Shown: piece by piece, positions 1 to 55,149 of the stretch | Layout: every line of letters starts with the position of its first letter | How positions within the stretch are numbered: position 1 is the stretch's first letter | Source: Candidatus Saccharimonadales bacterium | Lineage (GTDB): Bacteria; Patescibacteriota; Saccharimonadia; UBA4664; SCTI01 | DNA length: 55,149 bases | Direction of reading: 5' to 3' | Assembly: GCA_035479795.1 (NCBI GenBank) | Contig: DATIII010000003.1 | Span: 1-55,149 of the forward strand | Made by a program: the position numbers and the translations under genes | The notes under the pieces: model-generated | The model's database searches: none | Seen by the model: only the letters and a program-made list of their open reading frames with translations | Told to the model about the DNA's origin: nothing

Positions 1-19
1 CCGTAAGGTCGCCCTTTCG

Positions 20-1840
20 CTACTTAACCGTCGCTTTGATTCGGCGGACGCCGGCACTGGACGATTCTTCTTTTTGAATCCGGAATTTACCGATCGTCCC
101 CGTATGCTCTACGTGCGGGCCGCCGCAGATTTCTATACTAAAGGCTTTTTCGCCAGGTTTCCCAATCGTGTAAACCTTCACCGTCTCACCGTATTTGTCG
201 CCAAAGGCCCCCTTGGCCCCATGCTCAAAGGCCTCGTCCGTCGGCATTTCCTCCCAACTTACAGGCAAATCAGCCTCAATTTGTTCGTTTACGATCTTTT
301 CGATTTCGTGCTTTTCTTCATCAGTCAGCTTGCGGTCAAAGCTAAAGTCGAAACGTAGACGATCGGAGTTCACGTTTGATCCGCGCTGTATGACGCCGTC
401 GCCCAGAACCCGTCGCAGCGCCTCGTACATCAAGTGCGTAGCCGTATGATGACGAATCGTATCCGGCTCATGGTCGGCCAGGCCGCCTTTAAACTCCCCA
501 GCCGTGGCGGTGCGGCTGCGCTCCTTTTGCTCATCCATTAACTTCTGGAAGTCTTTCTCCCAGTTTGAATCAACGGCGATATTTAATCGTTTAGCATCTT
601 CCACTGACAGCTCTGGTGGAAAGCCATAGGTGTCAAACAGGGTGAAGACGGTTTGGCCTGTTAGCTTATCTTTAACGATTTTGGTAAATTCACGAACGCC
701 CCGGTCCAGCGTCTGCCGGAATTGGCTCTCTTCTCTGTCCAAGACATCCAGAATCTGTTTGCGATTATGCTCAAGTTCAGGATAAGCCTGCTGGTACAGA
801 TCAATAATGACCGGAGCGATATTCTCACTCAGATCTTGGCGGATACCCAGCACCAAGCCCTGGCGGACGGCCCGGCGGATCAACCGCCGCATCACATAGC
901 CGCGTTCGGTATTACTGGGGACTACCCCGTCGCCAGCCATGAACACGGCGCTGCGCAGATGGTCGGTAATGATACGCCCAGCCCGTCCTATCTCGTGATC
1001 TGTTTCATGATAGACGGGCTCAAAGCTTTTGTTCGCGTATTCGAAAACTGAATGCAAAATCTTGGAAATCACGTCCGTTTTATAAGCAGTATCAAACCCT
1101 TGAATCACAGTGGCGATCCGCTCTAGCCCCATACCCGTATCGACGTTCTTAGCCGGAAGATCGTTATAGCTGCCATCGGCTGTTCGCTGATAGGTCATAA
1201 ACACGTTATTCCAAATTTCCGGAAAGTCATCACTATCCACATCAAACTTCGGATTCTCTTTGTCGCCAACGTAATAAAAGACTTCTGTGTCTGGTCCTGC
1301 TGGACTGGTTTCGGCTCCACCAATCTCCCACCAGTTGTCGTCTTTGCCCAAGCAAAGAATTCTTTGGCCCTCTTGAGCATCGATCCCAACCTTACCGAAC
1401 TCGCCTTGCCATAGCTCGATCGATTCAGTGTCTTTCGTAACCTGATGATCGCCCTCGTAAACAGTGATATAGAGTCGTTTGGGATCTAGATTCAGCCATT
1501 TTTTATCGGTCAAGAACTCAAACGACCAAGCAATCGAATCCTTTTTAAAATAGTCGCCCAGGCTCCAGTTGCCGAGCATTTCGATCATCGTAAAATGCCA
1601 CGGATCACCAACTTCTTCGATATCGGTAGTGCGGATGCACTTCTGGGCATCGGCCAAGCGTTTACCTTCTGGATGTGGAGCCCCAAGCAGATAGGGGACC
1701 AATGGCTGCATACCAGCGGTGGTAAACAGTACCGTTGGGTCGTCCTTCAGGAAAACCGGCGCGCTGGGAATGATGGAGTGGCCTTTGGATTTCATGAAAT
1801 CCAAGAATTTTGATCTGATTTGATCGGTAGTCATGAGCAT
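20..1840 (-). CDS. alaS: Alanyl-tRNA synthetase, C-terminally truncated (no C-Ala domain)
   Basis: N-terminal FTTAGMQP, QKCIRTTDIEEVGD and DTGMGLER motifs; editing-domain HTATHL and ICGGPHV; ends right after GVRRIKA at 606 aa. Confidence 0.97.
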   Translation of the reverse strand: MLMTTDQIRSKFLDFMKSKGHSIIPSAPVFLKDDPTVLFTTAGMQPLVPYLLGAPHPEGKRLADAQKCIRTTDIEEVGDPWHFTMIEMLGNWSLGDYFKKDSIAWSFEFLTDKKWLNLDPKRLYITVYEGDHQVTKDTESIELWQGEFGKVGIDAQEGQRILCLGKDDNWWEIGGAETSPAGPDTEVFYYVGDKENPKFDVDSDDFPEIWNNVFMTYQRTADGSYNDLPAKNVDTGMGLERIATVIQGFDTAYKTDVISKILHSVFEYANKSFEPVYHETDHEIGRAGRIITDHLRSAVFMAGDGVVPSNTERGYVMRRLIRRAVRQGLVLGIRQDLSENIAPVIIDLYQQAYPELEHNRKQILDVLDREESQFRQTLDRGVREFTKIVKDKLTGQTVFTLFDTYGFPPELSVEDAKRLNIAVDSNWEKDFQKLMDEQKERSRTATAGEFKGGLADHEPDTIRHHTATHLMYEALRRVLGDGVIQRGSNVNSDRLRFDFSFDRKLTDEEKHEIEKIVNEQIEADLPVSWEEMPTDEAFEHGAKGAFGDKYGETVKVYTIGKPGEKAFSIEICGGPHVEHTGTIGKFRIQKEESSSAGVRRIKATVK

Positions 1841-1872
1841 TATTCTAGCGCAAGCTGTGATAAGGTGGAAAT

Positions 1873-2169
1873 ATGCTAGATCTTAGCCTTTCTCATGCTC
1901 TCTCCACCTTCCAGCCCGTGGTGGCCATCGGCTTGTTTTTCGCCTACATAGTTATGGACGCCTTGTTTGCGCTGTACACCCTGGCCGTTAGCCAAAAACG
2001 GCCGCTGAAAGCCGCCAATATTTCATTTATCTACTGGTTCGTGGCCTCACTCGGAATTATTGGGTTTGTTTCTAACTACCTCTACGTAGGGTCGATCGCT
2101 CTTGGCTCTTGGGTTGGTACCTACCTAGTGGTTAAGCAGGCAAAGAAGCCGGCACCGCGCCGGAAGTAA
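1873..2169 (+). CDS. Small hypothetical membrane protein (about 3 TM)
   Basis: 98-aa ORF with three hydrophobic segments and a basic tail; divergent from alaS; overlaps the mnmA 3' end by 38 nt. Confidence 0.6.
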   Translation: MLDLSLSHALSTFQPVVAIGLFFAYIVMDALFALYTLAVSQKRPLKAANISFIYWFVASLGIIGFVSNYLYVGSIALGSWVGTYLVVKQAKKPAPRRK

Positions 2170-3196
2170 TAAAGCCGCAACCTAAAACCGTTTGCCCATC
2201 ATAAATGACGGCCGACTGCCCGGCAGCTATGGCATGGGCCAGCTTAGCAAGGCGTAGAGTTGCTCGATCAAGGTCGCACTCGACCAGCTCGCCGCGATGG
2301 CGTAATCGGACTGCGAGCTGCGGTTTTCGGTTTTCGGTTTTCGGTTTTGAGTTGATCCAATGAATGTCTGTCAGATCAATCTTGTCAGCCTGCAATTCCA
2401 AGTCATCTGGATCATCGGTCACAAACACGGTGTTAGAAGCCATGTTTTTGCCTGTGACATAGAACGGCTTACCGCCACCCACACCCAGTCCCTGGCGCTG
2501 ACCGATTGTGTAAAAGATAGCTCCATCATGCTCGCCAATTTGTTGTCCAGCTTTATTAACAATTGGACCCGCTTCAGATTCGACATACTGTTGCAAAAAA
2601 GACTTCATCCCGACTGGGCCCACGAAGCAAATCCCTTGTGAATCTTTTTTGGCTGCCGTCGGCAGATCGAATTTGGCGGCCAGATCGCGGACTTCGGGCT
2701 TTAGATAGTCACCAATCGGAAATAAGGTTTTGTGGAGAGCCGATTCTGAAACGCGAGCTAAAAAGTAGGTTTGATCTTTGTTAGAGTCCTTAGCCATTCG
2801 CAACTGCCCGTTCTCGATCCGCGCATAATGACCCGTAGCAATAATGTCGGCCCCGTCGGCCAGAGCTGTTTGTAAAAATATTTTAAACTTTATTTCCTGG
2901 TTGCACATGATATCTGGGTTAGGCGTGCGGCCAGCCCGATACTCAGCAACCATGTAATCCACCACCTTTTGGCGATATTCGTCCTGAAAATCATAGACTT
3001 TAAACGGGATGTCGAGGCGCGCGGCCACCGCCCGAGCATCAGCCAGATCTTGCTTCCAGGGGCACTTCACACCAGGCAGATCCTGCGTCCAGTTTTTCAT
3101 GTAGACGCCAGTCACATCATAGCCTTGTTGTTTGAGGAGGGCGGCTGCGACCGAGCTATCTACCCCGCCGCTTAAACCGACAAAAACACTTTTCAT
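2132..3196 (-). CDS. mnmA: tRNA-specific 2-thiouridylase MnmA
   Basis: SGGVDSS PP-loop, TPNPDIMCN, ATGHYA, KDQTYFL, DSQGICF; start placed at MKSVFVG (3196) rather than the ORF-track start. Confidence 0.97.
   Translation of the reverse strand: MKSVFVGLSGGVDSSVAAALLKQQGYDVTGVYMKNWTQDLPGVKCPWKQDLADARAVAARLDIPFKVYDFQDEYRQKVVDYMVAEYRAGRTPNPDIMCNQEIKFKIFLQTALADGADIIATGHYARIENGQLRMAKDSNKDQTYFLARVSESALHKTLFPIGDYLKPEVRDLAAKFDLPTAAKKDSQGICFVGPVGMKSFLQQYVESEAGPIVNKAGQQIGEHDGAIFYTIGQRQGLGVGGGKPFYVTGKNMASNTVFVTDDPDDLELQADKIDLTDIHWINSKPKTENRKPQLAVRLRHRGELVECDLDRATLRLAKLAHAIAAGQSAVIYDGQTVLGCGFITSGAVPASLPA
2321..2348. repeat. Perfect heptamer tandem repeat (CGGTTTT)x4 inside mnmA
   Basis: Read directly; encodes part of SKPKTENRKPQ. 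Confidence 0.9.
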
Positions 3197-3211
3197 ATCT
3201 TTAAAATCTTT

Positions 3212-3300
3212 CTCTCTTCGCGTACTTCGGCGTCTGGGCTTTCGATCCTCTTTCGCCGTAGCGTCTCTACGCCTCACTGCGGTTCTCGCTCATCCTTGAA
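3212..3300 (-). repeat. Dispersed ~85-nt structured intergenic element, copy A
   Basis: Minus strand reads TTCAAGGA..CGAGAACCG..AGGCGTAG-agacg-CTACGGCG..GGATCG..GACG..GAAG; alignable with 12553-12635 and 53554-53636. Confidence 0.8.
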
Positions 3301-3351
3301 CTTCATCAAAGGGAGCAAGATTTAATGATCCCATATTTTAGCCGTTTTTTA

Positions 3352-4311
3352 TTAGTTGGTGAAGTCTTGAGTAACCATCAGGCCGTAGCGGCCAGCGTCG
3401 ATCACTCCGATGCCGACGGCCTTAAATTTGGTATCCAGAATGTTGGCTTTGTGCCCTGGCGAGTTCATCAGAGCCTTGTGGGCCGTTTCCACATCCGGCG
3501 CTAAGGCCAAATTTTCACCGGCCGCCAAAAAGCTAACATCACCCCGACGCATGCGCTCGAACGGATCAATACCTTCGGGCGTATCGTGCGAAAAATAACC
3601 ACGAGCCAACATATCCTGACTGTGTGCCCGGGCCACCTCGCGCGCCTTGTCATTGACCTTGAGTGGCTTTAAGCCCCGGCTGGTCCGTTCCTTGTTGATT
3701 AAATCTAAAACCTGGCCTTCCTCCTTGGCATTCGAACGTCCATTTTGATAACTAAAGCCTAGCGGGACCGACTGATGACTCTCTGGGTCAACCGTTAGTA
3801 GCCGAAAAGTGTCTTGAAAATCTTCGGCCGGAGAAGCGCTTACCAAATCATGTAATATTCGTCCGGCTGGCTGCAGTAACTTGGCCGTGTAAGAGGCCTT
3901 AACCGCCTGGGCATCATTGACTGGAAGTAAGCCAAGCATCAAATAAATCGAGAGGCCAATTACTGCGAACGTCTGCGCCACCCCGACAATCGCGCCGCCC
4001 CACAAATTACCCGGGGTGTTGGCAAAACCTTTCGGTACTCGGCGGCTAATCACGCGGGCAACCAGCAACAATCCGAACTGCACCAATACCAGGAGCAGAC
4101 CATAGGCCAAAATTCGGCCCACCGAAGCCGGTAGATGAGATAAGGCAGCCAGCCAGTTGCCAGTCAGCTTATACCCCGCCGAAGCCGCAATTAGACTAAG
4201 CAGAAAGGCAACGGCGCTTAAAGCCGTTGCAATCAGCCCCCTCCGGTAGAAGCGGACAGCCGCCAGCACAAGTAGCACCAGGGCCGTCAGGTCGATCAAA
4301 ATGCTTTCCAT
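3352..4311 (-). CDS. CvpA-family membrane domain fused to a CAP/SCP domain
   Basis: N-terminal multi-TM region with GGAIVG; C-terminal LINKERTSRGL..L, ARAHSQDMLARGYFSH, AGENLA, MNSPGHKANIL. Confidence 0.85.
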   Translation of the reverse strand: MESILIDLTALVLLVLAAVRFYRRGLIATALSAVAFLLSLIAASAGYKLTGNWLAALSHLPASVGRILAYGLLLVLVQFGLLLVARVISRRVPKGFANTPGNLWGGAIVGVAQTFAVIGLSIYLMLGLLPVNDAQAVKASYTAKLLQPAGRILHDLVSASPAEDFQDTFRLLTVDPESHQSVPLGFSYQNGRSNAKEEGQVLDLINKERTSRGLKPLKVNDKAREVARAHSQDMLARGYFSHDTPEGIDPFERMRRGDVSFLAAGENLALAPDVETAHKALMNSPGHKANILDTKFKAVGIGVIDAGRYGLMVTQDFTN

Positions 4312-4913
4312 CAGGGATTAGTTCCATTCTTGGTCGTCAGCACGTAGATTGTTTTCTGCAACTCGCTAATTGTTAGATTGTAGCTATAGGGCGTCTCCCA
4401 CCAGGCTGACTTGCGCCAACGGTGGTCTGGCGCGGAATGGTTAATTATCTTCACCGGTTTGCCTAGAGCTCGGTGAAATTCCAGGCTAGCTCGCCTTTGA
4501 TGGTAGGGCGAGGTTACTAAAATTATTTTCTGAGCGCCCGCCGATCGCAGCACATTTGCTGAAGCTTCGGCGTTTTGGGCAGTGTTCTGAGCTGACTCTT
4601 CAATCAGCACATCACTACTTGGCACGCCCTGGCGTTCGGCTGATTTTTGCATGGCGGCGGCGTTTGACGGACCGGTTGGATCCTGGGCAGCGCCGGAAAA
4701 AAGCAGTTTCGGGGCGTAGCCGGCTTTATAGAGCTCCACGGCCTCGGCCGTCCGCGAAGTAGTTTCGCCGCCGCTGATGGCCACAATCACATCGGCATGC
4801 TCTAACTTGTCCTGCGGCGAAAGATAAAAGCCAATCGACAAAAAACCGACTGCCAGTAGCAACAGAACAGTCAGCACCGCAACCAATAACCACTTCACGA
4901 TATGCATAAGCAT
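4311..4913 (-). CDS. YdcF/DUF218 (ElyC/SanA-like) membrane-anchored protein
   Basis: N-terminal TM; ADVIVAISGG, LLFSG, IEESAQNTAQNA, LVTSPYHQRRA. Confidence 0.88.
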   Translation of the reverse strand: MLMHIVKWLLVAVLTVLLLLAVGFLSIGFYLSPQDKLEHADVIVAISGGETTSRTAEAVELYKAGYAPKLLFSGAAQDPTGPSNAAAMQKSAERQGVPSSDVLIEESAQNTAQNAEASANVLRSAGAQKIILVTSPYHQRRASLEFHRALGKPVKIINHSAPDHRWRKSAWWETPYSYNLTISELQKTIYVLTTKNGTNP

Positions 4914-4922
4914 TATTGTAGC

Positions 4923-6098
4923 CTACTTACCAGACAGCTGCCGCACCCGCCCCACCACCTTCACAAGAATGCTTGCCAGGGAGTCAACCTCAGCCTTAGT
5001 CGTCGGCTGGCCCAGTGTCAGGCGCAGGCTGGCCTCGGCTTCGGGTACGCTACGACCAATGGCTCGCAGCACATGTGATGGCTCCTCGCTAGAGGCACTG
5101 CAAGCCGAACCGGTGGCCACCGCAAAACCGGCCGCATCGAGATGGCTAACTAACTCTTCTCCGGAGGCCCCCGGAAAAGTCACGTTCAAGTTGCCGGGAA
5201 GTCGAGAGTTGAGAGTGCCGTTGAGAACGGCCTCTTCAATTTTTTGGATTTTCTGCCACAAATGGTCGCGTAGAACCTGCTGCCTTTTGCTTTCACCCGT
5301 GCGCCTAGCTTGCTGCCGCTCCAGAGCCTCGGCCAGACCGACAGCTAAGGCCACTGATGGCGTACCACTCCGCAGGCCAAACTCCTGACCTCCCCCGGTG
5401 ATGACTGGCTCGAGCTTAACACCAGCCCGGACGTACAAAAATCCGCTGCCTGACGGCCCGTAAAGCTTACTGCCGCCCATACTCATTAAATCTACTCCGA
5501 GACGCGAAACCTGGAGGCTAAGCATACCCGCCTGAGCTGCATCGCAATAAAGAAAGAGGGGAGTGGTAATCCCCCGCTCTCGCCTATTTACCCTAATACC
5601 TGCAATTAATTGCGAAACTTTCGCAATTTGCTGAATTGAACCAATTTCGTTGTTGGCGTACTGGACACAGACTAGGCTAGTCAGGTCATCAATACTCGCC
5701 AACACCTGGTCTATTTTGACTATCCCATCCGAGGTCACTGGGATTTTCCCCACTTGCCGGCCGGCTCGCTCCAAGTGATCCAGAGTTGCCAGAACAGCCT
5801 CGTGCTCAATAGCGCTAGCTAGGATTCGGGTCTGTGGCCAAGCTGCTGCAAGTCCACTAATGGCGATATTGGCAGCTTCGGTAGTACCACAGGTAAAAAT
5901 TATTTCGGCCGGCTTAGCGCCCAGGATTTTAGCAACTCGTGCCCGCGCCTCGGCTAGCTTTTGACCAGCCAGCCGGCCAGGAGTATGGAGCGAAGATGGA
6001 TTGGCGAAGAAATCTTTCTGAGTTTGCTCCACAACTTTTGCCACCGCTGGGTCAATCGGCGTCGCCGCCGCATAATCAAAATAAATTGATTTTTTCAT
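4923..6098 (-). CDS. iscS: Cysteine desulfurase (IscS/NifS family)
   Basis: IYFDYAAATP, ANPSSLH, NNEIGSIQ, DAAQA, GGGQEFGLRSGT, catalytic GSACSA; clustered with mnmA. Confidence 0.92.
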   Translation of the reverse strand: MKKSIYFDYAAATPIDPAVAKVVEQTQKDFFANPSSLHTPGRLAGQKLAEARARVAKILGAKPAEIIFTCGTTEAANIAISGLAAAWPQTRILASAIEHEAVLATLDHLERAGRQVGKIPVTSDGIVKIDQVLASIDDLTSLVCVQYANNEIGSIQQIAKVSQLIAGIRVNRRERGITTPLFLYCDAAQAGMLSLQVSRLGVDLMSMGGSKLYGPSGSGFLYVRAGVKLEPVITGGGQEFGLRSGTPSVALAVGLAEALERQQARRTGESKRQQVLRDHLWQKIQKIEEAVLNGTLNSRLPGNLNVTFPGASGEELVSHLDAAGFAVATGSACSASSEEPSHVLRAIGRSVPEAEASLRLTLGQPTTKAEVDSLASILVKVVGRVRQLSGK

Positions 6099-6904
6099 AT
6101 TCCAAACAAGCCTTCCGCATTGGCCGTCGTGGCAGCAGCTAGCCTAGCTACGTCTTCACCCCGCAGCTCAGCCAAAAATTCGGCAATGTCTTTAACCGCC
6201 GCCGGCGTATTAAGCTTGCCACGGTTTGGAGTCGGTGCTAAAAACGGGCAATCTGTTTCCAGTAGCATATTTTCCAGAGGCAGATGTTTGGCCGCCTCAA
6301 TTTGTTGCTGGTCTTTAGTAAAGGTCACTATGCCGTTTAGAGCTACATCTAAATCGCGTTCAACCACCATTTCCATCTGGGACCGGGTGCCCGTAAAGCT
6401 GTGAATCACACCACGAATGCCGTCATAGTCTCCTGTAATTCGAAAAAAATCGTCAAGGGCGTCACGCACATGAAAGATTAGTGGGAGCCTGCGCTCAAGT
6501 GCCAACTCGATCTGCCAGCGCAACGCCAGCTCTTGATCCTCACGGGAAGTTTGCGACTTAAAATAATCCAACCCACACTCGCCAATAGCCACCACTTTAC
6601 GCTCCCCCGCCAAGTCGCTGATGTAGCCCCGAGCCTGCTCCGCCTCGCCCGCATCATGAGGATGAATGCCGACGCTAGCCCAGACATTTTCTCTACGGGA
6701 CGCCATTTCTACGGCTGCCCGACTGTCGGCTGAATTTACCCCGACGGTAATAATTTTATCCACCCCGGCCTCGGCCGCCTTATGAATAACCTCATCCACC
6801 TTGCCAGCAAAGTTACTGAAGTGGATATGGGCATGAGTGTCTACCAATTTGGCACTACGAACTGAGTCCAGCTCAAACTGGACGCGTCTCGTCTCTATTG
6901 ACAT
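6095..6904 (-). CDS. tatD: TatD family hydrolase
   Basis: DTHAH, GIHPH, IGECGLDY, FHVRDA, IHSFTG, LETDCPFLAP. Confidence 0.93.
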   Translation of the reverse strand: MSIETRRVQFELDSVRSAKLVDTHAHIHFSNFAGKVDEVIHKAAEAGVDKIITVGVNSADSRAAVEMASRRENVWASVGIHPHDAGEAEQARGYISDLAGERKVVAIGECGLDYFKSQTSREDQELALRWQIELALERRLPLIFHVRDALDDFFRITGDYDGIRGVIHSFTGTRSQMEMVVERDLDVALNGIVTFTKDQQQIEAAKHLPLENMLLETDCPFLAPTPNRGKLNTPAAVKDIAEFLAELRGEDVARLAAATTANAEGLFGI

Positions 6905-7057
6905 GCTACGCAATCCTTAATGTCTATATTATACGCTACATCATCTAATAGCCGCGGTGGCAATAGCCTTAATCTCTCCTGTGTGTTGCTTGACACCGTC
7001 CTGCTGTGGTGCAAAGATAAGCATAAGTATTAAAGGTGGCGAGAGGCTCAAAAAATT

Positions 7058-9289
7058 ATGGAGAAGGAAACTCCTGAAACCCCCATCCAGAACCCCACCC
7101 CTGACAGCAACAATCAGAAAAATAAAATTAAATTTATTAAAAAACCAGCCGATTTTTCTATTAGGCATGCAGGTTTATTTGCTTTGTTTTTTGGCATCGC
7201 AGGATGTTACCTGCTTTACAGGGGCCTTGCGGCAACTCCTGCTACCTTGCCCTCAAATAACATGCAGGCGGCACAAGACTTTGTGCCCGATCAACTGCTC
7301 GTGCGCTTCCGCGCTGGCGCACCAAAAGACGTACAGGATAAGCTCTTGGCCCGCTATGGTCTGAAAGTAAAAAGCGAAATACCTCAGATTGAAACCAAAG
7401 TTGTCAGCGTCAATCCCAAAGCACTCGATGCCGTAATTAACGCGCTTTCGCACAACCCGGCAGTAGCATTCGCCGAAAAAGATCGAGTAGCTAGCCCCGA
7501 GACAGTTGTGCCCAACGACCCCGACTATACAGGAGGACTTACTCCGTACGACAATCAGTGGCCCTTTAAGATAACCGGCACGAACAATGCCTGGGATAAA
7601 ACGACGGGCGTTCCATCGACAGTGGTTGCCGTTCTGGACACGGGTATTGACCTCAAGCAGCCTGACCTTGGCACCATGGTCTCGCCATGGAGCGTACCAA
7701 GAAATAACACTGACGTGAGCTATGTACACCCCCATGGTATATACACATCAGGGGTCGTTAACGCTCACACGAATAATGCTGTAGGTGTCGCTAGCACCTG
7801 CTGGAACTGTTCGGTAGAGCCCATCCAAATTAGCACAGCCAGCAATGGTGATGCATCGTACAGCGCCATGGCCAGTGGCTTCATCTACGCTGCAGATCAC
7901 GGCGCCAAGATCATAAACATCAGTTATGGGGGAGCCGGGACATCAAACACGCTCTACAGCGCTGAAAATTATGCTTTTAATAAAGATGTGATGATATTTG
8001 CGGCAGCCGGTAACGGCGGTTGCAACTGCCCCGGCAGTCCGGCAGCAGATCCTGGAGTGATTGGCGTTGCAGCAGTGTCAAATGCCGATTATCAAGGTTA
8101 TTCCTCCTACGGCTCGTGGGTGCCCATTGGCGCGCCGACAGGCGTTGCGACCACCTGGGCCACGGGAAGCACCGTAGATGGCGGTCAACCATACGGACCG
8201 GTCGGCGGCACCTCTATCTCATCACCATTTGCCGCTGGCGTTGCCGGGCTGCTGAGATCCGCCCAACCGCAGGCAACTACTAGTCAAATAAAACAAACGA
8301 TCTTCAATACCGCCGACCAAATTGGCACTGATGCCAACGGACGATTCACGCAGTACGGGCGTATCAATGCCTACAAAGCCATGACGACATTAGTCGGTGA
8401 CTTTACGCTGTCTCCTCCAGACACAACTCCTCCAACCGCTAAGTTCACCGCGCCACTCGCCAACGCTACATTGACCGGGCAGCAGGTCATTACCGTTGAT
8501 GCTACAGATAACGCTGCTGTCTCCAGGGTTGATATCTACTGGGACGGCTACTATAACAGTATTGGTTTTATGACCTCTACCAACACTGCGCCTTACACGT
8601 TTTATTTCGACACCACGAAACTAACCAACGGGTCCCATAGGCTTTGTACCAAGGCTACAGACACGAGCTTGAACGGTGGCGGGGCGTGCGTAACGGTGAA
8701 CGTAAAGAACGACACCGTGCTCGATACGACACCGCCAACCGCCACTCTCACTGCTCCAGCCAACGGCGCTACCGTGTCAAATAGCGTTGCAGTAAACGCG
8801 ACTGCTAGCGACAATGTGGGTATCACCTCGACCGAACTCTACATCGATGGCTTATTGAGAAGTAGTGCTCAGGGTGCTACTCTCGCTTTCACCTGGGACT
8901 CAACCAAAGAAACCAATGGTGCACATAGTCTCCTCATAAAAGCCTACGATGCGGCGGGGAATACAGGCACTTCTACTACGTCGACGGTTACCGTCTCGAA
9001 TACTGTGCCGACAAGCGACACGGCTGCCCCAACGGTAACAATTACGCAGCCAGCCAACGGGTCAGCGGTGGCGGGAAGCGTCACGATTGCAGGAACAGCC
9101 GCAGACAATATTGGGGTCACCAAAATGCAAGTCTACGTAGATAGCTCGCTGCTCGGTAGCAGTACGACTAACTCAGTACAGCTCAAATGGAATACTCGTA
9201 AAGTCCGTGCCGGCAGTCATACCATTCTCATCAAGGCCTACGATGCGGCGGGAAACGCCGGTGTCGCCCAAATAAGCGTCGTCAAGTAG
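7058..9289 (+). CDS. Secreted/anchored S8 (subtilisin/thermitase-like) serine protease with three C-terminal Ig-like repeats
   Basis: N-terminal TM, prodomain, triad motifs VLDTG / HPHG / GTSISSP, AAAGN oxyanion motif; three DT..PT..(F/L/I)T.P.NG..V repeats. Confidence 0.9.
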   Translation: MEKETPETPIQNPTPDSNNQKNKIKFIKKPADFSIRHAGLFALFFGIAGCYLLYRGLAATPATLPSNNMQAAQDFVPDQLLVRFRAGAPKDVQDKLLARYGLKVKSEIPQIETKVVSVNPKALDAVINALSHNPAVAFAEKDRVASPETVVPNDPDYTGGLTPYDNQWPFKITGTNNAWDKTTGVPSTVVAVLDTGIDLKQPDLGTMVSPWSVPRNNTDVSYVHPHGIYTSGVVNAHTNNAVGVASTCWNCSVEPIQISTASNGDASYSAMASGFIYAADHGAKIINISYGGAGTSNTLYSAENYAFNKDVMIFAAAGNGGCNCPGSPAADPGVIGVAAVSNADYQGYSSYGSWVPIGAPTGVATTWATGSTVDGGQPYGPVGGTSISSPFAAGVAGLLRSAQPQATTSQIKQTIFNTADQIGTDANGRFTQYGRINAYKAMTTLVGDFTLSPPDTTPPTAKFTAPLANATLTGQQVITVDATDNAAVSRVDIYWDGYYNSIGFMTSTNTAPYTFYFDTTKLTNGSHRLCTKATDTSLNGGGACVTVNVKNDTVLDTTPPTATLTAPANGATVSNSVAVNATASDNVGITSTELYIDGLLRSSAQGATLAFTWDSTKETNGAHSLLIKAYDAAGNTGTSTTSTVTVSNTVPTSDTAAPTVTITQPANGSAVAGSVTIAGTAADNIGVTKMQVYVDSSLLGSSTTNSVQLKWNTRKVRAGSHTILIKAYDAAGNAGVAQISVVK

Positions 9290-9380
9290 AACTTACTGAT
9301 TACTGGATAGTCGTGCCGGCGGTGTCGCCTTTGACGGCTTTGAAGATGTTGCCGGCTTGCAATGAGACTACCTTGTCCGG

Positions 9381-10817
9381 CTAACTTGGGCGCTTAGGTT
9401 CGTCAAACTTGGGGAACAGAATGCCAATGTCGGCATTAACTTTGCCGCCTTCAAATGTCTTTAAAATTCGCTCTGAAGTGGCGGGAATAAATGGCAGCAA
9501 TAAATGGGCAACGTGTATAATTTCCGAAACTGCCTGAGCCAGCACTTCTTGCAAGTGAGTTTTGTCAGTTTTGGCTATCTCCCAAGGTTTCTCGTCTTCC
9601 AAATATTGATTAACCCCCCGTACATAGCTCCAGATCTCATCTAGCGCGCGGTCAAGCCGAAAAGCCTCCATGCTTTCACGGATGCGGCCGGTATCATGGC
9701 TGGCCTCCGGGACCGGCCCGATCTCCCCATCCTGGTAGCGACTAATCATCGAAGCCACCCTCTGCACAGCATTGCCAAGTTCATTGGCCAGCTCGGTTTC
9801 ATAAGTGTTCACGAAACGCTCGTGGCTAAACTCGCCGTCACCGCCAAAGGGGATTTCGCGCAATAGATAAAACCGCAGGGCATCAACGCCATATTTACCA
9901 GCCAGCTCAACCGGATTAATGGCATTACCAAGGGATTTCGAGATCTTTTTGCCGTCGATCGTGAAGAAACCATGAGCAAAAACTACCTTTGGTAGCGGTA
10001 TACCGGCGCTCATCAGCATGGCCGGCCAGATGATGCAATGGAACTTAATAATGTCCTTACCCACCAGGTGTAGATCGGCTGGCCACCATGGATCGGTTTT
10101 GCCGGGGTAGCCAACGGCAGTTAAATAATTAATTAGAGCATCAAACCAAACATACACCTTTTGATCCTTATCGCCAGGCCAGTCAATCCCCCACTGCGCT
10201 CCTTGACGCGACACGCTGATATCCTCGAGGCCTCGATTAATAAAGGCCACCACTTCATTGCGCCGCGACTCCGGCTGAATGAAGCTAGGGTTGTTGTTTA
10301 TATGCTTTAAGAGTTTGTCGCCATATTTCGACAATTTGAAAAAGTAATTATCTTCCTTACGCTTTTCGGGCGCTCGGTTATGCTCGGGACATTTGCCGTC
10401 CACCAGCTCGGTCTCGGAGATAAAAGCCTCATGACCAACACAATATAGGCCCTCATATTCACCTTTGTAGATGTCTCCGGCAGCCTGAACTTTTTCGATA
10501 AAGGCCTGCGACGCCTTAATGTGGTCACCCTCGGTCGTCCGAATAAACCGGTCGAAGCTAATACCCAGCTGGCTCCACGTCTGCTTCCAGGCATCGGCCA
10601 TCCAGTCGGCATACTCCCCCACCGGTTTACCCGCCTTCTCAGCCGCTTCTATGGTTTTTTGGCCGTTTTCATCGGTGCCCACCGAAAAGAAAACATTCAC
10701 GCCCTGACCCCGGGCATTTCGGGCCAAAACGTCAGCCGCAATCGTCGAGTAGGCGTGGCCAACATGGGGAAGGTCGTTAATGTAGTAGATCGGTGTGGTG
10801 ATATAGAACTTGGACAT
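9381..10817 (-). CDS. metG: Methionyl-tRNA synthetase, short form
   Basis: TTPIYYIN..PHVGHAY (HIGH), YVWFDAL, GKDIIKFH, KISKSLGN (KMSKS); no C-terminal tRNA-binding domain. Confidence 0.97.
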   Translation of the reverse strand: MSKFYITTPIYYINDLPHVGHAYSTIAADVLARNARGQGVNVFFSVGTDENGQKTIEAAEKAGKPVGEYADWMADAWKQTWSQLGISFDRFIRTTEGDHIKASQAFIEKVQAAGDIYKGEYEGLYCVGHEAFISETELVDGKCPEHNRAPEKRKEDNYFFKLSKYGDKLLKHINNNPSFIQPESRRNEVVAFINRGLEDISVSRQGAQWGIDWPGDKDQKVYVWFDALINYLTAVGYPGKTDPWWPADLHLVGKDIIKFHCIIWPAMLMSAGIPLPKVVFAHGFFTIDGKKISKSLGNAINPVELAGKYGVDALRFYLLREIPFGGDGEFSHERFVNTYETELANELGNAVQRVASMISRYQDGEIGPVPEASHDTGRIRESMEAFRLDRALDEIWSYVRGVNQYLEDEKPWEIAKTDKTHLQEVLAQAVSEIIHVAHLLLPFIPATSERILKTFEGGKVNADIGILFPKFDEPKRPS

Positions 10818-10922
10818 TGGGGCTAATTATAGCCAATTTCAGATTAGGGGTCTATGCTTTGCTCTTGATTTTTAGCCAAAAAATGGTATTGTCTACCCAG
10901 CCCTTCGACAGATTGGAATCTA

Positions 10923-11252
10923 ATGCCTAAAACTCCGACTCAGCTTGACGAGCTCACCAGCTTGCTCAAGGATTTGGAAAGGACCTGCGGCACTCTGCTC
11001 GCAAATCGCCACCACCAGCTGGAGTCGATCCGCCGGAAGCACCAAGAGGCAGCCGCCCAGGCGCTAAAAGCCGTCGACGCCAAGCTGGAAGAGATGACCG
11101 ACTGGAAGTACTACTTCACCCTTGAAACCGCGAGGCCCGAACAAAGAAGCCTCGAGGGAAGTGGCGACTTCCTCAAGCGCGTAGTCGTGTGGTATAAGGA
11201 CGGCATCGCCCGCGCCCGCCGCGGCACCGAGAGCAAGAAGCAGACGGCATGA
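10923..11252 (+). CDS. Hypothetical helical protein
   Basis: 109-aa ORF after a TTGATT..TATTGT promoter-like sequence; ATGA-coupled to the next gene. Confidence 0.7.
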   Translation: MPKTPTQLDELTSLLKDLERTCGTLLANRHHQLESIRRKHQEAAAQALKAVDAKLEEMTDWKYYFTLETARPEQRSLEGSGDFLKRVVVWYKDGIARARRGTESKKQTA

Positions 11253-11599
11253 CCGCGGGCACCGCCGTTCACATCGCCACCGTTCGCATCACCGGCACTC
11301 CAATGGAGACGGGAGTGGTGGTCGACACGATGATGAACATGGTGGATCGCTTCGGCATCCTGGACGACCTACGATTCGTGCAGCTCGAGACGGGTAACCT
11401 GATCGACGAACCGATCTCAATTCTGGGGCTTGGGCAGCGACTAACCCGCCAGCTCTGGTTCTGGCACGACATTCGAACCGTCGGCGAGCTGACTGAGCGC
11501 CGGCGTGAGGATCTGTTCAAGCCTCATAAGATCGGCTGGCCGTCGGTCGAGCGCATCGAGGCTGCCCTCCGCCAGTTTGGTCTGGCGCTAAGCAAATGA
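11249..11599 (+). CDS. Stand-alone protein with an RNA polymerase alpha C-terminal-domain-like (HhH) module
   Basis: C-terminal half PISILGL..RL...L....IRTVGEL..R...DL.K...IG..SVE.I...L...GL.L follows the alphaCTD pattern. Confidence 0.7.
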   Translation: MTAGTAVHIATVRITGTPMETGVVVDTMMNMVDRFGILDDLRFVQLETGNLIDEPISILGLGQRLTRQLWFWHDIRTVGELTERRREDLFKPHKIGWPSVERIEAALRQFGLALSK

Positions 11600-11643
11600 C
11601 CCGCTTTTCGGAGTTGAAAAAGACCCTTAAAGCGGGTCTTTTT
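11598..11643. terminator. Bidirectional intrinsic terminator between convergent genes
   Basis: AAAAGACCC-ttaaagc-GGGTCTTTT hairpin (11617-11641); an alternative GACCCGCTTT/AAAGCGGGTC stem is also possible. Confidence 0.7.
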
Positions 11644-12473
11644 CATATAATTTCGTATTTAAGCGCTATGTCATACAGTCTTTGCCAGGCCCTCATATCC
11701 AACTCTTGGGCTCTGGCAGTTGGCTTGATCTTGGCTTCCTTTAGCAATCGCTCGGCCAAGGCCATCTCTAGATTTAATCCTCCCGCCAAACTGTTTTTAA
11801 GCATTTTGCGCTTTTCACCAAAGCCAGCTTTGACCAGCCGAAAAAGTTTATCACGATCGGCATTAAACGCAGGCTGATCGTAGACCTTGACCTGCAGAAT
11901 TGCCGAGTCAACCTTGGGTGGTGGCCAGAATTTGTGACGTTCGACAATTCGCACTAGAGTCGGCGCTCCATAATACTGAACCGAAAAAGCCAACACGCTC
12001 ATCTGCCCAGGCCTCGCCACAATCCGCTGAGCCACTTCTTTTTGAATTAGCAGTGACATGATCGCGGGCGGATTACTGCTTTCCAGCAACAGCCGGAATA
12101 TTTTTGAGGTTAGATAATACGGAATATTGGCCACAACTTTATAGCTCGAGGGGAGTGATGTGAGGTCAAAGCTGATAATGTCGGCCTGCCGAACGTCTAG
12201 ATTGACCGGCTTATCACGTTCAAGCAATGTAGCCAGATCTTGATCCATCTCCACAGCTACGAGCGATTTAACCTGGGCGGCCAGCGGCGCCGTCATCACC
12301 CCCAGACCCGGACCGATCTCCAGTACAACATCATCGCTGTTTAGTTCGCCAGCCTGCATAACCGCTTCTAGACTGTCATTATCAACCAAAAAATGTTGGC
12401 CCAAGGTTTTTTGCGCCTTCAACCCAGCCAGCCGCATGGCAACTTTTAAATCATCAACATCCGTCAAATCCAT
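11643..12473 (-). CDS. rsmA: 16S rRNA adenine dimethyltransferase RsmA/KsgA
   Basis: KTLGQHFL, VLEIGPGLG, VANIPYYLTS, F.P.PKVDSA. Confidence 0.96.
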   Translation of the reverse strand: MDLTDVDDLKVAMRLAGLKAQKTLGQHFLVDNDSLEAVMQAGELNSDDVVLEIGPGLGVMTAPLAAQVKSLVAVEMDQDLATLLERDKPVNLDVRQADIISFDLTSLPSSYKVVANIPYYLTSKIFRLLLESSNPPAIMSLLIQKEVAQRIVARPGQMSVLAFSVQYYGAPTLVRIVERHKFWPPPKVDSAILQVKVYDQPAFNADRDKLFRLVKAGFGEKRKMLKNSLAGGLNLEMALAERLLKEAKIKPTARAQELDMRAWQRLYDIALKYEII

Positions 12474-12494
12474 AAGGGTATTGTCTCACACCAA

Positions 12495-12524
12495 AGATCC
12501 TTCGACTTCGCTCAGGATGACAGC
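12495..12524 (-). repeat. REP-like palindrome, GTCATCCTGAGCGAAGTCGAAGGATCT type
   Basis: Read directly; relatives at 45544-45572 and 51384-51442. Confidence 0.75.
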
Positions 12525-12552
12525 GCAGAAAGGCGGCTTGTAAGTTGTAAAA

Positions 12553-12635
12553 TTCAAGGAAGGGTCGAGAACCGAAAGCAAGGCGTAGTATCCTACGGCG
12601 AGTGCGGATCGGAGGCTATGACGATGAAGTTTGCG
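12553..12635 (+). repeat. Dispersed ~85-nt structured intergenic element, copy B
   Basis: TTCAAGGA..CGAGAACCG..AGGCGTAG-tatc-CTACGGCG..GGATCG..GACG..GAAG. Confidence 0.8.
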
Positions 12636-12650
12636 CTTAGAAGCCGCCGC

Positions 12651-13856
12651 CTAGTAGCTGTGGTTCTTTTGCCAATAAGCCCAGGCATTAGCCGGATTAC
12701 CATACTTGCCGGCTATATAGTCGAGGCCCCAAGTAATCTGACCGGCGGGTGACTTGTCGCGAATCTTGCTACAGGGATAGGCCTGAGGAATGCCACAGGC
12801 ACCGCTCCAGAAGTTGGTTGAGTTAGGGTTCCAGCCCGATTCGCGGTCCCAGAGCTGATATAGCGCATCCCACTGACCATCAACCCAACCACGAGCAGCT
12901 GACATCTGCTTGCCGAGCTGGACCGGGTCCGCACTGTAATTAATCTTGGTCCCGATTAGGATAACTTTGGTTACTGGAGCCGTAATTACGGTTGAAGCCA
13001 AGGTTTCACGCGACTTCTCCACCCCATTCTGGTAATGGATTCGATAGATCGATTCCTTGGAACCATCTTTACCCTCTTCCTGCACTTTGGTTGTTCCGGC
13101 ATCGACGTTGGGATCCTTGACCTGGCGAACATCACGGGCGATCGCCTCAGTCACCTTCTGTGTCACAATTTTGACCCGGTTAATCTGGATGACCATGTCA
13201 GCTTTAACCAGCGTATCCCTTGGAGGCACTACCTGGTCCTGCGGCCCTAAGGCAATGTCGCGCTCGTCTAGAACACCACCCACCGTCGGCTGCTGGGTGC
13301 GAATAACCGAGCGCACGCCGTCTGAAACTAGGAATACTGGTGTAGCGCGATGGATAACAACCTTTTGTCCGACCAAACCACTGCCGGCGATATCGTTAAT
13401 CAGCGAAACATCATAGACGTCCTCAGGATAAACGGTCAAACCCGCCGCTTGCGAAATTAAAACTGGGCTTTGAAAGGCGGTATTGACCGAGACAACGCGT
13501 GAACCGTCCACCACCTGGACTGGGCGGCTACGATACACATTGATGTTAAAAAAACCGGGAGAAATAGCGGTAGCTGGCTTAGGCTCAACCAAATCAGTAG
13601 CCGCGGCTGGCACACCCGCCTCGAGCAGAGCTGCCTCTACTGTCGGCGCATCAGATGTAATAACCTTCTTTTGACCATCAAAATAAATGCTAATAATCCG
13701 CGAAGAATCGGCATGAACCGCCTTAGGCGGGGGAATCAAACCGGTCAGCAGACCAAGAAATACGATGGTAAAAATGAGTCCGAACGTGTAATACAGAACT
13801 TTCTGGAAACGTCCGCCCGGCGTAGCGGGAATTGACCCATAGAAATTGTTTAAAAT
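12651..13856 (-). CDS. DUF348/G5-domain surface protein with a C-terminal lytic-transglycosylase-like domain
   Basis: DUF348-like repeats, G5 domain (EGKDG..E..Y.I....G.E..R), LWDRESGWNP..SGACGIPQA; the frame stays open 39 codons upstream of the called TTG (13739) and encodes the TM anchor, so the start is uncertain (ATT at 13856 proposed). Confidence 0.85.
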   Translation of the reverse strand: MLNNFYGSIPATPGGRFQKVLYYTFGLIFTIVFLGLLTGLIPPPKAVHADSSRIISIYFDGQKKVITSDAPTVEAALLEAGVPAAATDLVEPKPATAISPGFFNINVYRSRPVQVVDGSRVVSVNTAFQSPVLISQAAGLTVYPEDVYDVSLINDIAGSGLVGQKVVIHRATPVFLVSDGVRSVIRTQQPTVGGVLDERDIALGPQDQVVPPRDTLVKADMVIQINRVKIVTQKVTEAIARDVRQVKDPNVDAGTTKVQEEGKDGSKESIYRIHYQNGVEKSRETLASTVITAPVTKVILIGTKINYSADPVQLGKQMSAARGWVDGQWDALYQLWDRESGWNPNSTNFWSGACGIPQAYPCSKIRDKSPAGQITWGLDYIAGKYGNPANAWAYWQKNHSY

Positions 13857-14015
13857 GTAAGCCTCTTCAGTTACGTATTAGATACGATCGACCTGAGATT
13901 TTGGCTTTTTATTTTTGAGCTCCACCTGGTGTAAAGCTTATGCTTATTTTAGTCGTAAGCACTATAAATATCAAGCAAGTAGGAGCGTTTTTGCGCTCAC
14001 CTCTAACCCGTGAGT

Positions 14016-16133
14016 TTAGTCGACTTTTTCCACAGGAGCAAATGATAGGCTGAGCTTCTTGGTCCCAACACCTTCAAAAGTGGCAGTCAACTCATCACCC
14101 TCGACACTAGACACCAGGCCCTCTCCAAATTTGGAGTGGCGAATCTTGTCGCCCGGCTTCAAGTCATCCGGAATCGGCCGAAACACCTCCGGTTCTCGCC
14201 TATCAACCTTTAGCTCACTCCCCGCCTGCACCTCCACTGGAATATCCAGTAGGAACCGGCTCGGCGGATTGTGTTGGTAGCTGCCATACAGCAGCCGCGA
14301 ATTAGCGTGAATCAGATACAGCTGGTGCTTGGCGCGGGTCATACCAACATAGGCCAGCCGTCGTTCCTCTTCCAGCTCAGCCTGATCCATGGCAGTGCGG
14401 CCATGCGGGAAAATCCCCTCTTCCATCCCCGCCATAAATACCACCGGGAATTCCAGGCCCTTGGCGGCATGCAGGGTCATCAGCGTCACTGCGTTCGACT
14501 CGGTTGAATAATTATCAATATCCGAAATCAAGGCAATTTCTTCAAGAAATCCTGCCAGCCCCAGATCGTTATAGGTCTCAGCTACGCTTAAAAGTTCTTT
14601 GACGTTTTCAATCCGATCGCCAGCCTGCGCACTGCCATCATCCAGAAATTCCAAGTAACCACTGTCTTTCAATGTGCGCTCCAGGAGAGCCGAAACCGTC
14701 ATGACGTCGACCTGCTTAGTCAGCCGGTCGATCAGTGTATGAAAGCCAGCGATGGCAGAAACGGCCCGCGGTGTTAATCCCTCAATCTGGCTGACTGCCA
14801 TCATGGCATCCATTAGGCTGAGATTGTTTTGGCGCCGATAATTTAGCAGGCGCTCCAGGCTTTTATCACCCAAGCCGCGCGGAGGCAGGTTGATGATGCG
14901 GCCAAAGCTAACCGCATCATCCGGGTTGTAACTAAATCGTAAGTAGGCCAAAGCATCCTTAATTTCCTTACGCTCATAGAAGCGCGTGCCGCCGACTATC
15001 TTATACGGCAGGTTGTAGCGCAGAAACGATTCTTCCAACGAACGCGATTGCGCGTTTGTCCGGTAGAGCACGGCAAAATCCATTAGATCGTAGGCCTTAG
15101 CCCGCACCATCTTTTCAATCTGGTTAATAATAAAATTGCCCTCTTGCATTTGGTCATAAACGCTAACAATCTGCACCCCCTCACCGCCCTCCTCGGCCGT
15201 CCACAGCTTTTTGTCGGAGCGCACTATGTTCTTGGAAATCACGGCATGGGCCGCGTCTAGGATATTCTTAGTCGAACGATAATTCTGCTCGAGTTTAATC
15301 ACCTTAGCCTTGGGGTAGTCTTTTTCAAAATCGAGAATGTTTTGGAAGTTGGCGCCGCGCCAGGAGTAAATACTTTGCCAGTCATCCCCCACCACACAGA
15401 TATTGTGATGGGTCTTGGCTAACATCTTGGTCACTTGGTACTGCGCGTGGTTGGTATCTTGATACTCATCGACCAGGATGTAGCTAAACTGGCGCTGCCA
15501 CTTGGCCAACATTTCCGGCTGCTTAAAAAGCTCCACCGTTTTCATAATGATGTCATCAAAGTCGATGGCATTAGCCTGAGCCAGGATTAATTGATAAGCC
15601 GGATACACCCGAGCCGCCACGTCTTGAGCCCCACCACGCGCGTATTCGCGGTAGTGCACCGGACCGATGAGCTCGTTTTTGGCCGAACTAATGAGGTTGG
15701 CGATGTAGGTCGGCTGATACTGCTTTTCATCCACACCGAGCTGGCGCATGGCTTGTTTGATAGCACTCAAACTGTCAGCGGCATCAAAAATCGAAAAGTT
15801 GCGAGGCAAGCCAATCTCTTCGCCATCTCGCCGTAGAATCCGCACACAGATTGAGTGAAAAGTCCCTACAAAAGGAAAATACGCCCGGCTATCCCGCCGA
15901 AATCCCAGCAGCTTCAGCACCCGCTCGCGCATCTCGCCAGCCGCCTTGTTGGTGAAAGTTACGGCTAGGATATTGGCCGGATCCACCTGCTTTTCGGCCA
16001 CTAAATAAGCAATCCGATGAGTCAGGGCCTTGGTCTTGCCACTACCCGCCCCAGCCAGCATTAAAACCGGCCCTTCGGTAGTCAGGACCGCCTGCTTTTG
16101 GGGCTCGTTAAGGTCACTTAGTAGGTCTGGCAT
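14016..16133 (-). CDS. pcrA: ATP-dependent DNA helicase PcrA/UvrD
   Basis: LAGAGSGKT, TFTNKAA, DEYQDTN, LEQNYRS, TLHAAKGLEF, EERRLAYVGMTRA, C-terminal Tudor-like H.KFGEG.V. Confidence 0.96.
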   Translation of the reverse strand: MPDLLSDLNEPQKQAVLTTEGPVLMLAGAGSGKTKALTHRIAYLVAEKQVDPANILAVTFTNKAAGEMRERVLKLLGFRRDSRAYFPFVGTFHSICVRILRRDGEEIGLPRNFSIFDAADSLSAIKQAMRQLGVDEKQYQPTYIANLISSAKNELIGPVHYREYARGGAQDVAARVYPAYQLILAQANAIDFDDIIMKTVELFKQPEMLAKWQRQFSYILVDEYQDTNHAQYQVTKMLAKTHHNICVVGDDWQSIYSWRGANFQNILDFEKDYPKAKVIKLEQNYRSTKNILDAAHAVISKNIVRSDKKLWTAEEGGEGVQIVSVYDQMQEGNFIINQIEKMVRAKAYDLMDFAVLYRTNAQSRSLEESFLRYNLPYKIVGGTRFYERKEIKDALAYLRFSYNPDDAVSFGRIINLPPRGLGDKSLERLLNYRRQNNLSLMDAMMAVSQIEGLTPRAVSAIAGFHTLIDRLTKQVDVMTVSALLERTLKDSGYLEFLDDGSAQAGDRIENVKELLSVAETYNDLGLAGFLEEIALISDIDNYSTESNAVTLMTLHAAKGLEFPVVFMAGMEEGIFPHGRTAMDQAELEEERRLAYVGMTRAKHQLYLIHANSRLLYGSYQHNPPSRFLLDIPVEVQAGSELKVDRREPEVFRPIPDDLKPGDKIRHSKFGEGLVSSVEGDELTATFEGVGTKKLSLSFAPVEKVD

Positions 16134-16225
16134 TACCATATTCTACCAATCTAAAAAGATTTTGACTTGCGCCAAGATATTTACTGGTGTTAAATGTCAC
16201 CACCAACCCCTTTCAAGGAGGCCTG

Positions 16226-17011
16226 ATGTCACGGAAGCTCGGCCCCTCCCATCGGGGCTTTCTGGAGTACCTGTTGGACAACGGGGGCGAAGTTAAGGAT
16301 CCCGAAGGCAAGCTCCGGGACACTATTGCCAGCGACCTGGTTATGACCATCGACTCTCTCAGCGTGGTGATCGGTAGGTGCAAGGCCAACAGCCACATCG
16401 ATATGGACGCGGCGCGAAGCCGCGGAACCACGCGGATTACTCTAACTGAAATTGGTCGGAGCGCCTTGACCAGCGGTACTAACGGCAGCTCCGCAGTAGT
16501 CGTTAAGCCGAAGTTAGGCGCTACTGATACCGACATCAGTGAAGAAGAGGCCAATCTTGACCTTGAGGCTGAAGATGGGGACGAAGAGTCCGAGGACGAA
16601 GAAGCTGAAGACGATCCGGGGCCAACCAAAAATCGAAACTCCCGGGCTGAGCAGGACAAGGCAAGAAGCAAAAAGCAGCTCATAGAGCAGATTGATAGCA
16701 ACGTCCGCCTGCACACGCAAATTCGAGAGCTAAAGGCCAAGCTGGCCGAGGTACCGGAGGACATCCAGGAAGCTCTGGCTATTGCGGCTACTGCGGAAAG
16801 GCGCTACCAAGAGCTCGAAGCCAAGTGCGAGATCGAGAAGGCTCAGCTCCAACAGCGGCTAGACAAGACGATCGAACGAATCCACGAACTGGAGCAGGAA
16901 AATCACGCCAACAGCGAAGGACGGATTGCCCTGCGCATCAAGGTGCACCAGCAACGTCAGGAGCTGGAAAAACTCAACCAGGCTCTGACCGCAGCCGAGG
17001 GGCAAGGATGA
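16226..17011 (+). CDS. Hypothetical protein: winged-helix-like N-terminus, acidic linker, coiled coil
   Basis: AAGGAGG SD before ATG 16226; RITLTEIGRSAL wing motif; DEESEDEE tract; heptad-rich C-terminus. Confidence 0.75.
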   Translation: MSRKLGPSHRGFLEYLLDNGGEVKDPEGKLRDTIASDLVMTIDSLSVVIGRCKANSHIDMDAARSRGTTRITLTEIGRSALTSGTNGSSAVVVKPKLGATDTDISEEEANLDLEAEDGDEESEDEEAEDDPGPTKNRNSRAEQDKARSKKQLIEQIDSNVRLHTQIRELKAKLAEVPEDIQEALAIAATAERRYQELEAKCEIEKAQLQQRLDKTIERIHELEQENHANSEGRIALRIKVHQQRQELEKLNQALTAAEGQG

Positions 17012-17439
17012 GCAAGCTGGAGAACAACCAGCTGTTAGCCCGGGTGGCCGACGAAGGGGGCCGGATCATTTCCGATAACTGCCTCAAGACGCTGAGAACC
17101 CTTCTAGACTGGGACACCACAGCGACCCGTTGGCGACTGAGCAACCTGATCGCGGGTGGCTTCTTGGATCGTCTCGCTAAGCCGAACCATGCAACCAAAG
17201 AAATTTGGCTGACCGAGATGGGCTGGAATCGCCTTGGGCTAGAGCCCCCCGATCAATTTGTCTTTGGGCCTACTCAGAAGCTGGATGATCTGCGGCCGTC
17301 TAACGTGTCTAATGCACACGCCGATGAGATGGAGCGATTGGAGGCCGAGAACGCCTCCTTAACCCAAGTCCTTGAGACTCTCCGGAACAAAATAACAGAA
17401 CAGCGGGAAGAAATTGCCCGTCTCAAAAGCACCCCGTGA
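17008..17439 (+). CDS. Hypothetical protein: winged-helix-like N-terminus plus short coiled coil (probable paralog of upstream gene)
   Basis: ATGA overlap with previous stop; EGGRII and IWLTEMGWNRL echo NGGEVK and ITLTEIGRSAL. Confidence 0.72.
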   Translation: MSKLENNQLLARVADEGGRIISDNCLKTLRTLLDWDTTATRWRLSNLIAGGFLDRLAKPNHATKEIWLTEMGWNRLGLEPPDQFVFGPTQKLDDLRPSNVSNAHADEMERLEAENASLTQVLETLRNKITEQREEIARLKSTP

Positions 17440-17462
17440 GGCCTTTGCTCCGCGGGGGCCTC

Positions 17463-18239
17463 TTATTTGGCTAGCTTGGCGGCTGATTCAATAATTGCCG
17501 GGAATTCTTCGGGCTTTAAGCTAGCCCCACCCACCAGTAAGCCATCACAATGTTCAAGCTCAAGGTAGGCTTCACAGTCGTCTTTATTAACGCTACCACC
17601 GTAGAGCAGTTTTACCTGGCTGCTGGCGCCTTCCCCAAACAACTCTTCAACGATGTGCCGAATCTGAGACAGCATTTCCTTGACGTCCCCGGGTTTGGCA
17701 AAGGTGCCGTGGCCATCACCGGTGCTAATCGCCCAAACTGGTTCATAACAAATAATAACGTCTGCCAAATCATCGTCTGTAATCTGGCTCAAACAGCCAT
17801 GGAGCTGATCATTAATCACCCTTTTGGAATGGCCTTCTTGCCGGTCATCCAGCTTCTCACCAATGCACAAAACCGGCTTTAGCCCGTTACGAATCGCCGC
17901 CGCCACTTTTTGACTAATCAACTTATCGGTTTCGCCTTCATCCCGCCGCCGCTCTGAGTGTCCAATAATCACGTACTCGCACAAATCTTTGAGCATCGGG
18001 CCCGACACCTCACCCGTAAAGGCACCTTCGTCTTGAGGGTGTAAATTCTGGGCACCGACGCGGAAAACGTCTTTTTCGGCCTTTTTGGCCACGGCTGGGA
18101 GGCTTACAAACGGCGGACACAGCACGGTCGTAACATGAGTCTGCGGCTTAACCTTCTCCTGTAGCTTGCCGACCAGCCTTTCCGCCTGCTCCGGCGCCTG
18201 GTGCATTTTCCAGTTGCCGACAATGGTGAAATGCTTCAT
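17463..18239 (-). CDS. tpiA: Triosephosphate isomerase
   Basis: GNWKM, GAFTGEVS, IGHSERR, YEPVWAI, YGGSV, LVGGASL. Confidence 0.98.
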   Translation of the reverse strand: MKHFTIVGNWKMHQAPEQAERLVGKLQEKVKPQTHVTTVLCPPFVSLPAVAKKAEKDVFRVGAQNLHPQDEGAFTGEVSGPMLKDLCEYVIIGHSERRRDEGETDKLISQKVAAAIRNGLKPVLCIGEKLDDRQEGHSKRVINDQLHGCLSQITDDDLADVIICYEPVWAISTGDGHGTFAKPGDVKEMLSQIRHIVEELFGEGASSQVKLLYGGSVNKDDCEAYLELEHCDGLLVGGASLKPEEFPAIIESAAKLAK

Positions 18240-18270
18240 GGCTATATCATATCACGGTTATGCTTACGGC

Positions 18271-19449
18271 CTACTTCTGGAGCACCTTCAGGCCCGGGAG
18301 CTCCTGCCCCGCCATCAGCTCTAAGCTAGCTCCGCCACCGGTTGAAACCCAAGTAAATTTATCATGCAAGCCAGCCTCGTCCACAAAGGCCGCCGTATCA
18401 CCACCGCCAATGATACAATCGGCTCCAGATTCAATAATGTTTTCGGCCAGCAAGCGCGAATGATGGGCGAATTCATGTACCTCGGTGATCCCAAGTGGGC
18501 CATTCCAGATAACGGTGCCATGGAAATCGATGGGATTAAGCGCCCGCGCCACAGTTTTGGGCCCGAGATCCACTATGTAGTCAGATTTTTTAACTTCATC
18601 GATGCCAATCACCTTGCCCGGCCCCTTTTCTAGCGAATCGGCTACCACCACGTCATCGGGCAGAATGAGCTCCACACCCTTGCGCTTAGCGTCCACGATT
18701 ATCACCTTAGCCTCATCCATATAGTCTTTTTCGTACTTACTTTTACCGATCGGATGGCCCAAAGCCGCCAGAAAGGTGTTAGCCATGGCGCCACCAATGA
18801 GTAGTCGATCAACGTATTTAAGCAAGTTATCCAGCACTTCAATCTTGGTCGACACTTTGGCACCAGCGATCACGGCGAGCAACGGGTGCTTGGGATTCTG
18901 CAAAGCCCGTGAAATGTGCGCCACTTCCTTTTCTACCAAGCATCCAGCCGCACTGGGCAGATATTCGGCCACCCCGACGGTTGAGGCGTGAGCTCGGTGA
19001 ATATTGGCGAAGGCATCGTCCACATAGATGTCGGCTAGACCAGCCAGCTTCTTGGCAAATTTCGGATCGTTAGCTTCTTCTTCTTTATGAAAACGAGTGT
19101 TTTCGAGCAAAATAATTTCGCCGGGCTGCAGGGCCTTGGCTGCCGCTTCGGCCTCTGGGCCAACGCAATCCTTGATAAAACCAATCGGGCGGCCCAACAT
19201 TTGTGAGGCCTTTTTGGCAACTGGCTCTAGGCTCATTTCGGGATTGGGCTTACCTTCCGGGCGGCCCATGTGACTCATTAGCACGATGCTACAGTTTTGC
19301 TTTAAGAGATATTTAATGGTTTCAAACGAGGCTTCGATCCGCAGTGGATCGCCGACGATGCCGCTGGAAACCGGCACATTGTAGTCGACGCTGAGTAAAA
19401 CTCGTTTGTTTTTGAGATTTAAGTCTTTGAGAGTGCGTAATTTTAGCAT
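18271..19449 (-). CDS. pgk: Phosphoglycerate kinase
   Basis: DYNVP, SHMGRP, LLENTRF, DAFANIHRAHAS, WNGPLG, STGGGASLE. Confidence 0.98.
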   Translation of the reverse strand: MLKLRTLKDLNLKNKRVLLSVDYNVPVSSGIVGDPLRIEASFETIKYLLKQNCSIVLMSHMGRPEGKPNPEMSLEPVAKKASQMLGRPIGFIKDCVGPEAEAAAKALQPGEIILLENTRFHKEEEANDPKFAKKLAGLADIYVDDAFANIHRAHASTVGVAEYLPSAAGCLVEKEVAHISRALQNPKHPLLAVIAGAKVSTKIEVLDNLLKYVDRLLIGGAMANTFLAALGHPIGKSKYEKDYMDEAKVIIVDAKRKGVELILPDDVVVADSLEKGPGKVIGIDEVKKSDYIVDLGPKTVARALNPIDFHGTVIWNGPLGITEVHEFAHHSRLLAENIIESGADCIIGGGDTAAFVDEAGLHDKFTWVSTGGGASLELMAGQELPGLKVLQK

Positions 19450-19450
19450 T

Positions 19451-20854
19451 TTATACCACCTGTATATGTAATGTATCTGTGCCGCCCGTTACTCCTGGTT
19501 GCCGGCCGCTGGCACGAACCACCACATCACCAGTGGCCACGTTGTGTTCATGACGCAAGAGCTGCATGGTTTCTGCGGCTGCCGTTTGGGGATTTTTAAT
19601 CACATATGACCGGGCGCCCCACAGTAAGGCCAGCTGCTGGAAAACTCGCTGTTGATCCGTCACACCCACCACTAATTGATCTGGCCGAAAGGAACAAAGA
19701 TTGCGGGCTGTCTGGCCCGATGAGGTTTCGGCCAAAATTACCTTGGCGTTCAATTGACGAGCCAGGGTAATGGCCGCTGCCGAAATAGCATTCCGCCTGG
19801 TATGCTCGCCAAAATCGCTAGCGCTTAAAGAGTCGGCCCGATTATTCTCGGTGTAAATAATCACCCGCCGCATCAGGGCCACCGCCTCCACCGGGTGCTT
19901 GCCTATGGCCGTTTCGCCCGAAAGCATCACCGCATCCGCACCCTGAACCACCGCCGTCGCCACATCGGAAACCTCGGCCCGAGTGGGCTGAGGGCTGCTG
20001 ATCATCGACTCCAACATATGGGTGGCCACAATACAGATCTTTTGTTCGTCACGGGCCAACTCAATAATACGTTGCTGCAGTACCGGCACCGTTTCGGGCT
20101 TGGTTTCAATGGCTAGGTCGCCCCTGGCCACCATTAATCCGTCGGACACCTCGACAATTGCCTCCAAGTTCTCGGCCGCCGCCTTGGTTTCCACCTTGGC
20201 AATCACGGCCATGTCGGACTTCAGTTTTTTTAATCGATCCTTCAAGGCCACAATATCTTCAGCCGTTTGCACGAAGGACAAAGCCACATAGTCGGCGTCA
20301 TGGCTGGCCGCAAACTTGATGTCTTCAACATCCTTTGGTGTCAAAATATCGCCACCCAGATCGGTTTCTGGCAGATTGATGCCCTGTTTGGAATAAACAA
20401 TCCCCGGATTGCGGACGGTGGCATGAACCGACTTGCCGGTTACTCGAGTCACCTCAACCTCTACCAGCCCATCTCGCAAATACACCGGCTGGCCGCGCTT
20501 CACATACTGGCTAATGTCGTGCTGGATCGGAATAATTCCATCTTCGTAGGATTCGCCCTCGGCAAACTCCACCTTTTGACCGGCTATCAGCGGCAAACCC
20601 TCAGCCGGCAGGTTACCGAGCCGAATTTTTGGTCCCTGCAGATCGGCCACGATGGCAATCGGCTTAGCCAGTTTTTTAGAGATCCGCCGCACCCGATCAA
20701 TCACCTCGGCGTGTTCATCATGAGTGCCATGGGAAAAGTTTAGCCGCACCCCGTTGACTCCAGCGCGAATAATAGCTTCAAGCACCTCCTGCCCGCTTGA
20801 TGCCGGCCCGATGGTTGCCAGAATTTTGGTCTTTTTTAAACTTTGTTTAATCAA
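19451..20854 (-). CDS. pyk: Pyruvate kinase
   Basis: TKILATIGPAS, RLNFSHG, DLQGPKIR, MVARGDL, RAEVSDVA, DAVMLSGETA. Confidence 0.98.
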   Translation of the reverse strand: MIKQSLKKTKILATIGPASSGQEVLEAIIRAGVNGVRLNFSHGTHDEHAEVIDRVRRISKKLAKPIAIVADLQGPKIRLGNLPAEGLPLIAGQKVEFAEGESYEDGIIPIQHDISQYVKRGQPVYLRDGLVEVEVTRVTGKSVHATVRNPGIVYSKQGINLPETDLGGDILTPKDVEDIKFAASHDADYVALSFVQTAEDIVALKDRLKKLKSDMAVIAKVETKAAAENLEAIVEVSDGLMVARGDLAIETKPETVPVLQQRIIELARDEQKICIVATHMLESMISSPQPTRAEVSDVATAVVQGADAVMLSGETAIGKHPVEAVALMRRVIIYTENNRADSLSASDFGEHTRRNAISAAAITLARQLNAKVILAETSSGQTARNLCSFRPDQLVVGVTDQQRVFQQLALLWGARSYVIKNPQTAAAETMQLLRHEHNVATGDVVVRASGRQPGVTGGTDTLHIQVV

Positions 20855-21038
20855 TAATTTTCGCCCTACTCCTCCTTATATTCTACCCGAGCATAAGCGC
20901 AATGAGAAGGAAGACATGATTTTGTTGCTTTCTAATAGCCCATGAAAAACAGGGGTTCAGGAGCGATGGATTGCCAAGACTCATCAGAAGGCGTGGTGAC
21001 GTATGTGTATAATGGTCCACATTAAAGGATACTTAATA

Positions 21039-21140
21039 ATGTCATCACCTGAAGAAACAAAAGGGCCTGGTAACGAAGACTTTAGCGCAGCCAGAGAAAC
21101 TCAGGAGCTAGGAGTTTCGGCTGAAAAGGTAAGCTTCTAA
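21039..21140 (+). CDS. Possible 33-aa small protein (MSSPEETKGPGNEDF...)
   Basis: ORF after TG-TATAAT and AAGGA; stop directly precedes the next ATG; too short for the ORF track. Confidence 0.35.
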   Translation: MSSPEETKGPGNEDFSAARETQELGVSAEKVSF

Positions 21141-21145
21141 AGGAA

Positions 21146-21613
21146 ATGTCTGACAATCTTCAAATTACGATAGATAAGTCGGATTGGGTGCGCAGTCGAG
21201 TAGTAGAAGCTAAGAAATACTTTGATGGCGATACCAGCGCTGAAGGAGCACTCATTAAGGCGCTTCCGGCGATTGCCGAGTATATCGCAAAAGTACGAAA
21301 CGGAGAAACGCAAGATTCGCTCTTGATACAAGACGAGGTAGGCGGTAAAGCGAAAGACGAGGCCCTTGCCCCAGGGATGCGATGGTGGGATGGAGATAGC
21401 CTGCGAGCGGTACTTGGTATAAGCATCTCCCCCGGCGGAGAGAATAGCTTGCATGCAGGAGCTCACGATTTGGGCGTTGCCATGGAAGAGTACAGCTATA
21501 GCGCGCCATGGTCGCCCGGTTCCTATAGAGTGGAGCTTTCACCACCAAGTGATGATAAGAATCGCGGTACCTCGCGTAGCGGCGGCGGCGGAGCCGCAAG
21601 GGCTCGATTTTAA
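21146..21613 (+). CDS. Hypothetical protein
   Basis: 155-aa ORF with AAGGA SD; no recognised motif; converges on tRNA-Glu. Confidence 0.65.
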   Translation: MSDNLQITIDKSDWVRSRVVEAKKYFDGDTSAEGALIKALPAIAEYIAKVRNGETQDSLLIQDEVGGKAKDEALAPGMRWWDGDSLRAVLGISISPGGENSLHAGAHDLGVAMEEYSYSAPWSPGSYRVELSPPSDDKNRGTSRSGGGGAARARF

Positions 21614-21648
21614 GCGGCTATATATCTTAGCACGCTATAATTGCAAAA

Positions 21649-21723
21649 TGGTGATCCCACGGGGATTCGAACCCCGGTTGCCAGGATGAAAACCTGGTGT
21701 CCTAACCCCTAGACGATGGGACC
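21649..21723 (-). tRNA. tRNA-Glu (TTC)
   Basis: GGTCCCA/TGGGATC acceptor, CCAGG-ttTTCat-CCTGG anticodon arm, GGTTCGAATCC, encoded CCA. Confidence 0.96.
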
Positions 21724-21850
21724 ATGAGCGAGCAATATGCTCGAATGATACATTCGAAGTATATTCGAGCGATAGGTTCCATACAAAGTATGGGACCACA
21801 AATAGGATTTGTCCGAGATATGGTAGCTTAAAATGATGTTTTTCTCAAGG

Positions 21851-22423
21851 TTACTGACTTGGAACCAGTACGCTCGTTTTCTGGTGTTTGGTGACACGAG
21901 CACGCTTGGCATCATGCAGCTTCGAAATAAAAGTGTTTACATCCGGTTGCACGCGTTTATGCAGAGTGTCGGCAACTGCCCTCTGGGCCTTCAATAGGGT
22001 CGCGCGATCTTTGCGAGCCTGAATAACCGCGTCTTTTAACCGGGACTTTTCACTAGCGCAGTTCACTGGCTTAGTTTTGTACTGTGCAAAGTGCGCCTTC
22101 TCAACGTCAACCTCTCGGTAAAAGGCGGCGCGGGCGGTCGTATAATCACTTAGGTCCTTTTTGGCTTGAGTCAGATCACCATCTCGCAGCCACTGCGAAG
22201 CATATTCAACCTGTCCGCCGTAGCGGCGATGCACCGCCAGCCAACGAGATTTTTGCGTGTTCTCATACTTTTCTAGCTGGCTGCTGCGATCGTTTATCAA
22301 AGCCGCTGCCTTAATACAGTTGGTCACCGAACTGGCTTTGGCCGCCTGTATTGATCGAGGCAAGACGATGGCGACGCCTAACAGAGCCAAGGCTGCGACC
22401 GTGATTGTAACCTTCAACTTCAA
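21851..22423 (-). CDS. Hypothetical secreted, basic helical protein
   Basis: Signal-like N-terminus, helical/coiled-coil composition; ATGA-coupled to upstream gene. Confidence 0.75.
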   Translation of the reverse strand: MKLKVTITVAALALLGVAIVLPRSIQAAKASSVTNCIKAAALINDRSSQLEKYENTQKSRWLAVHRRYGGQVEYASQWLRDGDLTQAKKDLSDYTTARAAFYREVDVEKAHFAQYKTKPVNCASEKSRLKDAVIQARKDRATLLKAQRAVADTLHKRVQPDVNTFISKLHDAKRARVTKHQKTSVLVPSQ

Positions 22424-24573
22424 GGCTGCCCCTCCTTATCCAGAGCTTCTTTGACATAGTCAGCAGCGGCTCTGGGTTTAGCTGCCGGAGTAGCTGGTGG
22501 TTGAACAGTTGTACCAGAAGCCGGATCAGGCACTGGGCTGGAATTAATAATGGCGGGGGTTAGTTGCGGGATACGACGGGTCTGGCGAAAAATAACCACA
22601 GCTGCCAGTGCTAAACCAGTCAACAATGCCGTGACGCCGATAGTGGCGAGAGTTTTGGTTTTATCAATCTTCACCCCAAGCACTGCTATGGGAGAAGTGT
22701 TTTTAGCCGAGTACTTATAGGCCGCCAAAATCACCGTTTTACCATTCTTGGTCGTCTTTTTTAGTTGCGGCTTGGTCTCTTGCTTTACCTCGTTCCAGTC
22801 GTTCCCGTCGTATTGATAAAGTTTGTTGTCATCACTAAAGCCGCTTAGGTCATCGGTAGCCGAAATGTCTTCGAGGTCACTAACATCAACGTCCAGCTCA
22901 AGGTCAAAATCAAGACTATCTTCAATGTCACCTAACTTATCCTTACATACCAGTTGATAGGTCTCACTGGTAGCTGTCAGGTCTGAGCCCAGGCCGTCAT
23001 GCCCCTTATTGCCGTGTGGCAGGCTGCACGCGTAATCAGTGTTTTGATTGGCTGGCAAGGTAGCCGTTGCTGAACCATCGCTGCTTGAAACTGCTGTCGG
23101 CTGCGTCGAAGAACCCAATACATTTGCATTGAAGACTGGAGTCTTCAACTGAATTGTCACGGCACTGGAAAGATCATCAGCCGATCCTATACCTGTTACC
23201 CGATAATAATAGGTCGTGTCAAAGCTTGTATGACTGTCATCGTAAGTGGTTTCGGAGCCATCTTGGCTGAGAGTTGTCCAATTAGTGCTGTCAGTCGACC
23301 TTTCGACGATGAAACCGAAATTGTTATCTCCGGAATGCCACTGCAAATGAACTGCCCCTGAGTTATCCGTGGTGGCACCCAGATGAGAAACTGGGCTGGG
23401 CGGAGTATAGCTATCTCCGTCGTCTTCTAAATCAAGCAGGCCCAGCCCGTCAAGATCATCAAAAAATCCGGGGTCAAACCCGTCGTCAGTCGTATCAACG
23501 TCCGCTAGATCGCTAGCCGATTCTTGAGTGCCAGCAGCTGGCGAAGTATTGTTCGAGGTCGCGCTGGAACTATTCGACCCTGAACCAGCTGTACCTCCCC
23601 CGCCCGAAGCGCTTGGTCTGTTTGTTGAAGGCCCTCCTCCTCCACTCGCTACCGGTGCAACTTTGTTTAGCCAGATCTGAACCGTGGATTGTCGACCCGC
23701 TAAAACTTTGATAACATCGCCGTCTTCAACCTCGGCGCCATACAGACGGCGATAGGTGTAGCCAGCGGGAGGAACCACTGAAGCCAGTTTGTAGCGCTTC
23801 AAACCCTCAAGGCCGCTGTAGCAATTGGGGAAGGTGGCCTCGGCATCGCTGCCAGTATTGACCGAATGCGGATTGCAATTATGAGCAGCGTCGTTGATCC
23901 CAAACCCGAGGCCTTGAACCGTCGCCGCTACGCCCCCCACCTTCTTGATGCTGCCCCCGTTGTAGTCGTAGCTAATGATTTTTATACTACCGACGTCCTG
24001 ATCTCGCGGCTGAGACGGCTGAGAGCTCGTCTGCTGTTGCTGAGTCGGCTGCGATCCCGAAGTAGTTGGTAGACTGCTGCCAGAACTGCCCGGAGCATCC
24101 TTCTCTAAAATAAAGAATGCGTTGGTAATGGGATCGGTGGCAATCAGACCCACCCAGCGGACATTGACATCTTTATCCTTAGAATCGGCCATATGATAGC
24201 CGGCCGGTACGCTGCTGACCGACACATTGTAAACCCGATGATTGGAGTCGGAGTCTACTGGGCATTCGGTAAACTGAGCATTCCCGGCCGAGTTGGTAAC
24301 ATCATCGGTCCGGGGTGCTGTTTCGCAGGCCCGGTTAAGATGAATCCCAACCCCGGGAAGCCGTTTGGCTTTAAGGTCGGTCCCGACCTTTTCATAGGCT
24401 GTAACCGTCAGGCTGCCATGGCGAGTGCCAGATGCGGCGAAGGTGCTTATTACCCCGATAAGAGCGACTGTTGAAAGCACCAACCCAATAATCGTGGCAT
24501 TGCGCCCATGAAAACCGACCGGTCCTGAGAGTAATCGCGGGCTGACAGTTGACTTCAATTTAGACTTTGCCAT
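22420..24573 (-). CDS. Large surface protein with beta-rich repeats, Ser/Gly and Asp-rich linkers, a fibronectin type III domain and a C-terminal TM
   Basis: N-terminal TM; PSPVSHLGA..VHLQW..GFIVERS..TYDDSHTSFDTTYYYRVTG FN3 pattern; C-terminal hydrophobic helix. Confidence 0.8.
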   Translation of the reverse strand: MAKSKLKSTVSPRLLSGPVGFHGRNATIIGLVLSTVALIGVISTFAASGTRHGSLTVTAYEKVGTDLKAKRLPGVGIHLNRACETAPRTDDVTNSAGNAQFTECPVDSDSNHRVYNVSVSSVPAGYHMADSKDKDVNVRWVGLIATDPITNAFFILEKDAPGSSGSSLPTTSGSQPTQQQQTSSQPSQPRDQDVGSIKIISYDYNGGSIKKVGGVAATVQGLGFGINDAAHNCNPHSVNTGSDAEATFPNCYSGLEGLKRYKLASVVPPAGYTYRRLYGAEVEDGDVIKVLAGRQSTVQIWLNKVAPVASGGGGPSTNRPSASGGGGTAGSGSNSSSATSNNTSPAAGTQESASDLADVDTTDDGFDPGFFDDLDGLGLLDLEDDGDSYTPPSPVSHLGATTDNSGAVHLQWHSGDNNFGFIVERSTDSTNWTTLSQDGSETTYDDSHTSFDTTYYYRVTGIGSADDLSSAVTIQLKTPVFNANVLGSSTQPTAVSSSDGSATATLPANQNTDYACSLPHGNKGHDGLGSDLTATSETYQLVCKDKLGDIEDSLDFDLELDVDVSDLEDISATDDLSGFSDDNKLYQYDGNDWNEVKQETKPQLKKTTKNGKTVILAAYKYSAKNTSPIAVLGVKIDKTKTLATIGVTALLTGLALAAVVIFRQTRRIPQLTPAIINSSPVPDPASGTTVQPPATPAAKPRAAADYVKEALDKEGQP

Positions 24574-25114
24574 CTGCCCCTTCAATCAAATAAGCCGTGG
24601 TGTGCGCACTCTGCCACCATGCAGTCAGACAGGCGACCAAAGCTAACATGGCCGCCACCAGCTTAGACCAGCTCCCGGCGAAACCGGCCGCCGATAAGCT
24701 CAAGCTGGCTGGAACCAGCCAGACAAAAATCACCGTAGTGCTGATCAAAAACGCTGCAATATAACCAGCCTTGCGGGCCCAGCCGCCAGCGGTAACTAAC
24801 TCACCTTCCAGGGTCGGCCGCACTCGCATACCCACCACCATCCGACCTACGGCCGTAAAGGCGTAATAAGACACGGCCACCACCGACACCCAGAAGAGTG
24901 CCAACCCAGCCCAACCCAACCAGGGTCCGTGATTAATACCGGCCACTAGGGCTTTAGAAGCCCGCTGCAATTCTGACTGGCCTATACCCGCACTGCGGGT
25001 AATGAGGTCGAGTAAGGCAATTTGGTTTGAATACACAATCAACAGCACGGTGCCAAAGACGCACATGCCGACCGCCGCCAGTGAAATTCGGGATTTCTGC
25101 AAGATCTCCCACAT
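24560..25114 (-). CDS. Hypothetical membrane protein (about 4 TM)
   Basis: 184-aa hydrophobic ORF heading the three-gene unit. Confidence 0.7.
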   Translation of the reverse strand: MWEILQKSRISLAAVGMCVFGTVLLIVYSNQIALLDLITRSAGIGQSELQRASKALVAGINHGPWLGWAGLALFWVSVVAVSYYAFTAVGRMVVGMRVRPTLEGELVTAGGWARKAGYIAAFLISTTVIFVWLVPASLSLSAAGFAGSWSKLVAAMLALVACLTAWWQSAHTTAYLIEGADGKV

Positions 25115-25211
25115 GGGCTAATCTTAAAACATAAGCGGTTTCACCACAAGCTACCTTCCTGTCGCCCTGCCACCCACCTGTCAGCTCGAGCTTGTCAGAC
25201 AAAGACTCGGA

Positions 25212-25260
25212 GTCCTTAATTCTAGATCCTGTATCCTCAATCCTGTATCCTGGACTCTGA
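25212..25260 (+). repeat. Degenerate heptamer array (ATYCTRN-like) x7
   Basis: gtcctta attctag atcctgt atcctca atcctgt atcctgg actctga. Confidence 0.75.
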
Positions 25261-25261
25261 T

Positions 25262-25732
25262 ATGTTTAAACGCTTAACAACTCGCCAAGATAGCGCCGTC
25301 GACTTACTGTTTGTTTTGAGCATCTTGGGCAAAGGGATTGGCGGGGCGCTCCAGCTGATAGCCGGTTTGTTATTAATCTTTATTAACATTTCTACCCTGC
25401 ACAATTGGCTGCAGCCCTTAAATCTAGACGTCGATGTTGCCAGAGGCATTGCTGAATCCGAAAAGTGGTTTGGTGTAGCCTACCTGTTCACCCACGGTAT
25501 TATTCGAGTTGGCCTGGCGATTGCCCTGCTCCGTGAAAAACTCTGGGCCTACCCCGCCGCCATCGTGGCACTTGGTGGGTTTATTGCTTACCAGTCTTGG
25601 CTGATGCTTTCTCACCCTTCGGTTTATCTGCTAGCCTTAACCTTATTTGATCTACTGATTGTCGGGCTGACTGTCTACGAATATTTGAAGCTCCGCCAAG
25701 GTGGCCACCTGAACCTGCCTACGGTAAAATAA
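25262..25732 (+). CDS. DUF2127-like membrane protein
   Basis: KGIGGALQLIAG, YLFTHGIIRV, LWAYPAAI, LTLFDLLIVGLTVYEY. Confidence 0.8.
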   Translation: MFKRLTTRQDSAVDLLFVLSILGKGIGGALQLIAGLLLIFINISTLHNWLQPLNLDVDVARGIAESEKWFGVAYLFTHGIIRVGLAIALLREKLWAYPAAIVALGGFIAYQSWLMLSHPSVYLLALTLFDLLIVGLTVYEYLKLRQGGHLNLPTVK

Positions 25733-25737
25733 CGGCT

Positions 25738-26784
25738 GTGACTTTTAAAAATCGATGTCGGACAGCTTACGCCGGATTAACTCTGATTTTAGTTGCAGTT
25801 TTCATTGGCGGGCTTATTTTTAACATTAATTCGCTATATGCCGCTGTCTATAACGACATTTCGGAGCTGCATACCCATCATGGCAAGGCTGCCATTGACT
25901 TTCATAATCTAGCCCGCACGGTTGCCGACTTTGAGTCGGATGAGCAAGGGAATAATCTGCAAGTGGTGGACAATTCCGTGCTGGAGCGGCAAGTTGTTGA
26001 TATCCAAATCGAGCTGGCGGTTGGCAATTTGCATGCTGCCCGCCAGCATATTGCGTCACTGAGGTCGCAATTAGGAGGCTTAAAAGCCCGGTTTCACACC
26101 GAGCTGGCCAGTCGCGCCGCCGACGTGGCGCCGCCCCCCGAACCCACCACCGGCCTAAAGGTACCTATATTGATCTACCACTACACGCCACCCGACTTTG
26201 ATGCCATCCTGAACGGCCTACAGCAGCGCGGCTACACCGCCATAACCCTTGATGATCTGGCCGCCGGGCTGCGCGGCGCTCCTCTGCCGGCTAAGCCAGT
26301 GATAATTACCTTTGACGACGGCTTCTCGAATCAAATGACTGCCTTCCACCAATTGCAAGCCCATAATGTGAAAGCCACCTTCTACATTATTAATGGTGGA
26401 GAACGCAGCCACTGGTGTATCGGCGCTGCCCGTCGACCCGGCCCATGTGGCGACTCCTACCTGAGCTGGGATGAGGTCCGCGAACTAGACCGCAGCGGCT
26501 TGATTACCATTGGCGCCCACACGGTTGACCACGAGGCCCTGGCCACTGATTCCCCTGCCGACCAACAGTTTGAGATTTTTCAGGGTAAGGCCGAACTAGA
26601 AAGCCAGCTTGGGCATCCCGTGCGTCATTTTGCCTACCCTTACGGATCTTTTAACAATGTCACCATTGCCCTCGTCCGCCAGGCCGGCTTTGATACCGCA
26701 GTCACTACCCTTCCCGGTGAAGTCCATGACCTCGGCAGCCTGTATACCCTCCGCCGCGTCCGCGACGCCTACGAGCTTAAGTAG
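25738..26784 (+). CDS. Membrane-anchored polysaccharide deacetylase (CE4/NodB)
   Basis: PILIYHY, ITFDDG, GAHTVDH, FAYPYG, RRVR; N-terminal TM. Confidence 0.9.
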   Translation: MTFKNRCRTAYAGLTLILVAVFIGGLIFNINSLYAAVYNDISELHTHHGKAAIDFHNLARTVADFESDEQGNNLQVVDNSVLERQVVDIQIELAVGNLHAARQHIASLRSQLGGLKARFHTELASRAADVAPPPEPTTGLKVPILIYHYTPPDFDAILNGLQQRGYTAITLDDLAAGLRGAPLPAKPVIITFDDGFSNQMTAFHQLQAHNVKATFYIINGGERSHWCIGAARRPGPCGDSYLSWDEVRELDRSGLITIGAHTVDHEALATDSPADQQFEIFQGKAELESQLGHPVRHFAYPYGSFNNVTIALVRQAGFDTAVTTLPGEVHDLGSLYTLRRVRDAYELK

Positions 26785-27326
26785 AACTTATGAACCCCAG
26801 CCGCCATCTTTCAACCCGGCGGCCCGACAACAACCCGACAATCGAGCTCGTCGCAAGCAGGCTAGCCAATGGATACTCCGACAGCGAGGATGTCTGAGTC
26901 CGCTAGTTCAAGCGGACGAGTTCCGCAGCTGCCGGAGAAGACGTTGACTAGTGAGTGCTGCGACACCGAGCGAGTCCTTGCCGGATGACTTTTTGCCTAC
27001 TTTTTGGTCTGGAATAGCAAAAAGTAGGGCGCTAGCTGCGCTTAGCGCTAGCGGAAAGTTGGAGTCTAAGGCTCCAATAATCATTTCTTTCCCAGGCAGC
27101 CAGAGCCTGGGGTTTCTTTCACAGCTTTTGAACCAGCAAAAGCTGTCCAAAACTGGCCGCGTAGAAGTTCACAGCTTGTGCGCTCCTAATCCAAAACCAA
27201 TCTGAGCTGCGGAACTCGCTGCGCTCAAACAGTCCTCGCTCATGCAGATTAGGTTTGGATTAGTCGCTTTCAGGCTGCTCCATACGCGGGGAGAGAGGTT
27301 GCAGAATTCGAGGATGGATGACTGGT
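26785..27326. other. ~540-nt non-coding, palindrome-dense region (candidate structured RNA or MITE-like element)
   Basis: At least six hairpins, e.g. CCTACTTTTTG/CAAAAAGTAGG, CAGCTTTT/AAAAGCTG, CTAATCCAAAACCAATCTG/CAGATTAGGTTTGGATTAG; only short low-quality ORFs. Confidence 0.6.
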
Positions 27327-27755
27327 TTAGCTTTTGGCAAAAAATGAATTAATTTTTTCCAAAACCTCACGCGGAGTCATATCCGCCTTCACCATAAAGT
27401 CGACCCCAAATTCCTTGGCCTTATCACGATCCGCGTTATCCGGCGAGTTGGTTAAAACAATTATTTTTTTTAAATCAAAGCCGTCATTTTTTAAGGCTGT
27501 GATAACTTCGAAGCCCGTCAGCTCAGGCATATTTATATCCATCATGACCAAATCGGGAGCCACAGTCTTCACCAGCTCATAAGCCTCCCGTCCGTTACTG
27601 GCTAGATGAATGGCGTAACCTGCCCCTGACAATTTGGTGTCGTACATGCGCGAAATAAAAGGGTCGTCTTCAGCCAGCACGATCCGTTTCCCGTTAGGTC
27701 TTGCGGTCTCGCCGGTATCCAGCTGGGCATCGTGGGGATCACTTATGCGTGTCAT
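27327..27755 (-). CDS. Stand-alone response regulator receiver protein
   Basis: IVLAEDD, MMDINMP, VLTN, MVKA. Confidence 0.92.
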   Translation of the reverse strand: MTRISDPHDAQLDTGETARPNGKRIVLAEDDPFISRMYDTKLSGAGYAIHLASNGREAYELVKTVAPDLVMMDINMPELTGFEVITALKNDGFDLKKIIVLTNSPDNADRDKAKEFGVDFMVKADMTPREVLEKINSFFAKS

Positions 27756-29145
27756 GGTTAGCTCCTGGTTTTATCGGTAGACAGAATCCGAAGGTTGAAC
27801 CTTCACCTTCAACCGATTCAAAGATAATTGTACCACCCTGGTCTTGAATAACCCGCTTGGCGAGATAGAGGCCAAGACCCGTCCCGTCTGGCCTGGCTGA
27901 TTGGGCATTGTCGGCCCGGAAAAACTTGGTAAACAGTTTTTTTTGCGCATCGGGCGGCACACCCATGCCGGTATCTTCAACCATCAAAATCGCGCAATTG
28001 CCACTCTTCTTGACGCTGACGGTTATGCTACCCTTCTTGGTGTAATAGATGGCATTATCAATAAAATTCATAATCACCTGGCGCGTCTTGTTTTCATCTA
28101 GATCAATCATCGGCAGCGGAGACGGTGGCCGTACCAAAACCAGTTTTAGCTGCTTATCGGCGGCGTGACTCTGGAGGGCCTGGACCTCTTCGGTCACCAG
28201 TTTAGTCAGGTCAATAGCTTGCTTCTCGATAAAAAAGCGGCCGGCCGACATGCGCGAAACATTCAGCAAATCGGAAATCAAGTTAACCATTCGCTGAGCC
28301 CCACCATACGCAAAATTCAAAAATTCGCGCTGCTCGTCTTCGAGCTTGCCGGCATCTCCCTCGAGTAGCATCGAGATATAACCCTTAATGCTGGTAAGCG
28401 GCGTTCGGAGCTGGTGAGAAGCCATGGAAATAAATTCGTCTTTGGCCCGGTCAAGCTCCTTTAGATGCCTATTGGCCGTGCGTAGTCGCTTGGTGGCCTC
28501 TTGCAGGTCTTGGTCTAGCAAGGCGTTATCGATAGCAATACCAATGGCGCCGGTTAGCCGTTCGACGAGAGTGTGATCGAACTCCGAGATATTGGTCGCC
28601 TTATCGGTTGTGCCGATGATCATCAGGCCCAGAAGCTCATCACGTGATTCGAGGGGACACAGGAAATAGTTTTTAACGCCCAGCACCGCGGCAATTTCCT
28701 GCTCATCTGCCGGCTTAAGACTGGGCTTCAAAATACTGAGCAGTTTCGGGGAAATAGTAACCTTATGCCGCTTCACCGCTTGGGTGGCAGGGTTTGACGA
28801 GTGTAGACCAATATAAGTCTGAGACAGCTTTGATTGAGCCTCGATCTCGGCAATCTTGCCACTGCGATTAGAAATGCCAACGGCCACCATCTTGGTTTTG
28901 CGGCGGTCTGCCAAATAAATGCCGGCTACCGGAAAGTCACCGTCGTTAGAGACGGCGTGAACAATGCGCTGAGCTACGGCGTGAGGCTCGGTCTCCGAAC
29001 TCAAGACGATCTCATCGATCTTACGCAGTAGCATCAGCATCTTGTTGCGCTCGGCCAGCTCGCGATTCTGCTTATACATTTCCTGCGTAATATGCGGGAT
29101 ATCGGCAGATACGTCCGTCTTGGCCTTGGGACTTGGCTTCGTCAT
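27739..29145 (-). CDS. Cytoplasmic GAF-domain histidine kinase
   Basis: N-terminal coiled coil, GAF-like region ending IAIDNALL, H-box ASHQLRTPLT, NFIDNAIYY, DTGMG, GTGLGLY; no TM segment. Confidence 0.93.
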   Translation of the reverse strand: MTKPSPKAKTDVSADIPHITQEMYKQNRELAERNKMLMLLRKIDEIVLSSETEPHAVAQRIVHAVSNDGDFPVAGIYLADRRKTKMVAVGISNRSGKIAEIEAQSKLSQTYIGLHSSNPATQAVKRHKVTISPKLLSILKPSLKPADEQEIAAVLGVKNYFLCPLESRDELLGLMIIGTTDKATNISEFDHTLVERLTGAIGIAIDNALLDQDLQEATKRLRTANRHLKELDRAKDEFISMASHQLRTPLTSIKGYISMLLEGDAGKLEDEQREFLNFAYGGAQRMVNLISDLLNVSRMSAGRFFIEKQAIDLTKLVTEEVQALQSHAADKQLKLVLVRPPSPLPMIDLDENKTRQVIMNFIDNAIYYTKKGSITVSVKKSGNCAILMVEDTGMGVPPDAQKKLFTKFFRADNAQSARPDGTGLGLYLAKRVIQDQGGTIIFESVEGEGSTFGFCLPIKPGANHDTHK

Positions 29146-29167
29146 GATCTAAGTATAAGAACTTTAG

Positions 29168-29446
29168 CTAGCGCAGTAAATTCGGAACCTGGGCTTGGGG
29201 CAGGCTTTGCAAGATTGACTTAACCGCATCCTTGCAGACTTCCACCGAAGTTTGGCCAAAGAAGTTTTTGTATTGAGCAACCAAGGCATCAATAACCTCG
29301 GTTTTATTACCGGTAATCTCAACTTTTTGATTTTCCCAATCAATCTTTAGGCCTTTAACCTTATTGGCCTGTTCCAAGGCCAACGGCCCAATAATATTGC
29401 GCTGCTCAGCAATGATTTTCAGTGCCGCCTGCGCAAATGGATCCAT
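29168..29446 (-). CDS. Small helical protein (IIAEQ..IIGPLA motif), putative signalling adaptor
   Basis: 92 aa, translationally coupled to the 7TM gene and directly upstream of the kinase. Confidence 0.8.
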   Translation of the reverse strand: MDPFAQAALKIIAEQRNIIGPLALEQANKVKGLKIDWENQKVEITGNKTEVIDALVAQYKNFFGQTSVEVCKDAVKSILQSLPQAQVPNLLR

Positions 29447-30258
29447 TAGGCGCCCACCTTGCCGTAGGTGTGCCCAAATCTGAGCAAACTTATCGTCATG
29501 AGAAAGTAAGATACCAGATAGATAAAGTCACTGATGCTGCCAGGATAAACCGCCTGCTTATGGGCTAGGTAGAGGAAGGTAAAGTCGGCCGCGTACTGCA
29601 CAGCCAGCGCAAAAATGACCAGCAGAATGGTTTTTCGCATTATTCCGCCCAGCAGTTTTCTCGAAAGTAGATATGCCAAAATGGCAACCGAAATGTAAAT
29701 GGCTTGACCCAGCGGATAGCCGAAGTCTAGTGAGACGGTCAGCCATTGGGCGCCTGCAAATTGATAGTCACGTAGGAACTCGGCGTAGGATGCGAGGAGG
29801 ATTACCAGGGGGATAAAGAGGGCGAGGATGCGGCTGCCAAAGCCTCTGAGCGAGAACTTAACCCCGGCAGCCTTGGCCAGCTGCCAGCCACCGGCAATAT
29901 ACAGCGGGATGCTACCGAAATAGCCGATGTCGCCAAGCGATGGATAAGGTATTTCAGTGTGTAAAAAATAGGCATAGTAGCTATATGCCAGCTGACCAAA
30001 TTCCTGGAAAAGTAGCCCTAGGGCAAACAGCCCGACGGCCTTGCCTACCACGCTCTTGAAGCCACCCCAGGCGCGAGCCGTAACTAAGCCAAAAATTCCG
30101 CCGTACAGCGCCATTAAGCCATAGGTGCCCGAGAAAATTTGATAGGCAATATGATCTTTAGGGAACGCCACCTGAATGTAGCCCCACCAGGCGGTCAGGC
30201 CTAAGAACATTACGACAGCTAGTCGCCAAGGCCCCTTGTTTGCTGTAACAGTGTTCAT
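29446..30258 (-). CDS. Stand-alone ~7-TM membrane sensor-like protein
   Basis: About seven hydrophobic helices with intramembrane motifs PYPSLGDIGY, LDFGYP, SDFIYLVSY; no cytoplasmic output domain. Confidence 0.8.
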   Translation of the reverse strand: MNTVTANKGPWRLAVVMFLGLTAWWGYIQVAFPKDHIAYQIFSGTYGLMALYGGIFGLVTARAWGGFKSVVGKAVGLFALGLLFQEFGQLAYSYYAYFLHTEIPYPSLGDIGYFGSIPLYIAGGWQLAKAAGVKFSLRGFGSRILALFIPLVILLASYAEFLRDYQFAGAQWLTVSLDFGYPLGQAIYISVAILAYLLSRKLLGGIMRKTILLVIFALAVQYAADFTFLYLAHKQAVYPGSISDFIYLVSYFLMTISLLRFGHTYGKVGA

Positions 30259-30263
30259 CTAGT

Positions 30264-30295
30264 AAAATTCTATAAGCATAAGCACTATATGTCAA
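30264..30295 (-). promoter_or_regulatory. Sigma70-type promoter of the 7TM-kinase operon with the GCTTATGCTTA motif in its spacer
   Basis: Minus strand TTGACA-tatagtgcttatgctta(17)-TAGAAT. Confidence 0.75.
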
Positions 30296-30317
30296 TCTAA
30301 AATCGACCCTGTCAAGC

Positions 30318-31229
30318 ATGCTATTACCATTCCCCAGCTTCAAAGCCCTAGAGCTCCATGACCGGCCGCAAATCGAGGCCATAACCGGCGACTTTCCGAA
30401 CTATTCGGATTTTAATTTTGTCAGCCTGTGGAGCTGGGACACGCGAGGCGAGATTGCGGCGTCTGTACTCCACGGCAACTTAGTGGTGAAGTTTACAGAT
30501 TACATTACCGGCGAGCCACTGTATAGCTTCATCGGAACCAATGAGGTCGACGACACCATCAAGCAGGTAACTGCCCTGGCCCGGCAACAAGGAATTAGTG
30601 ATGCCCTGGAACTAATTCCCGAGGAAGCTATTACGAAGATTGAGAATCCCGAAGATTTTGAAATCGCCGAAGATCCGAATAACTTTGACTACATTATTTC
30701 AGTAGACTCGTTTACGGCGCTTCAAGGCCAGGAGTACGAAGCCAAACGCAAGGCAATCAACCAGTTTAAAAGAGCTTACCCCCATGTTGTCTCCCGACCA
30801 CTGGACATAAAAGACGAAGAAACTCAGACCAAAATTATTGGTCTTGCTCAACTTTGGGTCGAGCTTAAAGGGCATGAAGCGCTCGAAGCTGAAAACGAAC
30901 TTAAGGCTATTGAGCGCTTGCTGCAGTATTCGTACATCTTTCCACCTCAAGGCGTTGGTATTTACGATGGAGACAAACTAATCGCATTTAGTATCGACGA
31001 GATAATGCCGGACGGTATCAACGCCTTGGGTCACTTCCAAAAGGCCGACAGTCGGTATAAGGGTATATTCCCCTTCCTCCAAAAAGAAAACCTTTCCGAA
31101 TTACAAAAAAAGGGAGTGCAGCGGCTAAATATCGAACAAGACCTGGGGCTAGAAAGCCTGCGCCGCTCCAAGATTCAGCTGCGCCCTATCGAGTATCACA
31201 AAAAATACTTTGTGGCAGTTAAACACTAA
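30318..31229 (+). CDS. DUF2156 family protein (MprF/LPG-synthase C-terminal-like GNAT/Fem fold)
   Basis: SDFNFVSLWSW, NNFDYI, KRKAINQF, HFQKAD..YKGI, LNIEQDLGLESLRRSK..LRP. Confidence 0.85.
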   Translation: MLLPFPSFKALELHDRPQIEAITGDFPNYSDFNFVSLWSWDTRGEIAASVLHGNLVVKFTDYITGEPLYSFIGTNEVDDTIKQVTALARQQGISDALELIPEEAITKIENPEDFEIAEDPNNFDYIISVDSFTALQGQEYEAKRKAINQFKRAYPHVVSRPLDIKDEETQTKIIGLAQLWVELKGHEALEAENELKAIERLLQYSYIFPPQGVGIYDGDKLIAFSIDEIMPDGINALGHFQKADSRYKGIFPFLQKENLSELQKKGVQRLNIEQDLGLESLRRSKIQLRPIEYHKKYFVAVKH

Positions 31230-32136
31230 CCATCCAGACGCCGACAAACATTATGGCCGCCAGGCTCACCTTGGTTATAACCTGCGAGGCGGCCGTTTCC
31301 TCACTGAATATCTTTGGAAATGCCGTCGATAGTATGACCCCATAAAGAATCCCATAGAAAACTTGGGTACTGCCAAGGGCCGTGACTATGGCCACTGAAC
31401 CTAAAGCGATTGCCAAAAAAGTGATAGCCTTAGATACCAGAAACAGTATTTCGTTGGTAAACATTATGCCCAAGACCGAGCCGCCAACATTATTAAAGCT
31501 TTCGAGGAATGCCCTTCTCACCTTCTTAAGAAGCAGAAAGGCTACCAGACCACCAGTCGCCACTCCCCAGCTTTCATAAATCAAGACATTAACAAAGTCA
31601 TTTTTTCCAATGAAGGCGAACTTAATCACGATAAATGAAAGCGCGATCAATAATGAAGTTAACAGCATTAGGTAGAACGATTCATTTAGCCGAACCTTTT
31701 CACTTGGTTTGCCGACCGAAAGCGCCAAGGCTGACACCACTACCAAAAGGAAACCGACTATTTTCCAAAGCGAGAGCACCTCGCCTAAGAGTATGTATGA
31801 AAGTGGCAAGACAAAAACCGGCACTAACTGCAGCATGGCAATTATGTAGCTAGCCTCACTTTTGGCTATGGCGTGAAAGTAGATAACGTAAGCCCAAAGA
31901 GTTATAAAACCAGCAGTCAATATCAGGAAAGCTGTTGCCGGCGCCACACTCGGCTGCCCCGAGCCCAGCCATATGACCGTTCCGGCGACAGCCGCGGTGA
32001 TAGCACCGTAGATTGGTACGCCCCGATAATCTGAAACTTTATGCTCTACTACATACTTGTCGAGGAACATGACCACCGTATAGATAGCTGGTGCGATTAA
32101 TGCTAACCAAAGCCAATTCATGTTCAAATCATACAC
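31219..32136 (-). CDS. EamA/DMT family transporter
   Basis: Ten hydrophobic segments in two repeats; MLQLVPVF...SYILLGE.LS..KIVG. Confidence 0.88.
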   Translation of the reverse strand: MYDLNMNWLWLALIAPAIYTVVMFLDKYVVEHKVSDYRGVPIYGAITAAVAGTVIWLGSGQPSVAPATAFLILTAGFITLWAYVIYFHAIAKSEASYIIAMLQLVPVFVLPLSYILLGEVLSLWKIVGFLLVVVSALALSVGKPSEKVRLNESFYLMLLTSLLIALSFIVIKFAFIGKNDFVNVLIYESWGVATGGLVAFLLLKKVRRAFLESFNNVGGSVLGIMFTNEILFLVSKAITFLAIALGSVAIVTALGSTQVFYGILYGVILSTAFPKIFSEETAASQVITKVSLAAIMFVGVWMVSV

Positions 32137-32193
32137 TTAATTCAGCCCACCATAAAAGATGCATATTAGTTATGCTTATGTTTAAATAAACCT

Positions 32194-32676
32194 ATGAAAA
32201 TATCGATAACCTCCGGATCTGGAACCGGCCCCACCGAACTCGCCGCCTTTGATGACGCTCTAATGAAAGCTGGCACAGCGAATTTTAACCTGATTGTGTT
32301 GAGCTCGATGATTCCGCCAGGATCCGAAGTGGTGGTTTCCAAAGACCCTGTGGTGCCACCGGGCGACTGGGGCGACAAACTTTATGTTGTCATGGCCGAA
32401 CAGCGCACCAGCCAACACCACCAAGAAGCCTGGGCTGGGATTGGCTGGGTACAAAACGCCCAGACAGGCAAGGGTATGTTTGTGGAACACCACGGCCACA
32501 GCGAGGAACATGTGACAGATGATATTAAAGCCACCCTAAAGTCCCTGATGGCCGGCCGCCCCGATGAAGAATTTGGCGAAATCCACATGCAACTATGTAA
32601 CGCTAAGTGCATTGGTGAGCCGGTTTGCGCCTTAGTGGTTGCCGCCTTTGAATCAAGCGGCTGGAGTTCCAGGTAG
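32194..32676 (+). CDS. pdaD: Pyruvoyl-dependent arginine decarboxylase (PvlArgDC)
   Basis: G.GPTELAAFDDAL..AGTANFNLIVLSSMIPP with the Ser-Ser self-cleavage site; GMFVEHHG; CALVVAAF. Confidence 0.88.
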   Translation: MKISITSGSGTGPTELAAFDDALMKAGTANFNLIVLSSMIPPGSEVVVSKDPVVPPGDWGDKLYVVMAEQRTSQHHQEAWAGIGWVQNAQTGKGMFVEHHGHSEEHVTDDIKATLKSLMAGRPDEEFGEIHMQLCNAKCIGEPVCALVVAAFESSGWSSR

Positions 32677-33056
32677 TGGCTGATCAAATAAAAATCGCCT
32701 TGATTGAAGACGATGCGGCGATTGTAAATATGTACCTAACCAAGCTTCGCCACGAGGGGTTTAATGTTTTGACTGCCCCCGATGGCTTGGCGGGCTTAGA
32801 ATTGGTTGTAAGTTTCAATCCCGATGTGGTTTTGCTCGATATTATGATGCCGGAGTTTGGCGGAGTGGAGTTTCTCGAAAAAATTCGGTCCAAGTCAGCC
32901 AACGACAATCTAAAGATCATTGTCATGACCAATATCGACGACCCGAAGCTTCAGGCCTCGCTGAAGGGCATGAAGATTTCTGATTATGTCGTGAAGGCCG
33001 AAATCACCCCCGCCGAAATGGTTGATAAAATCCGCGTCTTAACTAAGCCAGAATAG
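32676..33056 (+). CDS. Stand-alone response regulator receiver protein
   Basis: LIEDD, LLDIMMP, MTN, YVVKA; start overlaps the pdaD stop. Confidence 0.92.
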   Translation: MADQIKIALIEDDAAIVNMYLTKLRHEGFNVLTAPDGLAGLELVVSFNPDVVLLDIMMPEFGGVEFLEKIRSKSANDNLKIIVMTNIDDPKLQASLKGMKISDYVVKAEITPAEMVDKIRVLTKPE

Positions 33057-33360
33057 ACAAAAATACAATAGCCATCATTCCCAGAAACGTCAGCCCGCTC
33101 CAGGCTATGACGGTTAGCGCCCGTTTAACTTTGCCCTGGATGAGCAGTAACACCGGATAGCCCAGCACTAGCGTGCCACAGATCAAGGCCGACAGCACAA
33201 ACGATATCAGTACGAATGCACCCATCAATACCTCGGGTGGATGAGCCGTATAGTGTTCAAACCGCGACATGACATTAACCAGGGTTAAAACATACAGAGT
33301 TACCAGCCCGGCCTGAACAAAGCCGATGAGGGCGGGAGACTTTTTATCAAGATTTTTCAT
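33043..33360 (-). CDS. Small membrane protein (3 TM)
   Basis: 105-aa hydrophobic ORF coupled to the upstream YCII-like gene. Confidence 0.7.
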   Translation of the reverse strand: MKNLDKKSPALIGFVQAGLVTLYVLTLVNVMSRFEHYTAHPPEVLMGAFVLISFVLSALICGTLVLGYPVLLLIQGKVKRALTVIAWSGLTFLGMMAIVFLSILA

Positions 33361-33701
33361 TACATATTCTCCAGCGGAATCATTTCAAAAACGTCAATTG
33401 TAGCGTCGGCCCCGCGCTGAAAATGCGGATGGGACATTAGTAGCCGGTTCAGGGCTTCCTTGGACTCGGCTTCAATTATCGAATAGCCGCTGGCCTGGCT
33501 GTCATTCACGCCAGTGCTGCTCGGAGTCAGCCTCTCCACCGGCTGTAGCGGCAAACCAAACTCCACCTTAGCGGTTTTCTCGGCCTCGTCCTTCCAGGCC
33601 ATCCACTTCTGCATACTAGCCTGCACCTGCTCCGGAGTTGATTCGTTCATAACCTTGCGGGCATCGTCGCTGGCATTGTAGAAAATTAAATACTTTGTCA
33701 T
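33360..33701 (-). CDS. YCII/DGPF-like protein
   Basis: MQKWMAW..., FGLPL, SGYSIIEAESKE, SHPHF, IDVFEM. Confidence 0.75.
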   Translation of the reverse strand: MTKYLIFYNASDDARKVMNESTPEQVQASMQKWMAWKDEAEKTAKVEFGLPLQPVERLTPSSTGVNDSQASGYSIIEAESKEALNRLLMSHPHFQRGADATIDVFEMIPLENM

Positions 33702-33772
33702 GGCGCCTCCATGTTACGCCTTCATTTTAGGCTCACTTATGCCACAAATCCAGATTCTATGGAAAATAGGAG

Positions 33773-34279
33773 CTAACTCTCCATTTTCTTTAATATTCGA
33801 TGGATCGTCAGCCAGGTGCGGGAAGTAATGTCTTTGCCATACTGTCTTTCTAGTTTCGACATAAAATCAGGCGTTTTTGAAGCCGTGGTATCAATGTTGC
33901 TACAAAGCGCATTCACGCCCTTGGCGGCCACATAATCACCCTCTGGTTTCGAGGGCTTTTTAAAAAACGTCACCAGCAAATAATTTTCGCGGCTATGTTC
34001 GAGCCCTTTATAAGGGTCCGCATCCACCAGTGCCCGTAGTTGAGTTTGGCTTCTGATTATTGTTGCGCTATTGAACCCCAGCTTGGCTGGCCAAGCCCTC
34101 TCCATATCGGTTTCCATAGCCGAAATATCAGTCTGCCCAGTCTCAAAAACCACATTGCCACTCGAAATAACTGGCATAACATTTTTAAAGCCCAGGTCTT
34201 CCAGCACGCCCTTTAGCTTGCTCCCATGCATATTGGGATTTGCTGGACCAATTCCTCGAAGCAATGCAACGTATTTCAT
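33773..34279 (-). CDS. DUF1697 family protein
   Basis: MKYVALLRGI, ISSGNVVF, C-terminal ITSRTWLTI. Confidence 0.85.
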   Translation of the reverse strand: MKYVALLRGIGPANPNMHGSKLKGVLEDLGFKNVMPVISSGNVVFETGQTDISAMETDMERAWPAKLGFNSATIIRSQTQLRALVDADPYKGLEHSRENYLLVTFFKKPSKPEGDYVAAKGVNALCSNIDTTASKTPDFMSKLERQYGKDITSRTWLTIHRILKKMES

Positions 34280-34330
34280 GTGCCAATATTACCAAACGAG
34301 CAGATAATTGTTATAGAATGTGTCAGATAG

Positions 34331-34407
34331 GCGCCCGTAGCTCAGCTGGATAGAGCGTTGGTTTCCGGTACCAGAGGTCGGGGGTTCGAATCCCTCCGGG
34401 CGCGCCA
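34331..34407 (+). tRNA. tRNA-Arg (CCG)
   Basis: GCGCCCG/CGGGCGC acceptor, loop ttCCGgt, GGTTCGAATCC, CCA. Confidence 0.95.
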
Positions 34408-34512
34408 AACGAACCTAAGGTTTTAGGCTTTGCACAAGGTAATTATTAGAAAATCTGCTAACGATTAGCCGCCTCCAAACCCGTATGCTAGAAGGCATAA
34501 AGGAGAAATGTT

Positions 34513-34728
34513 ATGAAGTACGACGTCGGGCCGTGTAGTTGCGGCCATACTATGACAGTTGAGGCGGCTAACGAAGAGGAGGCCTTGCAGAAGGCTCTTG
34601 ATGGGTCCGCGGCCCATGTCGAGGAATTCCACAAAGACGATCCTGATAAGGATAAGCTTCTGGCCATGTCACGCGATGAAATGGCAGGCATGATGCGTCC
34701 GCTAGTCCACGCGGCCCAACCAGCCTAA
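34513..34728 (+). CDS. Small DUF1059-like putative metal-binding protein
   Basis: AAGGAG SD; CSCG..AANEEE..H...FH pattern; downstream CCAGCCG/CGGCTGG hairpin. Confidence 0.7.
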   Translation: MKYDVGPCSCGHTMTVEAANEEEALQKALDGSAAHVEEFHKDDPDKDKLLAMSRDEMAGMMRPLVHAAQPA

Positions 34729-34836
34729 AAAACAAGCAATTTCAAGATACCCAGCCGCTTTACCGACGGCTGGGTTTCGTGCTATTATTTCTCGGTTCGC
34801 CCCTGGAAACCGCTGGCTAAGGCCCGGTTTGGACGT

Positions 34837-34913
34837 GCGCCCGTAGCTCAGCGGATCAGAGCATCTGTCTTCGGAACAGAGGGTCGGGAGTTCGAATCTC
34901 TCCGGGCGCGCCA
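34837..34913 (+). tRNA. tRNA-Arg (TCG)
   Basis: GCGCCCG/CGGGCGC acceptor, TCTGT-ctTCGga-ACAGA arm, CCA. Confidence 0.95.
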
Positions 34914-34918
34914 AGTAC

Positions 34919-34995
34919 GGGCCATTAGCTCAGTTGGTTAGAGCAGCTGCCTCTTAAGCAGCGTGTCCTGGGTTCGAGTCCCAGATGGCCCTCCA
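34919..34995 (+). tRNA. tRNA-Lys (CTT)
   Basis: GGGCCAT/ATGGCCC acceptor, GCTGC-ctCTTaa-GCAGC arm, GGTTCGAGTCC, CCA. Confidence 0.95.
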
Positions 34996-35161
34996 AGCAG
35001 GTTTCTGACATTTGTCGGGGCTCTGCTTGGAGATAACATTTTAGACGAGAACCCAGACTGCGCGAAGCGAGGGTTCGGTGAATGAGGAGAAGGAAAAAGT
35101 GTTTACATTTTTTCCGCCGACGAAGGAGGTCGTGTAAGCGACAATCCCAGATGGCCCTCCA
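34996..35161 (+). repeat. tRNA-linked ~150-nt element ending in a 19-nt copy of the tRNA-Lys 3' end
   Basis: 35143-35161 AATCCCAGATGGCCCTCCA vs tRNA AGTCCCAGATGGCCCTCCA; body homologous to 44438-44587. Confidence 0.9.
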
Positions 35162-35225
35162 TTGTAATTATAAACTTTTTATGTTATAACTTATTATCCT
35201 TGAAATCGAAGCACTCAGGAGGTGC

Positions 35226-35633
35226 TTGGTGGAGTTTCTTGAAAAGAAGCTGAAGGAAATGCGCAAGCGTCTGGCGGTCCTCACGCCCGCAGTAGACGAG
35301 TCCAAGAGATTGGAGCTCGCAATTGCTGAGCTTGAGGAGATACTCAAGGCCTCAAACAGCTCTACCCGAGCGAAGCAGCCGACTCGCAAAACCAGCAAGG
35401 CAAAACGGCAAGCCCCCAGCGATTCGGGCCGTCCTCGCGGTCGGCCGAAGGGGTCGGGCACAAGGGGCAGGCAGGCACTGCGCCTGGTTCAGAAGCATCC
35501 CGGGATAACCATCCCTGAGCTGGCCAAGAAGATGAAGATCAAGCAGAACTACCTGTACCGGGTGCTCCCCGGTCTCGCGACTGACGGCTTGGTTCGCAAG
35601 GAAGGCACGGGCTGGCACGCCACCGGGTCCTAG
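35226..35633 (+). CDS. Basic DNA-binding protein: coiled coil + AT-hook-like GRPRGRP + winged helix
   Basis: Heptad N-terminus, SGRPRGRPKG, HPGITIPELAKKMKIKQNYLYRVL...GLVRKEG.GW. Confidence 0.8.
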   Translation: MVEFLEKKLKEMRKRLAVLTPAVDESKRLELAIAELEEILKASNSSTRAKQPTRKTSKAKRQAPSDSGRPRGRPKGSGTRGRQALRLVQKHPGITIPELAKKMKIKQNYLYRVLPGLATDGLVRKEGTGWHATGS

Positions 35634-35818
35634 TTCTACAACATCATCGAGGACCTGGAGCTAGCCGGACTCGGTGACTATGTGGCCCAACCCCTTCCGT
35701 AGGGCCACACCATCGCCCGCTAACCCTAGGACGCTCGCCGCCCTCGGGGTTGGCGGGCGTTCTGTATTTTAAGGCGAGCAAGGATCAAGCAGTACCTTGC
35801 TTATGGCACAAACGTAAA

Positions 35819-36469
35819 TTAGCTAACTTCGAGTAAGTAAAAGATGGCTGCAAAGCCGAGAATCAAAAAATAGGCGTAAGCCCAAAGCCCCAAAACGCCG
35901 ATGAGTCCACCCGCCGCGGCGGCCAAAGTGTAGTTATTGACCCCGCTGACTAGAGGCAGAAGAGCTGATATTGCCAGATTGCTGAGAACAGCTAAAACTG
36001 CTGCAATCACCAATGCGCCACCAGTTCTAGCCACTCGTGAGCTAAGCCGCTGATTAAAAGAAGGCTTATTAATATAGGAGGACTGCATCAAAAGGTCATT
36101 GGCGGAGCCGGCAAATGCGTTGACGATTTTTAGATAGATAAGATAAAACACTAGTCCAATTCCAGCCCAAAACAAAACTAGAATTATTTTCTCTGCATAA
36201 GGAACACTACTGAGGTTTGCCAGTAAGTCGGCCCAGCTACGATTAAATTCGACTGATGATATTCCAACCAAGCTAAAAAGAAAAGACTGAATCGAAGCAT
36301 TAAAGGCATAAATGAGAAAAACCACGGTAAGCAGGAAGCTCGCCAGGAATTGGTTTGGGGTGGGGATTATAACTTGGAGGACTTTGCGCAGAGATAGCTC
36401 AGTATTGGTATATGGTATGAACATACGAGAGTCGGTTATGCTTCGATGGTACAAGCAGGGAGAAGACAA
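35819..36469 (-). CDS. Hypothetical membrane protein (about 4 TM)
   Basis: Hydrophobic ORF; true start probably slightly internal. Confidence 0.7.
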   Translation of the reverse strand: MSSPCLYHRSITDSRMFIPYTNTELSLRKVLQVIIPTPNQFLASFLLTVVFLIYAFNASIQSFLFSLVGISSVEFNRSWADLLANLSSVPYAEKIILVLFWAGIGLVFYLIYLKIVNAFAGSANDLLMQSSYINKPSFNQRLSSRVARTGGALVIAAVLAVLSNLAISALLPLVSGVNNYTLAAAAGGLIGVLGLWAYAYFLILGFAAIFYLLEVS

Positions 36470-36484
36470 CGCAAGGTCGGTACC

Positions 36485-37057
36485 CTAATGATTTTGTCGG
36501 AGTTTTTTACGGTTTATTAAAATAACCATGACCGAATTAGTCACAATCATGGCAATAGAGTGCAGGGTGGTGGCCAGATTGTATGCCTGAAGTGAAAATA
36601 AGATGAGAATGTGACGGATGACGTTCGATCCGTAGAGTATCGGCTTTTCGCTTTTCGGACGATCATAAGTTTTGCGAAGCGTCGGCCCAAAGGCAATCAG
36701 ATCAATAGACACTGCAATGACAACCGAGACGGTTGGGTCCCGACTGATCGCCCATGGAATCAACCCAAGTAGGGCAGTAATCAAAAAATAGACATCGGAT
36801 TTCTTAACATACTTAAAGCCGTACTGGAGCGAGAAAATAAAGATAATAAAGGTAAAGACCTCAGAGGCGGCGATTGGCAGTATTCCAATCCCCGCGCCTT
36901 TGGCCAGCGAGCCAAAAAGCACGGTGGCGGACACGATCGACCAAACTAGCCAGGTAAACGGATGGGGCTTAACCCTTCTCGCAAACGCATCCACGAGATA
37001 TGGAATATTACCAATCAGGGCAAAAACTGTAGCCAGGTAGGCGGCGTTGGCTTTCAT
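36485..37057 (-). CDS. Hypothetical multi-TM membrane protein
   Basis: IPYL..., KPHPFTWLVW, FGPTLRKTY.RP.SE; 6-7 hydrophobic segments. Confidence 0.78.
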   Translation of the reverse strand: MKANAAYLATVFALIGNIPYLVDAFARRVKPHPFTWLVWSIVSATVLFGSLAKGAGIGILPIAASEVFTFIIFIFSLQYGFKYVKKSDVYFLITALLGLIPWAISRDPTVSVVIAVSIDLIAFGPTLRKTYDRPKSEKPILYGSNVIRHILILFSLQAYNLATTLHSIAMIVTNSVMVILINRKKLRQNH

Positions 37058-37119
37058 ATCTAACTAATTCGCCGTTGCCAGCTGCTCACGAGAACAGCAG
37101 CAGCCGGTGCGGGTATTTT

Positions 37120-37482
37120 TTAGGCACCGAGTTCATCAATTACCTGGCTGAGGTCTTGAGGATTAATTTTGGCTTTTACCAAATAACGATCAACCCCAAG
37201 TTTGGCCGCCTCATCCACAATCCTCGGGGTATCAAAGTTGCTTATGACAATCACCTTGGTTTTCGGCAGCCATTTCTTTAGCTCAAGTTCCTTAAGCATA
37301 TCGAGTCCGGAAGTACCCCGAAGCAGCATGTCGAGTAGGATTACCTGGGGCTTGGTTCGCTTAATCTTTTCCAATGCTTCCTCAGCAGTTGCCGCCGAGG
37401 TAACCTCATACCCTTGCTTACCCAAGGCATAGGCGTAGGTCAGGTTAATGTTTGGCTCGTCTTCGACAATCAAGACCTTCAT
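37120..37482 (-). CDS. Stand-alone response regulator receiver protein
   Basis: VLIVEDE, LLDMLL, ISNF, YLVKA. Confidence 0.9.
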   Translation of the reverse strand: MKVLIVEDEPNINLTYAYALGKQGYEVTSAATAEEALEKIKRTKPQVILLDMLLRGTSGLDMLKELELKKWLPKTKVIVISNFDTPRIVDEAAKLGVDRYLVKAKINPQDLSQVIDELGA

Positions 37483-37547
37483 TGCCCAAATTATATCATC
37501 ACAGCATTATCGTGTTAGGATTAACATAAGAACTAGGTGGCAACCGC

Positions 37548-37916
37548 ATGTCAAAAATACTCATAATCGACGATGATTACACGATCGCAGAGGCTTACAA
37601 AATAGCGTTTGAATCGAATGGGCACGAGGTTTCAGTGGCGCCTGAAGGCAAAACTGGCCTGGGTGTCGCCAACAGCCACCACTTCGACGTCATTTTACTC
37701 GATATGCTGATGCCCTACATGGGCGGTGTAGACTTTTTGGTGGATTATCAAGGCCCGGTCAAGCATCCTGATACCAAAATTATTGTCCTAACCAACAGCC
37801 TGGTACCGGCTAAGAGTGAAGAAAAGGTAAAAAGGCTAGGCGCCTCCGATTATCTCCAGAAATCCAGCCTAACACCCCAAAAAGTGGTTGGCATTGTGGA
37901 AGCCCTGCTGAAGTAA
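37548..37916 (+). CDS. Stand-alone response regulator receiver protein
   Basis: ILIIDDD, LLDMLMP, VLTN, YLQKS. Confidence 0.9.
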   Translation: MSKILIIDDDYTIAEAYKIAFESNGHEVSVAPEGKTGLGVANSHHFDVILLDMLMPYMGGVDFLVDYQGPVKHPDTKIIVLTNSLVPAKSEEKVKRLGASDYLQKSSLTPQKVVGIVEALLK

Positions 37917-37957
37917 AGGGTTTGACTCAGGCGATCAAGCATTAGCATAATACATAT

Positions 37958-39220
37958 ATGGTAGCGCCGTTTTTAAATCGCGATAATCCGGAGCAAATCC
38001 GTAAACGATTGCTGCTGCATGTCCGCGTGCGCTGGGCAGTTTTAACCGCCCTTATCGGTATTGGTACTGGCTACCAGCTGTCCGGTGGTGATATTGAAAT
38101 CAATCGCGGCACGCCGCTAGATATAATCATCCTGATCGTATCCGTTAACATCATAATCTGGGCAGCCGTTCGATACATCCATTCAGCATCGATTCTGCGA
38201 ATTATGACCCTGCTCCAGATTACCTTTGATCTAGCCGTATTTAGCGTAGCCACCTATATAACTGACGGGCCGGCCAGCCCAGCCGTCATCCTCTATTGCA
38301 TCCCGATTGTCATCTCCAGTGCACTGCTTGACGCCGCAGCGGTTTACTTTACCGCTATCACCAGCACCGCCTTTTACGCCCTGGTGTTGTGGCTGACCCA
38401 GATTGCCAGCGGTCGAAGCGACTGGCCCTATACCTACACTTCACAGATCATTTTCTTTGGCCTGGTTTTTGTGATTATGGCCTATGTGGCCGAGTTTCTT
38501 GGTAATCTTCGGCGAAATGAAGAGGGAGAGCGGGTACAGCTCGAAATGGTTTCACTGGCCACTCACCAGCTGCGAACGCCGGCTACGGCTGTCAAAGGCT
38601 TCCTATCCCTACTCCAGGATGGCGATATGGGAAAGCTCAACGCCGATCAACGCGATTTTATCCACCGAGCCTACGAGGAGAATGAAATGGAGTTACGACT
38701 CATCGGCAATATGCTGGATGTAGCCCACCTAGATCTTCAGCAGCTTAATTTCCATCCAGAGCAAGTCGACCTCCGCGCCATGATCGTGAGCCTGGCCGAA
38801 GAGCACAAACTGACGTCCACCAAGCGGAAGCAGACCCTGATTTTAAATATTCCGGAAAGTCCGGTGATATACCGATGTGATGAGCAGCTTCTTCGCATGG
38901 CCATGGACAATCTAGTGAGTAATGCTGTGAAATACGGTACGCCTACCGGAAACGTTAAAATTGGCCTCCGTGAGCTAACGCATAAAATCGTCATTACGAT
39001 TGAAGACAATGGGATTGGCATCGCGCGGGGCGACCAGCGCAAGCTGTTCAAACGCTTTTCGAGAGTGGGTAGCGATTCTAGCTCTCAAGTTGAAGGAGCT
39101 GGGTTGGGTTTGTATCTGGTAAAGAAGATCATGTCGATCCACGATAGTAAAATTGATGTGGTCTCATACCCTGGTGAGGGGTCGATATTTACGATAGAAT
39201 TGCCTAAAAGGAAACCCTAA
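37958..39220 (+). CDS. Membrane-bound sensor histidine kinase
   Basis: About five N-terminal TM; ATHQLRTP, NLVSNAVKY, DNGIGI, GAGLGLY. Confidence 0.92.
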   Translation: MVAPFLNRDNPEQIRKRLLLHVRVRWAVLTALIGIGTGYQLSGGDIEINRGTPLDIIILIVSVNIIIWAAVRYIHSASILRIMTLLQITFDLAVFSVATYITDGPASPAVILYCIPIVISSALLDAAAVYFTAITSTAFYALVLWLTQIASGRSDWPYTYTSQIIFFGLVFVIMAYVAEFLGNLRRNEEGERVQLEMVSLATHQLRTPATAVKGFLSLLQDGDMGKLNADQRDFIHRAYEENEMELRLIGNMLDVAHLDLQQLNFHPEQVDLRAMIVSLAEEHKLTSTKRKQTLILNIPESPVIYRCDEQLLRMAMDNLVSNAVKYGTPTGNVKIGLRELTHKIVITIEDNGIGIARGDQRKLFKRFSRVGSDSSSQVEGAGLGLYLVKKIMSIHDSKIDVVSYPGEGSIFTIELPKRKP

Positions 39221-39594
39221 TGGCTAAAGTCCTGGTCGTCGAAGATTACGCCAGTTTACAAAAAATATACAAAACCGCCCTGGCCATGCAAGGTCACGTT
39301 GTCGATGTAGCTAACAACGGCGATGAGGCCTTAGACTACACGGGCAAGAAGGAGTACGATGTCATCTTGCTCGACATGCTGATGCCCCAAACTGATGGCC
39401 TGAGCTTTTTGAAAATCTTTAGCGTCCGACACCGTGATGCTAAAACCAAAATCATTGCCTTTAGCAACCTGACTACCAGCGAGCTGGCTAGTGAGGCCCG
39501 CGAGCTAGGTGTTTCTAAATACCTAGCCAAACCGGCGCTGACCCCTAAGCAGGTCGCCGCCGAAATTGACGCAGTTTTAAAAGACTCTAACTAG
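39220..39594 (+). CDS. Stand-alone response regulator receiver protein
   Basis: VLVVED, LLDMLMP, FSN, YLAKP. Confidence 0.9.
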   Translation: MAKVLVVEDYASLQKIYKTALAMQGHVVDVANNGDEALDYTGKKEYDVILLDMLMPQTDGLSFLKIFSVRHRDAKTKIIAFSNLTTSELASEARELGVSKYLAKPALTPKQVAAEIDAVLKDSN

Positions 39595-39629
39595 CTTTTT
39601 ACCACAACCGTTCCAGCCGCCTTGGAACC

Positions 39630-41237
39630 TCAGTAGCTGGGTGGGCGGCCCTCAAGGTGAACGACCACTCCGTGCCATGGCGCCAGCTTTAATTCACCTA
39701 GCAGCTGCGCCCCCTCTTCGCCCCGAATGGTGCTCAATTGGACCTGACCGGCTACGCCATCGAGGGTTATTTTAAGATTAGAAAAGTTAATGAACACGGC
39801 AGTTTTCGATCCACGCAGATAGGCCCAGACGCGACCTGGACTAGGGAGTGATTGATAGGCCCCGGTTTGCAAGTCGGCAGTCTGGTTGCGGTAGGCAATC
39901 ACATCGCGAGTAAACCGCAGGGTGGAATCACTGCCGGCCGCCTGAGCCTCAACATTGCGATGGGCCGCCCAGCCAATGGGTAGCCAGGGCTTGGTATCTG
40001 GACTGGTAAAACCAGCTCCTGGGCCGGATTGCCATGGCATTGGTGTGCGAGCCTTATCGCGGCCGGTGTAGAGCGGCCATAACCGTTTACCGACTGAGTC
40101 TTGCAGCCGCCAGGGCATTACCAAAGTATCTTCCATGCCGATCTCGTCACCATAGTACAGAACCGGCGTACCCCGCAAAGTCAGCAGCATAAGTAGGCCG
40201 CAGCGAATTTTGCGTTCATCGGCTCGCGCCCAACGGCTGGGAAAGCGGGGCTGGTCGTGATTCGAACCGGTCCATACCGGCCAATCAGGCGACTTAATAA
40301 CGGCTTCGGTCTCCTCAACTAGCCGACGCAAATCGCGAGCCCGAAACTTGGATTGCAGAAAGGCGAAGTTAAACGCCAGCTCCAGTTCGTTATGGGTGCC
40401 GTAGAACGCCGCCAACTGATGCATGTCGTAGACCATGGTGGTTTCACCAAGCAGTAGTCGGCCAGGCCCGTTTTTATCGACAATTTGCCGCCAATGTCGC
40501 AAAATTCGATGAAGCTCAGGGCGCGAGGTGGTATAAATCGGCTCCTGACCCAATAGTTTCACCTCGTAGCCTTCGTCGTTGTTAGCCTCCGGATTATCAC
40601 GAAACAGCTGGTCTTTTATTAGCATGTTAAAGACATCAATCCGAAATCCACAGACGCCCTTGCCCAACCAGAATTTAAAAATGCGATCGAACTCGGCCTT
40701 GACCATGGGGTTGCGCCAGTTTAGATCCGCCTGTTCGGGTAGGAAATTGTGTAAAAAGTACTGATGAGTCGGGCGGTGATAGCTCCAAGCACTACCCCCA
40801 AACATCGACCGCCAGTTGGATGGAGGGCCGCCACCAGGTTTGGGGTCAGCCCAAATGTAATAGTCGCGGTATTCACTATCGCGGCCAATCAGCGCACTTT
40901 GAAACCAGGGATGATGGATGCTGGTATGGTTGGGCACCATGTCGATCAGAACTTTGATACCACGCTTAGCGGTTTCGGCGATTAATTGATCAAAGTCGGC
41001 CATACTGCCCAAGTGTGGATCAATGCTGTAATAATCAACCACATCGTAGCCCCAGTCGGCGTTGGCCGAAACCGTAATGGGCGACAACCAAATCCCGGCC
41101 ACACCTAAGTCTTTAAGATAATCCAGTTTGGAGATTACGCCCTGAAGATCGCCGATGCCATCACCGTTAGAGTCGCAAAATGACCTCACATAGATTTGAT
41201 AAATAATTCCGGTTTGCCACCACTGCGTATTACTCAC
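39630..41237 (-). CDS. GH13 alpha-glucosidase/oligo-1,6-glucosidase family enzyme
   Basis: YQIYVRSFCDSNGDGIGDL, DMVPNHTS, QADLNWRNP, GFRIDV, NHDQPR, YYGDEIGM, RDKARTPM. Confidence 0.93.
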   Translation of the reverse strand: MSNTQWWQTGIIYQIYVRSFCDSNGDGIGDLQGVISKLDYLKDLGVAGIWLSPITVSANADWGYDVVDYYSIDPHLGSMADFDQLIAETAKRGIKVLIDMVPNHTSIHHPWFQSALIGRDSEYRDYYIWADPKPGGGPPSNWRSMFGGSAWSYHRPTHQYFLHNFLPEQADLNWRNPMVKAEFDRIFKFWLGKGVCGFRIDVFNMLIKDQLFRDNPEANNDEGYEVKLLGQEPIYTTSRPELHRILRHWRQIVDKNGPGRLLLGETTMVYDMHQLAAFYGTHNELELAFNFAFLQSKFRARDLRRLVEETEAVIKSPDWPVWTGSNHDQPRFPSRWARADERKIRCGLLMLLTLRGTPVLYYGDEIGMEDTLVMPWRLQDSVGKRLWPLYTGRDKARTPMPWQSGPGAGFTSPDTKPWLPIGWAAHRNVEAQAAGSDSTLRFTRDVIAYRNQTADLQTGAYQSLPSPGRVWAYLRGSKTAVFINFSNLKITLDGVAGQVQLSTIRGEEGAQLLGELKLAPWHGVVVHLEGRPPSY

Positions 41238-41249
41238 CTCGCCACCCCA

Positions 41250-41972
41250 CTACTCCGATGCCACTAGCAAATCTTTGCGGATCTCTTGAACATCCCGAAT
41301 AAACCGCTCAGCTTGTTCTCGCCGGGGCCGCTTCAGCTCACTCAGCTCATACTGTTTCACAATATGTCCGGCGCTCATTAGGACCACTCGGTCAGCCAAG
41401 GTTACCGCTTCCTCCACCGAATGCGACACCATCAGAATAGTTTGTTTGGTTTCTTTCCAAATCTTTAACAAATCCTTATGCAAGTGTTCGGTAGTAGCAA
41501 TATCGAGGGCGGCAAATGGCTCGTCTAGAACAAGAACCTGAGGGTCAACTGCCAGAGCCCGCGCAATCCCCACTCTTTGCCGCTGACCGCCAGAAAGTTC
41601 CCGCGGACGTTTGGCGGCATAGTCGCTTAAGCCGGTCATTTCCAGATACAGGCGGGTCTTGCGACGGCGCTGGGCCAAGCTAGCGCCCTTGGCCGCCAGG
41701 ACAATTTCGACATTTTCGGAGACGGTCAACCAGGGGAAGAGTGCTCCAGATTGAAAAACCATGGAAACATTTTTGGGTCGCATAACCACCCCCGCGCTCT
41801 CGGTTTCCAGACCAGCCACGAGCTTAATCAGGGTCGATTTGCCACAACCTGAGGGGCCAACCAGCACGATAAACTCACCCTCAAAACCGGTGAAGTTTAT
41901 TTCGTTTAGCGCCGGGTGATCGGTCCCTGGGTAGGTTTTGGCCACGTCTTGAAGCTGGATTACTTTATTCAA
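41250..41972 (-). CDS. ABC transporter ATP-binding subunit (NitT/TauT type)
   Basis: GPSGCGKST, LSGGQRQRVGIARAL, LDEPFAALD, VSHSVEEA. Confidence 0.92.
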   Translation of the reverse strand: MNKVIQLQDVAKTYPGTDHPALNEINFTGFEGEFIVLVGPSGCGKSTLIKLVAGLETESAGVVMRPKNVSMVFQSGALFPWLTVSENVEIVLAAKGASLAQRRRKTRLYLEMTGLSDYAAKRPRELSGGQRQRVGIARALAVDPQVLVLDEPFAALDIATTEHLHKDLLKIWKETKQTILMVSHSVEEAVTLADRVVLMSAGHIVKQYELSELKRPRREQAERFIRDVQEIRKDLLVASE

Positions 41973-42777
41973 AACGGTATCTTTCTGCGTAATGTAAAAG
42001 CTTCTGCCAGATGAAAAAGTTCATTAGCGCGATAGCAATAATCATCGTAATAATGGCTGCTATAAAGACTCCGCTCTGGCCACTGGAGGCCGCATGTACC
42101 ATCAAACTACCAATGCCGAAGAGGTCAGAAGAGCTGGAGCTGCCAGGCAGATAGGTGTGCAAGACTTCTGCCACAATCAGCATATTCCAGCCTTCGGCCC
42201 AGGCTAGCAGCGATCCGGTTACCAGATAAGGAAAAACCGATGGGATCAGAACCCGTCGGAAGTAGGCTAGGCGGTTAATACCAAATACCTGCGCCGCCGA
42301 TTTGATGTCTCCCGGAATCAGCCGCAGGCCCCCGACGAGACTAAATACCAGGTTCCAGAGCATGTTAATAAAGACTATAAACACCGCTGCACCTTCTAGA
42401 AATTGAAATTTAACAAAGAAGACGATGACTACTGGGAAAAACGCTAGCACGGGTACTGACTGCAGAATATCGAAGGTTGGCAACAATATGCGCTCGGTCG
42501 TTGGACTTTTATTAATCCATAATGCCAGCGGTAGAGAAAGAACCAGCGCAAATCCAAAGGCAACCGTCAGTCTGATAACACTCAAAGTCAGCGCACCAAG
42601 CAACGAGAATACCGAGATGTGGCCAACACTGCCGACGCCGCTGAAAACCACAGCCGCCAACCCAATTGTTAGCAAGGGTACAAGCACCAAGCTATACAAG
42701 CGTTGGTGCAAATGAACCGGGTAGCTGTAGCCTGGGTGCCGGTGAATATGATGAATGTGCCGGCTGGATTTGGTCAT
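41965..42777 (-). CDS. ABC transporter permease (NitT/TauT type)
   Basis: DILQSVPVL, IPGDIKSAAQVFG (EAA-like loop), multiple TM. Confidence 0.88.
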   Translation of the reverse strand: MTKSSRHIHHIHRHPGYSYPVHLHQRLYSLVLVPLLTIGLAAVVFSGVGSVGHISVFSLLGALTLSVIRLTVAFGFALVLSLPLALWINKSPTTERILLPTFDILQSVPVLAFFPVVIVFFVKFQFLEGAAVFIVFINMLWNLVFSLVGGLRLIPGDIKSAAQVFGINRLAYFRRVLIPSVFPYLVTGSLLAWAEGWNMLIVAEVLHTYLPGSSSSSDLFGIGSLMVHAASSGQSGVFIAAIITMIIAIALMNFFIWQKLLHYAERYRFE

Positions 42778-42891
42778 GTCTTAAGTGGCTTTACCATAAC
42801 CATTATGACAGATTAGAAATGCAATTGCGACCGAGGAGGTTTGCCAGTCTTACTAAAATCCGGCACAATTTAAGCATAAGAGGATTTAGTG

Positions 42892-43056
42892 ATGGCTAAG
42901 AAAGAAGATTATAACGATGGCGGGATCGCCTTTATTGGGTGTATTGTGGCCGGAGCCGGCATTGGCTGGGCCGTTAATCCCAGCCTAATTGCGCCGGGAA
43001 CGCTGATTGGCTTGGGCGTTGGCTTTATCGCCATGGCCTTGTTAGCCCGCCGCTAG
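42892..43056 (+). CDS. 54-aa two-TM Gly-rich membrane protein (not in ORF track)
   Basis: Hand translation MAKKEDYNDGGIAFIGCIVAGAGIGWAVNPSLIAPGTLIGLGVGFIAMALLARR; TTGCCA-17-CACAAT promoter and GAGGA SD upstream. Confidence 0.7.
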   Translation: MAKKEDYNDGGIAFIGCIVAGAGIGWAVNPSLIAPGTLIGLGVGFIAMALLARR

Positions 43057-43139
43057 AGCCGCTCCTCAATCACAACGGTCACTTCGTCCCCCACGTCCTT
43101 GCCGATTGCCTGGCGAATAGAGACTCTGATGGTGATCAT
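43053..43139 (-). pseudogene. Truncated remnant resembling the C-terminus of DUF1905 proteins
   Basis: Hand translation MITIRVSIRQAIGKDVGDEVTVVIEERL; start abuts the DUF4287-like stop. Confidence 0.5.
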
Positions 43140-43351
43140 TTCTTATTAACCCACCCCTCGCTCTTGAACACCGCCCAAATCGCCATGGAATGGCCGTGTC
43201 CCAAGTCAAATTCCTGCTTTAGCCAATCAACCAGCTCACCAGCCTTCATATCCGGGTGATAAACCCCAGCCGACTGCGCCAAATCGCGCAGCCCCTCGGG
43301 CGTCCTCCCGGTTTTGGCTTTGATATTGTCGATATAAGCCTGGAATGTCAC
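43136..43351 (-). CDS. DUF4287-like small protein
   Basis: TFQAYIDNIKAKTG..., WLKQEFDLGHGHSMAI. Confidence 0.8.
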   Translation of the reverse strand: MTFQAYIDNIKAKTGRTPEGLRDLAQSAGVYHPDMKAGELVDWLKQEFDLGHGHSMAIWAVFKSEGWVNKK

Positions 43352-43449
43352 ATTTCTTCTCAAATAATTACTGGGGCCGTGTGGTGAGCGACATTAGAAG
43401 AATATTCGTAAATTTGGAGGACTTGGTTTATATCCCTAGGTTTTAGAGC

Positions 43450-44280
43450 CTACAAATCAATACTGAGCTCTCTTTGGACCACTGCATAACCGCCTATCCA
43501 GCACCTACCATTCTTAAATTTGCCGTATATCTCGGAAGGTCTGCCCATGGCTTTTCCTTGCGATATTCTATAAACATCTCGTCGCGGCAATGCTTCGTAA
43601 TGTCGCAAATACTCTAAAAAAGACCCTGCAGCCGTTCCAGTCGCAGCGTCTTCATAAATGCCGACACGGGGACAAAAGTTGCGTACTTCTGCCAGAATGT
43701 CATTTTTGGAAAGAACGAAGCAATGAAACCCAAAAAAATCGTGTTTTGAACTAGTTTTAACCAAACTTTTTTTATCAGGAGCTAAATTATTGAGTGCTTC
43801 TGTTGAAGTCATGGGTACAAGAAGTTGATTATTAACTATTTGGAGAGGAAGGTTATCGAATATTTCGGTATCTTTTACGCCAATGACCTCAGTTACCTCT
43901 GCCTTACTAACCAATTTTTTGAAAGCTTGCTCTGGCTGCTCCATAAAAACCTTGCCGTCATTGTCGACTTCGATACCGATTTGTCCTGCTAAAGTTTTAA
44001 TCTTATAAATTCCGGCAATACCTGAGTTTTGCTGAGTCAAAAGAACCCAGGAGGCGATTGTGGCGTGCCCACAAAGAGCGATTTCTTGAGTAGGGGTAAA
44101 ATAGCGGAAATTGTAGTCCATGCTCTCGCTCGGTAAAACAAAAGCCGTTTCTGACGCACCAACCGTGTGGGCAATGAGTTGCATTTGTGCCGCTGTAAGG
44201 TTGGAAGCGTCAAGTACTACTCCCGCCGGATTGCCGCCACCGGAAGTCCGAGTAAAGGCACTCACAATATGAACTTTCAT
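43450..44280 (-). CDS. PhzF family isomerase/epimerase
   Basis: AFT...GGNPAGVV, SETAF, RYFTP..EIALCGHAT, EDAATGTA, QGKAMGRPS; start set at MKVHIV because the ORF-track extension runs into tRNA-His. Confidence 0.92.
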   Translation of the reverse strand: MKVHIVSAFTRTSGGGNPAGVVLDASNLTAAQMQLIAHTVGASETAFVLPSESMDYNFRYFTPTQEIALCGHATIASWVLLTQQNSGIAGIYKIKTLAGQIGIEVDNDGKVFMEQPEQAFKKLVSKAEVTEVIGVKDTEIFDNLPLQIVNNQLLVPMTSTEALNNLAPDKKSLVKTSSKHDFFGFHCFVLSKNDILAEVRNFCPRVGIYEDAATGTAAGSFLEYLRHYEALPRRDVYRISQGKAMGRPSEIYGKFKNGRCWIGGYAVVQRELSIDL

Positions 44281-44330
44281 ACCTACATCATAACAAAAAC
44301 GGCCTCTCGACCGTTTAAGCATAAGTACTA

Positions 44331-44408
44331 TGGGGCGAGATATGGGGCTTGAACCCACGACCTCCGGTACCACAAACCGGCGCTCTAACCAACTGAGCTA
44401 ATCTCGCC
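44331..44408 (-). tRNA. tRNA-His (GTG) with encoded G-1
   Basis: G-GCGAGAT/ATCTCGC-C-CCA, CCGGT-ttGTGgt-ACCGG arm. Confidence 0.96.
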
Positions 44409-44418
44409 AAGTTTTCAA

Positions 44419-44587
44419 TGGTGCCCCTGGTAGTATTGTGGCTCCCGCCACCTCCTTCTTTGTCGAAAAATATGCAAACACATTTTTCTCCGCCTCATGC
44501 ACCGAACCAAATTGCTTGCGCAATTTACGGCTCTCATCCGGCCTGGTGGCCAGGAAATACGTCCGACTTCGAGTCAGCCGCATTTCC
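44419..44587 (-). repeat. tRNA-linked ~150-nt element ending in a 19-nt copy of the tRNA-Arg(TCT) 3' end
   Basis: Minus strand AATACTACCAGGGGCACCA vs tRNA AATCCTACCGGGGGCACCA (17/19); body homologous to 34996-35142. Confidence 0.88.
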
Positions 44588-44664
44588 TGGTGCCCCCGGT
44601 AGGATTCGAACCTACGACCTTAGGCTTAGAAGTCCTCTGCTCTATCCAGCTGAGCTACAGGGGC
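44588..44664 (-). tRNA. tRNA-Arg (TCT)
   Basis: GCCCCTG/CGGGGGC acceptor, loop ctTCTaa, GGTTCGAATCC, CCA; anticodon stem imperfect. Confidence 0.9.
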
Positions 44665-44667
44665 CAA

Positions 44668-44742
44668 TGGAGCGGGCAGCGGGAATTGAACCCGCGTCTT
44701 CAGCTTGGAAGGCTGACATAATAGCCACTATACGATGCCCGC
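44668..44742 (-). tRNA. tRNA-Gly (TCC)
   Basis: GCGGGCA/TGCCCGC acceptor, TCAGC-ctTCCaa-GCTGA arm, CCA. Confidence 0.96.
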
Positions 44743-44747
44743 ATTCT

Positions 44748-44824
44748 TGGTCGGGGTGAAAGGACTCGAACCTTCGACCTCCTGCTCCCAAAGCAGGCGC
44801 GCTAGCCAACTGCGCCACACCCCG
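44748..44824 (-). tRNA. tRNA-Pro (TGG)
   Basis: CGGGGTG/CACCCCG acceptor, CCTGC-ttTGGga-GCAGG arm, CCA. Confidence 0.96.
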
Positions 44825-45051
44825 GCGTAGAACCTCGCAATTATATCTGAATTACTCCGAGAAATAAAGAAGTTATGCCACCGATAGTTTTACTATATAT
44901 CAATGCGCAAACTAATGTGTATATTATTCGGCCGGGTTGCGTTTCTTGTTTCGTTTAAAAATAGCCAGTTTGTAGCCATCTGGGTCGCGGACTACGAACT
45001 CGCGGTTGCTGGGTACTCCGTGGTAAAATCTTGGCGTAATTATAAGGAGAA

Positions 45052-45579
45052 ATGATGGATCCGATTAAACCGTTTATTTGGTTCGAAAACCAAGCCGAAG
45101 AAGCCATGAATTATTACGTAGAAACATTCCCAAACTCAAAAATTTCCCACATCGAAAGATATGCAGGCAAGCAAGGGATTCCTGGTGAAAAGGAACTCGA
45201 AGGCAAGGTATTAACTGGCGTGTTTCAGCTAAACGGCATGGAGTTCCAATGCCTCGACGGCGGACCTGTCTTTAAACCCGGCGGCAACGTCTCCTTTGTA
45301 GTCGAATTTGATGATCAAGATGGTTTAGACAAGGTTTGGGCCAGGTTACTAGATGGCGGCAAAACCCAGCAATGCGGCTGGATTACTGATAAATTTGGTA
45401 CCACTTGGCAGATAATTCCAAAGCTGCTTGGGCAGTTAATGACCAAAGGCAATGTGGCTCAAAAGAAAGCCGTTATGCAGGCCATGATGCCGATGGTAAA
45501 GCTGGAAAGTGAGCCCCTGCAAAAAGCCTTTGATTCGGCCAAAAGATCTCTCGACACGCTCGAGATGACAGCCGGGTAG
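45052..45579 (+). CDS. VOC/PhnB-like (3-demethylubiquinone-9 3-methyltransferase family) protein
   Basis: IKPFIWFENQAEEAMNYY, CLDGGP, QCGWITDKFGTTWQIIP. Confidence 0.88.
   Translation: MMDPIKPFIWFENQAEEAMNYYVETFPNSKISHIERYAGKQGIPGEKELEGKVLTGVFQLNGMEFQCLDGGPVFKPGGNVSFVVEFDDQDGLDKVWARLLDGGKTQQCGWITDKFGTTWQIIPKLLGQLMTKGNVAQKKAVMQAMMPMVKLESEPLQKAFDSAKRSLDTLEMTAG
45544..45572 (-). repeat. REP-like palindrome (GTCATCTCGAGCGTGTCGAGAGATCT) inside the 3' end of the VOC gene
   Basis: Alignable to 12495-12524; supplies codons RSLDTLEMTA. Confidence 0.7.
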
Positions 45580-45626
45580 TTCTCACTGACGCCGCCTGCG
45601 GTAGGTTGCCTACAGGCAGTGGGATA

Positions 45627-45905
45627 TTAGCGGACGACTTCTTTGAGTCGCTTGCCAGCTCGAAAACGTGGCATGGGCATTTCAGGTATGTGAATTTCCG
45701 CCCCAGTTTGCGGATTTACACCGCGCCGAGCCGCCCGTTTGCCCAGGTCAAAGGTGCCAAAGCCGGTTATCGAAACCTTTTCGCCCTTTTTTATCGTATA
45801 GCCAACAATACCCGTTAGTTTAATCAACACATTTTCGACTTCACGCTTGCTTAAATGCGTCTCACGGGAAAGTGTTTCAATCAATTTTTGCTTGGTCATG
45901 GCCAT
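45627..45905 (-). CDS. hup: DNA-binding protein HU
   Basis: MTKQKLIE, KVSITGFGTF, RRGVNPQTG, P.FRAGKRLKE. Confidence 0.95.
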   Translation of the reverse strand: MAMTKQKLIETLSRETHLSKREVENVLIKLTGIVGYTIKKGEKVSITGFGTFDLGKRAARRGVNPQTGAEIHIPEMPMPRFRAGKRLKEVVR

Positions 45906-45977
45906 AGCCCTCCGCTGCCTTTGATAAAAAGTTTAGCAAATGATTTGCCCTTTACCAAGCTGAAAAGTCATGGTTTT

Positions 45978-46760
45978 TTAGCTTAAGATTTGTCGAATGT
46001 GACGAATACCACGAGCTTTACCGGTGGAAGTATCAACATCAATCAGGACGGCGTTAAATTGTCGCCGACCCGAGTCCTCCATTTCATTTCGACTAGGCTC
46101 ATCAGTTAGCCAGCGCTTGGCAATCACTTCGGTTTTAACACCTAGAGACGAATCCAAAGCCCCTACCATGCCAACATCAGTAATGTGAGCCGTTCCGCCA
46201 GGTAGCACCTGAGCGTCGGCCGTCGGAACATGCCAGTGATCCCCAATCACGGCCGTAGCGCGACCGTCCAAATACTGACCAATAACCACCTTTTCGCTGG
46301 AATAATCACCATGGAAGTTGATAATTTTTGCGACTGTGTCGCTTTTTTTAGTTTCGTCCAATATAGCATCTGCTGTCATCAATGGGTTATCGATGTCTTT
46401 ATCGGCACCCATGCCGACGACCTTGCCTTCCAGGCTGACAATCAGAATTTTACCAAACGGTGTGTCCGCCAGCGCCCATCCCTTGCCCGGAGCACCTTTC
46501 AGGTTGGCCGGCCTGATCACATTGGGCGCGTCAAAGCTTTCGGTCCGAACAATTGAGTGATTGCCACCAGAAAAGAAATCGACTCCGGCTTTTTCTAGTT
46601 CCGCCAGATGTTTGTTCGAGAGCCCCTTACCATGGCTGACGTTTTCGCCCTGGGCAATCACAAAATCTATCTTTTCTTCCGCAATCAAACCAGGTAAAAC
46701 CTCGGCCGCAGTTTTGCGTCCAAGTTTTCCAGTAATGTCGCCCACATAAAGAATTTTCAT
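45978..46760 (-). CDS. ymdB: YmdB-like metallophosphoesterase
   Basis: GDITGKLGR, GENVSHG, SGGNH, FHGDYSSEK, GDHWHVPTAD, TDVGMVG; downstream of rny. Confidence 0.9.
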   Translation of the reverse strand: MKILYVGDITGKLGRKTAAEVLPGLIAEEKIDFVIAQGENVSHGKGLSNKHLAELEKAGVDFFSGGNHSIVRTESFDAPNVIRPANLKGAPGKGWALADTPFGKILIVSLEGKVVGMGADKDIDNPLMTADAILDETKKSDTVAKIINFHGDYSSEKVVIGQYLDGRATAVIGDHWHVPTADAQVLPGGTAHITDVGMVGALDSSLGVKTEVIAKRWLTDEPSRNEMEDSGRRQFNAVLIDVDTSTGKARGIRHIRQILS

Positions 46761-47416
46761 TTAATTTCCTTCTTGATAACGTCGACTACTTCGGCGCGAG
46801 CATCACCAGATAAGTTATGGTCGCCTTTGATATCGATGATACGGGTATTGTTCAGTTCCGGAAACTCTGTCATACCAAGTACCTCGTCTTCCGTCGCCCT
46901 CACAATTACCAATTCTGTCTCGTCTTCGAGACGCATATATTTATGTATAGGATCAACTGAATTAAACTCGGGCCAATATTCAGAAGGTACAAACGTCATT
47001 GACCCATCACGGCGAGCGAGCCGGGTTATTCCATCGAGATCGATAATCGTGCCCTCCCGATCAGCAAAGTTTTGGCGTAGCCGTTCCAGGTTAAAATTTA
47101 CAGCTGGAGTCAGCATGATCATTTTTTTAACCCGAACATCAGCCATGGCGGCGATAACGCATCCCTGCGAGTGGCCTACGACGATAATTGGCGCTCCCGG
47201 AAAGTCTAGCTTAACCTTGTCAACCTGGTGTTCCAGGATTTTCTCCTGCTCTCTGAAAGGCTTAACAATTAGCTCATTCGACTCATCGTCAAAGTCGTAA
47301 TAATCAAACATGACGACTTCCGCGGTTTCACCCAAACCTTTTTGGATATCTGTAAATAATCCTCGATCATCGGCCCTAACACCAAAGCCATGGGAGCAAA
47401 CAATGACTGGCTTCAT
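46757..47416 (-). CDS. Alpha/beta hydrolase-fold protein
   Basis: SHGFG, nucleophile elbow GHSQG, D..L and H near the C-terminus. Confidence 0.8.
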   Translation of the reverse strand: MKPVIVCSHGFGVRADDRGLFTDIQKGLGETAEVVMFDYYDFDDESNELIVKPFREQEKILEHQVDKVKLDFPGAPIIVVGHSQGCVIAAMADVRVKKMIMLTPAVNFNLERLRQNFADREGTIIDLDGITRLARRDGSMTFVPSEYWPEFNSVDPIHKYMRLEDETELVIVRATEDEVLGMTEFPELNNTRIIDIKGDHNLSGDARAEVVDVIKKEIK

Positions 47417-48934
47417 TTATTTAGCATATTCTAGGGCGCGGGTTTCGCGGATGACGTTAACCTTAATCACACCCGGATACTTCAACGTGGCTTCAATCTT
47501 AGTCGCAATATCGCGTGCCAACTTAATTGCCGAGAGGTCATCGATCTCCTCTGGAGTAACAATCACCCGGATCTCGCGGCCGGCCGCCACGGCAAAGGTC
47601 TTGGCCACGCCGGGAAAAGTGTTAGCCAGGTTCTCCAGCTCGGTCATGCGCTTCACATAGTTTTCAAACGTATCACCACGAGCTCCAGGGCGCCCGCCAC
47701 TCAATGAATCCACCACGCGGACAATCACCGCCTCGGGAGTGGTTGCTTCAATGTCATCGTGGTGGGCCACAATGGCGTGCTGAATGTCTTCGGGCAAACC
47801 GTATTTAGCAGCTAGGTCGCGCGAAATGTGATGATGCTGGCCCTCAATCTCATGAGTCACCGCCTTACCTAAGTCGTGCAACAACGCCGCGGTTTTCGAA
47901 ACCCGCACATCGGCCCCAATTTCGGATGCAATCATACCGGCCAAGTTCGCCATTTCCACCGAGTGCTTCAGCACGTTCTGGCTATAAGATGTACGGAATC
48001 GCAGCTGCCCAAGGAGTTTTACGAGCTCGGGGTGCAGAGCCACCACCCCAGCTTCCTTAACTGCTTGTTCACCGGCCTCTTTCACCATTTTGTCGACTTC
48101 TTTCTGGGCCTTATCGACAACTTCTTCAATCCGCGCCGGGTGAATCCGGCCATCGGCCAGCAGCTTTTCGAGTGCCACACGAGCCACTTGCCGGCGAATC
48201 GGATCAAAGCTCGAAAGCACAATCACCCCGGGGGTATCGTCCACCAAGACATCTACGCCAGTCAGACGCTCTAAAGCCTGAATGTTGCGGCCTTCTTTGC
48301 CGATAACCCGACCTTTCAGCTCATCACTAGGCAGCTCAACGGTGGTGATGGTTCGCTCGGCAGTTTGATCGGAAGCCATCCGCTCCATGGCGGTCAGTAG
48401 AACCATGCGTGACTTTTCATCAGCCTCTTCCTTGGCCTCACTTTCGAGTTTTTCGATGAGCTTAATAACGTCTTCTTTAACGTCACGCTCCACCATTTGC
48501 ATTAACTTTTCGCGCGCCTCGTCTTGAGTCAGCTTGGCAATCTTTTCCAGATTAGCCTGCTGTTTTTCGCGAATTTTGCGAATGTCGTCTTTGAGCTCAT
48601 CAAGGCTTACTTCCGATTTGCGCAGGCTCTCAGCCCGCTTGTCTAACTCATCTAGCTTACGATCAAGCGTTGATTCACGTTGGCCCAGACGACTCTCGGT
48701 TTCATCCAACTTAGCCCGCCGCTCGCCTTCTTCTTTCTTACTGTCTTCGGCGATTTTCAGCGCCTGCTCTTTAGCCGCCAGAGTTGCTTCCTGGGCTTTG
48801 CGATTTGCCTCTTCTAAGACTTTAGTGGCCTTGGCTTCGGCCGTACCCACCTTGCGGCGCGAATTTACCACGCTAGCACCATAGCCCCCTGCTGCCCCCA
48901 CGGCGAGCATGGCAACCAAAAAAACTCCTTCCAT
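47417..48934 (-). CDS. rny: Ribonuclease Y
   Basis: N-terminal TM, coiled coil, KH (KGRVIGKEGRNI), HD (LLHDLGK), SGGRPGAR. Confidence 0.97.
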   Translation of the reverse strand: MEGVFLVAMLAVGAAGGYGASVVNSRRKVGTAEAKATKVLEEANRKAQEATLAAKEQALKIAEDSKKEEGERRAKLDETESRLGQRESTLDRKLDELDKRAESLRKSEVSLDELKDDIRKIREKQQANLEKIAKLTQDEAREKLMQMVERDVKEDVIKLIEKLESEAKEEADEKSRMVLLTAMERMASDQTAERTITTVELPSDELKGRVIGKEGRNIQALERLTGVDVLVDDTPGVIVLSSFDPIRRQVARVALEKLLADGRIHPARIEEVVDKAQKEVDKMVKEAGEQAVKEAGVVALHPELVKLLGQLRFRTSYSQNVLKHSVEMANLAGMIASEIGADVRVSKTAALLHDLGKAVTHEIEGQHHHISRDLAAKYGLPEDIQHAIVAHHDDIEATTPEAVIVRVVDSLSGGRPGARGDTFENYVKRMTELENLANTFPGVAKTFAVAAGREIRVIVTPEEIDDLSAIKLARDIATKIEATLKYPGVIKVNVIRETRALEYAK

Positions 48935-48954
48935 AATGCCTCTTTTCACTTCAG

Positions 48955-49053
48955 GCCTTTGGCGGACTATAGCAGCCGCGGATCTTCAACCGGATCTGTA
49001 GAAACTTGATTGTATCGGGTATCAGACGTGCCGCGAGCGTGTCATCCAAAGGC
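48955..49053 (-). ncRNA. Candidate ~100-nt rod-like structured RNA upstream of rny
   Basis: Terminal GCCTTTGG/CCAAAGGC stem, inner CGCGG/CCGCG and TCTG/CAGA pairings. Confidence 0.4.
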
Positions 49054-49112
49054 ACGTTTATATTAACTTTCGTATGCCTACTTTAGCCCCCAAAATGCTT
49101 AGTAGTCAACGC

Positions 49113-49502
49113 TTATTTTCGAGGTTTAGTGATGTTGGGCAACGCCCCGTATTCTGGAATGACTTGAACGTCGGTTTCACCAGCCGCCAATCGACTAATC
49201 CCATCCATCTCCCAGTTCTCACCAAGCGCTCCCACAATTGGGATTTTCAGCGCGTAGGCGATGGTGTTGGCAACCGTTGCGCCAATCCGCAAACCTGTAA
49301 ATGATCCGGGCCCACGGAAGACTACCAGCCCATCCAATTTCTCGATTGCCGTATCGTGCTGTTTACAAAACTCCTTGATTACTTCAAGCAGCTGCTCCGC
49401 CAGCTGACGACCTGCCTCCCACTCTTTTTCGGCGACTAGCTTGCCCTCTTTAAATAGCGCCAATCGGGCTGTGGCGGTATCGGTCCTAATCGTTAATATC
49501 AT
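49113..49502 (-). CDS. tsaB: tRNA t6A biosynthesis protein TsaB (compact)
   Basis: IRTDT, GPGSFTGLRIG, ANTIAYAL.IP, P.YG..PNIT. Confidence 0.92.
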   Translation of the reverse strand: MILTIRTDTATARLALFKEGKLVAEKEWEAGRQLAEQLLEVIKEFCKQHDTAIEKLDGLVVFRGPGSFTGLRIGATVANTIAYALKIPIVGALGENWEMDGISRLAAGETDVQVIPEYGALPNITKPRK

Positions 49503-49953
49503 GTTTCAACTCATCGATTAGTTTTTCGGGACCGCTTAACTTGATTAGTCGCTCGTCTTCCTGCTTACCTGGCACAATATCGATCGAGATTCGCCCATCC
49601 GGAAGCTGACCCGCGCCATGCTCAGCCCACTCAATAACGGTTATAGCCTTGGGGTCACCCATAACTTCAGTCAGCTGGTCGCTGACAATGTCATGCGTCC
49701 CGAGCCGATAAAAATCAAAGTGATGGACCTCAAGCCCGTCTCGCACGGGATATACCCGACTAACCGTAAAGGTTGGGCTGGGCACGTCGCCATCATAGCC
49801 AAGACCTGCCACTAGGCCTTTGGCCAGCGTGGTCTTGCCACCGCCGAGGTCGCTAACAAGCTCAACCACCTCGCCACCCTTAAGGTGCCTAGCCAGTCTA
49901 CGACCTAGATCTTTTGTGGCCGCGGAACCGATAGTAGAAGTTTCGAATGTCAT
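49486..49953 (-). CDS. tsaE: tRNA t6A biosynthesis ATPase TsaE
   Basis: DLGGGKTT, VPSPTF, HFDFYRL, VIEWAE. Confidence 0.94.
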   Translation of the reverse strand: MTFETSTIGSAATKDLGRRLARHLKGGEVVELVSDLGGGKTTLAKGLVAGLGYDGDVPSPTFTVSRVYPVRDGLEVHHFDFYRLGTHDIVSDQLTEVMGDPKAITVIEWAEHGAGQLPDGRISIDIVPGKQEDERLIKLSGPEKLIDELKHDIND

Positions 49954-51235
49954 AGCGGAATTCATAGCTTGCATAGGCAATAGTAAGGACTGCCAGCCCA
50001 GCAATCAACCAAGCCGAGGCATGGATGGTAGCTGGAGAAACCTTAGGAGTACTAACTCCGGCCACTTTGGCTTTGGCGGTTTTATGCTTGTCTATGGCCG
50101 ACTTTTTGACCGCCTTCGGCTTGGCTGCCTTGGCGGCAGCCTTGTGCGCGGTCGTAGTTTTGGCGCTCGAAGTCTTAGCCGAAACCACGACTGGCGCCAG
50201 GAGAATATTGACCTCACCGGGCGTGTTTTGCAATGTCCACTGCCAGCCGCCTGCGAACTTGCCCCAGGCTTGTCCGGTGGGCGCGTCTCCGTAGCCCTCG
50301 GTAACCGCCACTACATTGCCCAAGGGATCGAGGAGTTCGGCGGCACCTCCCGAGTTCGTCAGACTTATGTGGGTTTGATCAGAATACAGCGCTAAATAAG
50401 CATCGGGCGCCAGGGTAATATTCGGCAGCACAAAGTAGTCATGAAACGAGCTGCCGGCTTTTAGGACATAATCGGTCAGGTCCACCGGCACATTATTACT
50501 ATTGTGCAGCTCAATATATTCGTCGTGGGCATCGGTTAAGGGGGCGGCTGGATCGATAAAAAGCTCGCTAATCTCCACCGGTAAGTAAGCTGGAGTTACA
50601 ACCTGATCCTCCGCGGTTTCGCCGGCGGGATTGGGGTCGCCTGTATCCACCTGCGGCACCTCAGTCTCCGAAGCCGTATTTTGTGGTAAGGGGGTGGTAC
50701 GAACAATAAAGTCACAGGAGTTATCGTTTGTGTCGGTAGCGTTACCGCCCTCCTCAACCAACCTGCCTGGCAAGCGCTCCAAACTCTGCCCAGCCACCGG
50801 AGCCGAAGCCGGAGCCGTTTCAGCGGCGTTTGCCGCGGCACCATAACCCAGTTGATCAACTACCGCTCCGTTAGCGTCTTCGATCCGAATATTGCCACCA
50901 GTCGAGGCCAACGTGGGCGACCAATCGGCATCGGCATTGGACAGATATGACTTCGGGGCGGCCAAATAAAAGCCATAGGACTTGATAGTCCCATCGAGCG
51001 TCCCTCGTTTAGTCCAGGCTGTGTCGTCCCCAGTGGCCGACTTATACTCGATCGTCCAGCCCGCCAAAGATATGTCTGCGGCCGTTGGGTTATATAGCTC
51101 AACAAACTCCTGGCTGGCGCTAGCTGACGTACCGGTCTGCACCTCGCTGATTACTAGGTTGCCGCCGGCTGAGTCGGCCAAGGTGGCCAACGGTAGCAGA
51201 CTAAATAATGCTGAAAATATTAATCGCTTAAACAA
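49898..51235 (-). CDS. Surface protein with two lamin-tail-like domains, a basic Lys/Ala linker and a C-terminal TM
   Basis: Signal peptide; LVISEV..EFVELYNP..ISLAGW and ISELF..EYIELHNS..VDLTDY..LTNSGG; TPG..N. Confidence 0.85.
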   Translation of the reverse strand: MFKRLIFSALFSLLPLATLADSAGGNLVISEVQTGTSASASQEFVELYNPTAADISLAGWTIEYKSATGDDTAWTKRGTLDGTIKSYGFYLAAPKSYLSNADADWSPTLASTGGNIRIEDANGAVVDQLGYGAAANAAETAPASAPVAGQSLERLPGRLVEEGGNATDTNDNSCDFIVRTTPLPQNTASETEVPQVDTGDPNPAGETAEDQVVTPAYLPVEISELFIDPAAPLTDAHDEYIELHNSNNVPVDLTDYVLKAGSSFHDYFVLPNITLAPDAYLALYSDQTHISLTNSGGAAELLDPLGNVVAVTEGYGDAPTGQAWGKFAGGWQWTLQNTPGEVNILLAPVVVSAKTSSAKTTTAHKAAAKAAKPKAVKKSAIDKHKTAKAKVAGVSTPKVSPATIHASAWLIAGLAVLTIAYASYEFRYDIRNFYYRFRGHKRSRS

Positions 51236-51383
51236 AGAGGGCCCCTTTACAGTGAACCCTCATCACGTTTAAAAATTGCTTTCTAATTTTTAGAGACAAA
51301 CCCCGCCGGGTCAAGGCTTTTGTTTGATAACCGCCTGAATCCATAATAGCGAACAAAAACCGAAAGTCAAATAGGAGACTCCA

Positions 51384-51442
51384 GCCATCCTGAACTCGTT
51401 TCAGGATCTCACTCTGTCATCATCGAGCGCAGCGAAGAATCT
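51384..51442 (+). repeat. Tandem pair of GTCAT-type REP-like palindromes
   Basis: GCCATCCTGAACTCGTTTCAGGATCT followed by CTGTCATCATCGAGCGCAGCGAAGAATCT. Confidence 0.65.
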
Positions 51443-51472
51443 TTATGAGCTCAAATACCGGGAGGATTTTGA

Positions 51473-51518
51473 AACCTGAATTCTGAATCCTGAATCCTAA
51501 ATTCTAGATTCTAAATTC
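51473..51518 (+). repeat. Degenerate heptamer array (ATYCTRR) x6.5
   Basis: aacctga attctga atcctga atcctaa attctag attctaa attc. Confidence 0.75.
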
Positions 51519-51524
51519 ATGAAA

Positions 51525-51539
51525 AGCTTATGCTATAAT
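51525..51539 (+). promoter_or_regulatory. Extended -10 promoter of pilB overlapping the CTTATGCT motif
   Basis: AGCTTA-TG-C-TATAAT about 30 nt upstream of the start. Confidence 0.7.
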
Positions 51540-51569
51540 TTTAAGAAATCCGTGAGGTGAATTGCCAGC

Positions 51570-53525
51570 GTGCGCATATCTGATAGCGAACTAAATAACC
51601 TGTTAACCAAGAGCGGCAAGGTTAAGCCCGAAGCTCTAAAGGAAGCCGAAACTGTTCACGAGCAGACCGGCCAGCCTTTGCTGCAGGAAATTATCAAACG
51701 CAAGCTAATTACCGAAGACGAGCTGCACAAGCTTTATGCCAAGAGCATCGATGTTCCATTTATTAAGCTGAAGGAAGTCAAAATTCCGCGCGACCTCCTG
51801 ATGAAGATCCCCGAACGGATTGCCCGCAAGTATCAAGCCGTGTTGTTTGGCAAAGAAGGTACCGAACTACAGCTGGCCATGGCCGATCCAGAGGACTTCC
51901 AGGCAGCCGACTTCATTGCCAAGCAAATCGGCCAAGATATTAAGATTTTCCTGGCTTCCGGCCCCGACATCATGGCGGTAATCGACCAGTATAAAGGCAA
52001 TATCTCGTCCGAAATAACCAAGGCAATTAAAGATTCATCGGCCGAGGAAGAATCAGAACAGCAACAGGTCAGTGCCAAGGATCTGGCCGAAGATGCGCCG
52101 ATTGCCAAAACGGTTAACATCGTACTTGAATATGCTGTGAAATCGCGGGCTTCGGATATCCATATCGAGCCACGCGAAAACTTGGTGCAAGTCCGCTTCC
52201 GCATTGACGGCGTACTTCGCGAAATGATGACCCTCCCCAAACCCATTCTGCCGGCGGTTGTGAGTCGTATTAAGATTCTTTCCAACCTTAAGATTGACGA
52301 GCACCGGGTGCCCCAAGACGGACGTTTTAAATTCTCGGTCGGGTCAAAAACGGTTGCCCTGCGCGTCTCAACTCTCCCCGTCATGGAAGGCGAAAAGGTG
52401 GTTATGCGTATCCTTGATGAATCCGCCCGGGCTCTAACTCTCGAAGAATTAGGCTTTACCGGCGGCGCACTCGACCGCATCAATCGTGGTATTAAGAAGC
52501 CACATGGCATGGTATTGGTTACCGGACCAACTGGATCGGGTAAATCAACCACGCTTTATAGTGTACTGAGCATTTTAAACACCCCCGGCGTTAACATCTC
52601 AACCGTCGAAGACCCGGTGGAATACCGTGTATCGGGAGTCAATCAGACTCAAGTAAATCCTAAAGCCGGCATGACCTTTGCCTCTGGTCTGCGCGCCTTA
52701 CTGCGGCAGGATCCGAATGTGATAATGGTCGGCGAGATTCGCGATGGTGAGACTGCCGATCTGGCCGTCCAAGCCGCCCTGACTGGTCACGTCGTGCTGT
52801 CCACCCTTCACACCAACAACGCCGCCACCTGCCTGCCGCGCCTACTCGAAATGGGTATCGAACCATTTCTCATTGCCTCCACGGTCAACACGGTCATTGG
52901 CCAGCGTTTGGTCCGCAAGCTCTGCCAGTCTTGTCGCGTTCCCTACATTCCTGAAGGTGCGGCTCTGGAGGATATCAAGCGCGACTTCGATGTTGCAACT
53001 GCTATGAAACATCTCAAGGAAATCCAGGATAGTGCCAAAAAGGCACCCGAAGACGATAAAGAAGAGGCTAAGGCGAGCGGTAAAGCAAAGAAAAAAGTAA
53101 TTCAACCCCTGCATGAAATTGAGGCGGAAAAGAGTATTCTCGATAAAATCTCCAAAGACCCTAATATTGTTGAGCGCAGTGCCAAGGATGCTGAATCCGC
53201 CGCCAAAACCAAGACGATTAAGCAGGAAGTGTCTATCAAAGAACCTAAATTACGAACCCTAAAAAGCGGAGAGTTTGCGCTTTATAAGGCCGGCGAGGGA
53301 TGCGAGCACTGTGGCGGCGGCGCCTATCAGGGTCGGATGGGCATCTACGAGGTTCTGGAAGTAGCCGAAGACATTCAAAAAATGATCGTTTCGCATGCTA
53401 CCAGCGAAGAATTGCAAAACCAAGCCATCAAAAACGGCATGCTGACCATGCAACAGGACGGCTTTTTGAAGTGTCTAGAAGGCTTTACTACGATTGAAGA
53501 AATTATGAGAGTCACTAGGGAATGA
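51570..53525 (+). CDS. pilB: Type IV pilus / T2SS assembly ATPase (PilB/GspE)
   Basis: ASDIHIEP, RVPQDGR, GPTGSGKSTTLY, TVEDPVEY, LRQDPNVIMVGEIRD, STLHTN, two CxxC. Confidence 0.95.
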   Translation: MRISDSELNNLLTKSGKVKPEALKEAETVHEQTGQPLLQEIIKRKLITEDELHKLYAKSIDVPFIKLKEVKIPRDLLMKIPERIARKYQAVLFGKEGTELQLAMADPEDFQAADFIAKQIGQDIKIFLASGPDIMAVIDQYKGNISSEITKAIKDSSAEEESEQQQVSAKDLAEDAPIAKTVNIVLEYAVKSRASDIHIEPRENLVQVRFRIDGVLREMMTLPKPILPAVVSRIKILSNLKIDEHRVPQDGRFKFSVGSKTVALRVSTLPVMEGEKVVMRILDESARALTLEELGFTGGALDRINRGIKKPHGMVLVTGPTGSGKSTTLYSVLSILNTPGVNISTVEDPVEYRVSGVNQTQVNPKAGMTFASGLRALLRQDPNVIMVGEIRDGETADLAVQAALTGHVVLSTLHTNNAATCLPRLLEMGIEPFLIASTVNTVIGQRLVRKLCQSCRVPYIPEGAALEDIKRDFDVATAMKHLKEIQDSAKKAPEDDKEEAKASGKAKKKVIQPLHEIEAEKSILDKISKDPNIVERSAKDAESAAKTKTIKQEVSIKEPKLRTLKSGEFALYKAGEGCEHCGGGAYQGRMGIYEVLEVAEDIQKMIVSHATSEELQNQAIKNGMLTMQQDGFLKCLEGFTTIEEIMRVTRE

Positions 53526-53553
53526 TCGTAAAATTTGACAGTTTGGATGCATA

Positions 53554-53636
53554 TCAAGGCAAAGACGAAGCCCGCAAGCGAGGCGTAGATAGACTACGAC
53601 AAGTGCGGACTGGAGTCTTTAACGAAGATAGGCGCC
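53554..53636 (+). repeat. Dispersed ~85-nt structured intergenic element, copy C
   Basis: TCAAGG..CGAAGCCCG..AGGCGTAG-ataga-CTACGAC..AGTGCGGAC..AACGAAG. Confidence 0.7.
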
Positions 53637-53654
53637 AAATCGGGGAAATTTTAA

Positions 53655-54872
53655 TTGCCAAGTTTTAGTTACACCGCCAAGGATAAGTCGGGCCAGGTCA
53701 TCAAAGGCAATGTTTCTGGCATGGATAAATCTGCAGCCGTAGCCAGTCTACAGGAAAAAGGCCTGAGCCCTATACTCGTCAAGGATAGTAGTGATAAACC
53801 CAGTACGGGACTGAAACTCGGAAACTTTCACCTGGGTGGCAAGGTCAAGCTGACCGATAAAGTTATTTTTTCACGCCAGTTCGCCACCATGGTCAATGCC
53901 GGCGTACCAATCACTCAATCCCTTTCAATCCTGCGCGAGCAAGCCACTTCAAAGCCTTTAAAGAGCGCCCTGGCCGATGCCGGCAAGCGAGTGGAGGGTG
54001 GCTCAACCCTCAGCGCGGCCCTGGCTGAGCACCCCCGCATCTTTTCGCCAATTTATATCAATATGGTCAAAGCCGGCGAAGCCGGTGGGCTTTTAGATGA
54101 AGTGCTGGAACGACTAGCCGTCCAGCAGGAAAAGGACGCCGAAATCGTTGGTAAGGTTAAAAGCGCTATGATCTACCCCGCCGTGATTACGACGGTGACA
54201 GTGGCCGCCTTTATTTTTTTAATGACGGTGATCGTGCCAAAACTGGCAGTTATCTTTGAAGGCCTAGGCAGTAGCCTGCCTTGGTATACCAAGCTAATGC
54301 TCTCCATCTCAGGTGCGCTGACCCACTTTGGCATATTTATTGCTCTGGGTGTAGGAGGAGCTGGCTATGTTTTCTACCGCTTTATTAAAACTCCAACTGG
54401 GAAAAAAGGCTTTGACACCTTCCTGACCCACGCGCCGATCGCCGGCCCAATTGTGGTTAAAATGAATGTAGCTCGGTTTGCTCGCACCTTTGGCTCACTT
54501 ATGGCCTCAGGTATTTCGGTGCTTGACGCTCTCAACGCCACATCCACGGCCCTTAATAACAATGTTTTCAAACACGCTCTGGGCGAGATTGGCAAAGACG
54601 TAAAGGCAGGCAAGACCATCTCGGAACCCCTAAAAAAGTTTAAAGTCTTTCCTCCGATAGTCAGCCAGATGATTGCTGTGGGCGAGGAAACCGGCCAGCT
54701 TGACTCTATCCTAACTAAGTTGGCCGACTTCTATGAAAAGGAAGTCGACGCTGTGATCGCCGGTATTACATCGATCATCGAGCCGGTACTTATCATCGTG
54801 CTGGGCGGCATGGTGGGCTTTATTGTCATCTCGGTCTTCGGCCCGCTGGCGGCCCTCAACAACGCTGTCTGA
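53655..54872 (+). CDS. pilC: Type IV pilus platform protein PilC (GspF family)
   Basis: FSRQFATMVNAGVP, AGEAGG.L, YP.V, VGEETGQLD, IEP. Confidence 0.95.
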   Translation: MPSFSYTAKDKSGQVIKGNVSGMDKSAAVASLQEKGLSPILVKDSSDKPSTGLKLGNFHLGGKVKLTDKVIFSRQFATMVNAGVPITQSLSILREQATSKPLKSALADAGKRVEGGSTLSAALAEHPRIFSPIYINMVKAGEAGGLLDEVLERLAVQQEKDAEIVGKVKSAMIYPAVITTVTVAAFIFLMTVIVPKLAVIFEGLGSSLPWYTKLMLSISGALTHFGIFIALGVGGAGYVFYRFIKTPTGKKGFDTFLTHAPIAGPIVVKMNVARFARTFGSLMASGISVLDALNATSTALNNNVFKHALGEIGKDVKAGKTISEPLKKFKVFPPIVSQMIAVGEETGQLDSILTKLADFYEKEVDAVIAGITSIIEPVLIIVLGGMVGFIVISVFGPLAALNNAV

Positions 54873-54892
54873 TTCGCATCCCGGGCTTTTAC

Positions 54893-54922
54893 TTGACAGT
54901 TTTAAGCATAAGCACGTACAAT
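54893..54922 (+). promoter_or_regulatory. Sigma70-type promoter of the pilin gene with TAAGCATAAGC in the spacer
   Basis: TTGACA-18 nt-TACAAT; AGGAGGTGA SD downstream. Confidence 0.7.
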
Positions 54923-54996
54923 TACCTCAACTAAAGCATTCATGCTTTGTTGTCACATTTTTTAAATTATAAAAATATTAGGAGGTGAGCACTCAC

Positions 54997-55149
54997 ATGA
55001 GTAGACTCTTAAAGAAGCAATCCGGTTTCACCCTGTTGGAACTGCTGATCGTGGTCGTCATTATCGGTATCTTGGCGGTCCTGATCATCCCTAACCTGGC
55101 CAGTGGCCCACAGCGAGCCCGTGACTCGCAACGTAAGAGTGACCTGCGT
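54997..55149 (+). CDS. Type IV pilin (partial; runs off the window end)
   Basis: Hand translation MSRLLKKQSG|FTLLELLIVVVIIGILAVLIIP...ARDSQRKSDLR; prepilin peptidase site and E5. Confidence 0.93.
   Translation, partial: MSRLLKKQSGFTLLELLIVVVIIGILAVLIIPNLASGPQRARDSQRKSDLR

Follow-up and report, generated by a model that had tools for sequence, protein, structure and literature searches.

Dispersed asymmetric operators of single global repressors are known from phages, namely the C1 operators of phage P1 and the gp71 operators, or 'stoperators', of mycobacteriophage L5. Fur boxes consist of GATAAT hexamer repeats that overlap the −10 and −35 elements and that resolve into overlapping inverted repeats (7-1-7). 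The Gram-positive '−16 region', TRTGn, is an extended −10 element reportedly described by Voskuil and Chambliss in 1998, and AACGAT of lambda PR′ is a sigma70-dependent promoter-proximal pause element. Recognisable regulators are very few in Saccharibacteria, which are ultra-small epibionts, and, to our knowledge, almost nothing is known of how the genes of these bacteria are controlled.

The word analysed here recurs in a 55,149 nt stretch of DNA (the window) from a Candidatus Saccharimonadales bacterium; the window is contig C3 of a genome of 646 kb with 52% G+C. The unit of the word is an asymmetric tandem hexamer, (AAGCAT)(AAGCRT)WWT, with the 10-mer core AAGCATAAGC. Like the P1 C1 and L5 gp71 sites, it is a short asymmetric word present in tens of copies, located in or beside core promoters and strictly conserved among relatives. 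Those sites, however, belong to phages with a known repressor, and the stoperators are orientation dependent, whereas the present word is chromosomal, extends through a whole bacterial order and occupies promoter spacers in both orientations. As in Fur boxes, tandem 6-bp units resembling −10 hexamers lie on the core promoters of many unrelated genes, but palindromic variants of the word are not enriched and it has no inverted partner. Where CTTATGC directly precedes TAnnnT, its TATG-n falls exactly in the place of TRTGn, although most copies lie elsewhere in the spacer, are reversed, follow the −10 or lie upstream of the −35. Copies placed directly behind the −10 may be likened to the lambda PR′ pause element, in that they place a −10-like AAGCAT or AAGCRT on the non-template strand at about −6 to +6 in a specific orientation; this class, however, makes up only about 18% of the well-placed sites. 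The reading that we favour, with belief and doubt in about equal measure, is that (AAGCAT)(AAGCRT) is a Saccharimonadales cis-regulatory site for a conserved trans-acting factor that sits on the core promoter and probably occludes it.

The 8-mer AGCATAAG/CTTATGCT occurs nine times in the window (at 7020, 13937, 20890, 30275, 40186, 42873, 44318, 51527 and 54905) where 1.98 copies are expected; in 100 dinucleotide-preserving shuffles a count of nine was never reached. Eight of the nine are non-coding, and these are exactly the eight intergenic positions, from 7020 to 54905, that had been listed in an earlier note on this DNA. The near variants listed there at 18256, 25127, 32174 and 37937 hold up at one mismatch or less to AAGCATAAGC; the one at 29150 (AAGTATAAGA) is weak, with two mismatches. 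The ninth exact copy (AGCATAAG, 40186–40193, plus strand) lies inside a 535-aa coding frame and was left out of the system because coding copies genome-wide are at chance expectation. Extending the 8-mer gave the 10-mer core AAGCATAAGC, for which the window has 16 matches at one mismatch or less (4.8 expected) and the genome has 10 exact intergenic copies and 1 coding copy.

Genes were called by a crude longest-ORF heuristic that misses small genes and that divides the genome into 63 kb of intergenic and 583 kb of coding DNA. On this division, 31 intergenic copies of the 8-mer were observed against 2.2–3.2 expected from order-2 and order-3 Markov models, while the 14 coding copies match the 12–16 expected from the same models, and the 8-mer ranks first for enrichment among the intergenic 8-mers of the genome. 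The earlier note had held that its claim would fall if intergenic DNA showed no enrichment over composition-matched expectation; when this comparison was run, the enrichment was about 10-fold. The density is about 50 copies per 646 kb, or 1 per 13 kb, and about 13% of upstream regions (roughly one promoter in seven) carry the AAGCATAAGC word. Other top-ranked intergenic words form tandem heptamer arrays of a GGATTCA/GGATACA family (window about 51440–51520 and 25215–25250, and many other gaps). Some apparent sites are false. The last codons of rpmJ (L36), for ...PKHKQRQG-stop, spell AAGCATAAGCAGAGGCAAGG (G000 C8 39747–39771; also loci L132 and L160), which ORF callers with a length cut-off would score as intergenic, and the mraZ copy is a coincidence of a Shine–Dalgarno sequence with a GTG start codon.

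These false sites at the rpmJ end and at mraZ are what can be said for the word having no function, whether as an artefact of base composition, a dispersed repeat or mobile promoter, a box bound by DnaA or a signal for DNA uptake. We find this barely credible. None of the 100 shuffles reached the observed count, and Markov models predict about ten times fewer copies; the flanks of the copies are unrelated, contrary to a dispersed repeat. DNA uptake sequences occur about once per kb, also within genes, whereas the word occurs once per 13 kb and is no more frequent in genes than expected by chance. Both a DnaA box and DnaA as the reader of the word were rejected, given that domain IV of DnaA is canonical (GGRDHTT) and that neither a cluster nor single copies of the word are found near dnaA (C1, about 91 kb).

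The structure of the word was defined from 70 exact-core sites of the genome and its relatives. These share a moderate 3′ extension, R-T-W-W-T, and carry no information upstream of the core; the extension gives (AAGCAT)(AAGCRT), so the 'period-6' repeat of the earlier note was correctly seen. Beyond this 3′ RTWWT the flanks differ from copy to copy without relation, so that each copy is a site in its own right rather than a member of a dispersed repeat. Each hexamer (TATGCT on one strand, AAGCAT on the other) carries A at position 2 and T at position 6, the A2/T6 signature that marks −10 elements. No enrichment was seen for the palindromic relatives GCATATGC and GCTTAAGC, which have one intergenic copy each against 21 for GCATAAGC, a paired-site search with half-words showed no favoured spacing, and neither a second copy nor a degenerate inverted arm was found at any favoured spacing. 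The unit is thus solitary, and a palindrome or paired half-sites were rejected for lack of a second arm and of enriched palindromic variants. Bacterial repressors do not usually bind solitary asymmetric units that lack dyad symmetry, which counts against an operator. A free EM motif search collapsed to AT-richness and was uninformative. The same hexamer also appears in a perfect palindrome, AAAGCAT-TC-ATGCTTT, at 54934–54947 in the approximately 80-nt 5′ leader of the pilin gene.

The genes that the copies in the window accompany had been named correctly, Pfam confirming the S8 protease, the G5 protein, pyruvate kinase, TIM, PvlArgDC and PilB/T2SSE. Several copies follow a −10 element. At the S8-protease promoter (TTGACA 6990–6995, 17 nt, AAAGAT 7013–7018), AAGCATAAGT (7019–7028, plus) is flush after the −10; the gene starts at 7058, and its gap is divergent with tatD. 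At the near-consensus promoter of the G5/DUF348 cell-wall protein (TTGATA 13974–13969, 17 nt, TAAAAT 13951–13946), AAGCATAAGC (13936–13945, minus) is again flush after the −10, and an independent consensus scan found the same promoter, abutting the copy. AAGCATAAGA (42872–42881, plus) lies 3 nt after the −10 of TTGCCA-17-CACAAT at a 54-aa membrane protein ORF (ATG 42892), and its 3′ end runs into the Shine–Dalgarno sequence AAGAGG of that ORF.

Other copies lie within spacers. The pyk spacer (TTCTCA 20908–20903, 17 nt, TAGAAT 20885–20880) holds the copy at 20889–20898 (plus), which reads GCTTATGCTC on the minus strand. AAGCATAAGC (30274–30283, plus) lies in the spacer of the minus-strand promoter of a 7TM/adaptor/GAF-kinase operon (TTGACA 30295–30290, 17 nt, TAGAAT 30272–30267), and is also 34 nt upstream of a plus-strand LPG_synthase_C gene. 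A further AAGCATAAGC (54904–54913, plus) lies in the 18-nt spacer of the pilin promoter (TTGACA 54893–54898, TACAAT 54917–54922). For the last two, the contexts TTGACA-17-TAGAAT and TTGACA-18-TACAAT had been quoted accurately. Also of the spacer class is AAGCATAACC (18256–18265, minus), 4 nt upstream of the tpiA −10, TATGAT 18251–18246; this −10 sits 6 nt before the ATG at 18239, in a leaderless-type internal promoter at the pgk/tpiA junction. At pdaD, TTATGCTTATGTTT (32170–32183, plus) comprises two overlapping reverse units that run in phase into the −10, TAAATA 32183–32188, which is 5 nt before the ATG at 32194 and again of the leaderless type. AAGCATTAGC (37937–37946, plus) overlaps the −10 of TTGACT-18-CATAAT, the promoter of a PilS-like histidine kinase, where the −10 is 6 nt before the ATG at 37958 (leaderless). 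The pilB promoter has GCTTATGC-TATAAT (51526–51539, plus), in the canonical register of the TRTGn extended −10. AAACATAAGC (25127–25136, plus) lies in a divergent gap between a 184-aa gene (minus) and a DUF2127 membrane protein gene (plus), and AAGCATAAGT (44317–44326, plus) lies 4 nt past the 3′ end of tRNA-His (44331–44407, minus), before a terminator-like hairpin.

Three side observations concern these regions. Copies adjacent to a tRNA were seen in four cases (window 44317, L110, L141 and L156), 3–5 nt past the 3′ end and in either orientation, with a terminator-like hairpin after the word in two of the four (window 44317 and L141). Many promoters genome-wide have a −10 only 5–7 nt before the start codon, without a Shine–Dalgarno sequence (in the window, 18239–18251, 32183–32196 and 37945–37960), and leaderless mRNAs seem to be common in the lineage. 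A second conserved spacer word, TTCGGTTTTTGTTCG, fills the −35/−10 spacer of three promoters of the genome, including that at window 51350–51364 (minus), and is seen again beside GCTTATGCTT in another family (L151, genome G014); a further factor may bind there.

The placement of the word was then related to promoters, taken as matches to the −35/−10 consensus rather than as mapped start sites. Convergent gaps make up 16% of intergenic bases, yet hold only 1 of 50 sites in the genome itself and 1 of 95 when relatives are included. A strong TTGACA-16/18-TAnnnT pair lies within −40 to +25 at 47% of 153 sites, compared with 20% of random intergenic positions. In the 72 sites with a strong promoter, with offsets counted from the first base of the −10 hexamer, 42 copies are in the spacer, 13 are at +5 to +9, where they adjoin the −10 and span the point at which transcription is expected to start, and 9 are just upstream of the −35. 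The word almost never covers the −35 or −10 hexamer itself, and the profile of random control positions is flat. The lack of such a positional bias was the other outcome that the earlier note had named as refuting; the bias to the −35/−10 is sharp. The position classes are not an artefact of divergent promoters, because the same classes are seen in unidirectional gaps alone.

Orientation depends on the class. In the spacer, copies take both orientations and nearly every offset from −8 to −19; the reverse orientation (GCTTATGCTT towards the gene) is spread over offsets −8 to −16, and the forward orientation peaks at −12 (AAGCATAAGC-NN-TATAAT) and at −18 (TTGACA followed directly by AAGCATAAGC). 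After the −10, at +6 to +8, 12 copies are forward and 1 is reverse. Of 37 forward offsets, 18 are divisible by 6, with +6, −12 and −18 among them. Since the word lies within the footprint of RNA polymerase (spacer, start region or −35 edge), the proposed factor most likely acts on initiation, and the use of both orientations at many spacer offsets fits an occluding protein better than a positional contact of polymerase. The 12:1 orientation after the −10 and the offsets in multiples of 6 are, on the other hand, not predicted by simple occlusion. Upstream regions that carry the word also have promoters nearer to consensus (mean score 8.55 vs 7.99, p=0.001), as would be anticipated if these promoters have to be restrained.

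Orthologous promoters provided a further comparison. The receiver-only (REC) response regulator (C2 28113–28637; orthologues L193–L221), a protein with a Pro/Ala-rich tail, is found in 30 of 31 genomes with 58–87% identity. Its promoter retains the 8-mer AAGCATAA/TTATGCTT in 17 of 29 orthologues, against an estimated background of about 0.07 copies in a region that long, derived from 36 intergenic copies in 63 kb. Three arrangements were seen. In family f1 and several others (10 of 29), the word provides the promoter's own −10, TTGCnn-14-TGT-TATGCT; in f4, f3 and f9, a forward copy, AAGCATAAGT, is flush after the −35, TTGCnn; and in f6, two bases separate a reverse copy from the TATGAT that follows it. 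That the word is kept while its position turns over favours a site under conserved regulation over a purely positional polymerase contact. At the PucR/CdaR-like regulator, a GCTTAnGCTTGCWG block at the −35 is invariant in 24 of 24 orthologues (L161–L184). About 7 of 18 orthologous pilB promoters keep the word, as CTTATGs-TAAAAT in two close relatives and some others. Footprinting across families showed no conservation of the pyk site, and conservation of the site is for this reason gene dependent, a point against an operator. The earlier note had proposed either an operator for a global regulator or a lineage-specific promoter element. This was the right pair of alternatives, and the evidence leans to an operator, since the word persists at orthologous promoters even as its arrangement changes; a minority of the 7–8-mer copies are nevertheless ordinary promoter parts, either a TRTGn extended −10 (pilB) or TATGCT serving as a −10.

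Two observations made alongside this comparison are recorded here. The PucR/CdaR-like regulator belongs to an unusually well conserved tandem pair (G000 C4 31052–33425) with 56–78% identity across the order, present in 26 of 31 genomes. Near pilB, a deeply conserved promoter, TTGCCA-18-TATACT followed by GGGGG, reads GCTTATACTT, a one-mismatch variant of the word that has the −10 inside it (L014, L019, L021, L025, L026, L036–L040, L043, L046, L052 and L056).

In the main rival reading, RNA polymerase with sigmaA could itself be the reader, because the hexamers have the A2/T6 signature and TATGCT serves as a −10. The word would then be an array of −10-like hexamers plus TRTG providing auxiliary docking sites, and it could tune promoter strength or the choice of start, or cause sigma-dependent promoter-proximal pausing after the −10. 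The genome has a single sigma70-family sigma, SigA (C1 42869–43988), and its region 3.0 (...RIPVHMVETINK..., ...IPVHMVETINK...) retains the TG-reading H and E, which we take to be the equivalents of H455 and E458 of E. coli sigma70. The general promoters of the genome have T-A-T-G upstream of the −10, with G in 59% at −14. Polymerase as the reader also accords with the exact TRTGn register of GCTTATGC-TAnnnT at pilB and in several relatives, with the conserved promoter TGT-TATGCT, preceded by TTGCnn 17 nt upstream, in about 10 REC orthologues, and with the forward copies, which are flush or in 6-nt phase with the promoter hexamers (18/37) and outnumber reverse copies 12:1 after the −10. Yet we regard it as rather doubtful. 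The spacer copies are found in either orientation and at almost all offsets between −8 and −19. The canonical TG register (reverse, offset −8) is seen in only about 3 of the 72 strong-promoter sites, and an extended −10 was rejected as the whole explanation because this is so small a minority. Orthologous promoters shift the word among −10, spacer and −35-flanking positions, and the word is limited to one order or class, yet the DNA-contact residues of sigma look canonical.

The copies downstream of the −10 also bear on a signal at the RNA level, in which forward copies would form the 5′ end of short-leader mRNAs (5′-AAGC...) and act in translation initiation, stability or processing. Forward copies at +6 to +8 would set the start at the TA step within the word, an ATG often follows the word by 0–9 nt or the word runs into a Shine–Dalgarno sequence, and the 12:1 orientation bias after the −10 would be accounted for. 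Most sites, however, are upstream of the −10, where they would not be transcribed from that promoter, and half of those are reversed. The 3′ end of the 16S rRNA is a canonical anti-Shine–Dalgarno sequence without complementarity to the word, and an alternative Shine–Dalgarno sequence pairing with 16S rRNA was rejected on that account. We consider a signal of this kind improbable.

The exact 10-mer was found in all 31 sampled Saccharimonadales genomes, with 412 copies against 43 for a reversed control word (about 10-fold). Other orders of the class show a modest enrichment, and in about 115 other Patescibacteria the 10-mer is not enriched. At one mismatch or less, fetched Saccharibacteria loci (584 kb, G+C 34 to 55%) gave 107 matches against 32 for the control, and fetched outgroup loci gave 32 against 46. 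An enrichment that is specific to intergenic DNA and independent of orientation would also suit an epigenetic mark, that is, the target of an orphan DNA methyltransferase retained in promoters in the manner of CcrM and GANTC, though nothing more specific points to one. Coding copies are at expectation rather than depleted, and we know of no methyltransferase specificity that resembles a contiguous asymmetric tandem-hexamer target of 10–12 bp. A methylation site is, in our judgement, very improbable.

The target genes are diverse, and include those for PilM, PilB, pilins, M23 and S8 peptidases, G5 and PG-binding proteins, Dus, RecJ, a XerC/D-like recombinase and kinases, as well as GtrA-like and Hsp20-like proteins that were recognised by eye. 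Membrane or secreted products with an N-terminal membrane anchor are mildly in excess overall (46% vs 30%, p=0.005), an excess that is not significant for the genome's own targets alone. The specific coupling of pili, cell wall, glycolysis and signalling suggested by the earlier note was too narrow, as about 13% of upstream regions, belonging to very diverse genes, carry the word.

Candidates for the reader were sought among proteins that might regulate their own promoters, with Pfam applied to 40 proteins of the target list and the window and a further 20 target sequences inspected by eye. Classical regulators are very few in the genome: SigA as the one sigma70-family sigma, one sigma4/HARE-HTH protein and one XRE hit. 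Among the 40 proteins, Pfam picked out the PucR-like protein and, weakly, a MarR-like one (winged-helix, 35226–35633), and no other; among the 20, MraZ was the sole further DNA-binding candidate, and its copy of the word is coincidental. The PucR/CdaR-like regulator (C4 32307–33425), which has two upstream copies, was rejected as the reader, being absent from 5 of the 31 genomes that keep the word; genomes without the PucR-like pair (family f6, G018 and G022) are as word-enriched as the rest. The winged-helix/AT-hook protein at 35226–35633 was rejected because it occurs in only 2 of 31 genomes. These searches yielded no DNA-binding protein whose phyletic distribution matches that of the word, which counts against an operator, and in the searchable literature we found no paper with the word or with Saccharibacteria promoter motifs.

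In the regulatory reading that we favour, a conserved sequence-specific DNA-binding factor, presumably other than RNA polymerase, would read the word. It would occupy the core promoter and modulate initiation, probably as a repressor, so that some 50–60 promoters per genome would come under common control. As would be expected of an operator, the word is enriched in promoter-bearing gaps, lies within the polymerase footprint and is retained at orthologues with a shifted position. A bolder version, which we put forward tentatively and think somewhat unlikely, is that of an order-wide regulon in which an unrecognised, possibly non-HTH protein binds (AAGCAT)2 and controls pili, envelope enzymes, receiver-only proteins and the PucR-like regulator, as a master switch of the epibiotic lifestyle. 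The word marks the promoters of pilin, pilB, pilM, cell-wall enzymes, sensor kinases and the highly conserved receiver-only regulator, and the list of sites is a candidate regulon for these organisms. If RNA polymerase is instead the reader, the word would represent a lineage-specific promoter grammar, useful for annotation and for expression tools.

Follow-up and report, generated by a model that had tools for sequence, protein, structure and literature searches.

The window analysed here is a 55,149-nt stretch of DNA from Candidatus Saccharimonadales bacterium (GTDB lineage Bacteria; Patescibacteriota; Saccharimonadia; UBA4664; SCTI01), namely positions 1 to 55,149 of the forward strand of contig DATIII010000003.1 in assembly GCA_035479795.1. 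On its minus strand lies a tight group of four genes encoding, in this order, a 270-aa membrane protein with eight transmembrane (TM) helices (29446..30258; henceforth 8TM), a 92-aa soluble protein (29168..29446; p92), a 468-aa soluble histidine kinase (27739..29145) and a 142-aa receiver-only response regulator (27327..27755). An earlier, sequence-only reading had proposed that the first three are the pieces of a single receptor (a 7TM sensor, a helical adaptor and a kinase); their open reading frames were confirmed in position and strand, while the fourth gene (27755..27327) had been missed. The ATG of p92 overlaps the TAA of the 8TM gene upstream (TAATG), and the regulator gene overlaps the kinase stop by 17 nt. 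Upstream, a sigma-70-like sequence (TTGACA-17-TAGAAT; 30267..30295, minus strand) matches 11 of 12 consensus positions and ends 8 nt before the 8TM start codon. This promoter call is a consensus match only: the region has 3 such sites where chance alone would give 3.4, although the candidate is the best of the three and correctly placed for the 8TM gene. Overlapping or abutting behind one strong predicted promoter, the four genes form a predicted operon.

The putative promoter sits inside a 59-nt divergent gap common to the 8TM gene and a plus-strand gene for a stand-alone DUF2156/LPG_synthase_C protein (30318..31229; 303 aa, no TM segment; PF09924 with 93.5 bits against a cut-off of 27.5), whose nearest PDB entry, 2hqy, is an uncharacterised stand-alone protein. 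Further out lie an EamA/DMT-family transporter gene (31219..32136, minus strand) and a plus-strand pair (32194..33056) in which a pyruvoyl arginine decarboxylase gene (32194-32676) is translationally coupled to a second receiver-only gene (32676-33056).

The kinase is a two-component histidine kinase of the HisKA type: it carries HisKA (PF00512, E = 2.7e-20) and HATPase_c (PF02518, E = 7.6e-25) domains with intact catalytic motifs (H-box H244, N360, G1 391, F405, G2 421). As had been read from its sequence, it has no hydrophobic stretch that could serve as a TM segment and begins with a helical stretch (ITQEMYKQNRELAERNKML). The GAF domain that follows this helix is marginal by profile (GAF_2, 29.1 bits against a cut-off of 28.6; below the cut-offs for GAF_3 and GAF) and is present also in the triple fusion described below. 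The regulator is a stand-alone CheY-like receiver (PF00072, E = 3.3e-19, residues 25-135 of 142) with the acidic pair D30/D31, the phospho-acceptor D73, T102 and K123, and no output domain.

Two families absent from Pfam and NCBIfam

The membrane protein was modelled by AlphaFold2 with eight helices (pLDDT 91.4, pTM 0.91), so that the proposed polytopic sensor stands as a polytopic membrane protein but not as a 7TM one. By the positive-inside rule both ends are cytoplasmic, which is consistent with the cytoplasmic domains found fused at either end of the module in other genomes. Clustering at 90% identity divides the family into more than 1,100 clusters. The motifs picked out from the single sequence are real and are the family's most conserved positions: P106 is invariant, and at least 85-90% of members keep Y105, S107, D110, D178, Y181, P182, Q221, D225, D244, Y247 and Y251. 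These residues, together with Q85 and Q89, probably line an outward-facing acidic and aromatic pocket (Q85, Q89, Y105-P106-S107, D110, D178, Y181-P182, Q221, D225, D244, Y247, Y251). Both this pocket and the docking surface discussed below are predicted from the position of residues along the sequence, not from their clustering in three dimensions. The pocket residues, in the outer half of the membrane, are kept in all fusion and architecture classes, and the sole positions specific to the p92-linked class are the cytoplasmic S69, G204 and G205.

The 92-aa protein was also modelled confidently (pLDDT 94). It is encoded between sensor and kinase as proposed and forms an alpha-alpha-beta-beta-alpha-alpha domain. 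Its family comprises more than 900 clusters. Elsewhere, p92-like proteins adjoin other GAF-PAS kinases or other polytopic membrane proteins, and some paralogs have no kinase nearby.

Searches of Pfam and NCBIfam gave no match for the window 8TM protein at E <= 0.1, no recurrent match for 46 family members at E <= 1, and nothing for p92 and every member of its alignment at E <= 1. In particular, neither the 8TM protein nor the 46 members matched profiles of known polytopic sensor domains (MASE1-type, 5TMR-LYT, 7TMR-DISM, 7TMR-HD). Sequence-profile searches of the PDB with both proteins and Foldseek searches of the PDB with both models returned no significant match. The 8TM module and p92 are thus two protein families absent from Pfam/NCBIfam and without a PDB relative by sequence or fold; full-text literature searches found no description of the 8TM module.

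Several candidate identities were considered and rejected. Likeness of the 8TM model to GPCRs amounted to generic bundle matches (Foldseek E >= 0.016, TM 0.4-0.5, rmsd 8-10 A), and a microbial rhodopsin or other 7TM receptor was dismissed given eight helices, no Pfam match, no conserved lysine and only these generic fold matches. The membrane part of MprF (LPG_synthase_TM/flippase) gave neither a Pfam nor a PDB sequence match and is not among the 50 fold matches listed. An internal repeat relating the hairpins TM3-4 and TM7-8 gave only a weak signal (hhalign E = 5e-4, probability 32%), and we therefore claim none. For p92, likeness to H-NOX was recurrent but weak and generic (Foldseek E >= 0.58, TM <= 0.49).

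Synteny, co-occurrence and natural fusions

We scanned related loci using an alignment of close relatives (A2) as the query. In 70 of 77 loci the 8TM gene is immediately followed by p92, and in 58 of 67 a kinase gene comes next, across CPR classes: the arrangement spans Microgenomates, Parcubacteria, Saccharibacteria and WWE3 and persists between classes at only 45-55% identity. In two loci (L072 and L078) the p92-kinase pair is inverted relative to a co-directional DUF2156-8TM pair, and a few further loci have the kinase gene at a distance of 3.5 kb or on the opposite side, making the link between 8TM and kinase looser than that between 8TM and p92. Within the phylum, the 8TM gene was found in 15 of 151 sampled genomes (10%). 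Rather than showing independent phyletic distributions, p92 was present in 14 of these 15 genomes against 8 of the 136 without 8TM (Fisher p = 2e-13); in the single 8TM genome that lacks p92 the end of a contig truncates the locus.

When fused versions were sought, every junction proved to be represented, colinear with the gene order of the window. Specifically, we found 8TM-p92, p92-kinase, 8TM-PAS-kinase and 8TM-p92-GAF-kinase fusions. The first type accounts for 21 or more of roughly 170 cluster representatives (p92 BLASTP E 1e-6 to 1e-25). Fused forms overall are less common than split ones, and the triple fusions, with 2 clusters, are rare. The two triple fusions (P0218 and P0270) are colinear, 53% identical to one another and assembled in several samples. 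Further examples are a p92-coil-HisKA-HATPase protein without GAF (G027) and an 8TM-PAS-HisKA-HATPase protein (G030). Some of the fused gene calls from metagenomes could be artefacts of indels where the two genes overlap (TAATG). Parsimony on a FastTree tree of the short 8TM domain counts at least 15 switches between the fused and split states; the comparative evidence depicts a receptor repeatedly cut and rejoined at different points in evolution.

These data bear on the simplest alternative, namely that the three genes act independently and came to lie together by chance or through the packing of operons in a small genome. CPR genomes have a high gene density, and unrelated genes often overlap in them, but synteny across classes at such low identity, the strong co-occurrence of 8TM with p92 and covalent fusions at every junction speak against this reading, which the fusion and co-occurrence data effectively refute and to which we assign next to no probability. 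Because other lineages encode the three proteins fused in every combination, we consider that they act as one receptor. Fusions, synteny and co-occurrence lend strong support to the split-receptor interpretation, itself a prediction from comparative sequence data, and we put at roughly 0.7 the probability that the four minus-strand genes form one two-component device with a sensor kinase divided among three polypeptides.

The 8TM module is joined to three kinds of output, i.e., kinase, HTH plus NB-ARC, and TrmB-HTH. Fusion to HTH/NB-ARC and TrmB regulators fits the expectation for a sensor. The earlier reading had mentioned fusions of similar membrane domains to GGDEF/EAL or kinase domains; the kinase fusions were borne out, while inspection of the 150 best representatives and of the 23 long relatives showed no GGDEF/EAL fusion.

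A second alternative holds that 8TM and p92 merely tether the kinase to the membrane and that its GAF domain perceives the signal in the cytoplasm. GAF domains are established small-molecule sensors, the one in this kinase could itself bind the ligand, and related kinases that pair with p92-like proteins combine GAF-PAS with only one TM anchor. Nevertheless, eight helices and a polar pocket that is invariant across architecture classes exceed what an anchor needs, the 8TM module fills the sensor position of STAND (NB-ARC) regulators, and the p92-kinase fusion G027 dispenses with GAF altogether. We thus regard a pure anchoring role as very unlikely.

Proposed receptor, known systems and genomic neighbours

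In the mechanism that we infer for the split receptor (its physical contacts, direction of signal flow, type of ligand and output), 8TM would be the input module, and the pocket in the outer half of the membrane, with four conserved Asp, three Gln and several Tyr and Pro residues, would bind the signal, possibly a cationic or polar molecule or a lipid head group. The resulting change would be relayed to the cytoplasmic face, where loop 2-3 carries the motif WGGxKS and turn 6-7 the motif LGGxM. There p92 may dock on this face and on the 8TM C-terminus, and its own C-terminus may engage the N-terminal helix leading into the kinase GAF domain. Linking the kinase helix in line with the 8TM C-terminus, p92 would occupy the place of HAMP or a juxtamembrane linker in one-piece kinases. 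The kinase would then autophosphorylate on H244 and pass the phosphate to D73 of the receiver-only regulator, which would work by protein-protein contact or relay and not by DNA binding.

The architecture had been called unusual, and it is, yet it has precedents (Receptor-CheW-CheA, GraX-GraS-VraFG, UhpC-UhpB): multi-component sensor kinases are already known, and this trio is a variant built on two unnamed families. As in MCP-CheW-CheA, its membrane receptor, small soluble adaptor and kinase without TM segments are separate polypeptides, with output to a single-domain CheY-like receiver. However, the window kinase is not a CheA but a GAF-containing HisKA kinase of class I; p92 has an alpha/beta fold and lacks any similarity to the SH3-like CheW; the receptor is an eight-helix bundle without an MCP signalling domain; and pieces of the window type also occur covalently fused in other lineages. 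None of the three window proteins matched the CheW, CheA or MCPsignal profiles, and CheW was found nowhere in the genome (control genomes were positive).

In GraXSR-VraFG and BceRS-AB of Firmicutes, sensing is likewise given to a separate membrane protein, and GraX, a cytoplasmic accessory protein linking membrane sensor to kinase, resembles p92 in its proposed role. The Gra system controls mprF, which encodes a lysyl-phosphatidylglycerol synthase with a DUF2156/LPG_synthase_C catalytic domain, and this same domain is found in the conserved gene neighbour of 8TM. By contrast, the sensor of those systems is an ABC transporter, the GraS and BceS kinases are membrane-embedded, their regulators bind DNA whereas that of the window is receiver-only, and GraX is unrelated to p92. 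A further parallel is the kinase UhpB, whose membrane sensor, UhpC, is a protein of its own.

The succession of polytopic sensor, cytoplasmic GAF or PAS domain and kinase is also that of LytS/YehU (5TMR-LYT-GAF-kinase), MASE1 and 7TMR-DISM proteins, and the triple fusion P0218 has exactly this one-piece layout. However, 8TM matches none of their Pfam families, an extra p92 domain stands between membrane and GAF, and the pieces are separate genes in most lineages. Anabaena sensory rhodopsin and its transducer ASRT are comparable in that a helical-bundle membrane sensor precedes a small soluble transducer in the same operon; 8TM differs from the rhodopsin in having eight helices rather than seven, no rhodopsin family or fold match and no conserved lysine, and p92 bears no relation to ASRT, whose structure is all-beta.

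The Patescibacteria/CPR, to which this tiny-genome bacterium belongs, account for a considerable part of bacterial diversity and spend their lives attached to other cells, and to our knowledge almost nothing is known of how they sense anything. Our analysis defines two sizeable nameless families, an eight-helix membrane sensor module and a 92-residue connector, and the trio offers a natural system in which to study signalling from membrane sensor to kinase through non-covalent contacts. As the 8TM module is also plugged into STAND (NB-ARC) and TrmB regulators, the identity of its ligand would explain several regulatory systems.

The commonest neighbours of 8TM are the stand-alone DUF2156 protein, a putative transferase of the MprF type, and the EamA transporter, which is present in 51 of 80 related loci. 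The DUF2156 gene is the most conserved, adjoining the 8TM gene in either orientation in 70 of 75 close loci; genome-wide it occurs in 8 of 15 8TM genomes against 11 of 136 others (p = 5e-5), adjacent every time. This frequent pairing points to control of cell-surface charge, which would be relevant to an epibiotic lifestyle.

The same pairing is the main argument for a third alternative, in which 8TM works chiefly with the putative DUF2156 aminoacyl transferase and EamA, be it as a membrane anchor, as a presenter of substrate or as a flippase, on an aminoacylated lipid or metabolite, and p92 and kinase only monitor its working state, much as BceS monitors BceAB and DcuS monitors DctA. It would also suit the inverted loci L072 and L078, where DUF2156 and 8TM stay co-directional, and the lack of a TM segment in the DUF2156 protein, whereas MprF-type synthases act on membrane lipids. 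However, 7 of the 15 8TM genomes lack DUF2156, and about 170 representatives include no DUF2156-8TM fusion, whereas fusions to signalling outputs are common. Moreover, in sequence 8TM matches neither LPG_synthase_TM nor any transporter family, its 50 listed fold matches contain no MprF and no transporter, and its conserved positions include no typical catalytic His, Ser or Lys. We consider this co-sensor role unlikely.

A more specific version of the receptor reading would make 8TM the receptor of a self-made cationic signal, with the neighbours in the window's sub-clade closing a loop of synthesis, export and sensing. An amine or aminoacylated product would come from the pyruvoyl arginine (or SAM) decarboxylase together with the tRNA-dependent DUF2156 transferase, EamA would export or flip it, and the acidic, aromatic outward pocket of 8TM would sense it and signal via p92 and kinase to the receiver-only proteins, one of them translationally coupled to the decarboxylase. 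If true, this would amount to autocrine or quorum-type signalling, or to surface-charge homeostasis, in ultra-small epibiotic bacteria; we offer it as a speculative scenario with low odds. The decarboxylase and second receiver belong only to the window's sub-clade: as a family-wide partner of 8TM arginine decarboxylase was rejected, with PvlArgDC in only 1 of 15 8TM genomes phylum-wide, whereas among the 80 closest loci arginine decarboxylase is found in 34.

Gene organisation in the window

Four closely packed open reading frames lie on the minus strand of the window, namely those of a 270-aa membrane protein (30258..29446; henceforth 8TM, also used for its family and module), a 92-aa protein (p92; 29446..29168) whose ATG overlaps the TAA of the upstream gene, a 468-aa kinase (29145..27739) which starts 22 nt past p92, and a 142-aa receiver-only regulator (27755..27327) which overlaps the kinase end by 17 nt. 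The sequence-only reading had proposed a receptor split into a membrane sensor, a helical adaptor and a kinase lacking transmembrane (TM) segments. This trio is present as described, with the small protein encoded between the other two and no hydrophobic segment in the kinase, but the fourth gene had been missed. Neither 8TM nor p92 matched anything in Pfam or NCBIfam. Profile searches detected GAF_2 (marginally over the cut-off), HisKA and HATPase_c domains in the kinase, whose H-box (H244), N, G1, F and G2 motifs are all intact; the receiver-only regulator has D30/D31, D73, T102 and K123. A near-consensus promoter recognised by sequence match (TTGACA-17-TAGAAT, minus strand) ends 8 nt before the 8TM ATG, meaning that transcripts would have little or no leader, and sequence inspection revealed no convincing internal terminator downstream of it in the operon. 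The 8TM start codon and that of a divergent DUF2156 gene are only 59 nt apart (30259-30317).

Fused and split forms of the probable receptor

A search for fused (Rosetta-stone) versions was positive at every junction, i.e., 8TM-p92, p92-kinase, 8TM-kinase and all three together. Specifically, at least 21 of about 170 8TM representatives were colinear 8TM-p92 proteins (344-524 aa), to whose tails the window p92 aligned in BLASTP with E-values of 1e-6 to 1e-25. Two triple fusions (cluster representatives P0218, 796 aa, and P0270, 799 aa; 53% identical and assembled in several samples) have the layout 8TM-p92-GAF-HisKA-HATPase_c, which is the window's gene order. In one sampled genome (G027), 8TM is a gene of its own and the next one encodes a p92-coil-HisKA-HATPase_c fusion, whose p92 part continues into ITEDLYKRNVELAAKNAML, equivalent to the opening helix of the window's kinase; another (G030) encodes an 8TM-PAS-HisKA-HATPase_c protein without p92. 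On the 8TM-domain tree (FastTree), parsimony counts at least 15 changes between the fused and unfused states, meaning that fusion or fission has recurred. Comparison across genomes shows the order of the 8TM, p92 and kinase segments and their functional unity; the window's three proteins match successive parts of one receptor.

We also scanned 80 related loci for synteny with purpose-built profiles. The p92 gene was found directly 3' of 8TM in 70 of the 77 loci with room for it, a HisKA kinase came next in 58 of 67, and a stand-alone DUF2156/LPG_synthase_C gene lay directly upstream of 8TM, in one orientation or the other, in 70 of 75; this synteny is kept at protein identities of only 45-55%. 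Among 151 sampled genomes of the phylum, p92 was present in 14 of the 15 with 8TM (in the remaining one the 8TM gene is cut by a contig end), compared with a p92-like gene in 8 of the 136 others (Fisher p = 2e-13). The two genes thus co-occur rather than being distributed independently, and the possibility that 8TM, p92 and the kinase are independent genes is effectively excluded.

The p92 family comprises 929 clusters of 91-97 aa, none informatively named. Its predicted structure (pLDDT 94.5, pTM 0.86) is helix-helix-hairpin-helix-helix, with no significant neighbour in the PDB (best E = 0.58). In genomes without 8TM, 10 of 16 loci had the p92-like gene directly next to a different kinase, with the architecture 1TM-GAF-PAS-HisKA-HATPase_c, frequently in the order receiver, p92-like gene, kinase. 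Most of the other loci adjoin different 5-8-TM proteins, and one p92-like domain is fused behind a different polytopic domain. Given this placement near GAF-type kinases or membrane proteins, p92 looks like a general connector of the two in this phylum. Two full-length p92 paralogs (loci L105 and L107) adjoin D-Ala-D-Ala-ligase-like genes, not a kinase or membrane protein.

Topology, conserved residues and a proposed signal path

The AlphaFold2 model of 8TM, built from 91 homologues (pLDDT 91.4, pTM 0.91), has eight TM helices (9-31, 37-63 (kinked), 70-99, 108-130, 140-162, 172-205, 208-233 and 242-269) and not seven, as had been read from the sequence. Family-averaged charges follow a sharp positive-inside pattern, with 2.5-3.7 Lys+Arg each at the N-terminus and in loops 2-3, 4-5 and 6-7, and 0.3-1.1, along with 1.5-2.0 acidic residues, in loops 1-2, 3-4, 5-6 and 7-8. 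This places both termini in the cytoplasm, in agreement with the cytoplasmic domains fused to either end in relatives. The motifs singled out earlier proved to be the family's most conserved positions, all in the outer half of the membrane: PYPSxGD opens helix 4, LDxxYP helix 6 and DxxYxxxY helix 8. Also conserved are Q85/Q89 (helix 3) and Q221/D225 (helix 7). From their positions along the chain, as opposed to clustering in three dimensions, we read these residues as forming an acidic and aromatic pocket facing outward.

We inspected architectures for the best 150 of the 714 8TM representatives at 50% identity. In at least 20 clusters the module follows an HTH+NB-ARC (STAND) region; elsewhere it follows TrmB-type HTH domains or is present as tandem pairs. 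Coupled to outputs as different as kinases, STAND switches and HTH domains, it behaves as an input domain. When 67 p92-linked members were compared with 28 HTH/NB-ARC-fused ones, the pocket residues were conserved in both classes (0.79-1.0). The sole positions strongly kept in the former and relaxed in the latter were S69 (0.90 vs. 0.46), G204 (0.88 vs. 0.04) and G205 (0.94 vs. 0.64), all cytoplasmic. A sensor shared by both classes but with an output surface particular to each would show such a pattern, which nominates these three residues as a candidate docking site for p92 or the kinase.

The contacts, direction of signal flow, ligand and output that we infer for the system are as follows. 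A signal would bind the outward pocket, and the resulting change would reach the cytoplasmic loops of 8TM; p92, held at these loops and the 8TM C-terminus, would hand it to the kinase at the latter's N-terminal helix and GAF domain. Phosphorylation of H244 would follow, with phosphate transfer to D73 of the receiver-only protein, which would act via protein contacts. That the GAF domain is instead the sensor, with 8TM and p92 just tethers, is quite improbable given that the outward pocket is invariant and that the p92-kinase fusion of G027 has no GAF domain.

A separate receptor, adaptor and soluble kinase with a CheY-like output resemble receptor-CheW-CheA systems in logic, but the defining domains of the latter are all absent from the window proteins, and the window's genome has no CheW. 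Similar too is GraX-GraS-VraFG, where an accessory cytoplasmic protein joins a membrane sensor to the kinase controlling mprF, and the split system also recalls UhpC-UhpB. The fused form shares the layout polytopic domain-GAF-kinase with LytS-type kinases; unlike theirs, the 8TM domain matches no catalogued sensor family. The system belongs to the HisKA two-component systems, within which we file its split input of two unnamed families as a new kind; a full-text literature search found no description of the 8TM/p92 module.

Distribution and genomic neighbours

Clustering at 90% identity divides the 8TM family into at least 1,199 clusters; almost all are of proteins 260-300 aa long, and the family has no informative name. 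All named genomes with 8TM are Patescibacteria/CPR (Roizman-, Levy-, Davies-, Woese-, Gottesman-, Nomura-, Taylor-, Vogel-, Uhr-, Kerfeld- and Paceibacteria, Saccharibacteria and WWE3). The module is patchy: 15 of 151 sampled phylum genomes have it, as do 6 of 41 close relatives, grouped by genus, and none of the 7 other sampled genomes of the window's class does; it behaves as an accessory block. Besides single copies of 8TM, p92 and the kinase N-terminal region, the window's genome (646 kb, 97.5% complete) encodes about six HisKA kinases and roughly ten receivers. At locus L096 (G077:C2, 11222-13311), a decayed DUF2156-8TM-p92 copy with in-frame TGA, TAG and TAA stops adjoins an intact kinase gene and two 8TM-p92 pairs that are likewise intact, which suggests duplication followed by decay within one genome. 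Many contigs with typical CPR gene content (loci L006, L009, L011, L012, L014 and others; third-party assembled bins) are titled 'uncultured Gammaproteobacteria bacterium', probably a placeholder or wrong label.

The HTH+NB-ARC-8TM proteins (more than 20 clusters; P0130, P0152, P0196, P0208, P0237, P0271-P0288 and L011:1740-4136), in which 8TM occupies the usual place of a soluble repeat sensor, resemble STAND regulators embedded in the membrane of CPR bacteria and are apparently undescribed; the one at L011 fills the kinase's usual slot straight after 8TM-p92. In P0168, P0191, P0198, P0214, P0255 and P0265, two N-terminal TM helices and a soluble domain of ~150 aa, which has no Pfam match, precede the module.

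The commonest neighbour of 8TM is the soluble DUF2156 protein, which has the catalytic fold of MprF-type aminoacyl-lipid synthases and whose nearest solved relative is the stand-alone, uncharacterised 2hqy. It was found in 8 of 15 8TM genomes vs. 11 of 136 others (p = 5e-5), adjacent to 8TM whenever both were present. These adjacency statistics, as well as loci L072 and L078, where p92-kinase is inverted away from a co-directional DUF2156-8TM pair, would fit an arrangement in which 8TM works for the DUF2156 enzyme while being monitored by the kinase. We consider this unlikely, as DUF2156 is absent from 7 of the 15 8TM genomes, no fusion of it to 8TM was seen among about 170 representatives, and the module matched no MprF or transporter domain by sequence or among the 50 fold matches listed.

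Returning to 8TM as the sensor of a split receptor, carboxylates and aromatic rings are the usual means by which proteins hold ammonium or guanidinium groups. From the pocket, our leading guess is thus a cationic ligand, be it an amine, a cationic peptide or the head group of an aminoacylated lipid. An EamA transporter lies near 8TM in 51 of 80 loci. Among the 80 closest loci, 34 have pyruvoyl arginine decarboxylase (PvlArgDC; 32194-32676 in the window) within 6 kb of 8TM; genome-wide, it occurs in only 1 of the 15 8TM genomes of the phylum sample. Amine synthesis as part of a family-wide make-export-sense loop was therefore ruled out, and its link to 8TM is confined to the window's sub-clade and is no general trait of the module. 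At its stop codon, PvlArgDC overlaps the beginning of a second receiver-only gene (32194-33056), and a receiver adjoins PvlArgDC in 11 of 80 related loci; the enzyme may be controlled post-translationally through phosphorylation signalling. At loci L003/L004 (2736-3128), an AdoMet decarboxylase (PF02675) sits in the PvlArgDC slot, placing two different pyruvoyl decarboxylases in one conserved neighbourhood.

Follow-up and report, generated by a model that had tools for sequence, protein, structure and literature searches.

In a Candidatus Saccharimonadales genome, an element that closes with a copy of the tRNA's own 3' end begins immediately behind each of two tRNA genes, tRNA-Lys(CTT) and tRNA-Arg(TCT), which raises the question of what kind of unit has settled there: a mobile DNA element that targets tRNA genes, a structured RNA that is made together with the tRNA, or both. 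The preliminary description of the window (i.e. the whole 55,149-nt stretch of DNA analyzed) had reported bodies of 147 and 150 nt, and both the coordinates and the counts are correct (Table 1). The two bodies align colinearly, their global alignment score exceeding that of 1000 shuffles by 10.7 sd, with none of the shuffles near it, and a profile HMM built from the copies matches only the window copies and their relatives (E = 1e-45 to 1e-47), which bears out the shared body that had been claimed. Behind each body stand AAT and a 16-nt tail. The Lys tail agrees with the end of tRNA-Lys at 16/16 positions (18/19 when AAT is counted against the tRNA's AGT) and the Arg tail with the end of tRNA-Arg at 14/16 (17/19 including AAT), a recount that reproduces the tRNA-specific 19-nt duplicates first described.

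The Arg copy belongs to a tRNA cluster, as had been noted and as ARAGORN confirms, in which a promoter-like site is followed by tRNA-Pro, tRNA-Gly, tRNA-Arg, the element, tRNA-His and a terminator-like hairpin, with a 10-nt spacer between the tail and tRNA-His. Promoter and terminator calls on the minus strand are absent within the Arg element. Co-transcription had been proposed as probable; with one promoter-like site, one terminator and nothing between, the Arg copy sits inside a single promoter-to-terminator tRNA unit and is predicted to be co-transcribed with it.

Table 1. Positions of the two element copies, their parts and the adjoining features in the window.
Feature	Position	Strand	Basis
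tRNA-Lys(CTT), host gene of copy 1	34919..34995	+	ARAGORN; Rfam tRNA, 69.6 bits
Final 16 nt of tRNA-Lys(CTT), the duplicated segment	34980-34995	+	direct repeat D1
Lys-copy body, 147 nt, directly after tRNA-Lys(CTT)	34996-35142	+	
Lys-copy P1 hairpin, 13 bp including 4 G.U	34996..35027	+	folding; inverted repeat I2, 10/10 complementary
Lys-copy P1 plus base	34991-35032	+	tRNA-Lys CTCCA paired with TGGAG
Lys-copy motif GACGAGAA, then P2 hairpin, then block GGTTCGGTGAATGAGG	35044..35087	+	
Lys-copy P2 hairpin GAACCC...GGGTTC	35049-35076	+	folding
Lys-copy conserved block GGTTCGGTGAATGAGG, resembling half a T arm	35072-35087	+	
Lys-copy P3 hairpin GGAAAAAGTG / CATTTTTTCC	35092..35115	+	folding; inverted repeat I3
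Lys-copy GACGAAGGAGGT, perfect Shine-Dalgarno-like block overlapping P4	35119..35142	+	
Lys-copy P4 hairpin GTCGTGTAAGCGAC	35129-35142	+	
Lys-copy AAT	35143-35145	+	
Lys-copy tail CCCAGATGGCCCTCCA, 16 nt, tRNA-Lys positions 61-76	35146-35161	+	
Promoter-like flank 3' of Lys tail, TTGTAA-17 nt-TATAAC	35162..35190	+	sequence
MarR-like ORF behind this flank	35226-35633	+	
tRNA-Arg(TCT), host of copy 2, gene 3 of the Pro-Gly-Arg-element-His unit	44588..44664	-	ARAGORN; Rfam tRNA
Arg-copy body, 150 nt, directly after tRNA-Arg(TCT)	44587-44438	-	
Arg-copy P1 hairpin, 15 bp	44553..44587	-	folding; inverted repeat I1
Arg-copy P1 plus base	44550-44590	-	tRNA-Arg CCA paired with TGG
Arg-copy small hairpin CTGGCC..GGCCGG, then motif GGATGAGA, P2 and block GGTTCGGTGCATGAGG	44493..44553	-	
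Arg-copy P3 hairpin	44465..44488	-	folding; inverted repeat I2
Arg-copy AAAGAAGGAGGT block overlapping P4 hairpin GTGGCGGGAGCCAC	44438..44461	-	
Arg-copy AAT	44437-44435	-	
Arg-copy tail ACTACCAGGGGCACCA, 16 nt, from tRNA-Arg positions 61-76	44434-44419	-	
Predicted transcription unit holding copy 2	44297..44921	-	
Promoter-like site of the Arg-copy unit	44921-44892	-	
Terminator-like hairpin with T run, end of the Arg-copy unit	44316-44297	-	

Other genomes and a third tRNA also carry the element. At least three tRNAs serve as hosts (Lys-CTT, Arg-TCT and Asn-GTT), the tail matches the tRNA each time, and the bodies behind these three unrelated tRNAs are mutually homologous along their full length. 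Locus L004 reads tRNA-Asn, partial copy, cargo gene, full copy and tail, with 15/16 identity between that tail and the end of tRNA-Asn; the tail CCCAGATGGGGAGCCA within this tandem is foreign and possibly a recombinant (Lys[1-9]+Asn[10-16]). At locus L031 the Arg copy is orthologous to that of the window, its tail is identical at 16/16 positions, and its 'core' has been swapped for a palindromic hairpin. The family sample comprises four full copies and one partial copy from three or four genomes, and the covariation statistics are therefore thin.

The same tRNA genes also occur in relatives without the element, and the empty sites are exact: the Arg site is empty in L040, where the Arg-to-His spacer is just 12 nt, and neither L031 nor L035 has an insert at the Lys site. 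Elsewhere an unrelated 679-nt cassette occupies the Lys site (L036) and an unrelated 124-nt insert the Arg site (L038). Unrelated inserts at the same tRNA ends (L036, L031) are also bounded by tRNA-end copies, of 10-15 nt. The element is a discrete insertion; in relatives the same tRNA is followed by nothing or by something else.

As a general observation, tRNA spacers are labile across this clade. A scan of the genome collection with the pattern GGTTCGGTGNATGAGG..GAAGGAGG returned one true relative (L004) and four chance matches, a relaxed pattern produced chance matches only in the metagenome and viral collections, the P4 pattern had no match in the viral collection, and blastn found none among phages and plasmids. 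The search patterns were too strict, because the L031 orthologue has lost the 'core' in favor of its palindromic hairpin, and the family is probably under-sampled in these scans.

On the tRNA-sense strand the body folds into four hairpins, P1 to P4, with purine-rich linkers that include a perfect AAGGAGGU Shine-Dalgarno sequence. Folding z-scores of the copies range from -2.3 to -7.9, and the sense-strand fold exceeds the antisense fold in stability by 7-25 kcal/mol. P1, a hairpin of 12-15 bp, is kept in five copies despite differing sequence. Across P2-P4, pairing holds in 92% of cells but in 39-56% once the partners are slid, and double changes are found at four pairs, against 0-1 in the slid controls. 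P2 of the Arg copy (GAGCC..GGTTC) encloses a further stem of 7 bp capped by a GCAA loop, and the Shine-Dalgarno-like block near the 3' end of the body does not differ among the full copies (4/4). The Asn copies have a T run after P1 and a collapsed P2, and the module in these copies may be terminated early or decaying.

Comparison of the Arg element between the window and L031 yields 85% identity, whereas the ABC genes on its flanks reach 39-42% at codon position 3; the tail likewise keeps 14-16/16 identity although neighboring third codon positions are ~40% identical. Substitutions between the two orthologues lie in loops and linkers or preserve pairs (P3 A-U to G-C, P2 G.U to A-U, P1 G.A to U.G). 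Judged by these sequence comparisons, the element is far more conserved than neutral sites and its substitutions are pair-preserving, though part of the identity could stem from recent horizontal spread rather than from host-level selection. The conserved blocks are kept as nucleotides and not as a reading frame. A small protein gene was rejected because no frame is conserved among the copies: in the L004 copy the distance from one conserved block to the next differs by 7 nt, which shifts the frame.

The closest known counterpart of the window element is the E. coli RtT RNA (rttR, Rfam RF00391), encoded by 178-bp repeats at the tyrT/tyrV locus. For over 40 years RtT has stood as an orphan curiosity of the tyrT locus whose origin and function are not agreed upon; the RNA reportedly arises by processing of the tyrT transcript (Bösl & Kersten 1991). 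A preprint suggests that it takes part in the stringent response (10.1101/2024.07.17.603846). Like RtT, the window element comes immediately after a tRNA gene with which it shares a transcript (in the window, a predicted unit), and the RtT unit, at ~160 nt, is of similar length. RtT ends in (T)AAT and 16 nt, CCTTCCCCCACCACCA, corresponding to positions 61-76 of tRNA-Tyr, just as the window copies end in AAT and a 16-nt copy of the tRNA end. Between these limits what look like the same motifs follow in the same order: GGATGAGAAcC, a short hairpin, GGTTCGa, a central hairpin that ends 44 nt past GGTTCG, CGAAGG, and, ~23-27 nt past CGAAGG, AAT with the 16-nt tail. MAFFT aligns RtT and the window family colinearly, and a covariance model built from the Saccharimonadia copies alone (CM R1) aligns to all four RtT units of E. 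coli exactly in register. Its scores there are 6.5-11.2 bits (E 0.004-0.13 within 1.7 kb), with tRNA genes alone reaching 6-8 bits.

The Rfam RtT model, which scores 133-138 bits on E. coli RtT, has no match in the window at the gathering threshold (45 bits) and none in either element region at E<=10; nhmmer found nothing between the window family and RtT, and pairwise z-scores of -0.6 to 2.8 denote similarity that is not significant. The two also differ in architecture and setting. In RtT the first 7-8 bases of the tail pair with upstream GGGGAAGG into an acceptor/T minihelix (Rfam consensus structure), and in the E. coli duplex test its own tail beats 95-97% of shuffled tails, 3-5% pairing as well. 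The window family has no strand equivalent to this helix: 10-74% of shuffled tails pair with the body as well as the real tail does, a result not above chance, and tails swapped between copies reveal no pairing specificity. Body-tail pairing, whether as an RtT-type minihelix or as a T-box-like UGGN:NCCA contact, was rejected on the grounds that its register differs in each copy and shuffled or swapped tails perform equally. RtT serves one tRNA (Tyr) in tandem repeats, whereas the present family is single-copy in the window and spread over three tRNAs; it has a long P1 hairpin that encloses the tRNA CCA, unlike RtT; and it comes from a candidate-phyla-radiation lineage (Saccharimonadia) rather than from E. 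coli. The apparently shared order and spacing are only suggestive of the window element being a homologue of RtT. E. coli rtT had been named as a precedent, and the relation turns out to be more than loose, since the whole layout and, apparently, an ordered motif set are in common; this lowers the novelty of the window element.

The best reading of these data, for which we judge the chances to be about even, is a structured RNA cassette of the RtT kind that is insertion-polymorphic, co-transcribed and under selection. The family itself would consist of 145-170-nt structured RNA modules that stand directly behind the tRNA CCA and end in AAU and a 16-nt copy of positions 61-76. Such a module would be transcribed together with its tRNA, the base of P1 enclosing the tRNA's CCA in a duplex of ~18 bp, and would be freed by the cuts that mature the adjoining tRNA ends, leaving an RNA of ~165 nt whose 3' end, free and unpaired, matches that of the tRNA exactly. 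The probable site of action of this RNA would be the machinery of tRNA maturation or of translation, a proposal made for RtT as well and never settled there. The 16-nt repeat would be the footprint of the cassette's entry, either a target duplication or an att-type identity block, and the insertion enzyme would be encoded elsewhere.

Two interpretations had been offered in the preliminary description. The first, a mobile element with relaxed tRNA specificity, finds support in the three host tRNAs and the insertion/empty polymorphism, but no mobility enzyme or intermediate was found. The second, a family of CCA-ending RNAs, is partly supported by the sense-strand structure, the compensatory changes, the conservation and the predicted co-transcription. 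As the alignment stands clear of shuffled controls, no Rfam family reaches its threshold, and other tRNAs, other genomes and empty sites exist, both interpretations gain support and neither is proved. A structured tRNA-trailer module with the RtT layout in a candidate-phyla-radiation lineage, with three tRNAs, matched tails, empty sites and constraint, suggests a general class and not a one-off. Handles for study are offered by covariation in divergent members, by the dependence of the tail on its tRNA and by insertion polymorphism. They open to inquiry the origin of such units and the action of an RNA that has both a perfect Shine-Dalgarno sequence and a free 3' end identical to the tRNA's.

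The alternative that survives best holds that the element is a DNA scar or CIME-like mini integrative element, moved by a tyrosine integrase acting in trans on an attP that contains the T-loop-to-CCA segment, with the body representing attP arms and the fold being incidental. A CIME is an integrase-less island remnant that is still att-bounded. Integrases that target tRNA genes classically leave, as their footprint, direct repeats of the tRNA 3' segment beginning at the T loop (Reiter 1989; Williams 2002). The window element is bounded in just this way, and the variable occupancy with exact empty sites, the tRNA-end copies around unrelated inserts (L036, L031) and the tandem accretion at L004 with its possibly recombinant tail all fit such islands. 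An integrase is missing, however, both from the 55-kb window, as had been stated and as a Pfam search of 40 window ORFs confirms, and from the gene lists of related loci. At ~150 nt the insert is also small for an island or its remnant, and a double-stranded circle of 163 bp is an implausible substrate. Duplex protein-binding arms would need neither strand-specific hairpins with G.U pairs and compensatory changes nor a conserved RNA-type fold, and a single body family on three different tRNA cores, retained in an essential tRNA operon under strong constraint, fits them poorly. We consider this explanation unlikely. Casposons, driven by Cas1 and generating target duplications of 14-15 bp at tRNA 3' ends, resemble the element in the long duplication of a tRNA 3' end, but the element, at ~150 nt, is without terminal inverted repeats, Cas1 or polymerase. 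Inverted repeats that join the element ends, as expected of a MITE or casposon-type DNA transposon, are absent; those present are internal hairpins only.

A bolder version, which we regard as a long shot, extends the RNA cassette to a targeting system: the cassette would insert behind the CCA of essentially any tRNA and copy the 16-nt target as its tail, which would serve a trans-encoded enzyme, either RNA-guided or reverse-transcribing, as a guide for homing or retention, and E. coli RtT would represent domesticated fossils of the same kind. With the target copied as its own 3' tail, the transcript would therefore always carry a free guide to the insertion site. If the tail is indeed a homing guide, or the target duplication of an unknown enzyme, it would represent a new mode of tRNA-gene targeting.

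A guide RNA of the TnpB/Cas12 omega-RNA type, in which a ~150-nt scaffold with a free 16-nt guide steers a trans-encoded nuclease, repressor or transposase to the tRNA 3' end, is a very improbable reading. Its appeal lies in the scaffold-then-guide order, with 16 nt directly after the terminal hairpin, in tail-body pairing that does not exceed chance, in the conservation of the tail (14-16/16, with nearby third codon positions at ~40%), and in ACAAT before the tail versus TCGAAT/TCGAGT before the genomic target, as self/non-self discrimination requires. The miniatures of IS200/IS605 (PATEs) and TnpB omega-RNAs resemble the element in length (~150 nt), in having a hairpin close to either end, and in the 16 nt, matching DNA of the flank, that come after the scaffold. 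Against this stand several findings. Pfam matches to integrase, recombinase, transposase (including Y1), reverse transcriptase or OrfB/TnpB are lacking among 40 window ORFs scanned, the window has neither tnpA nor tnpB, and IscB/Cas12-like ORFs appear neither in the window nor, like TnpB, in the gene lists of related loci. HEARO is the Rfam family of IscB-type guide scaffolds. Rfam, including ribozymes, HEARO, tmRNA and YrlA, returned nothing but tRNA-driven noise on the elements, with no match to known guide scaffolds. The hairpin-to-end distances do not fit, and the 'guide' is the sequence at the element's other side. An essential single-copy gene would be the target, at a distance of just ~150 nt. 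The tail stops exactly at CCA, for which a duplicated tRNA end is the simpler explanation. IS200/IS605 geometry was rejected in either orientation, as it leaves the tRNA-specific tail unexplained and such elements produce no target duplication, whereas the window element has a 16-nt direct repeat. A hammerhead-like reading of GAUGAG was also rejected; the GAAA half of the core is absent and no Rfam ribozyme matches.

SINE-like retroposition would instead involve target-primed reverse transcription at a nick in the tRNA gene, a staggered second cut giving the 16-nt duplication. Duplications of 16-19 nt are typical of target-primed reverse transcription (LINE/SINE) and long for DDE transposases. 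The observed duplication falls within this range, the unit is RNA-structured, sense-oriented and predicted to be co-transcribed, and its tail is re-specified at every new tRNA, as expected of a target duplication. We nonetheless rate this origin as highly doubtful: no reverse transcriptase was found in the window, the element lacks a 3' priming signal, A-rich or otherwise, the foreign tail in the L004 tandem misfits a simple target duplication, and we know of no SINE-like retroposition system in bacteria. Neutral debris of local partial tRNA 3'-region duplications, neither functional nor mobile, is already disfavored and scarcely credible, for although the body holds tRNA-like pieces (GGTTCG, half a T arm; GAACCCAG, similar to the 3' strand of the T stem; an internal GGCCACCAGG that resembles the tRNA-Arg end) and the clade's tRNA spacers are labile, this reading is contradicted by the full-length homology of bodies behind three unrelated tRNAs, 85% identity against ~40% at neutral sites, and compensatory changes in the stems.

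The tail of the Arg copy had been described as pairing better than the gene's own 3' strand with the 5' acceptor strand. This is correct for the acceptor, where CAGGGGC of the tail forms a T6-A67 pair with GCCCCTG and the gene's own 3' strand forms T6.G67, but the tail carries A where the conserved C61 is expected and therefore cannot be regarded simply as an improved 3' half of the tRNA. Position 67 of tRNA-Arg is A in L038 and G in L040, L031 and the window. Whether the distal copy is taken as the original tRNA end or as a target duplication, two or three changes are required to account for A67/G67.

On the 3' side of the Lys tail, a dif/Xer site in the flank TTATGTTATAA was rejected because GC skew never switches within the window, and the flank reads as an extended -10 promoter. 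The consensus promoter scan makes no call on it, since the -10 hexamer ends in C. At locus L036, the copy of the tRNA-Lys tail is followed by the same 3' flank (the TTGTAA-17 nt-TATAAC region).

Behind two of the eight tRNA genes that ARAGORN and Rfam place in the window stand copies of one element, inserted at the tRNA CCA and bounded by a 16-nt repeat of tRNA positions 61-76, that is, the 3' strand of the T stem, the 3' strand of the acceptor, the discriminator and CCA. The Lys tail is an exact copy of the final 16 nt of tRNA-Lys(CTT), and the Arg tail shares 14/16 with the end of tRNA-Arg(TCT). The coordinates, lengths and identity counts of the preliminary description were all correct on recheck, and its claim that the two bodies are homologous is borne out by a full-length alignment with a global score 10.7 sd above shuffles. 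A profile built from element copies found no further match in the window. Within the bodies, we also observed that GGCCACCAGG of the Arg copy (44542-44551) resembles the junction between GGGCACCA and GG, as an extra tRNA-like fragment, and that CATTTTAGACGAGAACCCAG of the Lys copy (35037-35056) shows 75% complementarity to the tRNA-Lys T arm plus acceptor 3' strand. Apart from a central tandem G.A/A.G, the shared body motif GAYGAGAACC complements the universal GGTTCGAATCC.

Coordinates of the two element copies, their host tRNA genes and the signals of the Arg cluster
Feature	Position	Strand	Source
tRNA-Lys(CTT), host of Lys copy	34919-34995	+	ARAGORN, Rfam
Lys-copy body, 147 nt, no gap after tRNA-Lys(CTT)	34996-35142	+	
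Lys-copy tail CCCAGATGGCCCTCCA, preceded by AAT	35146-35161	+	
tRNA-Arg(TCT), host of Arg copy	44588-44664	-	
Arg-copy body, 150 nt, then AAT, then tail ACTACCAGGGGCACCA	44587-44438 (body)	-	
Promoter-like site, upstream of tRNA-Pro	44921-44892	-	
Hairpin-plus-T-run terminator, just 3' of tRNA-His	44316-44297	-	

The element also occurs behind another tRNA and in related genomes. A strict DNA pattern applied to species-representative genomes returned one true relative, L004, on a 466-kb contig of a soil metagenome-assembled genome, in which tRNA-Asn is followed by the first ~88 nt of a body, ~620 nt with a GAF-domain gene, a lone 16-mer CCCAGATGGGGAGCCA, a full body, AAT and a tail, CCTGCCGCCAGAGCCA, with 15/16 identity to the tRNA-Asn end. 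The 16-mer between the tandem copies (L004:3502-3517) joins positions 1-9 of the tRNA-Lys tail of the same genome to positions 10-16 of the tRNA-Asn tail; it is either a recombinant Lys/Asn tail or the end of an unseen tRNA, and its composition hints that tails are able to recombine. Further loci were fetched around homologues of the window's flanking proteins. The relative L031 (about 82-90% protein identity) has the cluster Pro-Gly-Arg(TCT)-element-His, in which the element occupies the orthologous site and its tail is identical at 16/16. Here the block used as search pattern, GGTTCGGTGCATGAGG, is replaced by a perfect 20-nt palindrome, CCTGCCTGCCGGCAGGCAGG (L031:438-457), which stands in place of the window linker GGTGCAT and may be a small inserted hairpin repeat. 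Because this orthologue lacks the search block, the collection scans were too strict, and the family is therefore likely under-sampled.

Empty sites, which the preliminary description had proposed to look for in relatives, are found at both positions. In L040 (81% RNase Y identity), the same four-tRNA cluster has only 12 nt (TTAACATTTAT...) between tRNA-Arg and tRNA-His, and by comparison the insertion in the window is exactly body, AAT and tail; tRNA-Lys(CTT) stands without an element in L031 and L035. Other tRNA ends are filled differently. Behind tRNA-Lys(CTT) of L036 lies a 679-nt cassette unrelated to the element (12829-13507), which starts with a near-consensus, promoter-like sequence (TTGTAT-17-TATAAT), carries a 153-aa ORF without a Pfam match that is visibly G+C-rich in an AT-richer genome, and closes with 12 nt that repeat the tRNA-Lys end, after which comes TTGTAATTATA. 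This flank is common to the cassette end and the window Lys tail, and in L036 it is a second copy of the promoter-like flank. The cassette resembles foreign DNA that has been captured, possibly from a high-GC host. The Arg-His spacer of L038, from the same genome as L004, holds a well-folded 124-nt insert (13600-13723; z = -4), also unrelated to the element, that ends in CCACCA. A 57-nt insert between tRNA-Arg(TCG) and tRNA-Lys of L031 (5960-6017, minus strand) has at its borders a direct repeat of 15 nt, GGGCGCGCCAAATGA, in which the last 10 nt of tRNA-Arg(TCG) are joined by 5 nt of flank, where the window has AGTAC only. These empty and differently filled sites show that the element is a discrete unit with insertion polymorphism, and that in this clade the 3' ends of tRNAs serve generally as hot spots for insertion, with inserts bounded by tRNA-end copies. 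The preliminary finding is real and more general than could be seen from the window. As side observations, the last hairpin of the L038 insert has 17/19 nt in common with the first hairpin of the L004 elements, and an opposite-strand methyltransferase gene (L038:12933-13481) splits that cluster between tRNA-Gly and tRNA-Arg.

The element is under constraint and forms part of a tRNA transcription unit. When the window is compared with L031, the neighbouring ABC transporter genes agree at 39-42% of their third codon positions, close to randomised, and the intergenic DNA after tRNA-His gives no alignment. The Arg element nevertheless keeps 85% identity over its length, and more outside the replaced linker. 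Its differences fall in loops and linkers or keep pairing, as in A-U to G-C in the third hairpin, G.U to A-U in the second, and a G.A mismatch to U.G in the first, and tails are held at 14-16 of 16 to the tRNA end. Structure and tRNA-matching tail are under selection, either by the host or by the element itself. The Arg cluster has one promoter-like site and one terminator, with no such signals inside the element on the cluster strand, an arrangement that almost certainly makes the element part of a polycistronic tRNA precursor. A protein gene was rejected, since in L004 a length difference of 7 nt puts the nucleotide-conserved blocks out of frame with one another.

The RNA of the sense strand folds into four successive hairpins, P1 to P4. 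Against shuffles, the four full copies fold with z = -2.6, -5.1, -2.3 and -7.9, and the antisense strand is less stable by 7-25 kcal/mol, because the stems of the sense strand contain G.U pairs. P1, directly 3' of the tRNA CCA, is a 12-15-bp hairpin in all five copies, although hardly any of its sequence is shared between the versions behind tRNA-Lys, tRNA-Arg and tRNA-Asn. In the two copies of the window, the base of P1 reaches into the tRNA (CTCCA/TGGAG in Lys, CCA/TGG in Arg), giving a duplex of about 18 bp around the tRNA 3' end. Across P2-P4 of the four full copies, 92% of cells are paired versus 39-56% with partners slid, and four pairs show double-sided changes versus 0-1 in slid controls, covariation which, with four sequences, supports a conserved fold but does not prove it. 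The Asn copies of L004 have a T run after P1 and a collapsed P2, and may be terminated early.

The closest known counterpart is RtT, the repeats behind tRNA-Tyr of E. coli. At the tyrT-tyrV locus of strain K-12, four RtT units of about 160 nt each (RF00391 at 133-138 bits) lie directly behind tRNA-Tyr or a preceding unit and end in TAAT plus CCTTCCCCCACCACCA, the last 16 nt of tRNA-Tyr. The rule of AAT plus 16 nt is identical in both, as is the order of motifs: GGATGAGAAcC, short hairpin, GGTTCGa, purine-rich linker, central hairpin, CGAAGG and AAT. The spacing agrees as well, with the central hairpin ending 44 nt after the start of GGTTCG, CGAAGG starting 3-5 nt after that hairpin, and AAT about 23-27 nt further. 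Trained on the four Saccharimonadia copies alone, a covariance model ranked all four RtT units of the 1.7-kb locus in exact register at 11.2, 9.5, 6.6 and 6.5 bits (rough E-values 0.004-0.13), although comparable scores arise by chance in 198 kb and tRNA genes alone reach 6-8 bits via the tail. Further points against homology are that nhmmer gave no match between element and RtT, that pairwise scores were within noise, and that the Rfam RtT model does not detect the window copies; nor do these belong to a catalogued Rfam family. One difference concerns the helix that defines RtT. In the Rfam consensus the tail pairs with upstream GGGGAAGG, so that an RtT unit looks like a tRNA-Tyr acceptor/T minihelix with a greatly expanded T loop. 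In a duplex test, the pairing of the real E. coli tail with its body is equalled by only 3-5% of shuffled tails; for the Saccharimonadia copies the figure is 10-74%, and swapped tails are equal, which suggests that their tail is free rather than paired with the body. The element is a variant of the RtT kind, known though obscure. We file it as RtT-like in its working and its architecture; it lacks the helix that defines RtT, and its membership in the RtT family is unproven. It is of interest for the tail-follows-tRNA rule, for its empty sites and for being strongly constrained in a reduced genome.

A possible mechanism begins with the cuts that mature the flanking tRNAs, which would free the element RNA, possibly helped by the P1 duplex. 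The released RNA would be about 165 nt long, with a free 3' end identical to that of the tRNA, and would carry a perfect AAGGAGGU with no ORF after it. Its most plausible partners would be tRNA-end enzymes or the 30S subunit, a guess comparable in kind to the link between RtT and the stringent response, itself unproven. Candidate routes of entry into DNA are a staggered cut of 16 nt that duplicates the target, a trans-acting integrase using an att-type identity block, and a guide-dependent process.

As the preliminary description had noted for integrases, none was found among the 40 window ORFs scanned, nor was any transposase, reverse transcriptase, Cas1 or TnpB. Housekeeping genes of the window include AlaRS, MnmA, MetRS, PGK, pyruvate kinase, TIM, UvrD/PcrA and RNase Y, together with YmdB, HU, TsaE and type IV pilus genes. 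Of the RNase Y homologues with 70-90% identity that bear a name, most carry the label Saccharimonadia or Patescibacteria, which places the window in a member of the candidate phyla radiation. Adjoining the Lys element, 35226-39594 encodes a MarR-like gene, two membrane proteins, three single-domain response regulators and a histidine kinase; this block is absent at the matching place in L031, where only an RDD-family gene lies between the amylase gene and tRNA-Lys, and is a variable region abutting tRNA-Lys. Beside tRNA-Glu, a minus-strand block (21851-25114) holds three genes of 184, 721 and 190 aa without Pfam matches. A signal/anchor-like start and low-complexity linkers rich in Ser, Gly and Asp make the 721-aa product a probable cell-surface protein.
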